Assembly (NCBI GenBank): GCA_900088475.1
Contig: FLMG01001544.1
Coordinates: 15,450-79,449 of the forward strand
Origin: Hyphochytrium catenoides
Taxonomy: Eukaryota > Protista > Hyphochytriomycota
Length of the DNA: 64,000 nucleotides
Direction of reading: 5' to 3'
The notes below the pieces were generated by a model. That model made no database searches. It was given only the letters and a program-made list of their open reading frames with translations, and was not told the origin of the DNA. A program made the translations under genes and the position numbers. Positions 1 to 64,000 of this stretch are shown here, piece after piece (the first letter of the stretch is position 1; every line of letters begins with the position of its first letter).

Positions 1-3000
1 CAGGAGAAGCACGTCTTAGCCTTCTCGTTTTGAAGTATCGATTCCTTGGGTTCCCTACCTTCAGGAGCTTCTTCAATGGCCCTGGTGCCACTATTTCGAC
101 CACCATTTCCTGGCGGTCGTTTGCTGACCGTCTTAATATCTACATCGAAGCCAAGTGAGAGCAATCAAAAAGAAGCCCACGAGCGTTTACTTAGAATCAA
201 GGCAAAAAAAGTCTAGCATAGCATAGTGCGAGACAGAGGCCCTCTACTTCTTCACAATGAGGTAAAGTACTTAGACGACAAATGAGGAGAACGGCAATAG
301 AGAACAACGTACACCAGCAATTTGGGAAGCCTTTGATATGAGCTCTTCCTCTCCAATGGTCTCTCCAAGAGCTTGTGCGTGCCTGACGGGCAGAACTGCG
401 ACCCGCAGTCGGCGCGGAAATGAAAGTGTGGTCGGGTCCGTGTACAGAGCTAGTCGATCAAGCCCTGCTGCCCAGCCTGCAATCAGTGCAGGCGCGGGAA
501 GAAAAAAGCGAAAGGAAACGGAGAGTTTGGAGAAAAGTAAGTTCTCTCGCTGACAACCCCAGCTGTATCAGCTGCAACAAATGGTAGGTCTCGGATGACC
601 GTACCGATGGAAGGAACTGCTTGTCCAGTGAATATCTTGGCTAGTCCGTCATACCGTCCGCCCGCCAGGACTGCAAGCCCATTTCCTTGCTCTATAAACT
701 CAAAGATGGTCTCGCAATAATAATCCTAGGGCCAAGAGAGTTTTTATAAGGCTAATAAAGCAAAACTTTCAGGCTAGAGAAAGGGGCATCTTGAGCTTCT
801 CTGCGCTTGCTAGCATGAGAGGAGTCAAGTCCACAAGAAAGAATCAGTTTCAACGTTGAGCAGATAGAAACGAATCTAGACGAGGAAGACTCAGCAGGCA
901 ATGAGCATATTGAACTATGGAGAGGTAGTCCAGCCATTGAGATCAGCCAGGGACCATAGAAGCTTGATACTTAAGGAGAGAGTGCAATGCAGTCAACTGC
1001 AGTTGAGAGCAGGCATCTGACTTAATTGAACCAAAAGGACTCACCAAGCCCCTGACAAGCTTGTCATTGATTGTATAATCCATTTGCAGCTGGTCGAGGA
1101 TGGTGCGCAACGCCGCAAAGCGCTAGAGGAAGAGGCGCCTCAGTAGTGTGGGCAACTCCTGAAGTAGATTGAAGGAGCGACCAAAATGTGAAAGCACATC
1201 TGCCATACCTTGAAAGAGCTCTCGGAGAGGAAGTCAGCGAGCATAGGCGCCTCTTGCAGCAGTTGTTTGTCTCCTTCATCCTTGGAGTCTAGAATGCGAA
1301 GTAGACTACCTCTCTTCAGCCTACACAGATGGTCAATGCCTGCTGACTTCGTTCTAAGGTTGTAAGCAAAATCAACGTTTAATAACCTAGCCATTGACTA
1401 TGACTTGCCACTCGACGCTCTGCTACAACTAATGCTCACTTTCATCTGCTAGGACTCCCAGCTCTCTCCCTCTGATGAGTTATCTCTTACTTGACACCCT
1501 CTTCCGATCTCTAGCTCTCGAACTCGTTCCAAGAAGCCTGATGCCCGTCGTCCTGTCGCACCTACTTCTGCCTCTGTTGCAGAAGATATCACCAACATTG
1601 ACTCACCTCTCCAAACTATCAGCAGAGAGATGTGCAGTTTGGCCGCTAAGAAACGAGCTGAGAGACTTCTTATACGCCTCTCGGCTAGCGAAGGACAGAA
1701 GAGAGGGGAGGCAGGAAGAAGGGTCAGCTGTCTAGCTTCTCTCACATCGACTCTAAATATAGCTCATCATCTTTGGGCCTCACCTCTCATTGTCACCCAG
1801 AGAGTTGATCTGAAGCTCTGTCTTTATTCCCAACCGCTTCAGGGCCTCATATGCCATGGAGATTACCTTCACGCAAGGGAAGGGAAGTTGAGAGTGCGTG
1901 CGTAACTGCCACCAAGACACGCCGGTTCATACCTCAACATCTGCAAAAAGGTCTCCTTCACCTATGTATTCAACTCCTAATGTGTGACAGTTAGATTAAA
2001 GTGAGGCGATCTGGACACAGTGCCAAACTGATTGCAGACACAGAAGGCGATAAAGGCGGCGGAGAATGGACGGCAATGAGCTATCCCTAGGATCGGGAAG
2101 AAGCGAGTGCGATGATGTCTGAGAGGCACATACAGCACAGCGACTCGACATCTGTGCAAAAGGACAGTGGACGACTGGCACTTACCAAACTGTCTGAATT
2201 CTCGATAGCGCCCCTTCTGTGGCCTCTCATACCTACGTTAATCTGCCTTTAGTCACGGTCTGAATAGCCTTTTAGTTGCTACGCCCTTTTGCCTTGCAGC
2301 TGCCTTAGCTCTATTTCCTAATCCTGGCATCATCTAATGATACTTCGCTGTTTCCGTGGCCTGCGCTGTATCATTGCCTTACCTAAACATCTCTCCGCTG
2401 TAGAAGAGCTTTGATCTAGCTTCCTTGCTCTTATTTCTCCTCAGTGCAGCCCTCATTACCCCTTGCAAGGGAGAACGCGTAAGAAAGACAAGACTCAAAA
2501 AAGTGCCTCTATGAAGGTGAGCCAGACTGTCAAATACCAGCTGTTCCCTCAGGACGAAGCGCTATTTGTCTCCCTCCTAGATCTGTGAAGCAGTACATCT
2601 CCTATATCACATCACAAAGTAAATCTCGCTATTTCCCAAGCGTTAAATGGGGCTGAGAGTAGCAAAGTAGGATTGAGAAGAGCAAGATAGACAAAGAACG
2701 GGAAAGTAAAGGACGAGACGGGCTGCACGAAGTGTGCTAAAGAGAAGTGCGAGAGCTCGCCGCACTATATCCAATGTTGGCATAAAGTAGAATAGCAACC
2801 CAGCAGTAGGAGATGGGTACCTACAACGACGTAAACACTGAAAAGCAGCAGTAGAGACACGAAGAGGACAAAGAGGACGTAAAACAGAGGACAAGTAAGC
2901 TAACGCCAGAACAACGCGGGCTTTGCCCTTCTCCACCTTCATAACTACATCAGAGCCATCTCCAAGACTGCGATGGTACAGCTCCGCCGCCTCCATCACA

Positions 3001-3906
3001 GGTGTCCGCACCTGCAGATGAGGAAATTAGTTGTGAGACGAGCCATTGACAGGATCTGGGATCTACGAAAAGAAGAGTAGAGTAAACACTGAGGAGATGT
3101 GGGAACATATAGATACACTACACCGATGACTGGAGAGAGAGCTAAGGGATGGACGGCAGGAGTGCGAGGAGGGTAACCCAACGGAATAGACACGTGAAAG
3201 AGATGACATCCAAGCGGCGAAGAGGGCTGAAGATAGTATCGAACGATAAGGACGAAGAACAACTGAGGAGACGGGAAGTTTCTAGGACGAGTGAGACTAG
3301 CGTTTAGAGTTGGAACAGTCTAGGGGGCTTGGGAGCTAGCTCCTTGCAGGCAAGAGGGTTGAGAGACATACTGTCTAAGCTAGATGGGCATGGGGGAGAA
3401 CCCGCTGGGAGCTGAACCAAGTACCTCGAGGTAGAGTAAGAGTAGCCAGAGGAGTGACTAGAAGACGAGGGACCAAGCAGGAACATCTGCCTTACCCTCT
3501 TGAAGCCGAAGCTCTCCGCGGTGCGTTGTAGCACGTCCTCGACTGCCTCGGCCACTTCGACCTCTGACCCAAATGCGTCATGCGTCCCCCTCAATGGCTG
3601 CAGCGACAGTCTTTCTGCCTTCAATTTAGGGGACAGTTTGACGGACCGGTGCAACGATGAGAGAGTGAAGCAGAATCACCAGCGTTCACAAGTAGAGCCC
3701 GAAGAGCAATTGGACCCAAAGGTAAAGCTAAGCGAGACTCAGCTTTAAGAGATAGAATATTAGAGAACCATCTCTGCAGCTCTTACCTTTTCCGCCACGT
3801 TACTCGCAGACGAGAAACTATTACATCTCGCTATGGCATGAGGTCGTGACAGGAAGCGCCCAGCCAGACCGCCCACCGCCCTTGTTCTCCTCCGCAGCAG
3901 CTCCAT
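1..3906 (-). CDS. hisS: Histidyl-tRNA synthetase, bacterial type, probably mitochondrial; multi-exon; 3' end probably outside the window
   Basis: Minus-strand exons give LQPLRGTHD (~3590), [24 protein letters not shown] (~2940-3011), [10 protein letters not shown] (~2540-2570), motif 2 [16 protein letters not shown] (~2185-2232), LRILDSK (~1280-1300), [10 protein letters not shown]...[11 protein letters not shown] (~640-725) and WAAGLDRL (~450-475). The Arg-rich N-terminus [21 protein letters not shown] resembles a presequence. Confidence 0.93.
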
Positions 3907-4091
3907 GCTCAGCGTCCTCTTCATCTCATTAATCGATCGTGGTCCCTCTGTCGACAAAGTGTTGCCCGACCACGGTCTCTAGCAACTTCTCCCCACTCGC
4001 CCTCTCCCTCAGTAACCTCACGCCACGGTTATGATTGAGCTCATGAGTCTTCGTCGTTTCTCCTTGTGTCTCTCCTCCTCAGGGACATATT

Positions 4092-4152
4092 CTTTCTCTT
4101 TCTCTCTCTCTCTCTTCTCGCTCTCTCTCTCTCTCTCTCCCTCTCTCTTCTT
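4092..4152. repeat. (TC)n-rich microsatellite
   Basis: tctttctttctctctctctctcttctcgctctctctctctctctctccctctctcttctt read directly. Confidence 0.9.
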
Positions 4153-4397
4153 CGCTCCTTTCCGGCGGCTGGCGGTGAGGCTGCCTCTTCAGTCTCCTTT
4201 CTGATGCCAATGCCAATTGGGCAGAGATTTTTACTTTGCATATATTTCAATCTGAAACTTGCAGCGGAAACACATTAAGAAACGTAGCTACAGCACGATA
4301 TTATTTTCCATACACTTCGAAGAAACCTAGTCCATAATTCTGAAGATTTGTTGATGATGTGGAGACAGAGAGGCCAGAGAGGCCGGGTGCGCGCGCG

Positions 4398-4417
4398 CGA
4401 GAGAGAATGAGAGAGAG

Positions 4418-4463
<46 letters not shown>
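4398..4463. repeat. (GA)n-rich microsatellite preceded by a (GC)n run
   Basis: gcgcgcgcgcgagagagaatgagagagagaaagagagagaaagagagaaagagagagagagagagagaga read directly. Confidence 0.9.
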
Positions 4464-4600
4464 GTGAAGGCGAGATGGGTACTAGCGCTGCGGACTGAGG
4501 TTGAAGGCTCTTCGAAGGTGTCATCATCTCCCTGTCATTCACGGAGGCTCTCATCTCTCCACTCTCGGCTTCTTCCTACTCCTTGACCTCACGAGTCAGG

Positions 4601-7193
4601 ATGAATCTGCAGCCAGCAGCAGCATCGGCGCCAGGAAAGCTAATACTCTTTGGCGAGCATGCGGTGGTGTATGGAGTTCCAGCCATCGCTGTGGCCCTCA
4701 GCGACCTCAGAGTGTGGGTAGAAGTGGTAGGACGACCCTCCTGTTCAGCTTGACCTGTTTAGCACCTGGTCCCTTATAAGCTACTCTTCTCCTCGTGGCT
4801 AAGTGTAGCTATGACTATATGTCTTGATCCGGATCGTCAAGTTCTGCGGCTCTTAATGACGTCTGCTGCATCAGGCTGAACCTCGTTGTTGCTAGCTCCC
4901 ATCGCTCTATTCTTTACTTGTGTGTCTGTTCCTCTCTCCCTCTTCCAGCACACCTCTTTTCCAACATCGCGTCTCTTCCTCTCGGTACAGAGCTGTGTGC
5001 TGGCTTTCCTCTTCCTTTCCGCTCCTAACAGCTCCTCCTTCCTCGCTTCCTTTCGCTCTAGACACCTTTGTCCGCCCCTATCATCGAGTTCCACCTGACA
5101 GACCTGATTAGTCCTGGCACTGGTGAAGGGGTCCGGCAATCGCTAGATATCCAGTTGCTAAGGCAGAAGTTTGCTGCGTACCTAGACGCCACAGGTGTGT
5201 GCGTCTCGCTCTTTCTCTCTGTCTCTCTAACCTACCTAAGGACTGCCTTCTTATGTGACTCCCTTGATATCAATGTCCTCACCCATCCTAGTACAGGTTA
5301 ATCTATATTTGTCTATTATACCCTGGATCTTAACTGTACAATTCCTCATCTCTTCCTCTCATGGGACCGCCGGTGCCTCATTCTCTCTCGTAGAGCTGCA
5401 CAAGCCTTCGCCGCCAAGCGCCGAGCTCATTGCAACACTCCAGGAAGTATTTAGTGGGCTGGGGGAGCTAGAGGAGAAGGCACTGAAGCCTCTTCTGTTC
5501 CTGTCACTCTCTGTCCTTTCAGACCTCCTCCGCAGGTGAGACAGGGTATGAGCTCTTACGATGCCGTTCCGTATCACGCCCTAGTTGAAGATAGAGCTGG
5601 AGAGAGTCTTTCGCATTGTCAAAGAGCTACTTACACTTCTAACCGGCGGGATATGCGAGGAGATTGTTCCTCGAGGCACGAGGCGGTCTAGACGATATAG
5701 CATTATACTCGTTTGTAGTGCAAAAGAGAGAGATGCCAAGCCAAGGCATAGAGACATAAGCTGTCAAGCAGTTGACCCTAGATCCTACCACTCATGAGAA
5801 AGTGACTTATTTTACGATTCTGACTCTAGACATTGCGCCTTCCTTCTGCCCCTCTCTGTTTCCCACCGTGCTTTCTAGGGATTCCTTCCAGACAGGCGTC
5901 CGCCTTACTGCTTCCAAGTCATCTCTCCCGGTCGGAGCTGGGTTGGGGTCCTCAGCGGCATTTTGTGTGGCAGCTGCAACTGCGCTCTATTATAGCAGAC
6001 CAGATAGCACCAAGTCTGGGCTTTCGGACGAAGTCTTCCTTCTAGGTAATGCAACAAGAGATGGAGGTGCAAAACAGGCAGGAATGGAACAAAGAGAGAG
6101 TTAAGAGGCATGCGGCAAGGATCAGCAACAATAGTGCTGGAAGGGCAGCCTTCGGACTGACGTAGCTCTTACAGGAGGCGAAGAGGCATGCCTTGGAGCT
6201 AGTGAAGAGAGAAAGGAAACTGTTGGCGGCAGGAAGCCTCCACCTACTACATGCTCGCTTCTGAACTCTTGGGCTTATATGGCTGAGATTTTAATGCACG
6301 GCAGTCCTTCAGGTCTGGACAATTCTCTCAGTGTCTTCGGTGGAGCGGCGCGGTTCCTTCGGGAAAAGCAGAATATTGAACAGATCAGTGGTTTCCCAGA
6401 GCTGAAGCTCTTCCTCACAAACACTAAAGTGCCACGAAGCACGAAGAAGTTAGTCGGAGATGTACGCGCCCTGTACGAGCGTTATCCAGCCATTATAGCA
6501 GGCATATGGAAAGCGATAGAGGGCATAGTTGATGCTTGGATGGACGTTATCAAGGACAAAAAGGGAACAGAAGAAAGTATAAACCAAGAAGACCGAGAGA
6601 AGGCGCTAGAAGAGCTAATAGATATGAATCAAGCGCTGTTGAGAGCGGTGGGAGTCAGCCACCCTGCCATTGAGAAAGTCTGCGAGGTTACGACAAAGCT
6701 TGGAATCCCTTCCAAACTAACAGGCGCAGGTAAGGAGGAAAATTAAAAGTGTAAAGAGCGGAAAGAGAGAAACGGAGAGAGCCATGGCAAGACAATCAGG
6801 ACGGGGTTTATTGCCGCTAGAACTCGCCGATCAAGACCATAGGAGAGAGAAGGCGAGCTGGTAGAAAGAAAGGAAAGAATACTACAATCGAAGGGTTGGC
6901 GGTAAAGGCTTTGGTTGAAGAGCAGAATGTCTGTTCGAAAGGTGGTCTGAGCCCGGAGATTGGCAGATAGAGATGCTTGCCAGTGATCGGTAGCAGAGGC
7001 TGTGTTCACTCTGACAAGGAGTTACTCATATCGCTGCTTTGGTTTGTCCACAGGAGGTGGAGGGTGCACGTTAAGCTTTGTGCCACGCAGTAGTGAGGCG
7101 AACGCCATGCGAGCAGTCGAGGAGCTGTCATCCTTGGGTTACGACGTATTCGAGACACGCGTGGGAGGGCCTGGAGTACTCCTGCATTTATAG
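4601..7193 (+). CDS. MVK: Mevalonate kinase (GHMP kinase), multi-exon
   Basis: ATG 4601 [33 protein letters not shown]; [12 protein letters not shown] (~5925-5960); [20 protein letters not shown] (~6265-6325); KLTGAG|GGGC split by an intron; TAG at 7191-7193. Confidence 0.96.
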
Positions 7194-8435
7194 CGATACG
7201 CATTATCAAGACGTCAAGTTAAGTGCAGAGAGCCACCGAGCAAGGGACTAGGCCGGGACTTAGGTGCATTTATTCACCGCCTTCTCTCCTTGTTAAGATC
7301 CTTTTTTTTACTTTCTTTTTCACTCTCCATAGGTGCTCTGTCTTTCTCGTCTCTTCTCCCGTTTTTCATCTCATGGCCCTTTAGGGGTAGCAACACAGCT
7401 CTGTGCCTGTTATCCTCTCTAGCACCAGGCCGAACGCAGTCCTTATACTTCTCACTCTTACATTATGGGACGTCATCTAAACTCTTCTGTGTCTCGGCTT
7501 GTCCCATTCTCTGTCCCTTCCCACTCTCTCGACGCTCTACAACTTCACCCGCAGTCTTGGTGTTCTTAACCTAAAAAGACTCGACCCGTATGTTATGCAT
7601 AAATCCGATTGCTCCCTCATCAATCTGCTCGCGTCTATCTGCTCGCGTCTCGGCTGAAGTCAAAAAGAGAGACTTTAACTCTCGCTTTTTAAAGATTTGC
7701 CTCTATATCTCACCAGACTCTTCGCTTCTGTTCTGTCACCACTCTTGTCCAACCCTTCCCTTACCCTCCTTCCTCGCACAGCCAAACAAGTGACTCTTGG
7801 ACGCTGTAGGCCCTCTGCAAAGCCCACTTTCTCATCCCTTGTGCTTTTAAGTGGGCCCAAATGCCTTCTCTATGTAAGAGGAAGAAAGCTTGATCGTGGA
7901 TATATATGCTAGATATATAGCGAGAGGGAAGAGGCCTCTCACAGCAGCAGCATCGGCAGCAGTGTTCAAGTGGGAGAAAGATCCTGTCTCTTCACCTTTC
8001 TGTCAACTGCAAGGGCAGGAAGGCCAAGTAAGATCCTTGCACGCATTGAGAGGGAGGGACACAGGAAGATAGGAGAATGGCTGCATTGTCTGCTTGAGGG
8101 GCGTCAGAATGGGATTATAAAGAGAGACAGAAGAGATAATGTAGGAAGAGAGACAAAGTAGAACTAACCCTTTAGTGATTGAGGAGGAGAAAATAGAGAG
8201 AGAGAGCGCGAGCGTAGGAGAGAGAGCTGATGTCAGCCTTGTATAACGCTCTTTCCTCCCGGAAGACCAATGGGAGAGACTGACCAAAAGAGACCTACAC
8301 TCCTCGCAAGGGGAGAAGAGACATAAAAGAGAAGCAGACACAGAAAAGAAGAATGCATGAAGACGGTGAGGAGTTATAACANNNNNNNNNNNNNNNNNNN
8401 NNNNNNNNNNNNNNNNNNNNNNNNNNNNNNNNNNN

Positions 8436-8502
8436 AGAGAGAGAGAGCGAGAGCGAGAGAGAGGGAGAGAGATGGGGAGAGAGAGAGAGTGGGAGAGGAA
8501 GA
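8436..8502. repeat. (GA)n-rich tract adjoining the assembly gap 8382-8435
   Basis: agagagagagagcgagagcgagagagagggagagagatggggagagagagagag directly after the N run. Confidence 0.85.
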
Positions 8503-9637
8503 GGACCGCTTGACAAACTTTCTTGCTCTGGCGACATTTAGTTCGCTTTTACCATTATTACTATGCCGCTTATCACAAGATACAATGAGGGGAGGGCTGG
8601 ACCTATTATTACAATGGCCTCCAAGAAGACTGCAACATCATCCTCTTTGGCTCCACGCACACATCTCTCTCAACTCTCTCTCTCTCCCGCTCTTATATTT
8701 ACTTGTTCCCTGTATTTGTCTCCGCTCTGTCTCTCTCTCCTCTCCAGCTCTCTTCTGCTCATTGCTCCCTCTTGTCTCCTTCATGAACATAAGAGAGCTC
8801 AGCCATCGGCAGGAGCCAGAGACTTGCTGCAGCGACGAACGGACGAAGACAAGCAGCGCAGACATCCGTTGAGCCTTTCTCAATAGGAAGGCTTCTTCTC
8901 AGGAGAGGAATAACGAACGGGCCGTATGTCCCCTGTCCTTCAGAAGTACACTCGCTTTTCTTTCACCTCTTCCCATCGTGCTACTTCTTCTGTTCTTCTA
9001 TCTCTCTTTTGTGTCCTTTTCCACCTCAAGGGCCAGAACTGGTGATGAACTCTAGCGCTGAATCTGTCCTGTCGGCCATGCTGAGGAAAGAAAGGAGACT
9101 ATACTGAACAATAAAGGAGGTAAGCTGTTTGTGGTTGCGAACTCTCTGCCGGAAGCCTTGCCAGTGCTCTTTCTGTGGCAAGTCGTCCTTAGGGGCTCTG
9201 TTATCCGTTGATAGCTCTGCCTAGCCCATTAGCGCCTGCACAGGATGCTGTCTTCCTGGGTTTCTTCTTCTTCTTCTTCTCCATCTTCTGGCTCTCTCTT
9301 GTTCAAATGACACGGCCTGCAGCTTCTCATTATTCAACTATGGCCTCACAGGAAGGGATGTCTCAGATGGCAAGGGCTGTAGGCCAAGCATGCCTTTCTA
9401 TACGGCGTCTGGAATTGGCCGCTAGAGCTGTTCACACAGCCTTATCTCCATCCTCTTTCTCCCACTCACTCTAACTTTCTCCTCCTTAAACCTTACCTCT
9501 GTCTCTCTCCTCGGGTCCACTTCTCCATCTTCTCCATCTTCTCTTTCTTTTTCTCTATTTATTCCATCTCTATCCTTTCCTTATCCATGATGGGCATTCA
9601 GTGCTGAGTGAAGCGAGATCAAAGCTCCGCCGTTGAG

Positions 9638-12600
9638 ATGGACCCTCCTTTTGTGCCGCAAAGTCCGCCACTTTCTATGCCCATTACAGCGGACCCATCC
9701 ATCACCCCAATCACGAAAGACAGAGCCGGTAGCCCTTCGCTCCCCTTCCTTACACTTGTCTCTTTCTATCTCTCGTCCTGCCTCTGTCTTCGTGTACTTC
9801 CAGGTCATCCCTCATACGATCCTTTTAGTTTTTGCCATTGATCTCTCGCTGCCTCCCTCGCTTCGTCTTCTATCCTAAGTAGAGTTAACCTTCCGTCTCT
9901 TTCCCTTTTCCGCCTTTTCTGGTGACTTTGTTAAGAGTATTGCATCGTTCTTATGGTTGTCACACATATTCTTTGGCTCTCTCCTCCCAACAGAGCAAGG
10001 CTTACTCTTTGCTGATGGACAAAAACCAAAGTCTAAGATGCCGCGGACTCCACCCCTTTCCTCCAGTGGCCCTTCTTGCATCGCACCGCCTTTGCTCTCT
10101 CTCTCTTTCGGTCAACAACTGGTTGCTACGTCCAACCTCGTCTCTTCCTCAGAGATCTCCCGGTTACTTTGTCCTATGAAGAGACTCCAGGTCTCAGGGT
10201 TTAGCGATATTGAGGCCCATAAGTCACGCGTCGTCAAACGGGAGAGCTCAACGGCTTCATCGTTCTCAGTCGAGAGGTTCGCTTTCACCGTGAATACTAT
10301 ATCTTCTTTGCAGCCTTCCTTCTTGAGCTATTTAGCGTTTCCGTGTCTGAGTTATCTCAGGACTCAGTCTGACTCTCTTGTTCAGCGTCTACTCTTTATT
10401 TATCATTTTGTTGATGTCTAGCTTCCAACTTCTTGGGGCGCTAGGACCTCTTCAAAGCCCCTGTAGTGCCCTTGGCATCTTTTGCGAAGCGTACCATGAT
10501 TCAATGGTTCCACTGTAGCTTGTCATGTGGTCATTTCACTTCGTTTCCTTTGCTCTAAGGAAACAAGCATTAAGAAAAAAGTTAGCAAGACCCTAAGTCT
10601 CTTCCCCAGTTTGTCTGTTAAGCTCTCAGGTCTGAAGAGTCAAGAGCGCTTTGTTAAGGGAGAAGGCCGCACCAGGGCTGTAGCTGGCAGAGACTTTAGC
10701 CACCTACCCTCTGACATAGTGGTGGCTATTCTAGCGATGCTTAATGATGGTACGACATCCAAACGCTTTTAGTTGTGGAAGAGCCCCTTGAAATTTGCTC
10801 TCAGCTGCCCTATTTGGGCACGGTGGTACCTTCCCATTGTAATGCCGGCGGGGTTGGCAGGAGCCTTACCCCATGTGTTTAACTCCTTTTGCCTAATATC
10901 AACTGCCTGTAAAGTATTGTGGCCCTAAAGAACGCTCGTTGTTTACCTCTCGCAGAGGACGTCTTGCTTCGATTCGAGGCTGTTTGCAGACTTTTTCGCG
11001 ACCTATCCTTAAAGGTAAAATCCTTCAGGGCAGTTCTCACTTCTCCTCTAGCCGGGGCACCTCCGCTGGGATGCTTCATATTCTTCTCTCATAAGACCCT
11101 GCGAACTGTTTTCAACAAACTTCCTAATCATTTGCCGAACATTCTCCATACAAGTGCCCAGAAAGATGGCTTCGAGTGGACCTATTGGACCGAGATCTCG
11201 TCATAAATGACCCTATGCTGAAGAGCTTCCCTAAGTGAGTTAGAACGAAGGGGTCTTATCCGCCTTGGGCTTCGGCCATAACACTTCTAATGCTCACTCG
11301 CTTTCTAATGCTCACTCCTTCCCGCGGGCTTGTAGGCGCTTGCGAGGAGTCTCCAAATTGATCCTCGGGGATTGCCCATCCCTCAAGAGAGCCCATGAAA
11401 GGTCAGTCATAGTTGCCTCTCTCCATGGGGGCAGGTACATCTGTATCCATAGTATTAGCATCAGCACAGGCCTCTTGACCTTCTAATCCGCCCACGCCTC
11501 GTCTTGAACCTAACGGTCTCTCGTAGTATATATCAGATGTTGCAGAGCTGCCCCTGGGTGCAGTCAGTGCGTTTATGTGCCAGGTATGCTTTACCGGAGG
11601 AGAGAAAAGAGGACGAGCTATATGTAGGATAAGGAAGGGGTAGATGAAAAGTGGAAAGGACGACGTCTGAGAAGTGCGAAGCTATGCAGAAGAAGTGAAA
11701 CCGAAGGATCTTGATTGACACTCTTTCCAGCGACTTCCCGCGTGCTGTGCTGTTAAATTCCAAGTTGCAAGAGCTGATGAGCCGCTCACTCTTGTCAGTG
11801 CAAGGCAGTGTCCTCAGGCGCGGAGGAGGTCAGATGCCTCTTCTTATTAGCATAGATTAGCCTCTCCGCCATGATTGGTTTTCTATAGTGATCACTGGCA
11901 TCTCGATCCTCCCTCCTCGGGATGAATCTACCGCTACCTAACAGTCTACGTAGGCTCAGTCGTGTTATCTTAGTGCTTTCAGACTTTTGTCGGCCGAGCC
12001 ATCTTCCTTTGTGAGCTATCCCGGTCTATCATCTTGCTAACGTTTGGTGGTCACCTTTCTCTCAACTGCCCTGTCTGCCCTACTTCTAGCGATTAGTGGA
12101 GTTCATCTGCTGCTGGGAGTCAACCTTCTTGCCCTTGTTCGGCACTTCACACTGAGCGACGAGGAGTTTCTTCGTGCATTTCTCATTGGCCGATACTTTC
12201 TAGGTGGGTGGAGGCAAGCTTGAACAGCAGCAAGGTGGTCTATGAATGACAACAAAAGAGACAGTGTACACTGGTTATCGGAAGGCGGATAGGGCACGGA
12301 GTCTGCAAACATTGAGCTGCTGACTCATTTGCTTCATCTGTCTCTTCTATTTTTCCCGTAGACAACCATAAAGCACGACAAACTGCAGCCAGGAAAGGGT
12401 TGCTGCCCGACAGTTTAGTCATCTTCTCCCTTTATGCTGCCTGTAAACTAGGCAACAGGAGAGGAGAGTTGCACATGTCAGACATCGTACAGGTTTACAC
12501 CCGGAACCACCTGCAGGGAGACAGAGCGAGTAAGAGGAGGAGCATTCTACTCGCAGTCGAGGAGAGCCGAAGGTTTGAATATTGCTTGTCGTTTTTCCAA

Positions 12601-13141
12601 CAAGCATCGCGTGTTAGTGGTCTTACAATAGCCCCGACCTCTCCCATTTATCCCTGGCGTGCCTCCTTCGTTCTATCCTACGACCCTCGGTTAGCTTCGG
12701 CTCGTACTTTGTCAGCTCTCTGCCCAAGGATGCCAAGTCCATGACTCGCTTCATCGCCCTCTACAATTCACTATTTATTGAAGCCGCCAAACCGGCGGTT
12801 GCTCTGTTGCTAACAGTGGGGATTAGCCCCGTAGTGCAGCGGGTAAAGGAGAGAGACCAGAAGGAAATGACAGACAAGACGTGCTCAGACCCATCCGGAA
12901 GCTTTCGGCCTTGTTCTGACATATTGAGAGCAGAACTATAGCCCCTTCATTATAGAGTTTGTGAGGCAGATGTGAAGACGAGAAAGAAAGTCTTCTCTCT
13001 CTCTGTGAGTGTCTCTCTGTGAGTGTCTCTCTGTTGTCTCTCTCTTTCCCTCTTTGATGCCAGGATGCCAGGAAGTCTCTGCAAGCATGTCTGCCAACTT
13101 CCTCCTCCTCTGAAGGCGGCACAACTTTCCTCTTCACATAG
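9638..13141 (+). CDS. F-box + short LRR-like linker + retinoblastoma pocket-B (Rb_B)-like domain protein; start codon uncertain (may extend to ~8614)
   Basis: Phase-consistent GT-AG exons: 10630-10749, 10956-11014, 11155-11234, 11336-11401, 11527-11583, 11731-11828, 12090-12203, 12362-12572, 12716-12842, 13064-13141. They give the F-box DFSHLPSDIVVAILAMLNDEDVLLRFEAVCRLFRDLSLKCPERWLRVDL and the Rb_B-like DSLVIFSLYAACKL...ELHMSDIVQVY...RSILL...FIALYNSLFIEAAK. Confidence 0.78.
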
Positions 13142-13306
13142 AGATTGGCTTAGTATTTCTAATACTAGAACCCGAATAGCAGGCCGCATAGAATAAAGAC
13201 TGTCAATATTTGAAATATATCCCATAGGCCGAAGGGATGTGTGCCAGAGATCTTGGTTCGCACGGCCCGAGGCGCACTGCCAGAGGGGCTGCTTCCTCTC
13301 GATGTG

Positions 13307-16070
13307 ATGAAGCTTGGTAAGAAGCGGCACGACAGCGGAGGGGAAGAGACAACAGGCGAAGAGACAAGGAAGGTATCTGGAGGCAGCAGAGCCGGGTGGC
13401 CTCAGGAGAGCTGGCTTGAGCACATTCCAGGGTCTATCAGCCTCAGTGAGAAGGGATATATGGGTAATAACATGGTGCTCACCTCCCCGATAGCTACGTC
13501 CGCTCAACGCCTGGGGCCACATCCTTCCTATGGGACATCCCGGCATAGCCTCCGTAATGCACGTGAGGAGGTTGCCTCGCTCATCAAGCCATCCCCTGGT
13601 TTGTCAAGTTTACAATCAAAGGATGAGAGCGATGGGCAGCGCCAACGCCGCGCCTTCATAGTATCTCTTATTGCACTGTGTGCTGTAACGATCCTTCTGT
13701 ACCTCTGTCATTCTGAAGGCTTGAAGGGAGCCAATGACATAGAAAGCCAGGTCTTGAATCTTGCGACAAAAGGCGATGGACAGAATAGTGACCAGGAGCT
13801 TGGGCGGGTCGACTTCCCAGGGAGAAAGGATCTCATTCGGCACCTACCTGGAGCCCCCGCTGGTTATCATTCAGCCCAATTCAGCGGCTTTCTACACGCC
13901 TCGGGAGGGAGGAACATCCACTACTGGCTGGCAGAGAGCCAGTCCAGGCATCCTGACGCTGACCCGGTTGTCGTCTGGCTCAATGGAGGCCCGGGAGCCA
14001 GCTCCCTAGGCGGTCTGCTCTATGAAAACGGCCCCCTTACGATTCTCGATGACGGCCAGACCTTGGTTAGGAACCCTTTTACCTGGAACAGACGGGCCAA
14101 CGTTCTCTATCTTGAGTCTCCATGCGGCGTAGGGTTCAGTTATCAAGATGATGGTGACTATGAGGATGATGACTTGAGCCAAGCTCGTCATAACTATGCG
14201 GCGCTAGTGGACTTCTATCGAAAGTTCGCTCACCTTAAAGAGAATGGGCTGTACATCACAGGAGAGAGCTACGGAGGAGTTTATGTCCCCACGCTCGCCA
14301 TGGAAATCGTGGAAAGGAATGAAGAGAGGAAGAGAGAGAAAGGCAGGGAACGGGCAGGGACAATGTGGATGAACCTGAAGGGTTTCGCCGTCGGGAACGG
14401 CATAAACGAGTTTGTCTTTAGCTCGATGTTCCCCTTCGCGTACTACCACGGCCTGATTAGCTCCAGGCAATATGAAGCCTTCAAGACCGCCTGTCCTAGC
14501 ATCAAGGTATCCTCTACTTTCTCTTCCTCTCACCTCAGCCGTAACCTTGAGCCGCCTTCTAAGCCTTAGACTCTCATCCAGTTGTCCGATCTCTCTCTTA
14601 ACCTTGGAACAGAACCTCTTAGCCGAAGCCTCACCTTCTCCCAACTGCTTGCTGTCTCTATCTGTTCTGAACTAGGAGCGAACTAAAACTCCTCATCAAA
14701 GCGATGCAAGATGTGCTCAGGTGCAGATGGAAATCTTCATCCAAGCTTACACGTCTCACATCAACATGTACGATATCTATAGAGATTGCTGGGGTGGATC
14801 CCCCTTGGCTGCGCCGGGCAATCCTCCTTCCTTTTCCTCACAGTCATCCACATCCTCTGAGACTGCTGGAACAGGAAGTAGTGGATCAAGAGAGGTACTA
14901 AGGAAGAGACTCGCTCTCACTCCTGTTCCCATCGCCATGTGCATCAATAGCACTGCAGCCCAGTACTACTTCAACACTCCAGAGGTGCGGAAGGCCATAA
15001 ATATCCCTTCAGCTGCTGGACACTGGTCTGCAGTGACAATGACAAACGTCTCCGCTATGGGACCCTTCAGAGTGCCTCATCCGCTCAATTATGCTCGGAC
15101 CCTGAACAACGAAGTGACAACCCTCTGGAGACAATTGCTGGAGAAGGGAATAAAAGGCCTGATCTATAATGGTACACAAGGACCCTGCAGATTTGCCAAT
15201 GGCGATGTGTTATACTGCTTATCAGCCGGGTTCTCGTTTCTCTCACTTGCTTGCTTTAGCTGGTCCAATCGTCTCCCTAACTAGTACTCCACTACGTTGC
15301 CCTTGCAACTCAGATGAGGTCTGCATCTTTCCTTATTCTCTTGTCAGATAGTTCACCAGAATGGCCTTAGCTTCAAAGTGTCAACATCAGGAGTCTGGTT
15401 GTTTGTTCGTAGCTTATCAGCCTTCTCTCTTCCTTGGGTTCTAGCGCGTTTCACTATCAAATACTATTGGCCTCAGCCGCTTACCCTCTTGTTCTTCATG
15501 TCGCTGCGTTGTGATTCCAGGGGACACCGACTTGATGTGCAACTTTCTAAGCGGTGAATGGGCGGTAGAAAGCCTAAACCTGACAGAGAAGGTAGCCTGG
15601 TCACCTTGGAACATCGATGGCTCCCAACAGTCTGCGGGGTTCATGAAGGAGTTTGAGGAGGGGCTGACGTTTGTCACGATTAAAGGGGCAGGCCACATGG
15701 TAAGGCCTTACCTCACCTATTGTTGCTTGACCAAGCGGTCACAGGTGCCTGGTTGTCTATGAGCGTAGAGGTATTCCGGCTCGGCTGTAATCTCTGCATG
15801 TGGCAAGCTCAGAGGAACTTGTATTGCTTCACACAGAATCTTCCCGCATCTTCCCGGCTAAATGTTAACAGTGTATTCTCTCCTCTTTGACAGGTTCCCC
15901 AATGGCGTCCAGCAGAAGCGCAGTTCATGATTGAGCGCTTTCTCCTCCGGGACCCGCCCCATCAGCCATGGACTGCCAGTGATCCGCAAGTAAAAATGCC
16001 AGGTGATGGGAGCAGGGTGGAGGCACAGAAGTTGAGAACAACAGCAAAACAGAATGCTGGCCCTCCCTAA
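13307..16070 (+). CDS. Serine carboxypeptidase, family S10, with predicted type II membrane anchor
   Basis: WLNGGPGASS, ANVLYLESPCGVGFSY, catalytic Ser GESYGG, Asp GDTDLMCN, His GAGHM|VP. Hydrophobic segment AFIVSLIALCAVTILLYLC precedes the catalytic domain. Start could be 13307 or 13460. Confidence 0.95.
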
Positions 16071-16196
16071 CCTAACAAAACCCACTATATAAATCCTACG
16101 AGCAAAGTAGTAGTGAAGGCCTTGGCTTCTCCTAGAAGAGAGAATGCTGGCGAGATGATTATGCAGTAGCAAGCCTTTGTTTGGCAACAAAGAATC

Positions 16197-17541
16197 CTAT
16201 GTCCGATATCTCAGGTCGAAGAGGCCTGAAAGCGCGCTCCCTGGCGTCTTCTCGACAGCTGGCTGGGTCGACTCTTCCAGTAAAGTCTTTCTGGTGTCTG
16301 GCAGATCATTCCCATTGACAGCCTTTCTTTTGCAAACCTTGCACGGCGTCCATCTACCTTGACCGCCTTTCCTCACTTCCCTAAGAAAGCAGTGATCGCA
16401 CACAAGCTCCTGGCAGCAGGGTAGCCGTACCGATGTCCAGAAATGATCCTCACACAATGGACAGAGGAAGGGAGGCTGAGTAGAACTAGCTGATTCTTCC
16501 CGCAGATCCACCCGACAGCCGTCTTCATTTTTATGCCTTTCCGTCTCTGTGTGCTGAAGGTCCGCTCTTGCGCAAGCAGCCGCACTAGGAGAGGCTTCTT
16601 GCCGATCTCCGTCTTCCTTATTCAGCATCTTTGCCTCGTCCAACAGTTGTGTGTAGGTTTTCCCGTGCTTATCCACCGCATTCACAGCTGCGCCTTGAGA
16701 TATCAGGAGCTCTACCACGGCGACATGTCCCTAGCGGGATACATATTGAGGGGAGAGGAGAGACGGAGAAGGATATGGGTACACTCAGTTGGCTTCCTGT
16801 ACCTTAAGCGAAACAGCGAAGGCAAGAATCCGTAGACGCTGATAGTGGGACTCACAAAACAGCTTGGGAAGGTGAAAGGCGATATTCAATCTATAAGCAG
16901 CAGTCGGACGTTGGCGAGACGAGGAGAAAGAGAATAGATAATTCAAAGTCCACAAAGACCGGCACAGACCTGTGACGCCGCCTTCAGCAACGCCGTTCTC
17001 CCATCGCCAAAAGAGAGATCAGGTAAGTTTATCAGCTCCTTGTCTCTTCTTGCTTTTACTGCTGCTGTCACCAGAAGCCGGCAACATTCTAGATGTCCAT
17101 TAAAAGCTGCCCGATGAAGCGGCGTCGCTCCACAATCGGCAGCTAGAGGGTCTGCACCTCTCTGTAACAAGTATCGTACCAATGGCACATGGTTGGCCTG
17201 TGCAGCGTAGTGGAGCGCAGTGTAACCGAAGGGATCGGTGCAATTCACACTCTTGGCTCTATCTTCTATCCAGCGCTTTAATTGCTGTAAGTCCCCGTAC
17301 TGAGCGGAAGCTGAGAGAGAGAATGCAGAGCGAGGTGAGGATGTTATTTGAACCAGCAACCAAGGGGCGAGAGCCATGAGGAGGACCATCAGAGCCCTTA
17401 GAGATCACTCGTAAGAAAGAGAATAGGCCCTTGTTTCCATAAGATTACGCTTATCAAGAGATCGAGGTTCCTCGTGCAGGGACACTCACAGAAGATGCTA
17501 AGGTTCTGGATATCGCCGCCTTCAAATAAATGACTCGCCAT
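16197..17541 (-). CDS. ANKRD39-like ankyrin-repeat protein with C-terminal RING-like zinc finger
   Basis: Exon 1 MASHLFEGGDIQNLSIF (ATG 17541) splices in phase to SSAQYGDL...GYTALHYAA...GATPLHRAAFNGHLECCRLL...GRTALLKAASQ. Last exon has CPLC...LPCC...VCDHC...CKVC. Confidence 0.85.
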
Positions 17542-18229
17542 CCACCTAGAGCGAACGCAGCAAGCTGAAGGCTGGCTTCCGGCTAAGTAATGTCCTCGTT
17601 TTGCCTGCCTCTCCTCCCCGCTGCCCCCGGTCTCTTCCAGTCCTTAACAGAGCTATAGATTGTCGGCACTGCTGCCAGTCGCTTCTACCAAGCGCCATGA
17701 TGAGCCCGCGGCCGAGACGATCCATATTGCCGCCCTTCCCAAAGCTTCTCATCTGTCAAGCATTTGGAATGATTCGTCACTTAGACGGTATTATTCCTTA
17801 ATATCGCACAATTGGGTCAGAGTTATTTCCAATAAAGCCCAGGTACGACCTGAAAGGAAGGGTTATGAAGATGAAGAGCTCTCACAAGGTTCATGAGGAT
17901 GAAGAGTAGGAGCTGCTCTCGGGCCGACAAGGAGGAGTCGATAGAGTAGATGCACCCAGACGGACTCACTTATAATGAAGGTCCTGACCTTTCCGAGAGG
18001 ATAACATAGAGGTCTCTAACAACTTTAGCTCCTCATCGGAGGCCATGGAAAGTTCTCTCTTAATGCACGAGAGAGCTAGGTTTAGTCTTCACGCTCTGTC
18101 CCTTTTACAACGAGGAGCTTGTCAATAGTGACAACTGCCTCTGGCATATAGATCTATTAATGTCGCTATCGCGTCTCTCCTACACCTCCACAGATTATGG
18201 CGAAGCCGCTGGCATTGCTCGTGCTGCTG

Positions 18230-21200
18230 CTACTCGGGACCACGTTCTCGCATTCTATGGTGCAAAAAGCTAGCCAACTCGGTCGGATACAACTTTTGCA
18301 CAATCTCTGACGCAGCCCCAATCTGGCGTGCTCGGAGACACAAGTAGACCTGAAAGAATAAGCCAAGGACCAAGTGTGAGATGTTTAGGTGGGACATCCA
18401 GAAAGCACACTAGAGAGCCCCGACTAAGAGTGTATGACGGACAGAAGCAGAGAGAGTAGACAGAGACCAATGCCATACTCGGTGTCACAGATCACGGATA
18501 GTGGTACAGTCCCTCAATCTACAGCTCCTTATATCCTACCTGCAACCGCACAGCTTCACTGAGGCTGGTGTCCTCCTGAAAGGCTAGTCTCGAATAGCGG
18601 CCAGCTTCCGAGAGATCCTTCTGCACAGCCCCGACGAAGAAGACGAGGGAGAGAGAGACATAGAGAGGAAGAGTAAGAGACAGGAGATAGGGAGACGGAG
18701 GTCAACAAAGGTTTCTGCCTCTGCATTTGTCCTAGCGTCAACTGACGGTGGACATACCTTTTCAATGCTAACGATGGCGCTGTTGACCATCACGGCTTGT
18801 CGAAGTGCTTTTCCAACATCCTGATACAGAGAGCGAAAGGTCAGTTATACTACTGGCCTAGTCCAAAGCACAAGTAAGGCATAAAGGCCCCAATGGGCTG
18901 AGTAAGCCCGAGATATGGTGTAGTCTGCAGAGACAAGAAGACCAGGGACTCTGCAACAAAGTACAAATGACGGGGACTTAGTAAAGTGACATACTGGATC
19001 TTGAACCGTAGACTCTGTAGGCAGAAACTTCGCAGCCTCCTCTGGCCGATGCAGCATACTCAGCGCCTCCGCGGCATAATTGCCAGCCACCAACCTGGCA
19101 CGACCAATTGGGAGCAAGAGTGAGTAGCCCGCTTCCTTATCGTAAGGCAAGGCTATAGAATCGGACCTATGGTGTTTGGGGCAATCCGGCAAGGCAAGAA
19201 GTCGTTGTGCCGCTTGTAAAGCTTGTAGTGGATCTCTTAGGCCGAGATTGGCATAGGCCAACAAAGACAAAGCGGCGACCTTCGTCTTCAGTTCCTAAGG
19301 AGATAATACAGTAGCCAGGTTTAATCATGGTACCAGCTCATGGTCCCAAGCTCTTCCTTCTTTTGCCAAAACTCACCGACAGGCGTAGGCGCTCCGATCT
19401 AGGTAGTTCAGCCACAGGTTCATTCCCTTCACCTCCTGCTGCTCCTGCTGACTCTGAAGGTTCTCCGTACATGCTTGGGTCAATTGGAGGCTCTTGTCTA
19501 TTTTTATCCGCAGTGCCGGAGAGAATGTCCATATGGTGGTCAGAAGAGAGAAGATGAAGACAATTCCGCAGACATATGACAGCATAGTTGAGTGAGATAT
19601 CTTCGGAAACTGTCGCTTCTGTCCTTAACGACTCTGACGTAGTAGCCGACCCATTTGGTTTGCTGTCTGTTACAAATGATTCGCTAAACGGTGCTTCCGA
19701 TCGCCTTTGCTCACAGGCAAGCAGAATTCGTCTTTGTTGACCCAGGCCAACAACGCTGCGGATGATGCAAGAGCCATTAGCCTCTATGGCCTACACCAAT
19801 GCAAGGGAGAGGTCGAGTTAGCGCTACTTCAAGGAGAAGCTGCCTAATTTGTTTCTTGTGCAAGTTGTCCTCTCCCTATTCCCTTTCTTCAAACTAATGC
19901 CCATCTCTGGCTCCGACCTGACGATAGTGTAGAACACAGCATTCCGCCAACCGAAGCCAGAACCGAGGGTTTGAGCTGAAACGGGAGGTACACTGTTTGA
20001 GGCAGCGGAAGGCCAAAAGAGGCTTCCCGAGCTTCAACAGCTGAAGCGCCGCATTATAGAGGATCTCAAAGTGATATGATGGCTGGAAGACAGACACGCG
20101 GAGGAAGGCGAGGGATAGGATGAGATAAATCCGGCACAAGACGCGATCAAGTGGGGATAACATAGCGGCTGATGGCCTCGTGGAGCCAGTTAGGCACGAC
20201 GCGGCTAGGGTAGAGGTTGTGCGGAGGAAATGCGTAACGGACATGATAAAGAGATGTCCGCGCAGCATTCCAGGGGTTACCTTCACTCTCGGCCCACCAC
20301 GGGCTTGGCGTGCAACCGCAGATGCGGCCAATGCTCTGGAAAAGTAGGTAGAAGCAATGAAGCCCTTATCACGAAGCGTGTAGATACAACCCATGTTGTT
20401 TAATAAAGCAGCCTGGTGTATCGCATAGAAACGTTGTCAGGAGCTCCGAACAAGGAAAATGCGAAGTGTGAGATAGTCAGCAGACCTCTTCAATTCCTTC
20501 TTTCTGGCAAGATGCAAGTACTCTCTCCGCCTTACTAAAATTCAATCTCCGATACTCAAGATGAGCTCGTAAAGAAAGGATCGAGATATTGGCCACTGCA
20601 TCTAACTCCCTTTCAGGAACTTCATAGCCTTCACCCTAAAGATAGACCAAATGTCAGTATATAAAGATAACGCACAAAGAGGTTTCAGACTAGAGTATTG
20701 TCCTACCAGACGTGATCGATAATCCCCCTCGTTTTGAGCAGGGAGGGGCCTCAGATCCTTGTTCAGCACATCTTGTGCCGATCGGACATCCTGAAAACAG
20801 TCCAAAGCAGAGGTCCAGTGGGATCACCATCAGCTACAATTAAGAGCGGAGGTATACACCCGAGAAAACGGGAGAACTCATAAGGAGGCAAAGGAAGAGG
20901 ACCAGAGAAGAGGAAGAAAAGGCAGGTGGCTACTTCCTCTGTAACACTAGCTGGCACTACGCAAAGCCACCTGCTTGTATAAGTTTGTGAGCGGTGAGTA
21001 CCTTCTTTGCGCCTTTGAGGTTCCCCAAATAAATCTTGACGTAGGATCGCGCGAGAAGTACTCGAAACCTCACCTAAGGAAACGACACAGAAGAGATCAA
21101 CATTTGCCACATGGATAGGCCAACTAGTAATCGGTCATACATAGGAGAGGAACTCTTTTGCCTTTTCTTTGTCCACTTGTCCTCCTCCTTCTTCCCTGCT

Positions 21201-22187
21201 CTCTCTAGCGTGCTCTCCGGTTCCATCTTCAGATCTGTTATCTCTCTGGGTTTGGCTATGCGTTGTCTGACTCTTTTTTTCCAGGGCAGCCAGTGCGCTA
21301 CAGATGGCCTCCAGTCGCAGCGTGGATTCCTATGTCGTACGGGTTCATCAGCTTGCTCGTTCATAGATAAGTCAGTGATGGAAGAGCCGCGAGAGTTGCG
21401 TCGCACTTATTCAACGGCAGAACGACGAAGGATGCAAAAGGGCCGTCAGCAGTGGAAAGCCTTACCCTCTCACTAATGGCTTCAAACAGCAGACTTGTCA
21501 TAACATCCACATAAAGAAATAGGATATTGCAAGACAGATAGTCCAGCGACTCCTTAGCAGCGTGAACTAAAGGGGCCAGCGCTGCCGCTGCCGCATAAAG
21601 CTGCCGCTGTGAAGCTAAAATAACCGCCTACAGAAGGCACAACTATAGTGACACGATGAGGACGACTTGGACTTCAGGCGGACTGACCATGTTGTACTTG
21701 ACCGTCACCAGACTTGAAGACTCGTTGCCCCTGACCGTCTCTGGGGTAGAGCTCTCATTACCTTGTGCGATCTGCAGAGCGAATTGGCTCAGCTTAGTAA
21801 CACTTCAAGTAGGCGTCATCCAACACATGTGCCTACCGCCCGCGATTCCAGTTCCTTCAACCTGCTCAGAAGCTCACTGAGACGGGCAAATCCCAGAACA
21901 CCATGCTCCGCTAGCGCCAGATTCTGATAGAAGCGATTGTCTTTCCTATCATTCTGTGCAACGTTGAGAGCTGTCACTATTTGTTGCGAGGAGCTGTCGA
22001 GTACACAATTGCCACCTACCAGCTGATCCTCAAGAGCACGCAACGCGTTGACAGCTTCAGCATATCTCCTTGACCTTCAAGGGCGTTAGTTTTATTTATA
22101 CCTGGCTTATTGGGAATTTCGTTCAGCTTACAGAAAATGATGCTCTGCTTGAGAGGCGAGTTGGGAAATGCTGCTTGAAGACGGCAT
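18230..22187 (-). CDS. CNOT10: CCR4-NOT complex subunit 10 (TPR-like), multi-exon
   Basis: EILYNAALQLLKLGKPLLAFRCLKQCTSRFSSNPRFWLRLAECC matches the CNOT10 hallmark (YN.G.QLL..G.PL.AF.CL......NPRLWLRLAECC). Also NNMGCIY, LAYANLGLRDPLQALQAAQRLL and GNYAAEAL. Start MPSSSSISQLASQAEHHF at 22187; TAG at 18232-18230. Confidence 0.9.
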
Positions 22188-22786
22188 TCTGATCCCTGCC
22201 ACCGGTTCTCTTTATCTGGACTTGCATAAGCTCGGCACACCTGTCTAAGTTCCGTACACTTGTAACCCTTCGCTTCTTAGGCGATAAGCAGAGTCTCGTC
22301 AGCGCCAAGGTCAGGTACTAAGGACGCTGCTTCCAGTGAGGTTAATGCTTTGGTCGGCTAATCTGAATCTCTGATCTCAAAGCCTCAGGGCCCAGACGAA
22401 GACATCAGCACTACACTCAGTATGGCCTGCGACCCGATGAAACCCGCATATTTTTCATCAACATGGGTATATCAGGCGCATAAAGTTAACCTCACATAGT
22501 CCACGAACTCGGGTATCCAGTCTGGTAGTCACGTGTCCCCGTTCTCTACCGCTCGGCCATACTTGGATAACTAGGGTCATGATGGTAAGCCCATCACTTG
22601 GCGAGTGTTCCAACAGCGCGAGGTGAGGCAGTTCCCAAATTCTCCGCTTGAGGCTAAGACGACGAGCGCTAGAATAGATTTTGAAAGCAGCGCCAAAGGA
22701 TTGGGAGCTCTCCTCGAACGTTCGTCTGCGTTTCTAGCACTTGTTAAGGCGTCCTTCGCAGGTGCGGGGAGCTAGGTGGGGGGAGC

Positions 22787-24689
22787 ATGATGAAGACCGA
22801 GGAGACTGTGATCGACCTCACTGATGATTCAGAAGAGAAGGCCCCTATTCGCAGACATTCTACCAAACAAACGGCTTTACGCCGCGCCCAAAGACAAGCC
22901 AGTGATGAGCCTGAGGTCGCCTATAAGGTTCAGCTCCCAACGGGTAAACGCATTGATGTCGACGTTGCCTCCAGCGCATCAATTCTGGCACTGAAAGAGA
23001 AGATCAGGCTTGCGACTGAGGTGAGAAGCCCATGTGACGATGTATCAGGTCTAAGCTAACCAACAATGTAGATCCCTGAAGACAAGATGAGACTGATCAC
23101 GGCGGGACGTGAACTGAAACCGGGTACAAAGCTCTTAAGCCAATGCGCTATCCAGCCACATCAGCTCATACAGGTCTTTTCGAGCTATAAGCCACCACAA
23201 ACGACGAGTCCAAGCGCTCAGTCAATACAACCTTCAGCCGCCTCGGCATCTGCTAGTCGGAAAGCGGTGATCGACATAGCGTCAATGGAAGGCAGCAATA
23301 ACTCTGGCACCATGGCTTCGCTGGCTCAGCCGCAGCGGGGCCGAAAACGAAAGGCTCCAGCACCAGAAGCCGCACCAGCGGCAGCCCAATCTAGCTCTAG
23401 CACTGCTGACCAGAGGCAGCTTCCCTCTACCTCTGGTGCCAAGCGTAAAAGGGCGCCAAAGGTAATCATGATACCCGAGAACTCATAACAAGGAAGCAGT
23501 GATGAGAGGTAATGTTACTCAGGAAAAGGCTGAGCCCGTGGAGAAACGGCTCAAAAAGTACCTCCCTTCCGCTAGCCAGAAAGTCCGAGAACGAATAGCT
23601 CGCGCCATAACTCAACGATTATTCCTTATATCAAGGCGAAAATTGTCAGGTGTGTCGATGGAAGTTCTTATCCTTCTATGTGCATTACCTAACTCAACAG
23701 TTGTACCATTAGACGATCAGCCAGGCTACTCTTTCTCTGTTTTGGGATCAACAGGTCAGTGAGGGTATGGCAGATTTAATATTAGTCAAGATCACTAACT
23801 CTTGTCTCTCTTGCCCGGGTCTGCAGGGAACGTCTATGAGGTTGCAATTTCCTCTTTAGTCAGCTGTACATGTCCAGATTTCTTGAAGGTGCGTTTTGCC
23901 ATATTTGTGCCTTCATATCTAGCAACTCACAGTGGTTCCATTATCACTAGGGCAATCTCTGCAAGCACATTCTCTTTGTGATGCTCAAGGTTCTCCGTTT
24001 AGACTCGTCATCACCATTGGTCTGGCAGCGCGCTTTATTGAAAACAGAGCTAGAGTCCATTTTTGCTAGCGCCCCAGATCCCACCGGAAGAGTAGACATA
24101 ATGGCAAATAGTCTTGTTCGGGAGCAGTACTCCAGGATTGAGGCTGGCTCAGGCGTGGCAAGGTTCGTGCTTTCAACGCTCTCTCAAGTGCATATTGTGC
24201 CTAGGCTAACACTGTAACAGGGACTGCAAGATGGACCAGAGGCCGATTGGAGACGACGACGATTGTCCAATCTGCTTCGACCCTCTCAAAAGCTACGGGG
24301 GGGAAGGGCTGGTTTACTGCCAGTATGGGTGTGGGCAAAGTAAGCACCGCTTCTGCTTTCCTTTTTAGGGCTTAGATTGACGGGCTGGCACCATTTCTGT
24401 CTCATATTTAGGCGTTCATCGCAAATGTTGGGATAACTGGAGAAAACAGCAGACAAGGAGTGGCGGGGAGGTCTCCTGCATCTACTGCCGAGCAGCATGG
24501 GAACCGCGAAGGGCACTACCAGGAGACCCAGATTCGGCCTACGTCAACATGGGAGTATTGCAAGGGCAACCCACTGAGAGGGAACCATATCAACAGCCTT
24601 ACAGACGTCGACGGAACTACCGCTCAAGCTGGTCTCGAGACTATGATGACGATTATGACGAGGGAGATGACGAAGACTGGGCCTACTGA
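22787..24689 (+). CDS. SIM + ubiquitin-like domain + SWIM zinc finger + RING finger protein (putative E3 ligase)
   Basis: VIDLTDDSEE; Ubl YKVQLPTGKRIDVDV...LKEKI...IPEDKMRLITAGREL; SWIM FSVLGSTGNVYEV...SCTCPDF...LCKHILFVMLKVL; RING DCPICFD...YCQYGCGQSVHRKCW...SCIYCRAAW; TGA at 24687-24689. Confidence 0.88.
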
Positions 24690-25417
24690 CAGAGCTCTAG
24701 GCCTGATGAGTAGACTAATCGCTGGCTGTTTCTGATGAAGCTTCAAAAGCGCAATGACAATGATCTGCAATTCTCTGCAATCTGCAACAAGGAAAATCAG
24801 AGCTCAATAAAACCAGAGCTGAGTTATCAATTATCATTGATTACATCTGTTGATAGTTTCGGATCCACATGTTCACAGCTGGACACTGGACATCTTTCTA
24901 CAGTACGAGTATGACCTCCATCAGATCATCAGATCACAATCTGCCGGATGCACAGATCTGGGTGAAGATTTCCTGATGAGCTGAAGATTTGGGAACAGCA
25001 CTCAGTCTAGGTGACGTGGGCGCAAGTCTTGCTATTGTAGGGAAGAGGGAGACTTTATTATATTTGGCTGGGTCCTTTGCCCGGACTCACTCAAAGCGCT
25101 TCTTTGATCGACCCTTAAGCCGCCAAAGCAATAACATCGATTTGGCCAGTGCGGACAGTAGGAGGCATAGTGTTTATTGCTGGATTTGCAAGTGCCTACT
25201 TCTACGCCTACTTCTTACCGCTCGATTTATAAGCTGCTAGTTAAGAGGGGGTACCAATCTTCTTGCTCTAATTGGAGGGAGGGTCGTTTCTCTGCTAGCC
25301 TTAAGCAGTGTTGTTGATTCATCCAAAGATGAGGATAGGCAGTCCTCCTTGTTACTAGAGCGAGTGGAGCGAACAAAAGGCAGTACTCTTGGCTGACTCT
25401 CGTGTACTTCTCGAATC

Positions 25418-27654
25418 ATGAGTCGATCAGGAACTAAAAACAATCCAGCTACAAGCGTTTTCGGTTCGTATCTGTGCTCATTGCTCTGTGTCCTACCTGT
25501 TTTACCAATATGACAATGTGGGTTGCTTCTGGTAGTGGGCAATATACCGTATGACGTTTCGGAAGAGAAGCTCAGAGAGGTTTTCGCGCAAGTAGGGCAA
25601 GTGGTTAGCTTCAGGTGAGCTAAGACCATGCCGGTGATCATAGCTTCATCTAAAGGCAACATATTTTGCCAGGCTTGTCTATGATAGAGATACAGGGAAG
25701 CCGAAGGGCTATGGCTTCTGCGAATATGCTGATGGCTTCACAGCCATGAGTGCTATGCGTAACCTGAACGGTTATGAGATAAATGGAAGAGCCATAAGAG
25801 TGGACTTTGCCGAAGGTTGGCCGACTTTATCTGTTGCCTGTTTCTTTTGACTCATGCTGCGTACCAAAGGTGGACCTTTGTGGGTCCAGCTTCTAACAAT
25901 CCTCTAAACTTAAAGGCGACAAAAAGGAAGGTGGAGGCCCGTCCAAACCAGTACCAGATGCAGGAATGGCAGCTGCAGAGGATGTCGTCAAAGGCTTCAG
26001 TCCTTCCCAGCTCGTAGAGCTATTGAGAGAATTGAAAGTCAGTTTGCTGTATCCTTCCTTACTTTTACATACTTCTGACGTACTTACTTGAAGGGCCTGG
26101 CGAAGACTGAACCAGAGAAGACAAAGGCACTCTTCTCTTCCTACCCCTCGGCTGGCTTCGCGGTGATGCATTCCTTGAAGGTCCTTGGAGTCACCTTTTC
26201 TGAAAGCCCGAAGCCCACGGAGGCAGCGGTAAGTCTTTGAGCAAAAGACGGGATCCCAAGAGCTAGTGCTCACTGCAGTAGCCTAGTTACCCCGCTTCCT
26301 CTAATCATTCAACTATCTGCTCTCGCTTGTTTTGGGTCTCCTTCCCTGTTGACCTCTGTGGCAGCCCTGTTCTCTCTGTTTCTGACATTTACCGATTTGA
26401 AACCATAGGCACCAATTCTAGGCTCGCCTGCGTCTGCAAATCGTCCACTGCAGCAGTTTTCACAAACCCACCAATCCACCCAACAAGGGATATTACCAGC
26501 GACCCCTGCAACTTCAATGCCCGGGAGTTATGGAACAACCATTGGCCAAGCAGCACCTTCATATCCGCCAGCTTCAACAACCTACCCTACCAACTCTCAA
26601 ATGGTGCCACCGGGTAGCGGACGTCAACATTCCCAGCAGGTTTGCTTTCTTACTATTGATCTTGGCTCACCTTCTTCCGCTTTCACTCAATCCTGCACTC
26701 GGTCCTTGTTCGCGCTAACGCAACCTAACTCCGACCTACGTGTGGTGCAGACATCCGCTCCCGCGCTACACTCCAGTTCTGGGCAGCTTGCTTCTGGGCA
26801 GGGGCCCCTAGATCCTAGACTACGGCCTGGTATGGACCCCAGACAACGCCTTCAAGACCCAAGGGGCCAGCCACCGCTAGATCCTCGGCTTCAACCTCCA
26901 GAACCGAGGTATCAGGAACCAAGGCTGCAAGAACCTCAGCGATTTGTAGATCCCCGGCATCATGAGAACAGACAGGTTTTAGCCCCCTCCAGCCCTTGAG
27001 ATGAACAATGCAAATCATTCTGACCCCTTCTCTCTTCACTCTATATTCATCTCTTCGTTCTGTAGGTACCTCCTCAAAACCCAGCTACGCATGCTCTGCG
27101 TCGAGATGGTCCACCGTCTCATATGGGTGGGAGGCTCGATCACAGTCACCCTGCCCAGTCCATGAGAATGGAACCAATGCGCCAACCTCCGCCGGGCCGA
27201 ATGGACCATCCTCCCTCTCATTACCCGCCAAATAGAATGGAGCCTCCTCCGCGTGGTGCCCCACCTATGCAAGGTCATCCACATCACCCTTCTCGTGCTC
27301 ATGGCGCCAGAATGGAGCCGGGCCCCCCGCACATGCTAGATAGGAGAGACCATCCGCAGGCGTTAGGACCCCACCACCCAATGCAGGTAGGTCATGGGAG
27401 GTCTACAAAACAAGAGGCACCGCATAGGCGTGGAGTAGAACTATGACCATTTTGCAAGAGTTTGCAGCCAAGGAAGGATATAGAAATGTGAGGGACAAGG
27501 TCTGGGACAAAAAGTTCTGGGACGGACTTAGGACGGGTTTCAGCTCCTTGGGCTAATGAGGCTTCTCTTGCTGTAGGGTTCGGGCCCAAGAGGACCTCCC
27601 CCTCGACCTTTCCCTTCTCCTCCTAGCGACCCCCGGAAGAGACGCCGCTTCTAG
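25418..27654 (+). CDS. CSTF2: Cleavage stimulation factor 64 kDa subunit (CstF-64/Rna15): RRM + hinge + Pro/Gln-rich DPR-repeat tail
   Basis: [15 protein letters not shown]|[27 protein letters not shown]|[47 protein letters not shown] is the CstF-64 RRM signature; hinge-like exons at ~25960-26230. Confidence 0.93.
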
Positions 27655-28078
27655 TGTCAAGGTGAACTAATTAATGGGAAAGGAATAAAGGGAAGGCCAT
27701 TCTTACCAGCTTGTAGGACTTTTTCATTGGTATCTGCTGCGGTCTCCACCGATATCTTCGGGTGTTCAATAGTATCTCACGCATGTTACCATTGAGAACT
27801 TGCCACTACTTAGTCTTGGGCTCCATGAACGTGATCATTCCATCTTCCCCTTTAACGTCAAACTCTTGATCAGATCATCGGCTTGAGGTTAAGTTATGAG
27901 GATTAAATAGGTTCTGCTTTCTTACTCTAGAGTTCGTGATTATATTGAATTGTCGTCTTCGTCCCCGGTTTCCACCCCCACGCGCCTGAAAAGTGGCATC
28001 GCTGTTAATAATCCCTTATCCCCTATCATAGATCAGCTTGCTGCGAAAAATGTCCTTAGGCTTGTCCATAACTATCTT

Positions 28079-31439
<3,361 letters not shown>

Positions 31440-31805
31440 GGTCCCCTTTCAGGATGGGCCCAGCGAACTGCAGGACTAAAAAAGGCTCTCTCCGTAGCGA
31501 TGGTCAGGGTTAGTGAAAGGATTGGCGTCCTGGTGAAGAACAGACGCTTCACTTTATTCCCCTTCCATCTGCCCAGAAGCAAAACTGGAGCGATCCACCT
31601 CTCAGCGCATCCATCGTCAACGGCAATTGAGCCTTGGGTCTTCCCTCACTGATGATGGTTGGAAGTGCAGCGGTGATCAAAAGGTTGATGTGGATGGATC
31701 ATATTGTTGAGCGGGAAGCTTCCTATCCGACCAGACGAAGCTCAGCTTGCAGCTCAATTAGCAGCAAGCACGCACTGTCTCGCTCTCTGTATCTCTGCAT
31801 TAAAC

Positions 31806-31807
<2 letters not shown>

Positions 31808-31838
<31 letters not shown>
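31808..31838. repeat. (TC)n microsatellite
   Basis: About 15 TC units followed by tgtag. Confidence 0.85.
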
Positions 31839-31840
<2 letters not shown>

Positions 31841-32951
31841 GGGGAAGTGAACTTACAACCAAACTTCACCGCCATTGACACAGAATGGAGACTTTACTTC
31901 ACATTCACAGACAAAATTGTAGAAATGAAGGTGTGTTGGGGGGAGAAATTAAGATGTTTTTTACGAGAAAGCCCCAAAAGCCGTCATTATCTTTCACCAA
32001 CAGTGAAGATTACTCCTACAAAGGACACCAAAGAGGTTTCCTCTCAGGTGTACCTGGTACTTTGCTAGTAGTAGTCCTGCACTAGTACCATCCGCTCTCC
32101 CTTTCTTGACTTGTGCTTCAACTTGTTTGAGCACATCTTGAGAACAGGGATCCTTGAGCTGAAGGAGTGTCGCTTGGCTTTACTGGTACATCTCTGACAT
32201 TGGCGCCTGGCGGACGAGCTCTCAGAAAGCCCTCCTGCGATAGGATGAGGCCGTAATGATACCTATCCGGGCTCTTCAGAGCTGTGCCAATGGCTGGCTT
32301 GGTGGGCCTACCTCCTCTTCTTTCTGTCTGCCCGCTTTGACACAGTGCTGATGCCCTTGGCCCAAACAGACTGACTTGTAAGCTGCGGAACTGTCGACAC
32401 TTCAGTATCTCCACCCTGCGAAGCATGTCCACCGCCTTCGGTAAAAGAGTTTGTTAGACTCGTCCAAGGCAGCGAAAGTCGTGTAGACTGCACTACAGAT
32501 GCAACAAGTGTAATCATATCCATCCTTTTGCCCTAGCCAAGCTTTCTTTCCTTCCATTCGCACCCAACACCAACTTCTAGCGCTGTGCGTCGTGGTTGAA
32601 TGACCTGACCTTCTAAAAAGTAACAGTGGCTTGCCAAATATAAGAAAGCGGTACAACTAGCCAGCCCCAGTGACTAATACAATCACCCTTGGTCGAATAA
32701 TCTACATGCATCACTGAAAGAGCAAGGGGCACACCGGCGACAGGGTTACTAGCCAGCATCTCCGGCTTCGGCTGGCTGCTCATTATTTCGGAAACGTTAA
32801 TGCGCATGCCGCCTATAACGTATCTTAGGTCTGCTGGGTTGGAATAGCCTCATACACTTAGGTTGGCAATAAGTTATTGGCTGGCTGCCCTCGTCAAGCG
32901 GATGGAGAACAGGTCCAGTTTACTGTACAAAAACTCTGTATAAAGAAGATG

Positions 32952-34042
32952 TCAGCTTTGCGCACTCAATGTTTTCGCCCTTTTAGGGGAAGACTGTCCG
33001 TCAGCAACGTCTTTCCGCTTAAGGCAGTCGGTAGGGGTGTCTGATGTCTGCTTTTCTCCCGCCCTAGCCTTACTCTCCAAACTAGTTGGGGGGAGAGCAG
33101 GTCCAGTAGTGATGGCCTGCTCCTTCGACGCAGGATGACGAGAACCCATAGCCGCTCCCACTTTCCTCTCTTGGGACAGTTTAGAGTCCGGACCGGTAGC
33201 AGGACCTATTTGGATCTTGGGCTTCAAATCGGCTGCTCCAGTCGAGCCATCTCCCAACGTTTCTTCTGCCTGTGGCTTCCCAAAACCAGGAGGAAGAGCT
33301 GGCCCAATGGCTGTAGGTCTTGCGGGACCCTTGACAGGTCTGGTTGGTCCCTTGACAGCCGTCGATCTTGTCTCCTGGCGCTTGAGGCGTCGCTCATACT
33401 CTTGCAGCTGCCTCATAAAACTCGCATTTGGTTGAACCTGCATAGTCAATCGTCAGAAAAAAAGACTGATTGCATTGTTGCCTGGAACCGTACTGTTGCT
33501 CTTCTGGCCTTGACCTCTGCCAGCGCTTCTTCAAAGGAAAGCTTTCTAGTCTTCATTAGATAGGCGATGACAATGGAAGGAGATCTGCTGACTCCCTTGT
33601 TACAATGTACAAGCACCCCACCTGCCTCCATAATAGTGTCAACCCAAAGTTACAAGGATAATTGACGATGGAAGAAAAGCTTACCATAGTGCTTGCCTTG
33701 CTCAATAAATGATATGCATCCGTCTAATGATCGGAGGATATCCTCTGCACTGTTGTCAAATAGGGCACAGCGCTTGTATCTAAGGCCATAAAGGGAATGT
33801 AAGGACAAAGAAAAGGAATTTTATGAGGGCACCGCCTTACACGAAGTTGTGCCTTACACGAAGTTCTTATCCTTCTCAAAGAAGTTCGGCGTCCCCGCCA
33901 CTGGATCATCATTCCTAGTGGGTGTGGCATTGAGAATGTGACGGATGCCTAACTTTTGGAGGACCTCCTTGTTCTTCGCGTCCACGCGGCTCCCCAGATA
34001 GAGGAACGGCAATATCTGTGATGGTTGGCCTTCATCTTCCAT
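32952..34042 (-). CDS. Dual-specificity protein phosphatase (atypical DUSP) with low-complexity C-terminal tail
   Basis: PSQILPFLYLGS, GIRHILNAT, general-acid loop ALFDNSAEDI, catalytic VLVHCNKGVSRSPSIVIAYLM, QPNASFMRQL. Confidence 0.95.
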
Positions 34043-34911
34043 CTTCAGATCCAGGCCGCTTCGTTACCTTTCCCCTTTCCTCTCAAAGAGCTAGGTGCGC
34101 TATACAAAGCTGATGCTCAGGGCTTATTACCGCTCAGTCAGTCAAGGGACCAACTTCACCTTCCACCAAGGTTGGACCAGGCCAACAGCTAGGCCAACTA
34201 ACATAGAGGTCCAAGGATAATCTGAAGATGAAGGAGCTTCTGGCTGTTCAATCAGAGGTTCGTTTTAGCGGCGACAAGTCCTACAGATCGACAACACTTG
34301 GGAGTTCAACGCCCACATAAACAACGGTTCTGACATACACCCAAAAGAATCTAATCTTTATGACGAGCAGCACCTGTGATTCGCCAATTGATTCTTTTCC
34401 GCCTGATTTTCTTTGGAGGAGTGAAAGGTAACTTCATTGAGCTCTTCCAGAAGCCCTGGCAGTGAGAGAGTACAGCAGACAGAACTATTCATGGGAGGAA
34501 GGCGGTCGGCTCGCTGGTTGAAGCTTCAGCCGCAGTCCTTGCAGACGATTACCTGCTCCGCGAGCAGCTTGTATATAGTCTGGTCATTAGCCTGCGCGAG
34601 GAAGCCGCCTTGCGTAGTCCAAGGAGGGATCACGCCTAAGGGTTCTGCTCGTTTAAGTCACCAGGCTGATCAATATTGACCGCAAGTGGCACTTCAGGGA
34701 GGGACATGATCGCTCAGCAGGCTACCAACACCTCAGCGGCCTCTACAGCCGTACCACGCCACTAATTGGCTGGACGCGGTATCGTCGAGGTCGGATCCGT
34801 CAGTGAATGCGCATCTCTGACAGGAGCGCCGAGAGACACCCCCGCGAGGTTCTGATCAGAAAGACTATTGTATCTGGCGACAGATCACAGACCAGACTCT
34901 CAGAATCAACC

Positions 34912-37900
34912 ATGATGACTCCTCCTCACTCTCAAAAGACAGCCCACGGAGTTGCTTTATTGGTTAGCTCTGCCGGAGAGGAGTCCGATAATCAAGACAA
35001 AAGCGGTCCAGGACTTCGAGGGTTGCGTGGCCAGTCCTTAAAGAGGTCCGTTCAAGTGGAGGTTTTCTCGAAGAAACCCTTCCGGAAGGACTCCGCGGGA
35101 AGGGTGCGGCGTGTGCTTCTAGCCTTCCAGGTACTTGAGGCGCAATCTTAACCTTTATGGCCCTCTCCTAAGCAATCTCCTTTCAGGTATCCAAGGTTGC
35201 AAATCGCGGGATGTTTAGCAGCAACCGAGGCCCAAACAATGATAAGATGAGGATAATCTGCGCAACTATGGCAGCAACTTCAGATGTCGAAAGAGTAAAT
35301 AGAAGAAAGAGTGCAAGCGCTCCAGGTGGGTCAAAAGTTCTTATCGTTCAGCTAGAGCACTTATAGGATCTTCTCTATGTCGCGCTCTAAGTCGAGCAAC
35401 TCGCTCTCGGATCTCTACCAGCTCGGGGCTGCGTCCCTAATCGCCTGTCACTCTCTTTTCCCGTCTTTTCTGCGACAATTTGTCTGTTACCCAGCAGAAG
35501 CCTCAGGAGACGCTCAGGTGGAAATGCATTACATTACCATAGAGCAGAACCTGGCCTTTAATGTTCGCAGGTCATTTCCTCTGAGTGATCTCGTGAAAGT
35601 TGAAGGGAGCAACGTCGGGGATGGCTCCGACTTCACCCTCACCTTTGAAAAAGAGTCTCCATACCGTTGGGCCGCAGCATCCAAGCAGCTGAAGGAGGAG
35701 ATTCTCTGGTGTCTCCTTCACCTTTGCCATCGGTTTCGTGTAAGGTGCCAGCTTAAAGCAGAAGGATCTCGACTTATCTTGGGCCTTTCCATTTGCAGGA
35801 CACAATGCCACAGCTCTTCCACGTAGATGAGCTCGCTCTGAACCAAAGAGCAGCAGAGGAGAAATTCACGCTGAAGTACGAGACCATTAACTGGGAGGCA
35901 GAGAACAAGGTACGTCTAAGAGACGGCCCCTTGTGTGAGTCCACCATACTCACTCCTCTCCAGGGCGAAGCACCTGACTCTGAATACGAGATCGCTGACG
36001 AGAACAATGCTGAAAGCCCTAAGCACAGTCATGCTGAAGGGCTGCTCTCCAGTGATGAGCAGGCAGATCTCACATTCTTCATGAAATCAGACGATTGGTA
36101 AGGGCGTCTCGTCTTCTCGACTAGTTCACCTTGATCCGATAGTATGATGGGTGATTTCTATCGACCTACGCCGGGGGCTTCTAGAGCGCGGTTTCTCTCG
36201 TTCCACCGACATAGTTATTTTGACAGGCAACTCTTCAAAAAAGATGCTGAAGGCTTAAAAGATCAACTACGGAAGAGGTTATATGAGTCTGAATGTAAAA
36301 ATTTGGAGTACCTTTTACAATGGGAAGCTACACAGAGACAGGGAAACTCAGTAAGACCTTACGGCTTAGCTCTCTTATTATGACGCCACTAAAACTTCAC
36401 ATTGCCAAACTGGGAAAACTCCACCTCTGAGACTGTCTTATCATTGTTTTATACTTAAAGTTTGCTTTCAGGCGCTCTTTCCGTGTATTAGCCTCCCTCT
36501 TAACAGTATATCTTTGAACTTTTACCTGTGATGTAGACATTTCCGACTGGGGAATTCACTGTGCCTCTTCTGGTCTTTTGGCATCGATGTCCAGCACGGG
36601 ATCCCTTGTAGCCCCCTCTCTCTTTTTCCCTAAGAAAATCTTTCTACGTGTCCCTTTTATAGTGCCATTGTTCCCATTACGGCTACCACGGACTAATTGC
36701 CGTTGGGGNNNNNNNNNNNNNNNNNNNNNNNNNNNNNNNNNCCAAAGCATGGAAATATGGCTTGGAGGCTATCAGCAAGCGCTCGCCGTGGTACAGGAGG
36801 ACATGAAAGAGATTCAGGTGAGTTGAGATTACAAGCTAGCTACGGGGCTTTGGAAGCCCATCGCCCTTACAATCCACTTCTTTCTTAGGGCTTGAATAAC
36901 AAGCTTGAGGTGCAGTCTAGAAACCAGCGACTACTTGAAAAGGAGCTAGAGACAATCATCAAGGTCCGCTTGCGTCTTTGTATCCCTTATTCTGCAAGCC
37001 CGCTAAAGCCGCCAGTCGCGTTTGTAGAGCGTGGAACTCTCCGCAGCTGCCCAGGAAATATTTCAAAACCCAGTAAAAGCTCTAGAAGATAGCCAGGACG
37101 ACCCTCTTGGAGAAAAGAAAGAAAAGCTTGTCCAAGCTGCAGAGGAGCTTCAAAAAGCCATTGAGGCTTCTGACAAAGGACCAGGACGCATGGTAGGCAT
37201 CATGGAGTCGGTCGTCTTCTTTGAGGGCTAGATCTGGGACGAATGGGGTTGATTAGGGGAATCCACTTTTTTTCCATATCATTACTAGTTTGCCTCATTC
37301 TTGTCTCAATGTTGTTGTACACAGTTATCTACTATCCGAGAGCGCGGAAACGACCTTCGAGAAACTGCACAAGACTTCAGTGACGCTCTGTGCACGTGAG
37401 ACAGGGCTTTAACCACTTCTTCATAAAAGTTTATGAACGTTTTTTGCCAGTTGTACCTCTCTGACTTTGGTTTGCAGTGGACTACGGCGCGCCTTATCTT
37501 CGACACTTAATGTATGCTTTTATTGAAGCCAGACTGACACTTGTTCTATTCGTAGAACTATCAAAGCCCATTTCAAAGAAGCTACTGTGGGAGATGCTCA
37601 GCAGCGGCGTCGCTCGTCTTCTGCATTAAACTTCATGAACGCCAAAGGACAGCTGGACATTGACTCGCTCTCAACAATCGATAACAGAAGTATACAAATC
37701 TCGCTCATGGAAGACAAGGTCCCTTTCATTGTTGCCAACTTCGCCATTCCTTGCCAGCTTGGACTCCGACTCTCTCACTCTTCCAAATTTCACCTCCAAA
37801 GTATCTAAATTGCTGCCAGAGGATGTCTTCTGCCCATTGTCTCCAATTTAAGATCTTTATATGACGGTGGATCGTTGGGTACGAAATATGTTTCTAGCCT

Positions 37901-40900
37901 CTCTGCAATGCGCCAGAACCATTGAATGTAGGCGTCTGATGATCTCAGTGTCCGTACAGATCCTCATTCAAGCGCTTTCCAAGCTGAATCCAGATGCCGT
38001 ACTGTCACTGAGAGAAGCATATGCAGCCGAGTTCGGCCATATGTACACACAGCACGTCAAAGAGGTCTTTGATTTTCTGAAGCACCAGGTAATCTCAAAT
38101 GGAAGGCAAAAGCCTTTTCGCATTGAGTGGAAGAGACACAAAGATACCTAAGAGCCTATTCTCGCCGTCCCACCTTGTTCTTAGGTATCTAAAGGCGAGA
38201 AGAAACCTTCAGCATTAGTCTCCTTACCTTCAGTAGGGCTCTCCGGTACTGCAATGGATGCTGGGAAAGCTGGACCAACCCAAAAATTGTCGGCTTCAGG
38301 AGCTCTAGAGAGTGGACTCAGAAAGGTAAAAGCGCACACATAGCAATGGGGGGTAAAAGTACATTAGGAGATACAGAGCTCTGTGCCTAAAGAGACCATA
38401 GACGAAAGACCCGAGCTGCGATTATGTGCAGCTTGGTTGCGAAGGGAAGAAGATCTTGATCTGTGATAGAACAAGATAGACCAATGCCATACATACCAAG
38501 AATTTGCTAACGAAGCTGCCACCTTGTGCCAGATCATCCCCTTATATATGAGGGAACAGGGATTCCTGCAAGACTTCTTCAATTTCGTGAGCCAAGAAAA
38601 GACGGTAAGCATCGTGGCGGCTCGTTCAACGGAAACAAGCGACATTTATGAAAGTAAAGGACCTTTAATCTTAGGATGGAGAATGGGAAAAGATGCGGCT
38701 AGGGGGAAAGAGAGGCAACTAGACATCTGGCAAGTTTGGAATACATTCAAAACCTTGTCATCGCTAAATCGTTTACAGGATCTGGATGAGAGCCAAAAGC
38801 CAGAGCACCGTGATTCTTGGACAGCTTCCATCGTCTCCCAGCCCCAGCAGCTCGTTACGATGATGGAAAACCTCTTTCAAAAGTAAGTGTCCTTTGTTTT
38901 CTGGAAAAAGTGACGATCTCGCTCCGTGCTCACGAGAAGTTCCTACTTCTCTTACTCGTCTCATAACAGGATCTCCAAGCGCCTTTCTGAGTTTGCGGAA
39001 CTAAGTGATTCCATGGACCACCTAGAAATCTTGCCGATGTTGACCTGCATAGACGAGCTCATAGCTGAAAACAAGGTAGGATGCGGCCAAAGATATGTCT
39101 ATTGCAGAAAGAGAACTTTGTTGGAGACGGCGAAAGACTAGGGAAGGCTTTCTGGCAATGAGAGAGATAGAGAGACAGAGAGTGACTCACCACTCAAGCT
39201 AAGCTCTGGTAAATCTACAGAATAAGAGTGAACATCTGGCCAACGTGTTGGTAGCTTTCCAGCTCTCCCTTACTCGCATCCTCAACAAGTATATTGAAGA
39301 GCAGGTACTATGGAGCTAAGTTGTTTATGGATCTTTCCACCGCTGGTTACTTGTTCTCCATTCTCTTCTCAGACCTACATTTTGACGGCCATGCATGGCC
39401 TCTTTCTTCATATCGCAGGAGCAATGGATCGAATCCAACAAGCCTGATACAAAGCAGGCAGGAGTTCTTCTGCCTTTTCACAAGTTCCCGGTAGGGTAGC
39501 CTTATAGTGCTCATGACTCTTCCAGGTCCCCCTGTTCACCACTTTCATGTTCTGTGATTGGAGGACCAGAAGAGATGAGATTCGCGGAAGAGATTCACTT
39601 GGCAAGTCCAATGTGACTTCTCTGTTAGAGGCTATACCCCCATCTAACCTGAGCCCTGCACTGGTTTCTCGTTCAGTATCTCTAAATTATCTTATGTTAT
39701 TCGTCCTCTCTTCGCTCGTTTTTGGACACCCATTCCCCTAGGCCTTGGTAGATCGAATCGAGAGTAAGATGAATGGGAAAGGCGCGGAAGTCTCCGCCAC
39801 TGTATATCAGCGACTCGCTCCTTGTTGCTTCCAATGGCTCGAGAAGACGGCGTCCGGAAAACCGAAGTACCAAGATATTGTGCTGCTAGGTAAGTAGCTC
39901 CAGAGAGATGGAAGGCGGAAGCGCAATAAAGAAGGATCTGATGCCAGTGACGACAAATGTGAGAGTGAAAGTTTTGGGACGGATGACGCAAACGACTAAG
40001 CAACATCGTACATGAAGACAGACCAGCGGTAGTCCGCAGCTCCTAACCCACGGACAACGATTAATTCTGTAGCCTATAAGTTGATGACGATTAGGGAACC
40101 GGACGAGCAGCTAGAAAGGCTTCGTTGACCCCTCTGTCCGTAGAGAATTATTACTTCTTTGCTGAGACCGTGGGCAGAAGGAATGTCCTTTCGCTTCGGC
40201 CGTTTGTGGACCAGGCGCGACAACTACATGAGGAGGCATCGATTCGATACTGCAAGTGGATAGTCCAGTGTCAATTCGAGAAAATGATGGTAAGAGCAAA
40301 GGTGCTGATATCGAGAAGTTGCACAGTGTATCAAACCTAAGTGGAGTGCGAAAGGTCCACCTAGAAAAGCCATGCAACAATTGGGCGAGCCGTAGATTAT
40401 AGGGTGGTCACGAAGATAAAGTAAGGTAGTTCTCAATCCCAAGCTGTTTTAGCTGGGTCGCGTTTTAGCTGGGTCGCGTCCAGCTGCTCTTCTCAGAGGT
40501 AATAGAGCGGAGCAATTGAAGAAGGAATGTGTAGGATGCGTTAAGCAAAAAGAAATTGAGCACATAACCTTATTACTTCACCCAGCAATTCTTCAGCGAA
40601 GTGGAGGCCAATCTCAAAACAATGCGACCATCTGAGATCTCTATTCACCATAAGAGACAAGACTTGCTCAAGATCGTCGACACCAATAAGAAGACGGTGA
40701 GGAGAGCGTGGAGAGGAAACTCCTCTTTATCATGTGTAACCACACTCTTATGCTCGACAACTTAGGACTTCATATTTGTCTTTCTACCTCTCGCCCACGC
40801 CGTGGTGTTTTCGGCTCATGTCATCTGCCCATTCTGCTAATAACGGCTCTTCAATTAGCTCAGCTCTCCTTTTGTCACTGGAATTTGAAAGACTTGCATT

Positions 40901-41362
40901 GTAGTTAGCTTCTTACCCAATAAACCTAAAACGCCTCTTTGAATCTTCTCTAGATGGAAAAAAGCATGAATATGATGTATGAACGATGTCAGAAGCACCT
41001 TTGTAAGGAGGCAGCACTCCTTCCCCTTATCTGGAAGCAAGTAGCGGTAGGTTGACCATAGGCCAGCTGTCCCTATCTGGTTTCTTCTATTGGTCGTCGA
41101 CTGTGAACCCCTCCTTCCTTCTATCTTTTCTTTGTTGCCCCATCTGCTTACGCCCTGAAATCTTAGCTGCCGGGTTGCCTCTGTGGCTTTCCTCTGCAGC
41201 TTGGCCCTCTACTAACGCCTCAAAACTCCTCTTCACCCTCATCAGGAGCTATGGGCAAAAACGTACGCAAGATTTAACGAGATTTCTCTGCAGTGCTACG
41301 AGACGGCACTACAGCCCAGTCCCGATGAAGTCGCGCGTCTATGTCGACTTAGTAAAGAATAG
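34912..41362 (+). CDS. SEC3: Exocyst complex component Sec3 (EXOC1), many exons, spans gap 36709-36741
   Basis: PH-like N-terminus RRSFPLSDLVKVEG...DFTLTFEKESPYRWAA...KEEILWCL; coiled coil MEIWLGGYQQAL...NNKLEVQSRNQRLLEKEL; IIPLYMREQGFLQDFF; ENYYFF; KHLCKEAALLPLIWKQV; TAG at 41360-41362. Confidence 0.88.
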
Positions 41363-41833
41363 TTGACTCTTCTTTAATTGTAAACGGTGACTGCTGCTGC
41401 ATATCATCACTACCGTGCTTCCCTTCCGTTTTCCCTCTGTCACGTCAGCAATGCCAACCATCTTCTACCAAAGTATCTTTATTCCATTTAATGGGTGTTG
41501 CAGCTACTCTGGCAGTGATGCGCCATATCATAAATTAGTTCATAGCAACAAAATGAGGAGATGAAAATAGCTATGAGCAATGAAGAAGCTGCCCTTTCCT
41601 GTTCACAGAATGAAAGGCCCTTGCCCCTGTGACAAGTAGGATATATGGTGAAGAAGAATGGAAAAGCAAAGTCTACTCAATGCGGAACGTGCTGGTAAAC
41701 GGAGTAGATCTGCTGGTGAGGTACACCAGGTAGACAACCCTAGAGTGCCCGGTAAGACCTCTGTAACATTCGGTTACATACCCGCGTGCCCACAGCCGCG
41801 CTGATGGAAGGCGCCAGCACACAACTTAGCTAT

Positions 41834-44800
41834 CTAGGGATCTATCGCTAGCATGAGGATAGGAGAAGTCCTCGGTACCTCTGAGGCCTCAGCAGAGAGT
41901 CCAGCAGGTCGGTCAGCCTGCGTGCCGGAGGTTGACACATCGGAAGCGAGTGTCAAAGGAGACCGCAACCTATATCCAGCAAGGAAGTGACTTCCACTGC
42001 TCCCTCCTTGTTGGGCGCCGATGACAGCTATCCAATACAGGACCTCAGTCTTTGAGGTACCAATTTCGAAGTGTTGCAATGGAAGGGTCTTTTGCCAGGC
42101 CTCAGTCGCATTGCGTTTCGCCAACAGCACGTTGAGATATGGCAACCACTCGCTCGTCTGGCCTCGCTTCTCGATAGAATTGGTAAGCAGGGTGTACTCT
42201 TCCTCTACAAAGCCAGAATCTAGCACCTCTAACGCAATCGGAGAGAATGGAATCAAGTTGGAGAGATGCACCGCCCATTTTGACTCACGAGAGCTATTCC
42301 TATGAGCGTAAACTCGAGTTGTTCCTACAGTTCCGGCCAGCCTTGCTGATTCGAAAACTCGCTCATAGATATCCTGGCCGGGCCTCATCTGCCAGTAGAG
42401 TTTGGCTGCATTGGCTTCCAAGGTGAACAATAATCTCCCTGTCTTCGAAATATGATCATCGGAGAGTACATGGCCTATCAGCGCGACACTGTAATAGGCG
42501 TGCAGGGCTTCCCCTATCCTGTCCTGCCATTTCCCGTTACCATCATCCAGCTGATGAATACCTGAGGACCAAGAATGGAAGTCGAACCAGGAGAAGTGCC
42601 GAGTGGTTGGGAAGAAGGGATCAAGGGGTGACGGATTGGCTATGTCTCGCACAAGGGATAGGATGGCGCCCTTATGTTCATGGAGGAATTCTGTATTGAA
42701 CCGACTGACAACCGCAGCCGCAAAGAGAACATAACCATACTGGAAGTGCTGTAGATCAAACGATGCGCGACGTTAGTTTGAACTGCCGGGAATGCCGTCT
42801 GATGAAAACGCAGGACAGATCTTGTCAGGGGAACCAATTAGGGGAAGAGAACAGACCCGGTATAATTTGGGCCCCTACAGTTATATAAGGTCGGGTGATG
42901 AGATGGATAACTTTGAACGAGCGAGGCAATGGGACAAGAGTGTCATACGAGACAAGAGGACTAAGTAGAAGACGAGCAAAGGAGGGCTTACATGATCATT
43001 GTACCAGCCGTTCCCTCCATCTCTCATGTCTCGTATCGCACGTGTAGTCTTTGTGCCTTGTGTGGTGCAGATACCTCCCCACACTATATCGTACACGAAG
43101 GTATTAGATGACCCGAGCCACTTGGACAGAACGCTCTCCACAGGAAGTAGGATTCTGTCTCTCTCTTTGTAGCTCCCTATTTTCTCTGCGACTAGGGCAA
43201 TACGTGCTTGCCGGGCAAGCTGCCGAGCTACATCATAGAGGTCAGACTTGGATCTGGCATGGCGAGGGTATGGGACATAATCGTCAATTGGTAGTTCCTT
43301 GTCAAGCTCGAGGGCAGCACGAAGTCCTTCCTTCCTGGAGAAAGAACGAAACAGTGACATAGCGCGACGTTAGAAACGGCCACCATAAATAACGAGGTGA
43401 TGATTAGTGACCCCGTCGAAGGGAAACAAGCTTTCCCCAGAGAGGAGTGGTTGTAAGCTAGAGATAGAGCATCAGAGTGGAATAACAAAAGCAAGACACT
43501 GACCTGTAACCATCTATCTCCTCCAAAGTAGACCATGTTGGGAACATGAGCTTGATGTTGAACTCCCAAGTGTCCCCAAGAACTGCCGTCATATTTCCCT
43601 TTAAACAGCGATGACCAAGTGCAGCCAAGACTCTAGGAGCTGCTGACGGCTGGTTGAAGTTATCATAGTGGTGGGGCATTGCTAGCATCAACAAATCTCC
43701 AACTCCTCTTACGGTGTACTCGAATCGCACTCTAGCATAGGTCTGGCCATTGTCCTCATAGTAGCCAGTGAGGAGCTTCCCCTTACTAGGGTAGGCATTG
43801 GAATACGTATCCAGCACACGTATTGCTCTACGCCTTTGCTCCACGGTGGAGCAATGAGGGACCACCGCAGCTCTGAGTATCCCGTCATAATAGAGGTGAG
43901 TCTGCAAGAAATATAGGTCGCCTTCTTCTCCCGAACCTACTTCTCTTCCGACTAGAAGGTTAATCTGCCTATGTGTGTACAGCAGCCAGGTCTGACCGTT
44001 ATCCAGGGCTATCTCAAATCTCATTCCATGCAAATGCACTTCTGAGTCAGAGAGATTCCGGATATCATGGCCGTTAACTGTTAGAAAGCGAGAATGGGAG
44101 GAAATTCTAGGCGTTGCCCGATGGTACTTGACGGTAATGTAGGGAGAGCCGCGGACCAGGTGGACGCGAAGAATGCCCGGTCCCAATAGCCCATTGTCGT
44201 GGGTGGTAAACTTAAGGTTGGTGGAAAGATGAGCCATCGCATAAACCCGCCGTTTCTTTATCCGTTCTATAGATCCCACCACTAGATCGCCGCTAAACTG
44301 TTCTATAACAGATTCGGAGGTAGCCACCCGCCGTGTGTTACCATAAGAGACTTGAAGTCCATTATTGGTACACCTAACAGAGTAGGGAGACACAGTGACT
44401 TCGCCTAGACCTACAGTCGACAGAAGAAAGAGACATTAAGAAGCCAAATAACTTGGAAAGAATATCACCTCTGCGAAAGTAGGATAACAGTAGTGACGAT
44501 AGCCCAGCCAGTGGGCTGGGGGAACATATCCGAACGGGCAGAGGAGCAGCAAATGTAGCGTACGGGAAAGGATACCGTCCTGGAGTGACAAGGCAGTAAT
44601 GCTGGGAGATAAGTTCAGCAGAAGGAGAACTTAAGAAAGGGGAGTGAAAGACGGAGAGATAAGACAAAGGCCCACGGTCACAATAGGTTCTTGCGCTTGA
44701 GAGGAGGCAGGTCTTCCCTGCTTCCCAGGCTTACCCGCGTTGGATCCATCCACCTGAGCGACAATGAAGTTGTTCCACCACATGTTGGTTGGAATGGGAA

Positions 44801-45570
44801 TGGAGGAGCGAATCAGATTCGTGTTTCCTTCCAGGAATTGTGGCAGAACACGATTCTCTACCACGTGGAAGGGAGGGCGGGCTGTGCTGATTGCCTTGTT
44901 CGTATGACTGAAGTCTGCGGTGGGAGGGTGTGGCGATGTGGGAAGTGGACAAGACGTGAGGTGTTGGAAGGAGAGGGTTCTCGCAAAAAGCCAGAATTAT
45001 CAAAAATGGCGCATCAATATATCAACAGCATAGGACTCCGCCCATTGTTAAGGAAGACGCACTCGGACTCGGCACAATGGCAATGGCGGAGGCGATGGCG
45101 AGGCCTGGACCACGTTGTGTGCGATTGCTCTCTACAATCGTCAACGCCAGACTTACCACTGCGTACGGAGATGGTATAGACCACAAGAGCCACAGAAAAG
45201 ACAGCCGCTATTACACTGGAAATGATGATCAGGAAGGGTTTCCGTCGGTAAAGGATCACCTGAGATAAGTGGGCGGAGGTTGTGCGGATCACGTAAAGGA
45301 GAAAGAGGTTAGACAATGCGGATATGTTTCCAAGGGAGAGGAGCAAGGAAGGTAACGCTGAAGGGTCTAACGGGAGCTCATAATGGGTATTCGTTTGCCA
45401 AGGTAATAAAGTTTTTGTCAGGATCGTACAGGATCGTCAGCATCTTGGCTCGCCTCACTATCTCGTCCGGACAGCAAGGGTTGGATTTCCGTCATAAACT
45501 CTGGAGCAGGCGCGAATGTGACAGTCTTCCTCCTCTCCGCAGCCGGCGGCACTGAAGTACCCTCAGTCAT
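41834..45570 (-). CDS. Glycoside hydrolase family 81 endo-beta-1,3-glucanase-like protein, type II membrane anchored (3' end uncertain)
   Basis: PIPTNMWWNNF, LVRGSPYITV, LLMLAMPHH, LKGNMTAV, FVYDIVWGG, GNGWYNDH|HFQYGY, RDIANPS...FFPTTRHFSWFDFHSWSSG, TSKTEVLYW; TM PFLIIISSVIAAVFSVALVVYTI. Confidence 0.92.
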
Positions 45571-46853
45571 CTTGGGATATGCAGCCAACTGACTGGACAA
45601 AGCTCCTGCAGACTATCCTAGCTCATCGCGAGATAGTGGCTTGCCCACCTTTGGGCAAGGGAACTTTCAAGCTGTTGACACTAGTATAGGGAGCCTTTGG
45701 AAGCAAGGAGCAATGGATATCGTGCTTCCAAAGTACAACAAGCAGATGGCAGCACTTCCCTAGCAGTGCTCTCCTTCCACGCACTCCAGCTCAAGCAAAA
45801 GCTACAGCGGGGGTCGGATACCCACGCGACTTCCTCTTGGGAGCTGATGCTCCACCCTCACTGTCTCCGTGGGCCTCCTTCTTGGCACATATTGTCCTTC
45901 TTCGGCAGTAGCTGTCCGCATACTATTGCCTATCTGCATCTTCATATCATGAAGAGACAGACTTCCAGATGCCAAGCTCCAGCAAAGGAAAGATCATCAT
46001 GAGGAAGATGCAAAAACCTGCTGAGGTTGACCCTGCCAAATGAAGAATCATCTAGAAGAATCAACATGTTGATTAATCACTGAGCTGAGGAGAAGTTCAA
46101 AGCAGCAAGCCAGCAGCTGTCGCTCTTCTTGAAGGAAACTGTCAGTTTGGTGCTTTCTCGAGGGAGCGATGATGCGGCGATGGCCTCTAGACTAGTTCTT
46201 TATGGGCCTCAGCAAGTCAGCAAGCTCTGAGGACAGTTTCTGCTCGAGATATAAGGGTCTTGCAGCTGCATCAAGGCAGCCGGCTCTCGGTGATACCCTG
46301 TAGACAATCTACTTCTGTTCATCAAAGGCTGATTAGGCTGAGTGAGCACTATGCACAGCTCGAATATAGGGCATCGATGTGCGCTAGTAGTATGGGGCAC
46401 GGATGGCGCTAGAGCCTCTGTTGCGAGGAAGCAACAGTAACTGAGGGTTCTGATTGCACAAGGCACAATGGTGGGTACTGGATGCAAGGCGAGACTAGGG
46501 ACATAGAAGCATAATATACTGTTTATCGGTAGAAACGGAAAGGCTCAGTGGAGCTTTCATCACCGAAAGGGAGTGCTTGGTAATTACTTCTGGGTGACCC
46601 CCAAGCGAGTCTGTCTTGGTTCGATGAGGGAAGCCGATAACGGGGAAGGCCTCAACGCTCAATCATACCCTTAACTCTTCCAGCCAGCGGTCCCAACCCG
46701 TTGGAGTGATGCCTGGACCCTTGCTTCCCTCCTGTCATAAATCCAACTAGGGTGGCGAAGACCGAGTATGGCTCTGGTCCGCCACCCCTGACAGTCCTAA
46801 GTAGGGGTCCCATCAGTTATACGCATCCGTGAGCTCACGTCGATCATGCCTAA

Positions 46854-49800
46854 CTAGTTAGGCACGTCACCCGTGGAACCCTGACGAGGCATCACCGGGC
46901 CTGGCAAGGAGATCGGCGTCTCCACTCCAAAGCGTGCAACCTCTATCTCCTTCGGCTTGATAGTTGACTCTCTCTTTTTGTGCGGCCCCTTCGATGGAGA
47001 TGGTGGACCTCGCGCTTGATCCAATAAGACCTCCAACTGCCTCACAATCTCGGTGAAAGGCAATCTCTCATTCCATTCTGGCTTCCAGGTATTCTGGAAC
47101 AGGCTCTTCAAATCATCGGGCCAGGTGTCGACCAGGGGAGGCCGAAGATTGTGCTGAGTCACGCCTGCAACCACTTCCATCACTGTGAGCTCCTGGAAGG
47201 GTTCTGACCAAGTCATCACTTCCCATAGGATGATAGAAAAGGAGAAGATGTCACACCCGTACTGGTATCGTTGACCCGTAAGAACCTAGGCAATGCAACG
47301 GCGGAAGGTCAAACAATAAAGAGGGAAGGTGTCAGCTGAGCGTAAAGTGACGCTTCACGAATTGCTTGGATACAAAGGGAATATGAAGTAAACAGAGATG
47401 ACCAGCGCGGCTTAACACGACAAACAGGGAGACAGAAAACCTCTCACGTCTCTTCGTGGGCTCTGTCTGAAGAATTCTCGGACTCACCTCTGGAGCACAC
47501 CACAGGGGACTGCCGCACTGCGTCATAGTCTTCGTCGAGTCTGTGATGCGGCTCATGCCGAAGTCCCCAACTTTGGCCGTTAGATCTCTTTTAAGCCAGA
47601 CATTCTGACATAGCAAGAAGGTGTGAGGACTAAGAGCTTTTTGCCTCTACTATATTTCTTATCGGCGTCTGCTCTCGAGATTTCTCCGCTATGAGTGTGA
47701 CCTCTGCCAGACGGGATCCTCTCCAGTTATCTTTCCCCTACCTTCTTTCTCGCCTGCCCGTACCTGCACCGGCCCAAACCCTTATCATCATCGCCCCGTT
47801 CACTTACCTGGCTCTTCAGATCCCTATGGATGATTTCCTTCTGATGAAGGTATTTCATTCCCTTTGCGATATCCAGCCCTATACTGAGTCCCTTCATGTA
47901 GTGGTCTGGCTGAGGTCTCATCTGAGTATGATAAAAGTCCCACAGGCTGCCACCTTCCATCAGCTCTGTAGCAATAAGAAGCTTTGGTGGCTGTTCCAGG
48001 CTGCCAATAAGGGCTACTAGATTTGGATGGTCTAACTGTCTCATGATATTGACCTATAGGGAAGGAAAGGAGATGGCCAATCAGACCAAGGAAGCAATTG
48101 TTAGTAAGGACTTCGAAAAAGGGAGACCTAAGGTATCCAAATTAAAGGCAGACGACAAGGGCGGGGCGAACGAGACATCTCTACAAGGTTAGGTACTGAC
48201 AAGAAAGATTGTCAACGGGTGTCATAGATCACCGGCAAAAATAGGGAATACAAGGAAGAGATAGATAGCGTAGGCGGAAGAGGAAGAGGGATATGAGTAG
48301 GTCGAAATTCTTTATACGCCTGTTACCTCCTTATGGAACTCGTCCAGAATTTCTGTCTTCACTCCGTCAACAAAGAGCTGCTTCACAGCAACCTTAATCT
48401 GACCTTGGTAGATGCCCTCAAAGACAGTGCCTGACAACGCATCAAGAGGAAGGTGATGACTCGATACTAACACCGGGAGAAGAGGAAGATGACTGTTGTG
48501 GCAGAACAAGATTGAACTAGAGATAGAGAGGGGAAATGGCACACAACTTCACCTGAGGCGCCTTCACCAATCTTGTAGCCTAACTCTAAGTCCGCTTCGG
48601 AAAGGGTCCCTATAACTCGTTCCTCCTTTTCAGGGTTCGGTCCTTCCTTCACCGGGGCCTTCGGATAGACAACTAGCGATTCCCAGCCATCAACCCCTAT
48701 GAAGCTCTTGGCCATGCCGTCAATTTGCCTAATAATTGTCTTGAAGGTGGGACGGGCGTTGGGCCGCGGGTCCCAGCAAGCTTCCTGGAATAGATTACAA
48801 GAGAGATACCGAGAGTGGAGAGACGGAGACAGGGTCACCGTTAAAGGGTACGTTGTAACTAGACTGAGAGCGAACGCATAGTGAATTCGAAAAGCGATCA
48901 AGTGACCGCACGATGCATATAGTACTGAACGAAATAGAACAGGCTTACTGGAGGCACAAAGCTCCCGCAGTAGAATCGAAGCCGAGGATGGATGGATGGC
49001 CAAGTGGCAACAGCGACGAGACGTCAAGGCTGGAAGGTTTTTGCTCACCATCAGGCTCTTGACCGTGTTATAAGTTGGCCCCAAAATCTCAGCCTCTGCT
49101 ATTGGTTTCCCCTCCATTTTCAGCGCTAACAAGTCCAGTGGTCTGATACCTTTCATCACTTGAAGCGCAACAGCATCGCCTGGGATATCCTCGTACGGAA
49201 CCCGACGGAAGATGACTTCAAACATCACGATCCCAAAGGAGTAGACCTGGAGGACAAGATTTTAACGGGAGATATATTGCACATGCGTTGAAAAGAGAGG
49301 AAAGACGTAGAACCTAGAACGATAAGACATAGCACAACTGAAGAAAATGAAAAGGTAATTCTCAGAACCTATCCTTAGCTGACAGGAGGGGATGGTGGAC
49401 GACAATCATACAATGGAGAGCAAGAGAGAATAACCGCTGAACACTTTGCCAATCAGACTCACATCAGCCTGTTTTGTGCTTTCCTCTCCAGAGAAGATCT
49501 CAGGGGCTCCCCAGAGCAAACTGCCAACTGGGATCACTCGATTTTGCCCCTTCTTTTCTCTTTTAGTCAAAGTGTTGAGTCCAAAATCAGAAATCTTGCA
49601 CCTCCAGTTACTGTCCACAAGGACATTGGGCGTCTTAAAGTCTCCGTGAATGATTGGAGGGGAGTGCTCATGTAGAAAACCCATTCCCCTGGCTATATCC
49701 ATCAGAATATTGAAGATCATGGACCATTCCAATTCAAGCTTATTTCCAGAATGCAGCAGATTATAAAGAGAGCCTCGGCCGAGGAGTTCCATCACCAGTA

Positions 49801-52800
49801 AGGGCGGAGAGATGCAGAAGCCCATAAGCATAACCTGTGAGCGAGAGAGCAAATTTCGATAACGTTAATGGACACAATGAATAGAGATGAGGGACCCCCA
49901 TGGCTCTTGAGGAAGAGAGATGCAATTCAGATAGCTCAAGGATACGAAAAGACGCGTGGGAGCACGGACATTCACGGAGCGGGGTATTAAATCGCAAAAG
50001 AGCTTGAAGTGTGTAGAGAGACGATTCGGGGTTATGGAAGTGGTGACAGAGAAGGCCTCACGATATTAGGGTGATGCAGCTCTGCCATAGTTGCAACTTC
50101 GGAGCCAAAGCTCTCCATCACTTCCTCCCCAATCGAGGAACGGAGCTTCTTGATGGCGACTGCAGTGTGCTTGTAGGTTCCCTTCATGACCTCACCATAG
50201 CTACCGGCACCCAAAGACTGAAAAATTTCAAGCTCACTGCAATAAAGTGAGAGAACGGAGAGAAAAGGGCAACGGAGAGAGGTCATGGCGGGTAATGACC
50301 AGGATTGAAGAAAAGAAAGGGCGGTGCTATGGACAACGGCCCCTTAGAGACTCGTAAGCAGCGGCGCAAAAGGCTAAAGACGTAGCTAGTCTTGAAGACC
50401 GAGGCGAGGAATGTGCTAGTCATAAAGCAATCGTCCACCTAGTATCCTAACCACGATATCTGCTTCACCTAGCCAGTCCCCACAGCTTTTGACCTACCTG
50501 TATCGGATCTGATAGGTCTTTGACACAGCCAAGACCTTCTTAGCTATTTTTTCTCCGTATTTGAGAACCCAGAGCTTTGGGAAAATCAAAGTGCCAATCA
50601 CACTGATGGTACCCCAGATTACGAGCACGCAGGTGATCAAATAGCTTGCGCGGGGCCGGAGTTGACAACCGAAGACGGCAAATTGTCCGAATAGAGCCGT
50701 AATGACGAAATTATACACCGTAAGAAGCAAGTTCCGGTCGATTGGGACGGCTCGATCTGCTTGGTAGGTAACATAGGCTAGGGCCAAGAGCAGCAGCGCC
50801 TTCGCTGTAACAGCTAAGATGTAAGGCACCCCCGCCGAGCAAACGTCCTCTTCTATCACGTAAACTGATTGCAGGTTAGGAATAGGCTCCGAAATCAAGG
50901 GAGATCCAAGTTGATAAGCTATGAAGAAGAATATGTCAAAGACAACCAGGCTGAAGACCAGAAAGTTGTTTAGGCCGTTCCCATTCTTTACGGCAATCTC
51001 AAACGTTCGATCCACTCTAATGAGGTCATGGATAGTTCTTCTTCTCTCCTCTTCGGTCTGGTTCTTTTTGGGGGCCGGGCTGACTACTCCCCACTTTGGA
51101 GCGGAACCTATAAGGCTGTGATGCATGAGAATGAAGCCCCCAACAATGAAGTCCCCAGCAATACAGAGAAAGAGAGGACGAATGGTGCAGAGGAGCGATG
51201 TAGGTTCCCCTGCGTTGATGAAGATAAACACCATGGCGATGATGCAGCCAATGGTAATCTGGGTTAGATGAGCTTGATTGCATCCCGCCCATCCAGGCAA
51301 TCGCCAGTAACGGATAATGCCCACCAGAGCAACGAGTAGTACAAGTAGAAGAGTAGCGGCGACAGTAGAGAATAGAATGGCAGGGATGGAGTTGATGGGG
51401 ACATAGGAGCACTCAATGGCATATGAAGACTTTTGATCTGGGTAGCATGAAGCGTTATCTGCCCCGTGGTAAGAGAGCAGAACCCGCCTCCTGACGTGAG
51501 CGTCACAGGGAGCGAGCGACACAGAGTACGAAGAAAGACTGCAGAACGGCCCTGCAAGGAGCACGAAGAAAGAGTAGGGATGAGTCTCGTGAACTGGCTG
51601 ATTCCACGTAAAGTAGAGGCCCCATACAAGGCTGGGTGATTGTCGTCAACAGCAAGAAAGGAAGCTCAAACAAAGAAAAGAAGCTAACAGCAAGATAGAA
51701 AAGCTGACACCTCCACAACAGGAGAAAAATGAGCGAAGAAGAGAGTTCGAGTGGCGGCGGGGAATCATATGAGCAAAATAGACCACAGTAAGGAATCGTC
51801 CATGACAGGAGCAATACGTGAGAGTGTGTGCCATGAGCGGATGAAAAAGGAAGTAGGGGCTTGGTTTGACCGAGGTTGGTCCAGGACTTACTTGACAGTG
51901 CGGAGCAGTTGGCTTCCAGATTTCCCACAGAGGTGAACGCACGGGCTACGGCGTGGCGACGGACTTCGGAGTCTGCCTTATAACAGATGGGGGAGAGAGA
52001 CAACCGGATCAGTGACGTTGCAGAGCAGTTGACTCCTGTCACTCGTTGATAGCGGCTACGTGGAAAGAAAAGTCAAGGTCGATTAGATTGGGCAAAAGAC
52101 TAAAGCTGGCTTATGAAGTCGGTGCACAAGTAAGCGCGGCGCTTTCGAAAACGGGTCAGATGAAAGAAAGCCTCTGAATGGGGGTTGAACACAAAATAAC
52201 GAAGAGAATTTCATGTAGGGTATGGGTGTTATATCCTATAACAACCCACCTAACTGAGAGAACAAAAAGGTTGCTCTCTCCCACTTGCTTCAAATCCCAT
52301 GTGGCTCCTCCCTTGAGGCAACGTCCTGCTCCTTCTTGAAGAGCTCCAGAAGCTTCAGACAGCTGCAAATGTCCTCCTTCAACCTTAAGGGCACCCTTAG
52401 CCTGTAGAGCTAGAGCCAGATCAGGCTCCACATCTCCTAGGGATAGAGGGGGGGACTCTTTGTGCAGTGGTTGTTCACGCCTGAAAGAAGAACGTAGGTA
52501 GGAGGCACCACAGAGATTAGTGAGGAAGAAACAGGATAACAAAAGTCACGGAAAAATAACGGAGAAGGTGTAGGGCTGTCAAATCTTTCTATAGGGCTTT
52601 CTTCCCTCTCATTCTACGACGCTTACCAGTCAGGGTGATAGACTAGTGAAGCCTCATTCGTAAGTAGGAAGCACAAGGGCAACGAACTTTCTTGAGTTGC
52701 GAGCAACGTAGACGATGATGAACAGCGACTGACATCCACCAGAGGCGAACCCGTCACAAAGAAAGACCATGTTTGGGTGTATGTAGCCACCCCAATGATG

Positions 52801-52999
52801 GAAGGCTCATACCCTACGGCACGAGCCCACACCGGGCGACTAATTGATACACTTCATACATGGGAGATGATAAGTGATTCGGCGAGAAAGGAGTGAGGAC
52901 AAAGGAAGATAGCAATAGAGAGCATAGTCAGGTGGGAGATTAGATTTTGGTCTAAACGATAGGGACTATGCTTTGAAGGAGAGTTGCTGCTTGCCTCTC

Positions 53000-53060
<61 letters not shown>

Positions 53061-56000
53061 TATACACACACACGCTCTTTCTCTCTCTCCAGCTTTGCGT
53101 GACCTCGTGCTTCTTACATTGGGACTTGCATGGTCGAGTCATAGGTCGTCGGCGTAACTTGGTAGCTGTACTTGGAAGCGTATCGAAGTGCCTGGCGATA
53201 GGCTGCAGAGGATGGAGGCGGTATTTATAGCAACAACGTGAGTTAGAAACGGAACCTAAGATTTTCCTAGGGCAGAAGATAAGGCCGATATCTGAGTAAC
53301 AAACTTCAAGCACGATGTAAAGCCTGCAAGATGTTCACGTAAGGATAGGAATGGTAACTCACCTCTTTCTTCACGCGGATCCCCTAAACAACCATTCGGC
53401 ATGGAGTGCCGAGGCAAAACACAGGTCGGAGCAACAGATGGGAGGTGAGACAATCAGAAGGATAGATAATTAGCCATCAGGGCACAGGTCTAGCAATGCT
53501 TTCGGCTTACAATAGACAGATTTGGTCACTAGTCCAGGATACTGGAAGACGACACCGCCTGTAGTTGTCAGAGAGAAACGAAGAAATTCGTCCAGATCTC
53601 CAGCCGCTATTGCTGCCTTCGCTGTGGGATAGAGAGATGACAGGAGGCGTGCATCCTCTAAGCACTGGGAGCTTAAGCCTGGGTTCACACTGAAGCCTTG
53701 ACTATTGATCAGCTGATGCAGGTTCTTTACCAAATCGCCCGGTGAAAGCTGTATGTACAACCCACATTTAGCGGACGCATAGGTTTGGGAGTACGGGTAA
53801 GAGACAACAAGGCTGACCTCAGCGCTTGAGAGAAAAGGCAACCGTGATAGGCCCCAAAGGAGACAGAGATACATCGAACTAGACCAGCAAGAATACGAAT
53901 AGTGCGTCCTACCTCCTTTCTTATGCCAACTTCCTGTGGGATTCGGAAGCAGTATTCTCCAAAGGACACGGCGGGCCAGGAAGAAGCAGTCCCCAACTTG
54001 AGACGTCGCGGCTCGCAGATGCATGCTCCGGAACAGCTTGGACATGTGCTATCTGCCCTACAGTCTTGGAAAGCTGCGTCCCCGACTTGACAGTTATTAA
54101 GGTTGTAGACAACCTGGCTTGGCACAGAGTACGAGTTATGCAGACGTGCTTGTCAGAGGGCCGAATACATAATCAACACAAATAGAAAGCAATGCGCCAT
54201 TTGTCAAGCTCTGGAGATGTCAGGTTCAATCGGAGTTTCCAATCGCGGCCCTGCCTTCCAGTTCTTTCTCCCCTGTTTTTCTCTTCACTTAAAATGGTCT
54301 TTGTCTCGTCCTCTTTCTCACCTTGTCTGTCGGGAGACTGCTCAATAACGGACTCCTGGAGCCTGCCCCTTTGGCTTCTACAGGGACTAAAGAAGAGAGC
54401 TCCCCATCATAGAGTTGAAGGTTGGTTCCCAGCAATGTCTGGCCTGCGTCTACATTCGCGCACAGTGAAGGCCAGAGAAGCAGTCAGCGACGCCAAACAC
54501 GCTAAAACTTAAGGCTGCCAAGTATGAGAGATGGTATTGACAGAAGAACAACATTAAACATTCGTCTCTGCTGAAGGGCAGGACAAAGACGTCAAAACTG
54601 CTATCAAGACTATGGGACAAGAGAAGAGAGAGGAATGCAAGGCAGGGGAGTGTTGGGAAAACTGTATACACTGGCTGAATGACTAACTTACCCGTAGCCA
54701 AAGCCATAGGGCGCACTCTGTAGACAGCCGGTCTGACGGAAACGACGCCCACAACATATTCTGATTGTAGAATCGAAATCCGCTTCCATACATAAAGCTT
54801 CTCTCCGTTGCTAGAAGACTGAACTTCACTTTGGGCAGAGATGAGCAAAGGGAGGACGGAGGACGCAAAGCCCCCTTCCACCTCAAGCTCAGAGATATGA
54901 ACGCCCAGCGAGTTGTTTGACAAGCGAGGGTGATAGAGCGCAGTTCCTTGAGTAAAGACAAGCTTAGAAAGACTATCTAGAAGGGTTAATCCAATGCTGG
55001 CCGCGCCATCGATGAGGTGTACAGAACTCGGGTAGAATAGGTGGGTAAGATTGAAGATATATCCTGACAGAACGTGAAGGTGTCGAAGAGGGCCAGATAG
55101 ATAGAAGCGGGAGAAGTAGGTCTGACAGAAAGAAAGGGAGGATAAGAAGCAGGCCACGAAGTACTCAAGCTTTGTCAACTATGGTCATAATGGGCATCTA
55201 CCTGAAGGGAGGAGGACGAAGGGGTAGGAGGATTGGAGAGCGTAAGGATGGAGCAGCTGCAAGAGCGGGATGATAGAGATATCAAGTCCAGCAACGCCCA
55301 GAAAGGCTGAAGTTCCAGGATCTTTCACTTGCGCCAAAACCGACAAGAAGGAAGCTTCGCTTTCCGTCTCCCTTCGCATGTCCCCTCTTAGGCCATTTCC
55401 TACTACTATATCGGCCTGTTCTTCTTCTTCTGACCTCGCAATTCTCAGTGCATAATCCACTGAAGATAGCACAGAGGAAGCGGACTGCAACGGGTAGAAT
55501 TGGCCCTGATTTGAACAGGATAGACGTTGAAGGAGAGGCAGCTCTGGACTTTCTGGATGACTGAATGCGAATATGTGGGCTTTCTGTGTGTTTGCCCCTG
55601 CCACGGAGGCAAAGAAGCTCATTTCTGAGAGTTGTTCTCTCTCGCTAGCTTCAAAGTCAAAGAGACGCTTTACCGTGGAGTTACCAGCTACCAGGGTGAT
55701 AACTGGGGAGTAGGGAGAAGAGTGAGAGTCAAGAAATTGTGCTATGCTCCTGAATAGGAATGGAAGACAGGTGCTCAGAGGCTTAGGAGAGATATCTTGG
55801 TGTGGTAAGGTACGGATGTACTTGATGGCCTTCCACTTGGTGCTACCAGGGTAAAGTCCCAGTACGTTATCGTCCAAAGCTATAGAGGACATATTGGAGA
55901 CTGTGCATGTCAGGTTGCGAAAAACAGGAGAGCATCCAGTCTCACTGCTGTCTAGTCTCAAAATCGCATAATAGTCCTCGTTCCCCAGAGTTGCTAGGAG

Positions 56001-57418
56001 CTTTGCGGCTGTCTGCCTTACGGTTTCCCAACCCGCCTGAGTCTGTGAATCCAAAGCCAAAAGCATCACCTTTCGCCCTGTCACTGCCCTGACATACCAT
56101 GCGCTTTCCCTATGGTCGTAGGAGTCCAACGCAGACGTGGCAGTAGAGGAAGAGGGTGAAGGAGAAGCGATCCAAGGTGAGGCTGGAAAGAAGCGCAGCA
56201 CTCCATTTTTGCTGGCAAAATAGGCGAAAGACGCGTAGGGATCTCTTTCTATTGTTGCTTTCATGGCAGACTCTGCCAGGAAGGAGGCACCAAGATCAGC
56301 CGTGACATCCTTTTCAACAGCTTGGCGTAAGCCTGCGATCTGAACGCAGATAAAAAATCCGGTGTGTGAGAAGGTTACGCATCAGCTCAATACGTAAGAA
56401 AGCCAGATGGGAGCATTTGGTGGTACCCAGAATGGAGCACGTCTTTGTCTGAATATGGCAAACATTCAGCGAGAATTAAGTAGGTAATAGGGTTACCGAG
56501 CAGCTAAGAAAAAGCCAGAAGTGAGCACAACGGGCCTTAAGCTAAATCTCTGTTCAGGATGGCACTGTCTTCTACAGGCGAAAGTTGGAACAATAGGAGT
56601 AGTAGAAACAGCTTGACGTAAGAAAAGCGTTACCATAGTAGCGCTGGCGTTCGAGACTAAGAGATCGCTAATCCCAGGGCGAGGGCTTAAAGAAAGAGTA
56701 CCGGCCACCAAGCTGAGCGCCGATAGACTGGCCATAGGGACCAAGGCCTCTGATTGGTAGTTCTCGTAAGCTGTTTGCACAGCCTTGACATAGGCCTATA
56801 CATGTAGACAGTGCAGTTTTGCGAGGGAGAAGTTAAATTGAAGAATATAGGAAGCTTCAGTATGTCAGCCTGCGGAAGACCTAAATAGCACCCACGGCTC
56901 CACCGAGGAGCAGTGCCGAGGTAAGGACGAACAATGGAGGGACAGTACTGATATAAGGGGAGCATTAGACCTAGAAGATAGAACTAGAAGACAGTAGGCA
57001 AGTGCATTAATGGCAGCAAGGGTTCGTGGATGTGAAAGTATATGCGGAAGAGAAGTAGGGTTAGGTGACAGTGAAGGTTAACCTTGAGAGCTTCTGCTTT
57101 CTGGGTAAGCAATCCATTGACTTTCTCAATGATGTGAACCAAGATTTCGGACGGAGACTCTGTCACTGGCTGGTACGGGTGTGAGTTCAGTACCTATGCA
57201 GAAACGGAGAGTTAGGGGCTAAGCAGGAACGCCAGCTACCACTTTTCGGGGTTCCCGTGCACCTGCTCAAAGTCTACTGCCTTTCCCTTGGTGTTGATGC
57301 GATTTGTGATAAGCGAATCAACATCACTGACTAATGAGGCACTAGACACAACCGAATGGACGGTTAGCAGCAAGCAGAAGCTGCTCCAAAGCAAAGCTCT
57401 CAATGCTTCCCCTCCCAT
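46854..57418 (-). CDS. Receptor kinase: signal peptide + alpha2delta/CACHD1-like vWA-Cache ectodomain + class C GPCR-like 7TM + two tandem TKL kinase domains
   Basis: Signal MGGEALRALLWSSFCLLLTVHSVVSS; DPYASFAYFASKNGVLRFFPASPW...YDHRESAWYVRAVTGRKVMLLALD (alpha2delta-like); seven hydrophobic segments at ~50570-51385 ending TLIFPKL; kinase 1 GAGSYG/VAIK/HGDFKTPN/DFG/APE; kinase 2 GEGASG/VAVK/HRDLKSQN/DFG/APE. All on one strand with splice signals between, but not every junction was phase-checked. Confidence 0.8.
52995..53090. repeat. Compound (TC)n(AC)n intronic microsatellite
   Basis: ctctctttctctctttctctctct...ctctctcacacacacacatatacacacacacgctctttctctctctcc. Confidence 0.9.
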
Positions 57419-58061
57419 TGCGTTTTACCGCCGCCTTGTCCACAAACTGATGAAGGGGCGATCTCAATCGCTCAGCTCCTTTCTAGGAGCATCTTCTATG
57501 TAGGGGTAGCGTGACCTTACTCCTAGCTCCCAGCAAGAGAAGGAGATGATTCATTTTTTCTCAAACCCGGAGATTGAGCAGAGTATTGACCCAGTTCGCA
57601 CTCGGCGATGTTGTGCCCTTGGCTTCTGGCCGCGAAATCTCTACCATGTAAGCCTTGTGCTCCAGAAACTCACGACTTGTCCTTCCAGGAAACTCTTTCT
57701 CTTCCCGTCTCCTGAACCTTCGTACCTCTTTGTCAGGCGTGAATGTCGATCACTAGGGTTCCTCGTGTCCCTTCTCAAACATCCATCGTCTCGTCGATCG
57801 CTGGGCACTCCATAAAAGTCTCTGTTGCCGGGGGTTGGCTGCCCAAGTCTTTTGACTTTCCAAACGGAGGGACAGAGAACCACCAGCTGAGCCGCTTCTT
57901 GATAAGCTCAACCCGAATTCAGAAAAAAGAATCCATATACGTAGGATGTTCGGAATAGTTGCGAGCTGAAGCCGCAAACGACCTGGCTCTGACTGAAACG
58001 GATTGGGTAAGCAGTGTAACGACTGTCTTTACACTCTTTCCAACAACTAAGAAACTTTACT

Positions 58062-61000
58062 ATGCAGCTTCAGGAGGCAACGGCGCTCATACAACACGCA
58101 GAGCAAAGTCAAGCTGCTGCTGCTGAACGCGAGTTGCAGTCAGCTAAAGAAGGTGATCACTGGTCATACGGAGTGCCATAACTATGGACCAAACCAGCTA
58201 CTTCTCCTCCTCCCTTATCCGTACATCACTTATACATCACATGTTGGTACAAGAGGCTTTCTTACGATAACGACGTGACACTGCCACAAATTTCTCTCGG
58301 TCCTGTGTGTCACTTCTTCCCGAGTCGCTCACTAACTCTTTGATAGAGCAATTTACTTACTGACCATCATCTGGATGTAGGCTAGGCTTAGTGCAAAACT
58401 CTCAAGGGAAGTGGAGCCAGCCAATAGCCAGCTCTAGCATGGTAATGGGACGGCGGGTTGGTCATGAGACATACCTGAATCTCATAACCTCCCTTTCTTA
58501 GTCCTGATTATAGCCAACGCTTGAGGGAGGCAATGAATATATTGTTCCACGAGAATCCCAGAAGAACCCGGACTTAAGGCTGCAGCTTCGCTCCGTGGGA
58601 GATTACTAGCCTTCCAAAATGGGAACTTCTCAGTAGCCGCCACAGCGAAAAGAGCTCCATTATGAGAATGTACTGTTGGACACCACTCCAACAGCTTTGG
58701 CCCTACCCAGCACAGGTCTTTGATGCTCATCTAGCTCATGCATAAGACTAGGAATCGATTGTAGGTGACACAACAATTGTTTAACAGGGCTTTCTTGCTG
58801 TAAGCACCTGCTTAAATATATTTACCTATACCAAGCTTGATTATGTGACCCCGCTATAGCGCTGAGGTAGCGAGAGCTGCTTGTCAGCCTAGACTTACGC
58901 CTCAAAGCTCGATTGGGTCAACATTGTCGGTGATGTAAAATGGTCTGCCCAGGAAGGGCCTGCGCGGCTTATTCAATGATGTCCGCATTCATTTCTCTCC
59001 TGCAGCTTCCTCAAGAGTTCCGNNNNNNNNNNNNNNNNNNNNNNNNNNNNNNNNNNNNNNNNNNNNNNNNNNNNNNNNNNNNNNNNNNNNNNNNNNNNNN
59101 NNNNNNNNNNNNNNNNNNNNNNNNNNNNNNNTCATCAATTCTGTTGCCCATTTCATCTAGTGAGGATATGTTAAGGAGAACACTTTTGCATCTGACTGCA
59201 AAAAGACGCGCGACTCTAACACTGAACGCATTGCAAAGGATGGAGGGGAAAGGATATTTCTTGTCAAGATCCCGTCTGACATATTGGTGAAACGCTGTTG
59301 CTGTAGACATCAAGAGGATCAACAGCGAGCGTTAACATGACTATTCGAGACTTGCAAGAGCAAACGCACTCCGTACCATTTGTTCCAACAAAGTTTGGAC
59401 CTTAGCCAAGATAATCGGTTAACACCAGCGAATAGGACGCATGCGCCCGCCCAAAACAAAATTTCCCTTAGTTGTGGTCTATAACAAGCAAGATAAAGTG
59501 CTAATCCTCATACCACTGCCGTAAGGTCCTGAGCCGTCTGGTCTTCTTCATGAGAGGGCTTGTCTTGAGTTGGCTGGCTCTGTGGGCAAAGAAGGGGACG
59601 GATTTAGAAGGGCTATTCAGTACCTGACGGCGACCAGCCAGGTGACCTGCGCAACTCTCTGGGGCTCTTACCATCTTGCCTTTGAGGTGTATTTCACTCT
59701 CTGCGTTACCCTTTTAACTCTTCCGTCGAGGGTATCGCGAGGTGATGTTCTGATAGAGGCTTGGCGAGACACTTCGCTGGCATTAAATCTCAAGTGAGCC
59801 TTCCACGCACGCCGCGGTGTATGATAGTCGTTGCTCTGCCTGGCATGGACTTCAAGAAGCTGTGGGGAAGCAAGCTTGAGCACTCATCAAAAGTCAAAAG
59901 AAGCTTCCACAGTTCACAGAGCTTCACCTGTTGTACGCGTTACAGCTGCGTGTGTCTGTTATATGATAGCGGTTAGTGGCTTCTAGACCCTACCACTCTA
60001 TCCTAAGATTGTACTCGACAATTGCTTGGTACTAAAAGGTAGGGCTATAAAAAGAGGCTTAGTTCTTAGGTAAAAGCCCCTGTCTAAGATTATACTACTT
60101 ATTAGGGTTTGACAAGTAAAGCTATCCAATGCTCCTGAGATTGACGCGTTTAAGGTAAGCCCTCGTAGTTGATGTTGAACCTACCCTCAATAGCCCTCAG
60201 GGCATCTGCAGTGTACAAGTGACCTGAAGCCCCACTCCTGTCCAGAAAGGTCAGCCTTCATGCGCAGACTAGAGACAGACGCAGCATCACCCAGCAACAG
60301 AAAAGTCCACGAACAGGAGTTGATGCTAAGTAGTATCGAAACACCACGCCCAGTTTAGAAGCACAGGACCTCCTGAAGAGGTGACATCCGCCATCGTCCC
60401 TGGCCACCATGGAGATTGAGAGAGTTCATTACACTTATGTTAGCTGAGTCGGCTCTTGATGGCCCGTCCGTCAGAACACATTCCCCTAGGAGGTTATGTT
60501 ATCCCTAGAGCCCCCTAGTGACGAGGCTCGACTGAGCCTCAGTTCTACTACTGTCAACTGTGCTGGACTGATGGAGAGAGGTACACCCTGAGTTTCGTAG
60601 AGATGTCACAATGGAGAGACTCTAATCTGGACGTCCGGGAATAGGTAATGGCGGTCTAGTCGGTCTCTCCTGGGCACCTCAAGAGGGAACCACCTGGAGC
60701 AGAAAGAGGAATGCCAAAGAGTTAGACCTGCATTCCAGGGTTCTCGATAAAAGGAAAAAGCATTTGATCGAAGCGTGAGTCGGTCAACACTATGCCAGCG
60801 CAAGCAAATCAGAGAAATAGTCTCCACTCATCCACTCCATCTTCGTTTCTCGCTTTAGGACACAATTAAACACTTCGGCCATGCTACCTCTTCCTCCGCA
60901 TCATGTGCGGAGCGCTTACAGCTCTACAGAGGAGCATGCGAGTCAGGAAGGAGGCGATGATGGTCCAGCTCCAATGTCTCTGGAAGGGGATGCCGCAGAG

Positions 61001-61162
61001 ATGCGGCTAAACCAGCCTGTAACCGTTAGCGATGAGAGCTCTATGCAGTGCTCGAGTGAACATGGCAGAGTAAGTCATCTCATGAAGTGAGGGACATATC
61101 AACCAAAGCTAATTAATCCTGACTCTAGGCCGGGGTGTGTCTAGAGCACCATCAGGAGAGTG
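58062..61162 (+). other. Possible multi-exon orphan gene or pseudogene of unknown function (spans gap 59023-59131)
   Basis: ATG-initiated MQLQEATALIQHAEQSQAAAAERELQSAKE followed by a GT, plus several plus-strand segments bounded by AG/GT (e.g. ~59570-59641, ~60490-60580, ~60859-61070). No recognisable domain, and I could not build a stop-free model. Confidence 0.25.
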
Positions 61163-61467
61163 ATTACAAGTACGCCCAGTTCTTTTTCTAAAGTGTTATA
61201 TGTTGGAGATAGAGAAGAAAATCCTTTGGCTGTCTCATGTTCACAATGTAGATTAGCTTGCCTTCTGCTCGTAGCCTACCATCGTGCTGTTCTCTGGTAG
61301 CACCTGTCACAGTGCCCTTCAGGAGCATCGTGGGGGTGATAATCCATCACCGTGCGTGTTTGAGGGCAACCAGTGGCTTACCCATGTGTAAATGCCGCAA
61401 AGAGAATAAATAGACAATAGCTCACTTGCCCTGTCAGCCCGCATAGTTCGTGTCTACCATGTAGGGT

Positions 61468-63216
61468 CTAGATAGGCGCTTTCGACCTGTCCATGAAGTT
61501 TTTAACGAACTCGTACATGAAAAACCCTGCAGCGTTGGCAGGGAACGCTCGAAGAAGGCATGGCAAATAACCTTTCCAAAAACCCCTGACGCCCTCTTCT
61601 TTCAAAATTCGGCCTGCGCACGCAGCGAAGCCGCCATCCCAACTCTTCGTTGCCAATAGCCTTGGGTCGAGTTGAGTTTGAAGTCTGGACTTTACAACGT
61701 CCTGGGGATAACTGACAGTCCAACAGACGCAGCCTGCAAAGCCTCCGGCAATTAATGTGTTGGCAATGGTTACCTCCCCGTTGTAAGGCGTCAGCTGCCT
61801 TTTGAGAAGTTCATCTTGAAGGAGCAATGTGAGAAGTGAGACAACAGGTTTCAAGACGATAGAGTTAGATATTGAGGTACACGGCCAGGCGATGAAGGAT
61901 ATCCACACACCATGGCCATAGAGGGAGACTGTGACGCCAGAAGATAAGTAATCCTAGACTGAGAAGAAGTAAAGATGTGGACAACGTTCAAATTTCAGGA
62001 GGCTACTAAAGGTAGGGGGCATACATTAGCACCAGGAGGTGCGGAAGGACATTCTTAAACGCTCCAGCTGCGTACAAGAGGACATTGATAAAGGATGTAG
62101 TGAAATGTCTTACAGGTGCCGAATTGACCAACATATGATGGAACCTCTCGGTATATGGTAGCCACGTTTCCTCTCCACAGACCCTTTAAACCTGTCATTG
62201 TAAAAGGGTGGACGATAGGATATTAGACATAAAGACAGTAATAGTCTCTCGAGCACCAAGACCAGGACCCACCTTCACTTCGGAGCACCTGTTTTATGCA
62301 GTCAATTGGACCCTTGTACATGAAACTGTTTGAGGGGTTGCATGCGTTGCCCTGAGCTTGAAGTCTGCATTTGATGAGCTCTACAGGAGCCACGACAAGT
62401 GAATTTGCTAGGCCTGCATACGCGCCTGTTCAAGAAGGTCAGTCAGCCATAGCTGTCGCGCCGACTTAACATCCTAGTGGTGCACCTGCTGCCATCGCCT
62501 CGATATTTGTGACTGGCCTTTCCGCGTCGCCATGAAGATACGCAATACCAGCCTTTGCCTGACCATAGGAGGCAAAGACGACAGCGTTGACCAGCGGAAT
62601 GGTTGTCATTGGGGAACCCAAACCGCGGAAGAGACCAACTAGCCCTTCCTTGCGCACGGTCGAGACCGTGCAATCCCAAGCTCCATCGAAGGCACTGGCA
62701 CTTGCTGTCTGCATCTGCAGCCTAACTTTCACTGTGTCAAAGGGATGACCTACGGCTGAGCGGCAAAGCAGTGTATGGCAGAAGAAAGAAATACCGTTCA
62801 GACAAGTAACTATCGAAAGGCAGGCTGCTTCCACTACGTAACAGACCTGTTGACGCGGCACCGGCGAACGAGCCTGCAACGAAGTCAATCAGTGTATCAG
62901 AGTTGAGTCCAAAGCTCTCCTCCTCGAGATCTAAGGTGGTATAGCGATGACCCTCCAAAGGGTCGTAGAAGTGCTGGTGTCTGGGACACCAAACCAGGTT
63001 CTTCTGTACCTGATACCGGGTCTCGTTCGCCCATCGCAGTGGAGTGTCGAGTAGGACGTAAGCGCCGAACTCGCTCTGCGAAGAATGGTGATGATGAAGA
63101 ACTCTATCCACCAAGCTCGTTTCAACATTTTCCTCGTCCATTTGTGAAGCTAAGGATACTGCGGGGGCATTTGAGGTGCAGGCTTCCGATAATACTGCTG
63201 TAGCTTCCGCCCCCAT
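61468..63216 (-). CDS. Mitochondrial carrier family protein (SLC25A20/29/45-like carnitine/basic amino acid carrier) with N-terminal extension
   Basis: Three carrier signatures GHPFDTVKVRLQ, APVELIKCRLQ and YPQDVVKSRLQ; GLFRGLGSPM; RAFPANAAGF. Confidence 0.95.
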
Positions 63217-64000
63217 GCTGGTAGATTGATATAAGTTCCTTTAATAGACATCGGCAGCAGCTACCGCCATCTCTGCAGCATCTACCGGGCGCCGGTAGCT
63301 GTATACTAATTGTGTGTAGGAGATGACCAGATCAAATTGGTAGCAGAAATTGTGAGCGAGTGATACACCTTCTGCTAAAAATTGTCTGACGTGGTTGAAG
63401 TTCGCAGCTGCAGACCTACCAACGAAGCTGACGAACCGACACAAAGAGAGAAATGGCCTGGAATGATAGCGTGCTCCGTAAGCCCTTTTAGAATGCGCCT
63501 GGCATAGGGCACAATCATCGCCAGCGTGCGCTACTAGAAGCCAAGCGGCCAATGCCAAGCCCAGAGCTCTATTTGCCTCCTTTGTCTCTTTCTGCGAGTT
63601 GAAGAATCTGAAGTGGTTGCGCTTGAAGACTCAGCAGCTTTTCAATCTCACAGTGAAAGAGCCAGCAGAACTGCCTCACTGGAGGAAAGGGCAAAGGGGG
63701 TTACTCTGTACAAGTTCAACTGGAAAAATTAGCAGGATAAATAGCTTTCAACTGAAACAAATAACAGCCATATCATAGCCTTACTGCAGCCGATATATTA
63801 GAGCTCACAAATAGCTTTCAGAGGGCGAATTTTATTGGTCTAAGAGTATTGGTCGCATCAACTCCAAACCAGTCGCTTGACAGGGCTGCGGTTGCTCTTT
63901 CTTATGTGAGCACTGCTCTTGTCGCAACAAGAGAGTTGGAGTCACGCCACTGCTGTGACCTTGGCCTTGGCACTGCCAGAGCATTTGCTATGTCTACCAG

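What the first reader, a model, noticed from the sequence alone, without database searches (positions are those of the whole stretch)
10630..13141. F-box protein fused to an isolated retinoblastoma pocket-B domain with an intact LxCxE-binding cleft
Seen: ten consecutive exons with GT-AG ends splice in consistent phase into one frame. The order is F-box (LPSDIVVAILAML-NDEDVLLRFEAVCRLFRDL-CPERWLRVDL), then two LRR-like units (VSKLILGDCPSL; QMLQSCPWVQSVRL), then GVHLLLGVNLLALVRHFTLSDEEFLRAFLIGRYFLDNH...DSLVIFSLYAACKL...ELHMSDIVQVY...KRRSILL...FIALYNSLFIEAAK. Established: human RB1 pocket B reads KVYRLAYLRLNTLC...DQIMMCSMYGICKV...DLKFKIIVTAY...FKRVLI...IIVFYNSVFMQRLK, and Y709, K713, Y756 and N757 form the LxCxE cleft. 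All four have counterparts here (SLY, ACK, LYN). Canonical Rb proteins carry pocket A directly before B and have no F-box; no pocket A is visible between the F-box and B box here. Inference: an SCF substrate receptor that has co-opted the Rb cleft to ubiquitylate LxCxE proteins, either host cell-cycle/chromatin factors or viral Rb antagonists (a decoy trap). I know of no described protein with this architecture.
Basis: partly seen in the sequence, partly recalled or inferred. Interest (0 to 1): 0.92.

Follow-up and report, generated by a model that had tools for sequence, protein, structure and literature searches.

The report
F-box protein with Rb pocket-B-like domain
An unannotated protist gene joins a clear F-box (the handle that plugs a protein into an SCF ubiquitin ligase) to a helical end-domain whose only database resemblance, weak but collinear, is to the B half of the retinoblastoma pocket. 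If real, this would be a new way of using the Rb peptide-binding cleft.

Summary
The exon chain is real at sequence level. Nine or ten GT-AG exons (10610/10630 to 12941, or to 13141) join in one open frame. One junction (12203|12362) is seen spliced in a public run.

The spliced E1-E3 peptide passes both Pfam F-box models above their curated cut-offs.

The spliced E8-E9 core (101 aa) hits only one of 24,736 Pfam families, RB_B (E 0.008, 16.6 bits). It matches collinearly to profile positions 55-144 of 144, but lies below the cut-off of 26.9. Local alignment to real mammalian RB1 fragments pairs Y263/K267 and Y332/N333 with RB1 Y709/K713 and Y756/N757.

There is no room and no hit for pocket A, and no cyclin or TFIIB hit.

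Weak points:
- Single exons, PDB sequence search, the 1.8-billion-protein library, the ESM Atlas and a single-sequence AlphaFold model all gave nothing.
- Two other sub-threshold Pfam hits at similar E-values turned up on unrelated pieces.
- No transcript links the F-box exons to the B-like exons.
- No orthologue was found.

Verdict: a probable (about 0.5) SCF substrate receptor with a divergent, isolated Rb-B-like domain. This is a new variant of the cyclin F design (F-box plus cyclin-fold reader). LxCxE binding is inferred, not shown. The full domain could not be scored because a spliced product has no reference.

The parts
10176..10276 (+). Proposed first coding exon (ATG at 10176; 33 codons plus 2 bases), N-terminal Ser/Lys/Arg-rich leader
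   Evidence: It is the only simple in-phase ATG exon found upstream. Its donor at 10277 joins the acceptor at 10609/10610. The codon score is best in this frame. Haplotype indels lie only in the flanking 10279-10534. Inferred, with no transcript.
10610..10749 (+).
   Evidence: The acceptor is ttccccag|T at 10609/10610.
10695..11178 (+). F-box domain (model residues 63-108), split over exons 1-3
   Evidence: The spliced 52-aa peptide scores 29.5 bits on PF12937 F-box-like (cut-off 24.3, profile 1-45 of 47). It scores 26.1 bits on PF00646 F-box (cut-off 20.5). The end-to-end match also validates junctions 10749|10956 and 11014|11155.
11167..11788 (+). About three Cys-containing LRR-like units (model residues ~105-187), exons 3-6
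   Evidence: Read directly from the translation: patterns such as L-I-L-G-D-C-P-S-L and C-P-W-V-Q-S-V-R-L. Not tested with a profile.
11828..12821 (+). Rb pocket-B-like helical domain (model residues 201-351), exons 7-9
   Evidence: The core, residues 251-351, hits only PF01857 RB_B: E 0.0079, 16.6 bits, query 5-91 against profile 55-144 of 144. The E7/E8 junction is seen spliced in run X4. AlphaFold single-sequence predicts four helices at low confidence.
12409..12450 (+). Motif D-S-L-V-I-F-S-L-Y-A-A-C-K-L (residues 255-268); Y263 and K267 pair with RB1 Y709 and K713
   Evidence: Local alignment to RB1 fragment P0005, shuffle p about 0.04. It is the only match to this pattern in the window.
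12750..12791 (+). Motif F-I-A-L-Y-N-S-L-F-I-E-A-A-K (residues 328-341); I329, Y332, N333 and K341 pair with RB1 I753, Y756, N757 and K765
   Evidence: Local alignment to RB1 fragments P0004 and P0003, shuffle p about 0.014. It is the only match to this pattern in the window.
12695..12941 (+).
   Evidence: Both are in phase. The codon score slightly favours the spliced form, +2.9 against +0.4. Undecided.

Best explanation
One gene of ten or eleven short exons encodes a protein of about 390 aa.

Layout:
- a disordered basic/Ser-rich leader;
- an F-box that docks on Skp1 of an SCF (Skp1-Cul1-Rbx1) ubiquitin ligase;
- about three Cys-type leucine-rich repeats as a rigid linker, as in FBXL proteins;
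- a C-terminal helical domain of about 150 aa that is a highly divergent homologue of the B half of the retinoblastoma pocket, standing alone without pocket A.

The B-like domain keeps the residues that form the LxCxE peptide groove in RB1: Y263, K267, I329, Y332, N333 and K341. The most likely mechanism is therefore that this groove reads an LxCxE-like short linear motif in substrate proteins and presents them to the E2 on the cullin arm for ubiquitylation. This is the same logic as cyclin F, where a cyclin-fold domain behind an F-box reads a short motif.

Shown: the exon chain, the F-box, one splice junction, and a unique weak RB_B profile match with aligned cleft residues.

Inferred: that all exons lie in one mRNA, that the domain adopts the Rb-B fold, Skp1 binding, LxCxE binding, and the nature of the substrates.
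For: Gene model:
- The exon chain is open and in phase with GT-AG ends.
- The codon bias fits the chosen frame in 9 of 10 exons.
- The B-like exons have no start codon of their own in frame.
- Intron sizes are homogeneous, 101-333 nt.
- The E7/E8 intron is removed in a contig of run X4.

F-box: above both curated Pfam cut-offs, over the whole profile.

Rb-B-like domain:
- RB_B is the only Pfam family hit by the spliced 101-aa core, at E 0.0079. Eighty-seven residues are laid collinearly on the last 90 profile positions with almost no net gap.
- No cyclin, TFIIB or other helical family appears.
- Two separate segments align to real RB1 fragments in the right order, with shuffle p of 0.04 and 0.014. 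They pair Y/K and Y/N of the LxCxE cleft.
- The signature patterns are unique in the window.

Precedent: cyclin F is an F-box protein that uses a cyclin-fold domain as substrate receptor (PMC12232547, found).
Against: Against Rb-B homology:
- The RB_B score is 10 bits under Pfam's gathering threshold, and was obtained on two thirds of the domain only.
- Exons searched singly give no hit even at E 10.
- phmmer against all PDB chains, which include RB, p107 and p130, gives nothing at E 10.
- Two other sub-threshold Pfam hits of similar E-value appeared among about 30 unrelated pieces. DUF2536 (E 0.0065) fell on a GHMP-kinase exon and DNA_binding_1 (E 0.0043) on an upstream ORF. E-values near 0.005 are therefore not rare here.
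- No relative of exon 8 exists in 1.84 billion representative proteins.
- The AlphaFold model is poor (pLDDT 54.7) and its fold search is meaningless.

Against the function and the fusion:
- In RB1 the B domain is thought to need pocket A for stable folding (my knowledge, Lee et al. 1998).
- No read links exon 6 to exon 7. Intergenic spacers in this genome seem short: only about 160-360 nt to the next gene.
Confidence: 0.5

Rival explanations
1. It is an ordinary orphan F-box/LRR protein. Its C-terminal helical domain is unrelated to Rb, and the RB_B resemblance is a chance or convergent match of two short amphipathic-helix motifs, picked out by a reader scanning very many windows.
For: - The score is below the curated threshold.
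- Comparable sub-threshold hits occur on unrelated pieces.
- All piecewise, PDB, Atlas and fold searches are blank.
- The pairwise p-values are only 0.01-0.04.
Against: - The match covers 87 residues collinearly, up to the last profile position. The spurious hits seen here cover only 36-41 residues.
- The best-matching positions are exactly the family's functional signature, in the right order and with family-like spacing.
- RB_B is the only family reported.
Confidence: 0.25
2. There are two transcription units, or only partial isoforms. An F-box/LRR gene ends after exon 6, and a separate small gene encodes the isolated B-like domain, so no fusion protein exists.
For: - No transcript evidence crosses 11828|12090. 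The only RNA-like contig covers 12163-12543.
- That intron is the longest internal one, 261 nt.
- Reading through the exon 6 donor meets a stop after 14 codons.
- An ATG at 11870 followed by a GT could give a tiny in-phase first exon (read).
- Spacing to the next gene is short.
Against: - Exon 7 and its open frame contain no ATG.
- The phase is compatible across the gap.
- Intron size is within the range of the others.
- Codon bias is continuous.
- An F-box with only three LRRs, and a B-box alone, would each be odder than the fusion.
Confidence: 0.15
3. The B-like domain is a real Rb relative but not a degron reader. The protein acts as a competitor or decoy for LxCxE partners of the canonical Rb. 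Its abundance, or that of its partner, is set through the F-box: either self-turnover or a non-SCF Skp1 complex.
For: The evidence is the same as for the best explanation. Some F-box proteins work outside SCF ligases (my knowledge, for example Ctf13 and Rcy1).
Against: Nothing here distinguishes it from the substrate-receptor model. Substrate recruitment is the default role of a domain C-terminal to an F-box.
Confidence: 0.1

Closest known systems
Cyclin F (CCNF/FBXO1), SCF substrate receptor
   Same: It has an N-terminal F-box followed by a cyclin-fold helical domain that recruits substrates through a short linear motif, and it acts in the E2F/Rb cell-cycle network (PMC12232547).
   Different: - Cyclin F carries true cyclin boxes and reads Cy/RxL-type motifs with its hydrophobic patch.
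- Here no cyclin family is hit.
- Here the resemblance is to Rb pocket B and its LxCxE groove.
- Here LRR-like units lie between the F-box and the domain.
Retinoblastoma pocket proteins (RB1, p107, p130, plant RBR)
   Same: The B-box signature motifs and the four LxCxE-cleft residues are conserved, and the Pfam RB_B match is collinear.
   Different: - It has no pocket A, no RbN and no C-terminal domain.
- It therefore has no A-B groove for the E2F transactivation domain.
- An F-box is present.
- The score is under the family threshold.
- The protein is about 390 aa instead of about 900-1000.
FBXL-type F-box proteins such as Skp2
   Same: The F-box is followed directly by Cys-containing leucine-rich repeats (read). 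Skp2 also works on the Rb family (my knowledge).
   Different: It has only about three repeats, which then give way to a non-LRR helical domain. The LRRs were not confirmed by a profile.
Nanovirus Clink (my knowledge, Aronson et al. 2000, not checked here)
   Same: It links the LxCxE/Rb interaction to Skp1 in one polypeptide.
   Different: It is the mirror image. Clink carries the LxCxE motif plus an F-box, to bring Rb to SCF. This protein carries the LxCxE-binding cleft plus an F-box.

Membership tests
F-box proteins (Pfam PF00646 / PF12937) | Profile match above the curated gathering score | tested here: met
   29.5 bits against 24.3 (PF12937, profile 1-45 of 47) and 26.1 against 20.5 (PF00646) on the spliced E1-E3 peptide.
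F-box proteins (Pfam PF00646 / PF12937) | Binds Skp1 and assembles into an SCF ligase | not testable with these tools
   Needs a pull-down, or a co-fold with the organism's Skp1.
RB_B domain (Pfam PF01857) | Profile match above the curated gathering score (26.9 bits) | tested here: not met
   The 101-aa E8-E9 core scores 16.6 bits, E 0.0079, and RB_B is the only family hit. Single exons give no hit. The full 151-aa domain was not submitted, because a spliced product has no reference and long strings may not be typed.
RB_B domain (Pfam PF01857) | Conserved LxCxE-cleft residues (RB1 Y709, K713, Y756, N757) | tested here: met
   Local alignments to RB1 fragments P0005 and P0004 pair Y263/K267 and Y332/N333 with them. 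The numbering of the RB1 residues is from my knowledge.
RB_B domain (Pfam PF01857) | Cyclin-fold B-box structure | tested here: inconclusive
   The single-sequence AlphaFold model of the core has pLDDT 54.7 and four helices. Foldseek against PDB gives no match with E under 2.
Pocket proteins (RB/p107/p130/RBR) | Pocket A (PF01858) directly before B, forming the A-B pocket | tested here: not met
   Only about 95 residues, LRR-like, lie between the F-box and the B-like domain. Neither the exons nor the upstream ORFs hit RB_A.
Cyclin F-like F-box proteins | Cyclin_N / Cyclin_C box behind the F-box | tested here: not met
   No cyclin family is reported for any piece or for the core at E up to 10.
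FBXL (F-box plus LRR) | Leucine-rich repeats recognised by a profile | not tested
   Seen by eye only in the translation of exons 3-6.

The most novel reading that the evidence does not exclude
This would be the first natural E3-ligase receptor built on an isolated retinoblastoma B-box. The ancient LxCxE groove, normally used by Rb to hold chromatin and cell-cycle partners and exploited by viral oncoproteins, is here wired to SCF as a degron reader. It would destroy LxCxE-bearing proteins such as D-type cyclins, DREAM or HDAC-type partners, or viral Rb antagonists.
Probability: 0.3. Interest if true: 0.8.

Novelty: new variant of a known kind. Interest (0 to 1): 0.6.

Why it matters
The B-box of Rb has been seen only as half of the A-B pocket. 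A free-standing B-like domain behind an F-box would have three consequences:
- The LxCxE groove could fold and evolve as an independent module.
- LxCxE would gain a second meaning, as a degradation signal as well as an Rb-docking motif.
- Protist cell-cycle research would gain a direct handle on which proteins carry functional LxCxE motifs outside animals and plants.

It would also be a natural template for engineered degraders that target LxCxE proteins.

If the resemblance is only chance, the gene is one more lineage-specific F-box protein in a genome that seems rich in F-box fusions.

Tried and rejected
Searches that gave nothing:
- Pfam on six single exons: no hit at E 10.
- phmmer against PDB with exon 8, exon 9 and the 101-aa core: nothing.
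- ESM Atlas with exon 8 and exon 9: only chance-level neighbours, including dNK at 0.82.
- Exhaustive phmmer of exon 8 against 1.84 billion representatives: two hits, both tandem-repeat junk.
- A search for RNA runs: none listed.
- Two spliced-junction patterns in metagenome contigs, hoping for a cDNA contig that would give a contiguous reference: nothing.
- Exon 8 in viral contigs: nothing.

Searches that fell short:
The length rule let through only three short fragments, too few for a profile.
- Searching the neighbouring S10 carboxypeptidase to name the organism gave no self hit. The best identity was about 54%, to oomycetes.
- AlphaFold on the 101-aa core without an alignment, followed by Foldseek against PDB, gave low confidence and meaningless matches.

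Rejected:
- My first 5' exon guess (10177-10276 joined to 10630) was out of frame.
- The idea that pocket A lies upstream is rejected.

Left out on purpose:
- Submitting the whole 151-aa domain or the 390-aa protein. The spliced product has no reference.
- Cutting the rest of the protein into further typed pieces.
Full report
**Setting**

The window is about 50% G+C and intron-rich, so it is eukaryotic.
- Upstream on the + strand lies a GHMP/mevalonate-kinase-like gene (5772-6746; PF00288 and PF08544).
- Downstream lies an S10 serine carboxypeptidase (13241 onward; PF00450).
- The carboxypeptidase has no self hit among 5.8 billion proteins. Its best identities are about 50-54%, mostly to oomycetes. 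The genome is therefore not annotated in the libraries and has no close annotated relative.
- DNA runs X1-X3 of 'organism A' hold the locus.

**The exon chain**

Translating 10400-13300 in three frames and joining the open segments at GT/AG sites gives nine exons:
- 10630-10749
- 10956-11014
- 11155-11234
- 11336-11401
- 11527-11583
- 11731-11828
- 12090-12203
- 12362-12572
- 12695-12941

They read as one open frame of 349 codons ending in TAG.

It has a slightly better codon score than the read-through. Which 3' end is used is undecided.

A codon-usage log-odds score was trained on ten long coding ORFs of the same window. It is highest and positive in the chosen frame for 9 of 10 exons. It is mostly negative in all frames of the introns.

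Exon 1 has no ATG, so the protein must start upstream. That gives 390 aa.

Haplotype indels seen in run X1 fall only at 10279-10534, inside the proposed first intron. None is listed in the rest of the gene.

**Transcript evidence**

No RNA run was listed. Run X4 (2024, 'organism B', kind unknown) holds one 224-nt contig that joins 12200 to 12359. With the stated 3-nt ambiguity this is my E7/E8 junction 12203|12362, GT..AG. The locus is therefore transcribed and that intron is removed.

Nothing covers the other junctions. In particular nothing covers 11828|12090, the junction that ties the F-box/LRR half to the B-like half.

**F-box**

The spliced peptide across E1-E3 (52 aa, copied) gives:
- PF12937 F-box-like: 29.5 bits (cut-off 24.3), over profile positions 1-45 of 47.
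- PF00646: 26.1 bits (cut-off 20.5).

The domain runs over two junctions, so this also validates them.

The next ~80 residues (exons 3-6) show about three Cys-type LRR-like units by eye. I did not test them with a profile.

**The C-terminal domain**

Blank results:
- Single exons give no Pfam hit even at E 10.
- PDB sequence searches give no hit.
- Atlas neighbours are uninformative.
- Exon 8 has no true relative among 1.84 billion representative proteins.

Positive result: the junction-spanning core (101 aa, model residues 251-351) hits exactly one of 24,736 Pfam families, PF01857 RB_B. The E-value is 0.0079 at 16.6 bits. Query residues 5-91 lie on profile positions 55-144 of 144. This is a long, nearly gap-free, collinear match that runs to the end of the model. 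It is 10 bits under the curated cut-off.

I brought three real RB1 fragments into the session (P0003-P0005) and ran local alignments with 5000 shuffles:
- L-Y-A-A-C-K-L pairs with M-Y-G-I-C-K-V (p about 0.04).
- I-A-L-Y-N-S-L-F-I-E-A-A-K pairs with I-V-F-Y-N-S-V-F-M-Q-R-L-K (p about 0.014).
- The two pairs are in the right order.

In RB1 numbering (my knowledge, Lee, Russo and Pavletich 1998) this pairs:
- Y263/K267 with Y709/K713
- Y332/N333 with Y756/N757
- I329 with I753
- K341 with K765

Two regular expressions for these signatures each match once in the whole six-frame translation of the window, both here. I wrote them after seeing the sequence, so this is only illustrative.

No cyclin or TFIIB family appears anywhere. 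Pocket A is absent: there is no room for it, and no upstream ORF hits RB_A.

**How much is the RB_B hit worth?**

Nominally, E 0.008 is significant. But among about 30 other pieces I scanned, two sub-threshold hits of similar E-value appeared:
- DUF2536, E 0.0065, on a GHMP-kinase exon. This one is certainly spurious.
- DNA_binding_1, E 0.0043, on ORF 9208-9471. This one may or may not be real.

Such E-values are therefore commoner here than their face value suggests.

In favour of the hit:
- The spurious hits are short (36-41 residues), while the RB_B match spans 87 residues.
- The RB_B match ends with the profile.
- It peaks on the family's functional signature.

I put homology at about 0.65-0.7.

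The obvious test is scoring the whole 151-aa domain, including exon 7. By eye, exon 7 resembles the first B-box helix (V-x-x-L-A-x-x-R-x-x-T-L). I left this test out because a spliced product has no reference and long strings may not be typed.

A single-sequence AlphaFold model of the core predicts four helices at low confidence (pLDDT 54.7, pTM 0.36). Foldseek against PDB returned nothing under E 2. That result is uninformative, not negative.

**One gene or two?**

For one gene:
- The phase is compatible at every junction.
- There is no in-frame ATG in or before exon 7.
- Introns are homogeneous, 101-333 nt.
- Codon bias is continuous.

Against:
- No transcript crosses 11828|12090.
- Spacers between genes here are short.
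- A tiny alternative first exon (ATG at 11870) could be imagined.

I put one gene at about 0.8.

**Mechanism**

The most likely reading is an SCF substrate receptor. The F-box binds Skp1, the short LRR stretch acts as a rigid linker, and the Rb-B-like domain binds substrates through its conserved groove. The preferred motif would resemble LxCxE.

This is the cyclin F design, an F-box plus a cyclin-fold motif reader (PMC12232547), with a different cyclin-fold module. It is also the mirror image of nanovirus Clink, which has an LxCxE motif plus an F-box (my knowledge).

The protein is not a pocket protein. It lacks pocket A, so it has no A-B groove and no E2F binding of the Rb kind.

Full-text searches for F-box together with RB_B, pocket B or LxCxE found no description of this architecture. 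InterPro could not be queried.

Other first-stage notes report several other F-box fusions in this genome. They are unchecked. They fit a lineage that shuffles domains onto F-boxes.

**Verdict**

- Observation: confirmed.
- Interpretation: partly supported.
- Combined probability that a fusion protein exists and its end-domain is a true Rb-B relative: about 0.5.
- Probability that it also reads LxCxE-type degrons: about 0.3.
- Classification: a new variant of a known kind (an F-box receptor with a cyclin-fold reader).
- It is worth a cDNA check, a full-length profile search and a peptide-binding test.

Noticed in passing
window 9208-9471 (+), core 9290-9400: An ORF in the otherwise low-complexity spacer gives a sub-threshold Pfam hit to the MGMT DNA-binding domain (PF01035, E 0.0043, 17.3 bits, profile 7-42 of 81). 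It contains the motif A-R-A-V-G-Q-A. No P-C-H-R active-site motif was found nearby in any frame. It is either a relic or small exon of an alkyltransferase-like gene, or chance.
   Followed up: partly
window 12490 and 12493: Runs X1 (DNA) and X4 (spliced contig) both read G and C where the window has C and G. This changes two adjacent codons of exon 8, Q-V to E-L, inside the B-like domain. It is a strain or allele difference, or an assembly error.
   Followed up: no
window 9697-10534: Run X1 shows dense substitutions and small indels between two half-depth contig sets, which look like two haplotypes. They lie upstream of the gene and in its proposed first intron. No indel is listed from 10610 to 12941.
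   Followed up: no
window 8382-8435, 36709-36741, 59023-59131: Three runs of N, which are assembly gaps. The first is flanked by GA/CT microsatellite sequence.
   Followed up: no
window 5772-6746 (+) and 13241-15762 (+): The neighbours are a GHMP/mevalonate-kinase-like gene (PF00288, PF08544) and an S10 serine carboxypeptidase (PF00450). For the carboxypeptidase, the best database identities are only about 50-54%, mostly oomycetes, with no self hit. The genome is unannotated in the libraries.
   Followed up: partly
window 11015-11154: Intron 2 stays open in the frame of exon 2 and has a positive codon score, +8.0. A retained-intron isoform would truncate the F-box after its second helix.
   Followed up: no
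window 6279-6743 (+): A GHMP-kinase exon also gives a clearly spurious sub-threshold hit to DUF2536 (E 0.0065). This is a useful calibration: Pfam E-values near 0.005 are not rare for short pieces of this genome.
   Followed up: yes

What the first reader, a model, noticed from the sequence alone, without database searches (positions are those of the whole stretch)
46854..57418. Single-chain receptor: alpha2delta-like vWA/Cache ectodomain + class C GPCR 7TM + two tandem TKL kinases
Seen: over ~10.5 kb on the minus strand, a signal peptide is followed by an ectodomain collinear with the Cav alpha2delta/CACHD1 family: RDPYASFAYFASKNGVLRFFPASPW, YDHRESAWY, vWA ending LQRLSCSNQGQFY, FLGVAGLDI, a second Cache GGVVFQYPG, CFLLTNEASLVYHP, LGDVEPDLALAL and LKQVGESNLFVLSV. 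Next come CSYVP and seven hydrophobic helices with class C features (Cys at the start of TM3 LLCTIRP, ECL2 Cys EDVCS, KALLL in TM5, TVYN in TM6, IFPKL in TM7), then two complete TKL kinase domains. Established: alpha2delta proteins are GPI-anchored or single-pass channel subunits; class C GPCRs mostly use Venus-flytrap ectodomains; GPCR-enzyme fusions including GPCR-TKL are known from oomycetes. Inference: a self-contained sensor-transducer-kinase that may bypass G proteins. I do not know this four-part combination as described.
Basis: partly seen in the sequence, partly recalled or inferred. Interest (0 to 1): 0.88.

Follow-up and report, generated by a model that had tools for sequence, protein, structure and literature searches.

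The report
Alpha2delta-like class C receptor with two kinases
An intron-rich protist gene most likely encodes one very large membrane protein that joins a calcium-channel-alpha2delta-like sensor, a class C GPCR-type seven-helix domain and two TKL kinases, a domain combination I did not find described, though no transcript data yet prove it is a single chain.

Summary
On the minus strand, 57418-46854, I built a 21-exon gene model with only GT-AG introns, encoding about 1,954 aa. It has a signal peptide and an ectodomain whose large exon matches only Cav alpha2delta-1 among solved structures (E 1.4e-11). It also has a Cys-rich stalk and seven helices whose AlphaFold model matches only class C GPCRs in the top 50 PDB hits. 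Two TKL kinase domains follow, both closest to CTR1 and both keeping the catalytic residues.

One-chain support:
- The introns at the domain borders are short (340 and 261 nt) and have strong splice sites.
- There is no Met between the ectodomain and TM2.
- Homology to protist 7tm_3 receptors begins at the first residue of the 7TM exon.
- Kinase and Cache motifs span splice junctions.
- Contigs from DNA runs reproduce the arrangement.
- Differences between runs are 14/17 synonymous in exons, and all eight 1-nt indels lie in predicted introns.

Weak points:
- No RNA run was listed, and no orthologue was found.
- An in-frame ATG inside the 261-nt intron permits a separate kinase gene.
- The second Cache half has only weak support.
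- MIDAS and the amino-acid motif are degenerate.

GPCR-TKL fusions, Cache-bearing class C receptors and protist alpha2delta-like proteins are each known, so I call this a new variant of a known kind. Earlier unchecked scan notes list other GPCR-TKL fusions in this genome.

The parts
57263..57418 (-). Exon 1: start codon at 57418 and a predicted signal peptide (about residues 1-27)
   Evidence: An in-frame stop lies two codons upstream of the ATG, followed by a hydrophobic N-terminal stretch. The signal peptide is inferred from composition.
56634..57193 (-). Exons 2 and 3 (57193-57083 and 56795-56634): N-terminal helical region of the ectodomain
   Evidence: Frame-compatible GT-AG introns. No database hit for these pieces alone. 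Placement is moderately confident.
55202..56339 (-). Exon 4 (379 aa): end of VWA_N / first Cache module (PASPW, YDHRESAWY), VWA domain with degenerate MIDAS (DSQTQ at 56051-56037), and the start of the post-VWA Cache part (FLGVAGLDI)
   Evidence: PDB phmmer hits only Cav alpha2delta-1, E 1.4e-11. Pfam VWA_N is sub-threshold. Atlas neighbours are alpha2delta/CACHD1/VWA_N clusters.
54692..55063 (-). Exon 5: continuation of the first Cache-like module
   Evidence: Strong splice sites (GTAGAT...CTGTCAG and donor GTAAGT) and an open frame. No Pfam or PDB hit alone.
53511..53956 (-). Exons 6 and 7 (53956-53913 and 53748-53511): least certain part of the model, second Cache-like region ending in GGVVFQYPG. 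The 735-nt gap upstream (54691-53957) may hide further exons.
   Evidence: The exon 6 acceptor is weak (GAG). I prefer the exon 7 acceptor at 53749/53748 because a 1-nt indel at 53795 in run X3 lies upstream of it. Language-model top hits for the longer model-A version of exon 7 (53817-53512) are CACHD1-like fragments, score 0.94 with low recognition.
53118..53383 (-). Exon 8 (53383-53363, 21 nt) and exon 9 (53202-53118). Together with the end of exon 7 they spell the Cache-type motif W|DPREER|AYRQAL.
   Evidence: Manual splice reading with strong sites (GTAAGC, TTTAG/GTGAGT, CTGCAG). The motif comparison rests on general knowledge of Cache domains.
51892..52839 (-). Exons 10-12 (52839-52627, 52480-52250, 52055-51892): C-terminal ectodomain (CFLLTNEASLVYHPDW, LGDVEPDLALAL, NLFVLSV, Cys-containing tail)
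   Evidence: Frame-consistent strong splice sites. Exon differences between runs are mostly synonymous, and a 1-nt indel lies in the intron at 52916. No Pfam or PDB hits alone.
50498..51551 (-). Exon 13 (350 full codons): about 50-aa Cys-rich stalk (to CSYVP), then seven TM helices of class C type with a 33-aa insertion in intracellular loop 2, then about 25 aa after TM7
   Evidence: Pfam 7tm_3 E 3.7e-7. Nearest relatives are 7tm_3 proteins. Alignment A1 shows the conserved stalk Cys, the TM3 Cys, the ECL2 Cys and the TM7 PK motif. AlphaFold plus Foldseek gives class C GPCRs as the top 50. All 7 listed differences between runs are synonymous.
48731..50236 (-). Kinase domain 1 (exons 14-17, first part): GAGSYG, VAIK, HGD...N (non-RD), DFG, APE
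   Evidence: Pfam PK_Tyr_Ser-Thr. Best solved relative is CTR1, E 4.5e-22. The motifs HPNI|VMLMGF and AD|VYSFG span splice junctions.
46854..48589 (-). Kinase domain 2 (exons 17 end to 21), then about 60 aa of tail and the stop codon ending at 46854: GEGASG, VAVK, HRDLKSQN, DFG, APE
   Evidence: Pfam PK_Tyr_Ser-Thr. Best solved relative is CTR1, E 9e-16. HRDLKSQ|NVWL and APE|VL span junctions. It is 31% identical to kinase 1.
51552..51891 (-). Intron 12 (340 nt, GTAAGT...TTGCAG): border between ectodomain and stalk/7TM
   Evidence: It is open in the exon 12 frame, giving a hydrophobic read-through that stops near 51506. It carries a 1-nt indel at 51725 in run X2, as expected of non-coding DNA.
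50237..50497 (-). Intron 13 (261 nt, GTAGGT...TTGCAG): border between 7TM and kinase 1. It contains an in-frame ATG at 50286. Retaining it would end the protein one codon after exon 13.

Best explanation
One gene encodes one receptor kinase of about 1,950 aa. After a signal peptide comes an extracellular alpha2delta/CACHD1-type module: a VWA domain inserted into a Cache domain, followed by a second Cache-like region. A roughly 50-residue cysteine-rich stalk links it to a class C-type seven-helix domain. Only about 25 residues after TM7, two Raf/CTR1-like TKL kinase domains begin, and both keep the catalytic residues.

Shown here: the domain identities, their order, an open and splice-consistent frame, purifying selection on the exons, and the same genomic arrangement in contigs from several DNA runs.

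Inferred mechanism: a ligand or partner bound by the Cache/VWA ectodomain repositions the stalk and the 7TM domain, probably within a dimer, as in class C receptors. This brings the tethered kinases together so that they phosphorylate each other, the receptor loops or substrates. The output would therefore be direct phosphorylation, with or without G proteins. The canonical alpha2delta ligand sites are not kept: MIDAS is DSQTQ, and the Arg of YxxxxRxWY is Ser. The ligand is therefore unlikely to be bound in the gabapentin/leucine manner.
For: - Gene model: 21 exons, all GT-AG introns, ATG at 57418 to the stop at 46854.
- Ectodomain: only alpha2delta-1 among PDB sequences, E 1.4e-11, with alpha2delta/CACHD1 neighbours in the Atlas.
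- 7TM: Pfam 7tm_3 E 3.7e-7. The only relatives among 1.84 billion representatives are 7tm_3 receptors. The model has seven helices and its top 50 PDB matches are all class C GPCRs. The TM3 and ECL2 cysteines and the TM7 PK motif are conserved.
- Kinases: TKL group, with catalytic motifs present in both.
- One chain: the border introns are 340 and 261 nt, inside the gene's intron size range of 69-340 nt with one of 735 nt. No Met lies between model-A residue 795 and TM2, so the 7TM part cannot start on its own. Homology to Pythium, Chloropicon and Dermamoeba receptors starts at the first residue of exon 13. Kinase motifs span four junctions.
- Genomic contigs of runs X1 and X2 cross kinase exon 14, intron 13 and the 7TM exon without a break, and the X2 contig continues through intron 12 into the ectodomain exons.
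- 14 of 17 listed exon differences between runs are synonymous (binomial P about 5e-6 at an assumed 28% synonymous expectation). All eight 1-nt indels fall in predicted introns.
Against: - No RNA run was listed, so no splice junction has been seen.
- No orthologue or same-architecture protein was found. The length filters of the large protein search would have hidden proteins of about 2,000 aa.
- An in-frame ATG at 50286, 17 codons upstream of the first kinase exon, would allow a separate kinase gene. Retention of intron 13 would give a kinase-less receptor.
- Exons 6 and 7 and the 735-nt gap are uncertain.
- The second Cache half has no significant sequence hit.
- AlphaFold on the VWA exon alone failed, with pLDDT 35.
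- Pfam 7tm_3 and VWA_N are both below their curated cut-offs.
Confidence: 0.72

Rival explanations
1. Two genes. An alpha2delta-like class C receptor ends at the TAG immediately after exon 13 (stop codon at 50496-50494). A separate cytosolic tandem-TKL kinase starts at the in-frame ATG at 50286.
For: The ORF 50286-50032 starts with ATG and reads straight into the kinase G-loop exon. Exon 13 is followed one codon later by a stop if the intron is not removed. No RNA data are available.
Against: - The 17 codons after that ATG are a pyrimidine tract ending in TTGCAG, which is a typical acceptor.
- Only about 210 nt would be left for a 3' end plus a promoter, whereas I saw no convincing coding sequence for more than 1 kb on either side of the gene.
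- The spliced reading places YQIRYSELEI before the G-loop. This resembles the IGTLSEADLEL that precedes the G-loop of kinase 2.
- Earlier unchecked scan notes list other 7TM-TKL fusions in this genome.
Confidence: 0.13
2. The ectodomain is a separate alpha2delta/CACHD1-like single-pass protein made by reading through intron 12, whose translation is hydrophobic. The 7TM-kinase part would then be another gene.
For: The frame of exon 12 stays open through the whole 340-nt intron, encodes a hydrophobic stretch and stops near 51506. This would mimic the membrane anchor of alpha2delta or CACHD1.
Against: - T-rich introns translate into Phe/Leu/Ser-rich peptides by chance.
- Run X2 has a 1-nt deletion at 51725 inside this stretch.
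- The 7TM frame has no Met before TM2 and has a stop upstream of the acceptor.
- Homology to other receptors' Cys-rich stalk starts exactly at the acceptor.
- The donor GTAAGT and the acceptor TTGCAG are the strongest in the gene.
Confidence: 0.04
3. The locus is a decaying or unexpressed gene, or my fused model is an artefact of ab initio exon chaining.
For: No RNA run was listed and no orthologue was found. A dynamic-programming chain can almost always find some open path, as shown by the different paths.
Against: - About 5.9 kb of coding sequence has no internal stop or frameshift.
- Exon differences between runs are 14/17 synonymous, and all indels avoid the exons.
- Conserved motifs are completed across the junctions I chose by hand.
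Confidence: 0.06

Closest known systems
Voltage-gated calcium channel alpha2delta subunits and CACHD1 (dCache_1 with inserted VWA, then a second dCache_1)
   Same: This is the only solved family hit by the large ectodomain exon (E 1.4e-11). It shares the PASPW and YD...WY stretch before the VWA domain and a degenerate MIDAS as in CACHD1 (the CACHD1 point is from general knowledge). Language-model neighbours are alpha2delta/CACHD1 for two separate exons. Such proteins are reported in most eukaryotic supergroups (PMC8915833).
   Different: The C-terminus is not a GPI anchor or a single helix but a Cys-rich stalk, seven helices and two kinases. The amino-acid motif Arg is Ser. There is no evidence of any link to a calcium channel. 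The second Cache half is not detectable by sequence searches of single exons.
GPR158 / GPR179 (animal class C orphan receptors with a Cache-type ectodomain instead of a Venus flytrap)
   Same: The logic is the same: a Cache-superfamily sensor on a class C 7TM with no Venus flytrap. GPR158 appears among the fold matches (rank 48) and among the language-model neighbours.
   Different: There is no match to the GPR158_179_EC Pfam family. The ectodomain here is the VWA-containing double-Cache type. GPR158/179 have no kinase and signal through RGS7-Gbeta5.
GPCR-TKL 'bigrams' of oomycetes, amoebozoans, ciliates and acanthoecid choanoflagellates (PMC5784254, PMC6033456, PMC10463195, PMC12716839)
   Same: A 7TM receptor with a C-terminal TKL kinase in one predicted polypeptide. 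None has been functionally characterised. Multi-pass and dual-kinase transmembrane kinases are pictured for Phytophthora infestans (PMC3019232).
   Different: Those papers, as far as I read them, describe no large alpha2delta-like ectodomain on these receptors. I did not test whether their 7TM domains are related to this one. Here the 7TM is class C-like and there are two kinase domains.
Protist class C-like receptors with a conserved Cys-rich stalk (Pythium insidiosum, Chloropicon roscoffensis, Dermamoeba algensis proteins P0002, P0147, P0133, P0006)
   Same: These are the closest sequence relatives of exon 13, with invariant stalk cysteines, C.Y.P before TM1, GEPT..LC..RP in TM3 and PK in TM7.
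   Different: Their ectodomains are unrelated (beta-helix, bacterial solute-binding protein, or unannotated). They have no kinase. They lack the 33-aa insertion in intracellular loop 2.
Streptophyte dCache_1AA-VWA Ser/Thr kinases (PMC8915833)
   Same: An alpha2delta-type sensor coupled to a protein kinase in one protein.
   Different: These are known to me only from one sentence in that paper. No 7TM domain is mentioned there.

Membership tests
Cav alpha2delta / CACHD1 family | VWA_N / first dCache N-terminal module followed by a VWA domain, recognisable by sequence | tested here: met
   phmmer against the PDB finds only alpha2delta-1, E 1.4e-11, aligning query residues 36-157 with a second weak stretch at the end of the VWA. 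Atlas score 0.94 to VWA_N/VWA clusters. Pfam VWA_N alone is below its cut-off (21.8 against 34.7 bits).
Cav alpha2delta / CACHD1 family | Intact MIDAS motif DxSxS in the VWA domain (alpha2delta-1 and -2) | tested here: not met
   In the alignment, alpha2delta DVSGS aligns with DSQTQ. Both serines are replaced.
Cav alpha2delta / CACHD1 family | Amino-acid binding motif YxxxxRxWY (PMC8915833) | tested here: not met
   Alpha2delta YDVRRRPWY aligns with YDHRESAWY, so the motif Arg is Ser. The second module reads YWDPREERAY in my splice model, which also does not fit the motif.
Cav alpha2delta / CACHD1 family | Second dCache_1 (VGCC_alpha2 region) after the VWA-bearing one | tested here: inconclusive
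   Single exons give no Pfam or PDB hit. A language-model search with the model-A version of exon 7 (53817-53512) gives CACHD1-like fragments at 0.94, but with low recognition. The spliced protein could not be submitted to the profile or folding tools.
Cav alpha2delta / CACHD1 family | GPI anchor or single C-terminal helix, and association with a Cav alpha1 subunit | tested here: not met
   In the preferred model the ectodomain continues into a 7TM domain. Channel association is not testable here.
Class C GPCR (Pfam 7tm_3) | Pfam 7tm_3 at or above the gathering score | tested here: not met
   30.5 bits against a cut-off of 33.5, E 3.7e-7, in two stretches. Alignment A1 shows a 33-aa insertion in intracellular loop 2 that may be what splits the match. 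I still treat the domain as class C-type on the fold and relatives tests below.
Class C GPCR (Pfam 7tm_3) | Seven-helix fold closest to solved class C receptors | tested here: met
   AlphaFold model with pLDDT 71 and pTM 0.69. The top 50 Foldseek PDB matches are all class C (mGlu, CaSR, GABAB, GPR156, GPR158, sweet receptor), with probability 1.00 and TM-score 0.42-0.57 normalised to the query.
Class C GPCR (Pfam 7tm_3) | Conserved TM3 and ECL2 cysteines and the TM7 PK motif | tested here: met
   Alignment A1 with eight 7tm_3 proteins: the TM3 Cys is invariant (C121), the ECL2 Cys is aligned in the seven other sequences that cover it, and FPKL aligns with PK (PR in one sequence).
Class C GPCR (Pfam 7tm_3) | Nearest sequence relatives are family members | tested here: met
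   Nine of the ten hits in the exhaustive search carry Pfam 7tm_3, eight of them above the cut-off. The sources name them family 3 GPCR or GABA-B-like.
Class C GPCR (Pfam 7tm_3) | Coupling to heterotrimeric G proteins | not testable with these tools
   This needs biochemistry.
GPCR-TKL bigram | 7TM and TKL kinase on one polypeptide | tested here: inconclusive
   A 261-nt GT-AG intron joins them in frame. Genomic contigs confirm that they are adjacent. No transcript evidence exists, and there is an in-frame ATG in the intron.
GPCR-TKL bigram | Kinase domain belongs to the TKL group | tested here: met
   PK_Tyr_Ser-Thr scores higher than Pkinase for every exon piece. The best solved relatives are CTR1, RIPK2, Roco4, B-Raf, LIMK and TNNI3K.
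GPR158/GPR179 | GPR158_179_EC ectodomain family | tested here: not met
   No Pfam hit to that family in any ectodomain piece. It appears only as a distant language-model neighbour at 0.69-0.75.

The most novel reading that the evidence does not exclude
This is a natural receptor in which an alpha2delta/CACHD1-type double-Cache/VWA sensor drives a class C seven-helix domain that carries its own tandem TKL kinases. It would show that the alpha2delta module, known in animals as a channel accessory, works in a protist as the ligand-sensing head of a receptor. It would also show that a class C 7TM can signal by direct phosphorylation rather than, or in addition to, G proteins. I did not find this architecture described in the literature I searched.
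Probability: 0.5. Interest if true: 0.72.

Novelty: new variant of a known kind. Interest (0 to 1): 0.62.

Why it matters
If the single chain is real, three things follow.
- It links three well-studied modules that are not known to occur together. That makes it a tractable system for asking how a class C 7TM passes a signal to a covalently attached kinase. The reviews I read state that no GPCR-kinase fusion has been functionally characterised.
- It gives the alpha2delta/CACHD1 ectodomain, whose ancestral function is unknown, a plausible ancestral-type role as a receptor sensor.
- It adds a lineage and a new ectodomain type to the repeated, apparently independent origins of GPCR-kinase fusions.

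The practical value is modest until the transcript and the activity are shown.

Tried and rejected
- RNA evidence: no RNA run was listed for the 7TM exon. The runs found for a 6-kb stretch are genomic contigs with no joints.
- Orthologues or same-architecture proteins: none found.
  - The exhaustive search with the 7TM exon gave only ten weak hits, none better than E 1e-7.
  - Two searches of the 5.8-billion-protein collection with the VWA exon gave nothing. The length filter there excludes full-length alpha2delta and any 2,000-aa relative.
  - Two metagenome scans found nothing.
- AlphaFold of the VWA exon without an alignment failed (pLDDT 35), so I made no fold comparison for the ectodomain.
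- Single small ectodomain exons gave no Pfam or PDB hits.
- Automatic exon chaining gave two different, partly wrong paths: skipped kinase exons and false introns inside the VWA exon. I replaced both by reading each junction by hand.
- My first version of exon 7 (acceptor at 53817) was dropped in favour of 53748 because of an indel in run X3.
- Lineage: a search with the neighbouring carboxypeptidase exon gave at best 42-56% identity, mostly to animals. That does not place the organism, so the lineage is undetermined.
- The scan's earlier notes could not be matched by sequence.

Full report
**What is there.** The window is intron-rich eukaryotic DNA.

Two automatic exon-chaining runs gave conflicting paths, so I read each junction on the sequence. 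The result is a model of 21 exons with only GT-AG introns, running from the ATG at 57418 to the stop ending at 46854. It encodes 1,954 aa in the preferred version and 1,977 aa in the first version. Introns are 69-340 nt, apart from one 735-nt gap at 54691-53957 that may hide exons. Exon 6 and the start of exon 7 are the weakest points.

**Ectodomain.** The 379-aa exon 4 (56339-55202) hits 13 distinct PDB sequences at E about 1e-11, and all of them are Cav alpha2delta-1. The alignment runs from the PASPW stretch through the first half of the VWA domain, and a second weak stretch aligns at the end of the VWA.
- Pfam VWA_N is found but below its cut-off.
- A protein-language-model search gives VWA_N/VWA/alpha2delta/CACHD1 clusters at 0.94.
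- In the alignment the MIDAS DVSGS of alpha2delta-1 corresponds to DSQTQ.
- In the same alignment the motif YDVRRRPWY corresponds to YDHRESAWY. The Arg of the YxxxxRxWY amino-acid motif defined in PMC8915833 is therefore Ser.

Downstream exons gave no Pfam or PDB hit on their own. The model-A version of exon 7 has CACHD1-like fragments as its two best language-model neighbours, with low recognition. My splice model assembles W|DPREER|AYRQAL across a 21-nt exon, which looks like the Cache 'DPR..R..Y..A' signature (from general knowledge). The N-terminal half is therefore alpha2delta-like by test. The C-terminal half is alpha2delta-like only by weak evidence. AlphaFold on exon 4 without an alignment failed (pLDDT 35).

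**Seven-helix domain.** The whole stalk and 7TM lie in one exon (51551-50498).
- Pfam 7tm_3 gives E 3.7e-7, but 30.5 bits against a cut-off of 33.5, in two stretches.
- An exhaustive HMMER search of 1.84 billion representatives found only ten proteins at E up to 0.001. Nine carry 7tm_3, eight of them above the cut-off. They include proteins from Pythium insidiosum, Chloropicon roscoffensis and Dermamoeba algensis.
- The alignment shows invariant stalk cysteines, C.Y.P before TM1, an invariant TM3 Cys, an aligned ECL2 Cys and the TM7 PK motif (PR in one sequence). This protein alone has a 33-residue insertion in intracellular loop 2, which may be what splits the Pfam match.
- With that alignment AlphaFold gives seven helices at mean pLDDT 71.
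- All top 50 Foldseek matches in the PDB are class C GPCRs.
- Homology to these receptors begins at the first residue of exon 13 and does not extend into the ectodomain. The alpha2delta-like head and the stalk/7TM module therefore meet at an exon border.

**Kinases.** Both domains match PK_Tyr_Ser-Thr better than Pkinase. CTR1 is the best solved relative of each, followed by other TKL kinases.
- Kinase 1 has GAGSYG, VAIK, HGD..N (non-RD), DFG and APE.
- Kinase 2 has GEGASG, VAVK, HRDLKSQN, DFG and APE.
- They are 31% identical, so this is not a recent duplication.
- HPNI|VMLMGF, AD|VYSFG, HRDLKSQ|NVWL and APE|VL are completed across splice junctions, which supports the exon model in this part.

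**One gene or several.** No RNA run was listed, so the argument is indirect.
1. The border introns are 340 nt (GTAAGT...TTGCAG) and 261 nt (GTAGGT...TTGCAG). Both are within the gene's intron size range and have the best splice sites in the gene.
2. There is no Met between model-A residue 795 in the ectodomain and TM2. The 7TM frame has a stop just upstream of its acceptor, so the 7TM part needs an upstream exon.
3. Contigs from DNA runs are collinear with the window. One from run X2 covers 50052-52902 in a single piece, so the arrangement is not an assembly artefact.
4. Of the 17 listed single-base differences that fall in predicted exons, 14 are synonymous (P about 5e-6). All seven in the 7TM exon are synonymous.
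5. All eight 1-nt indels fall in predicted introns, once exon 7 starts at 53748. One of them, at 51725, lies inside intron 12.

Two caveats remain.
- Intron 12 is open in the exon 12 frame and would encode a hydrophobic tail. The indel and the T-rich composition argue that this is chance.
- Intron 13 holds an in-frame ATG at 50286, which could start a separate tandem-kinase protein. If intron 13 were retained, the receptor would end one codon after exon 13.

I put the single chain at about 0.7.

**Comparison with what is known.**
- Alpha2delta-like dCache-VWA proteins are reported from nearly all eukaryotic supergroups and, in some streptophytes, fused to a Ser/Thr kinase (PMC8915833).
- GPR158 and GPR179 are class C receptors with a Cache ectodomain (PMC11437087). 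PMC12716839 states that Cache domains were not detected in glutamate-type GPCRs of non-metazoan opisthokonts.
- GPCR-TKL fusions are known in oomycetes and amoebozoans (PMC5784254), in ciliates (PMC10463195) and in acanthoecid choanoflagellates (PMC12716839). None has been characterised functionally.
- Dual-kinase transmembrane kinases are pictured for Phytophthora infestans (PMC3019232).
- None of these sources, as far as I read them, describes an alpha2delta-type head on a class C 7TM with kinases. My literature searches for such a combination found nothing.

Each module and each pairwise idea is known. The four-part combination appears new.

**Verdict.** It is best filed as a new variant of the GPCR-kinase fusion kind, with an alpha2delta/CACHD1-type sensor. 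Earlier notes of this scan list two other 7TM-TKL fusions and a 7TM-PI3K fusion elsewhere in this genome. I could not check them.

Noticed in passing
window 41837-44393, minus strand: The next gene downstream is a glycoside hydrolase family 81 (endo-1,3-beta-glucanase) split over at least two exons: N-terminal domain E 4e-33 and C-terminal domain E 1e-28.
   Followed up: partly
window 13241-14566, plus strand: Serine carboxypeptidase S10 (cathepsin A-like) exon, Pfam E 7e-70. The best database relatives are only 42-56% identical and mostly from animals, so they do not place the organism.
   Followed up: partly
window 28082-31013, minus strand: PI3/PI4-kinase catalytic exon (E 3e-37) and a PIK accessory-domain exon. 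This matches an earlier scan note on a PI4KIII-beta gene in this window.
   Followed up: no
window 52988-53091: A long (GT)n/(GA)n microsatellite inside intron 9 of the receptor gene. Contigs of the public runs break there.
   Followed up: no
window 48000-53900: The three DNA runs differ from the window at roughly 1% of positions and by 1-nt indels, so they are different strains or haplotypes. This gave a small natural test of coding constraint.
   Followed up: yes
window 51891-51506, minus strand: Intron 12 stays open in the frame of exon 12 for about 130 codons and would encode a hydrophobic C-terminal tail. This could be a chance product of T-rich sequence or a possible single-pass isoform.
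   Followed up: partly
window 59000-59499: G+C drops sharply to 0.35 about 1.6 kb upstream of the gene start, against about 0.50 elsewhere. I did not examine it.
   Followed up: no
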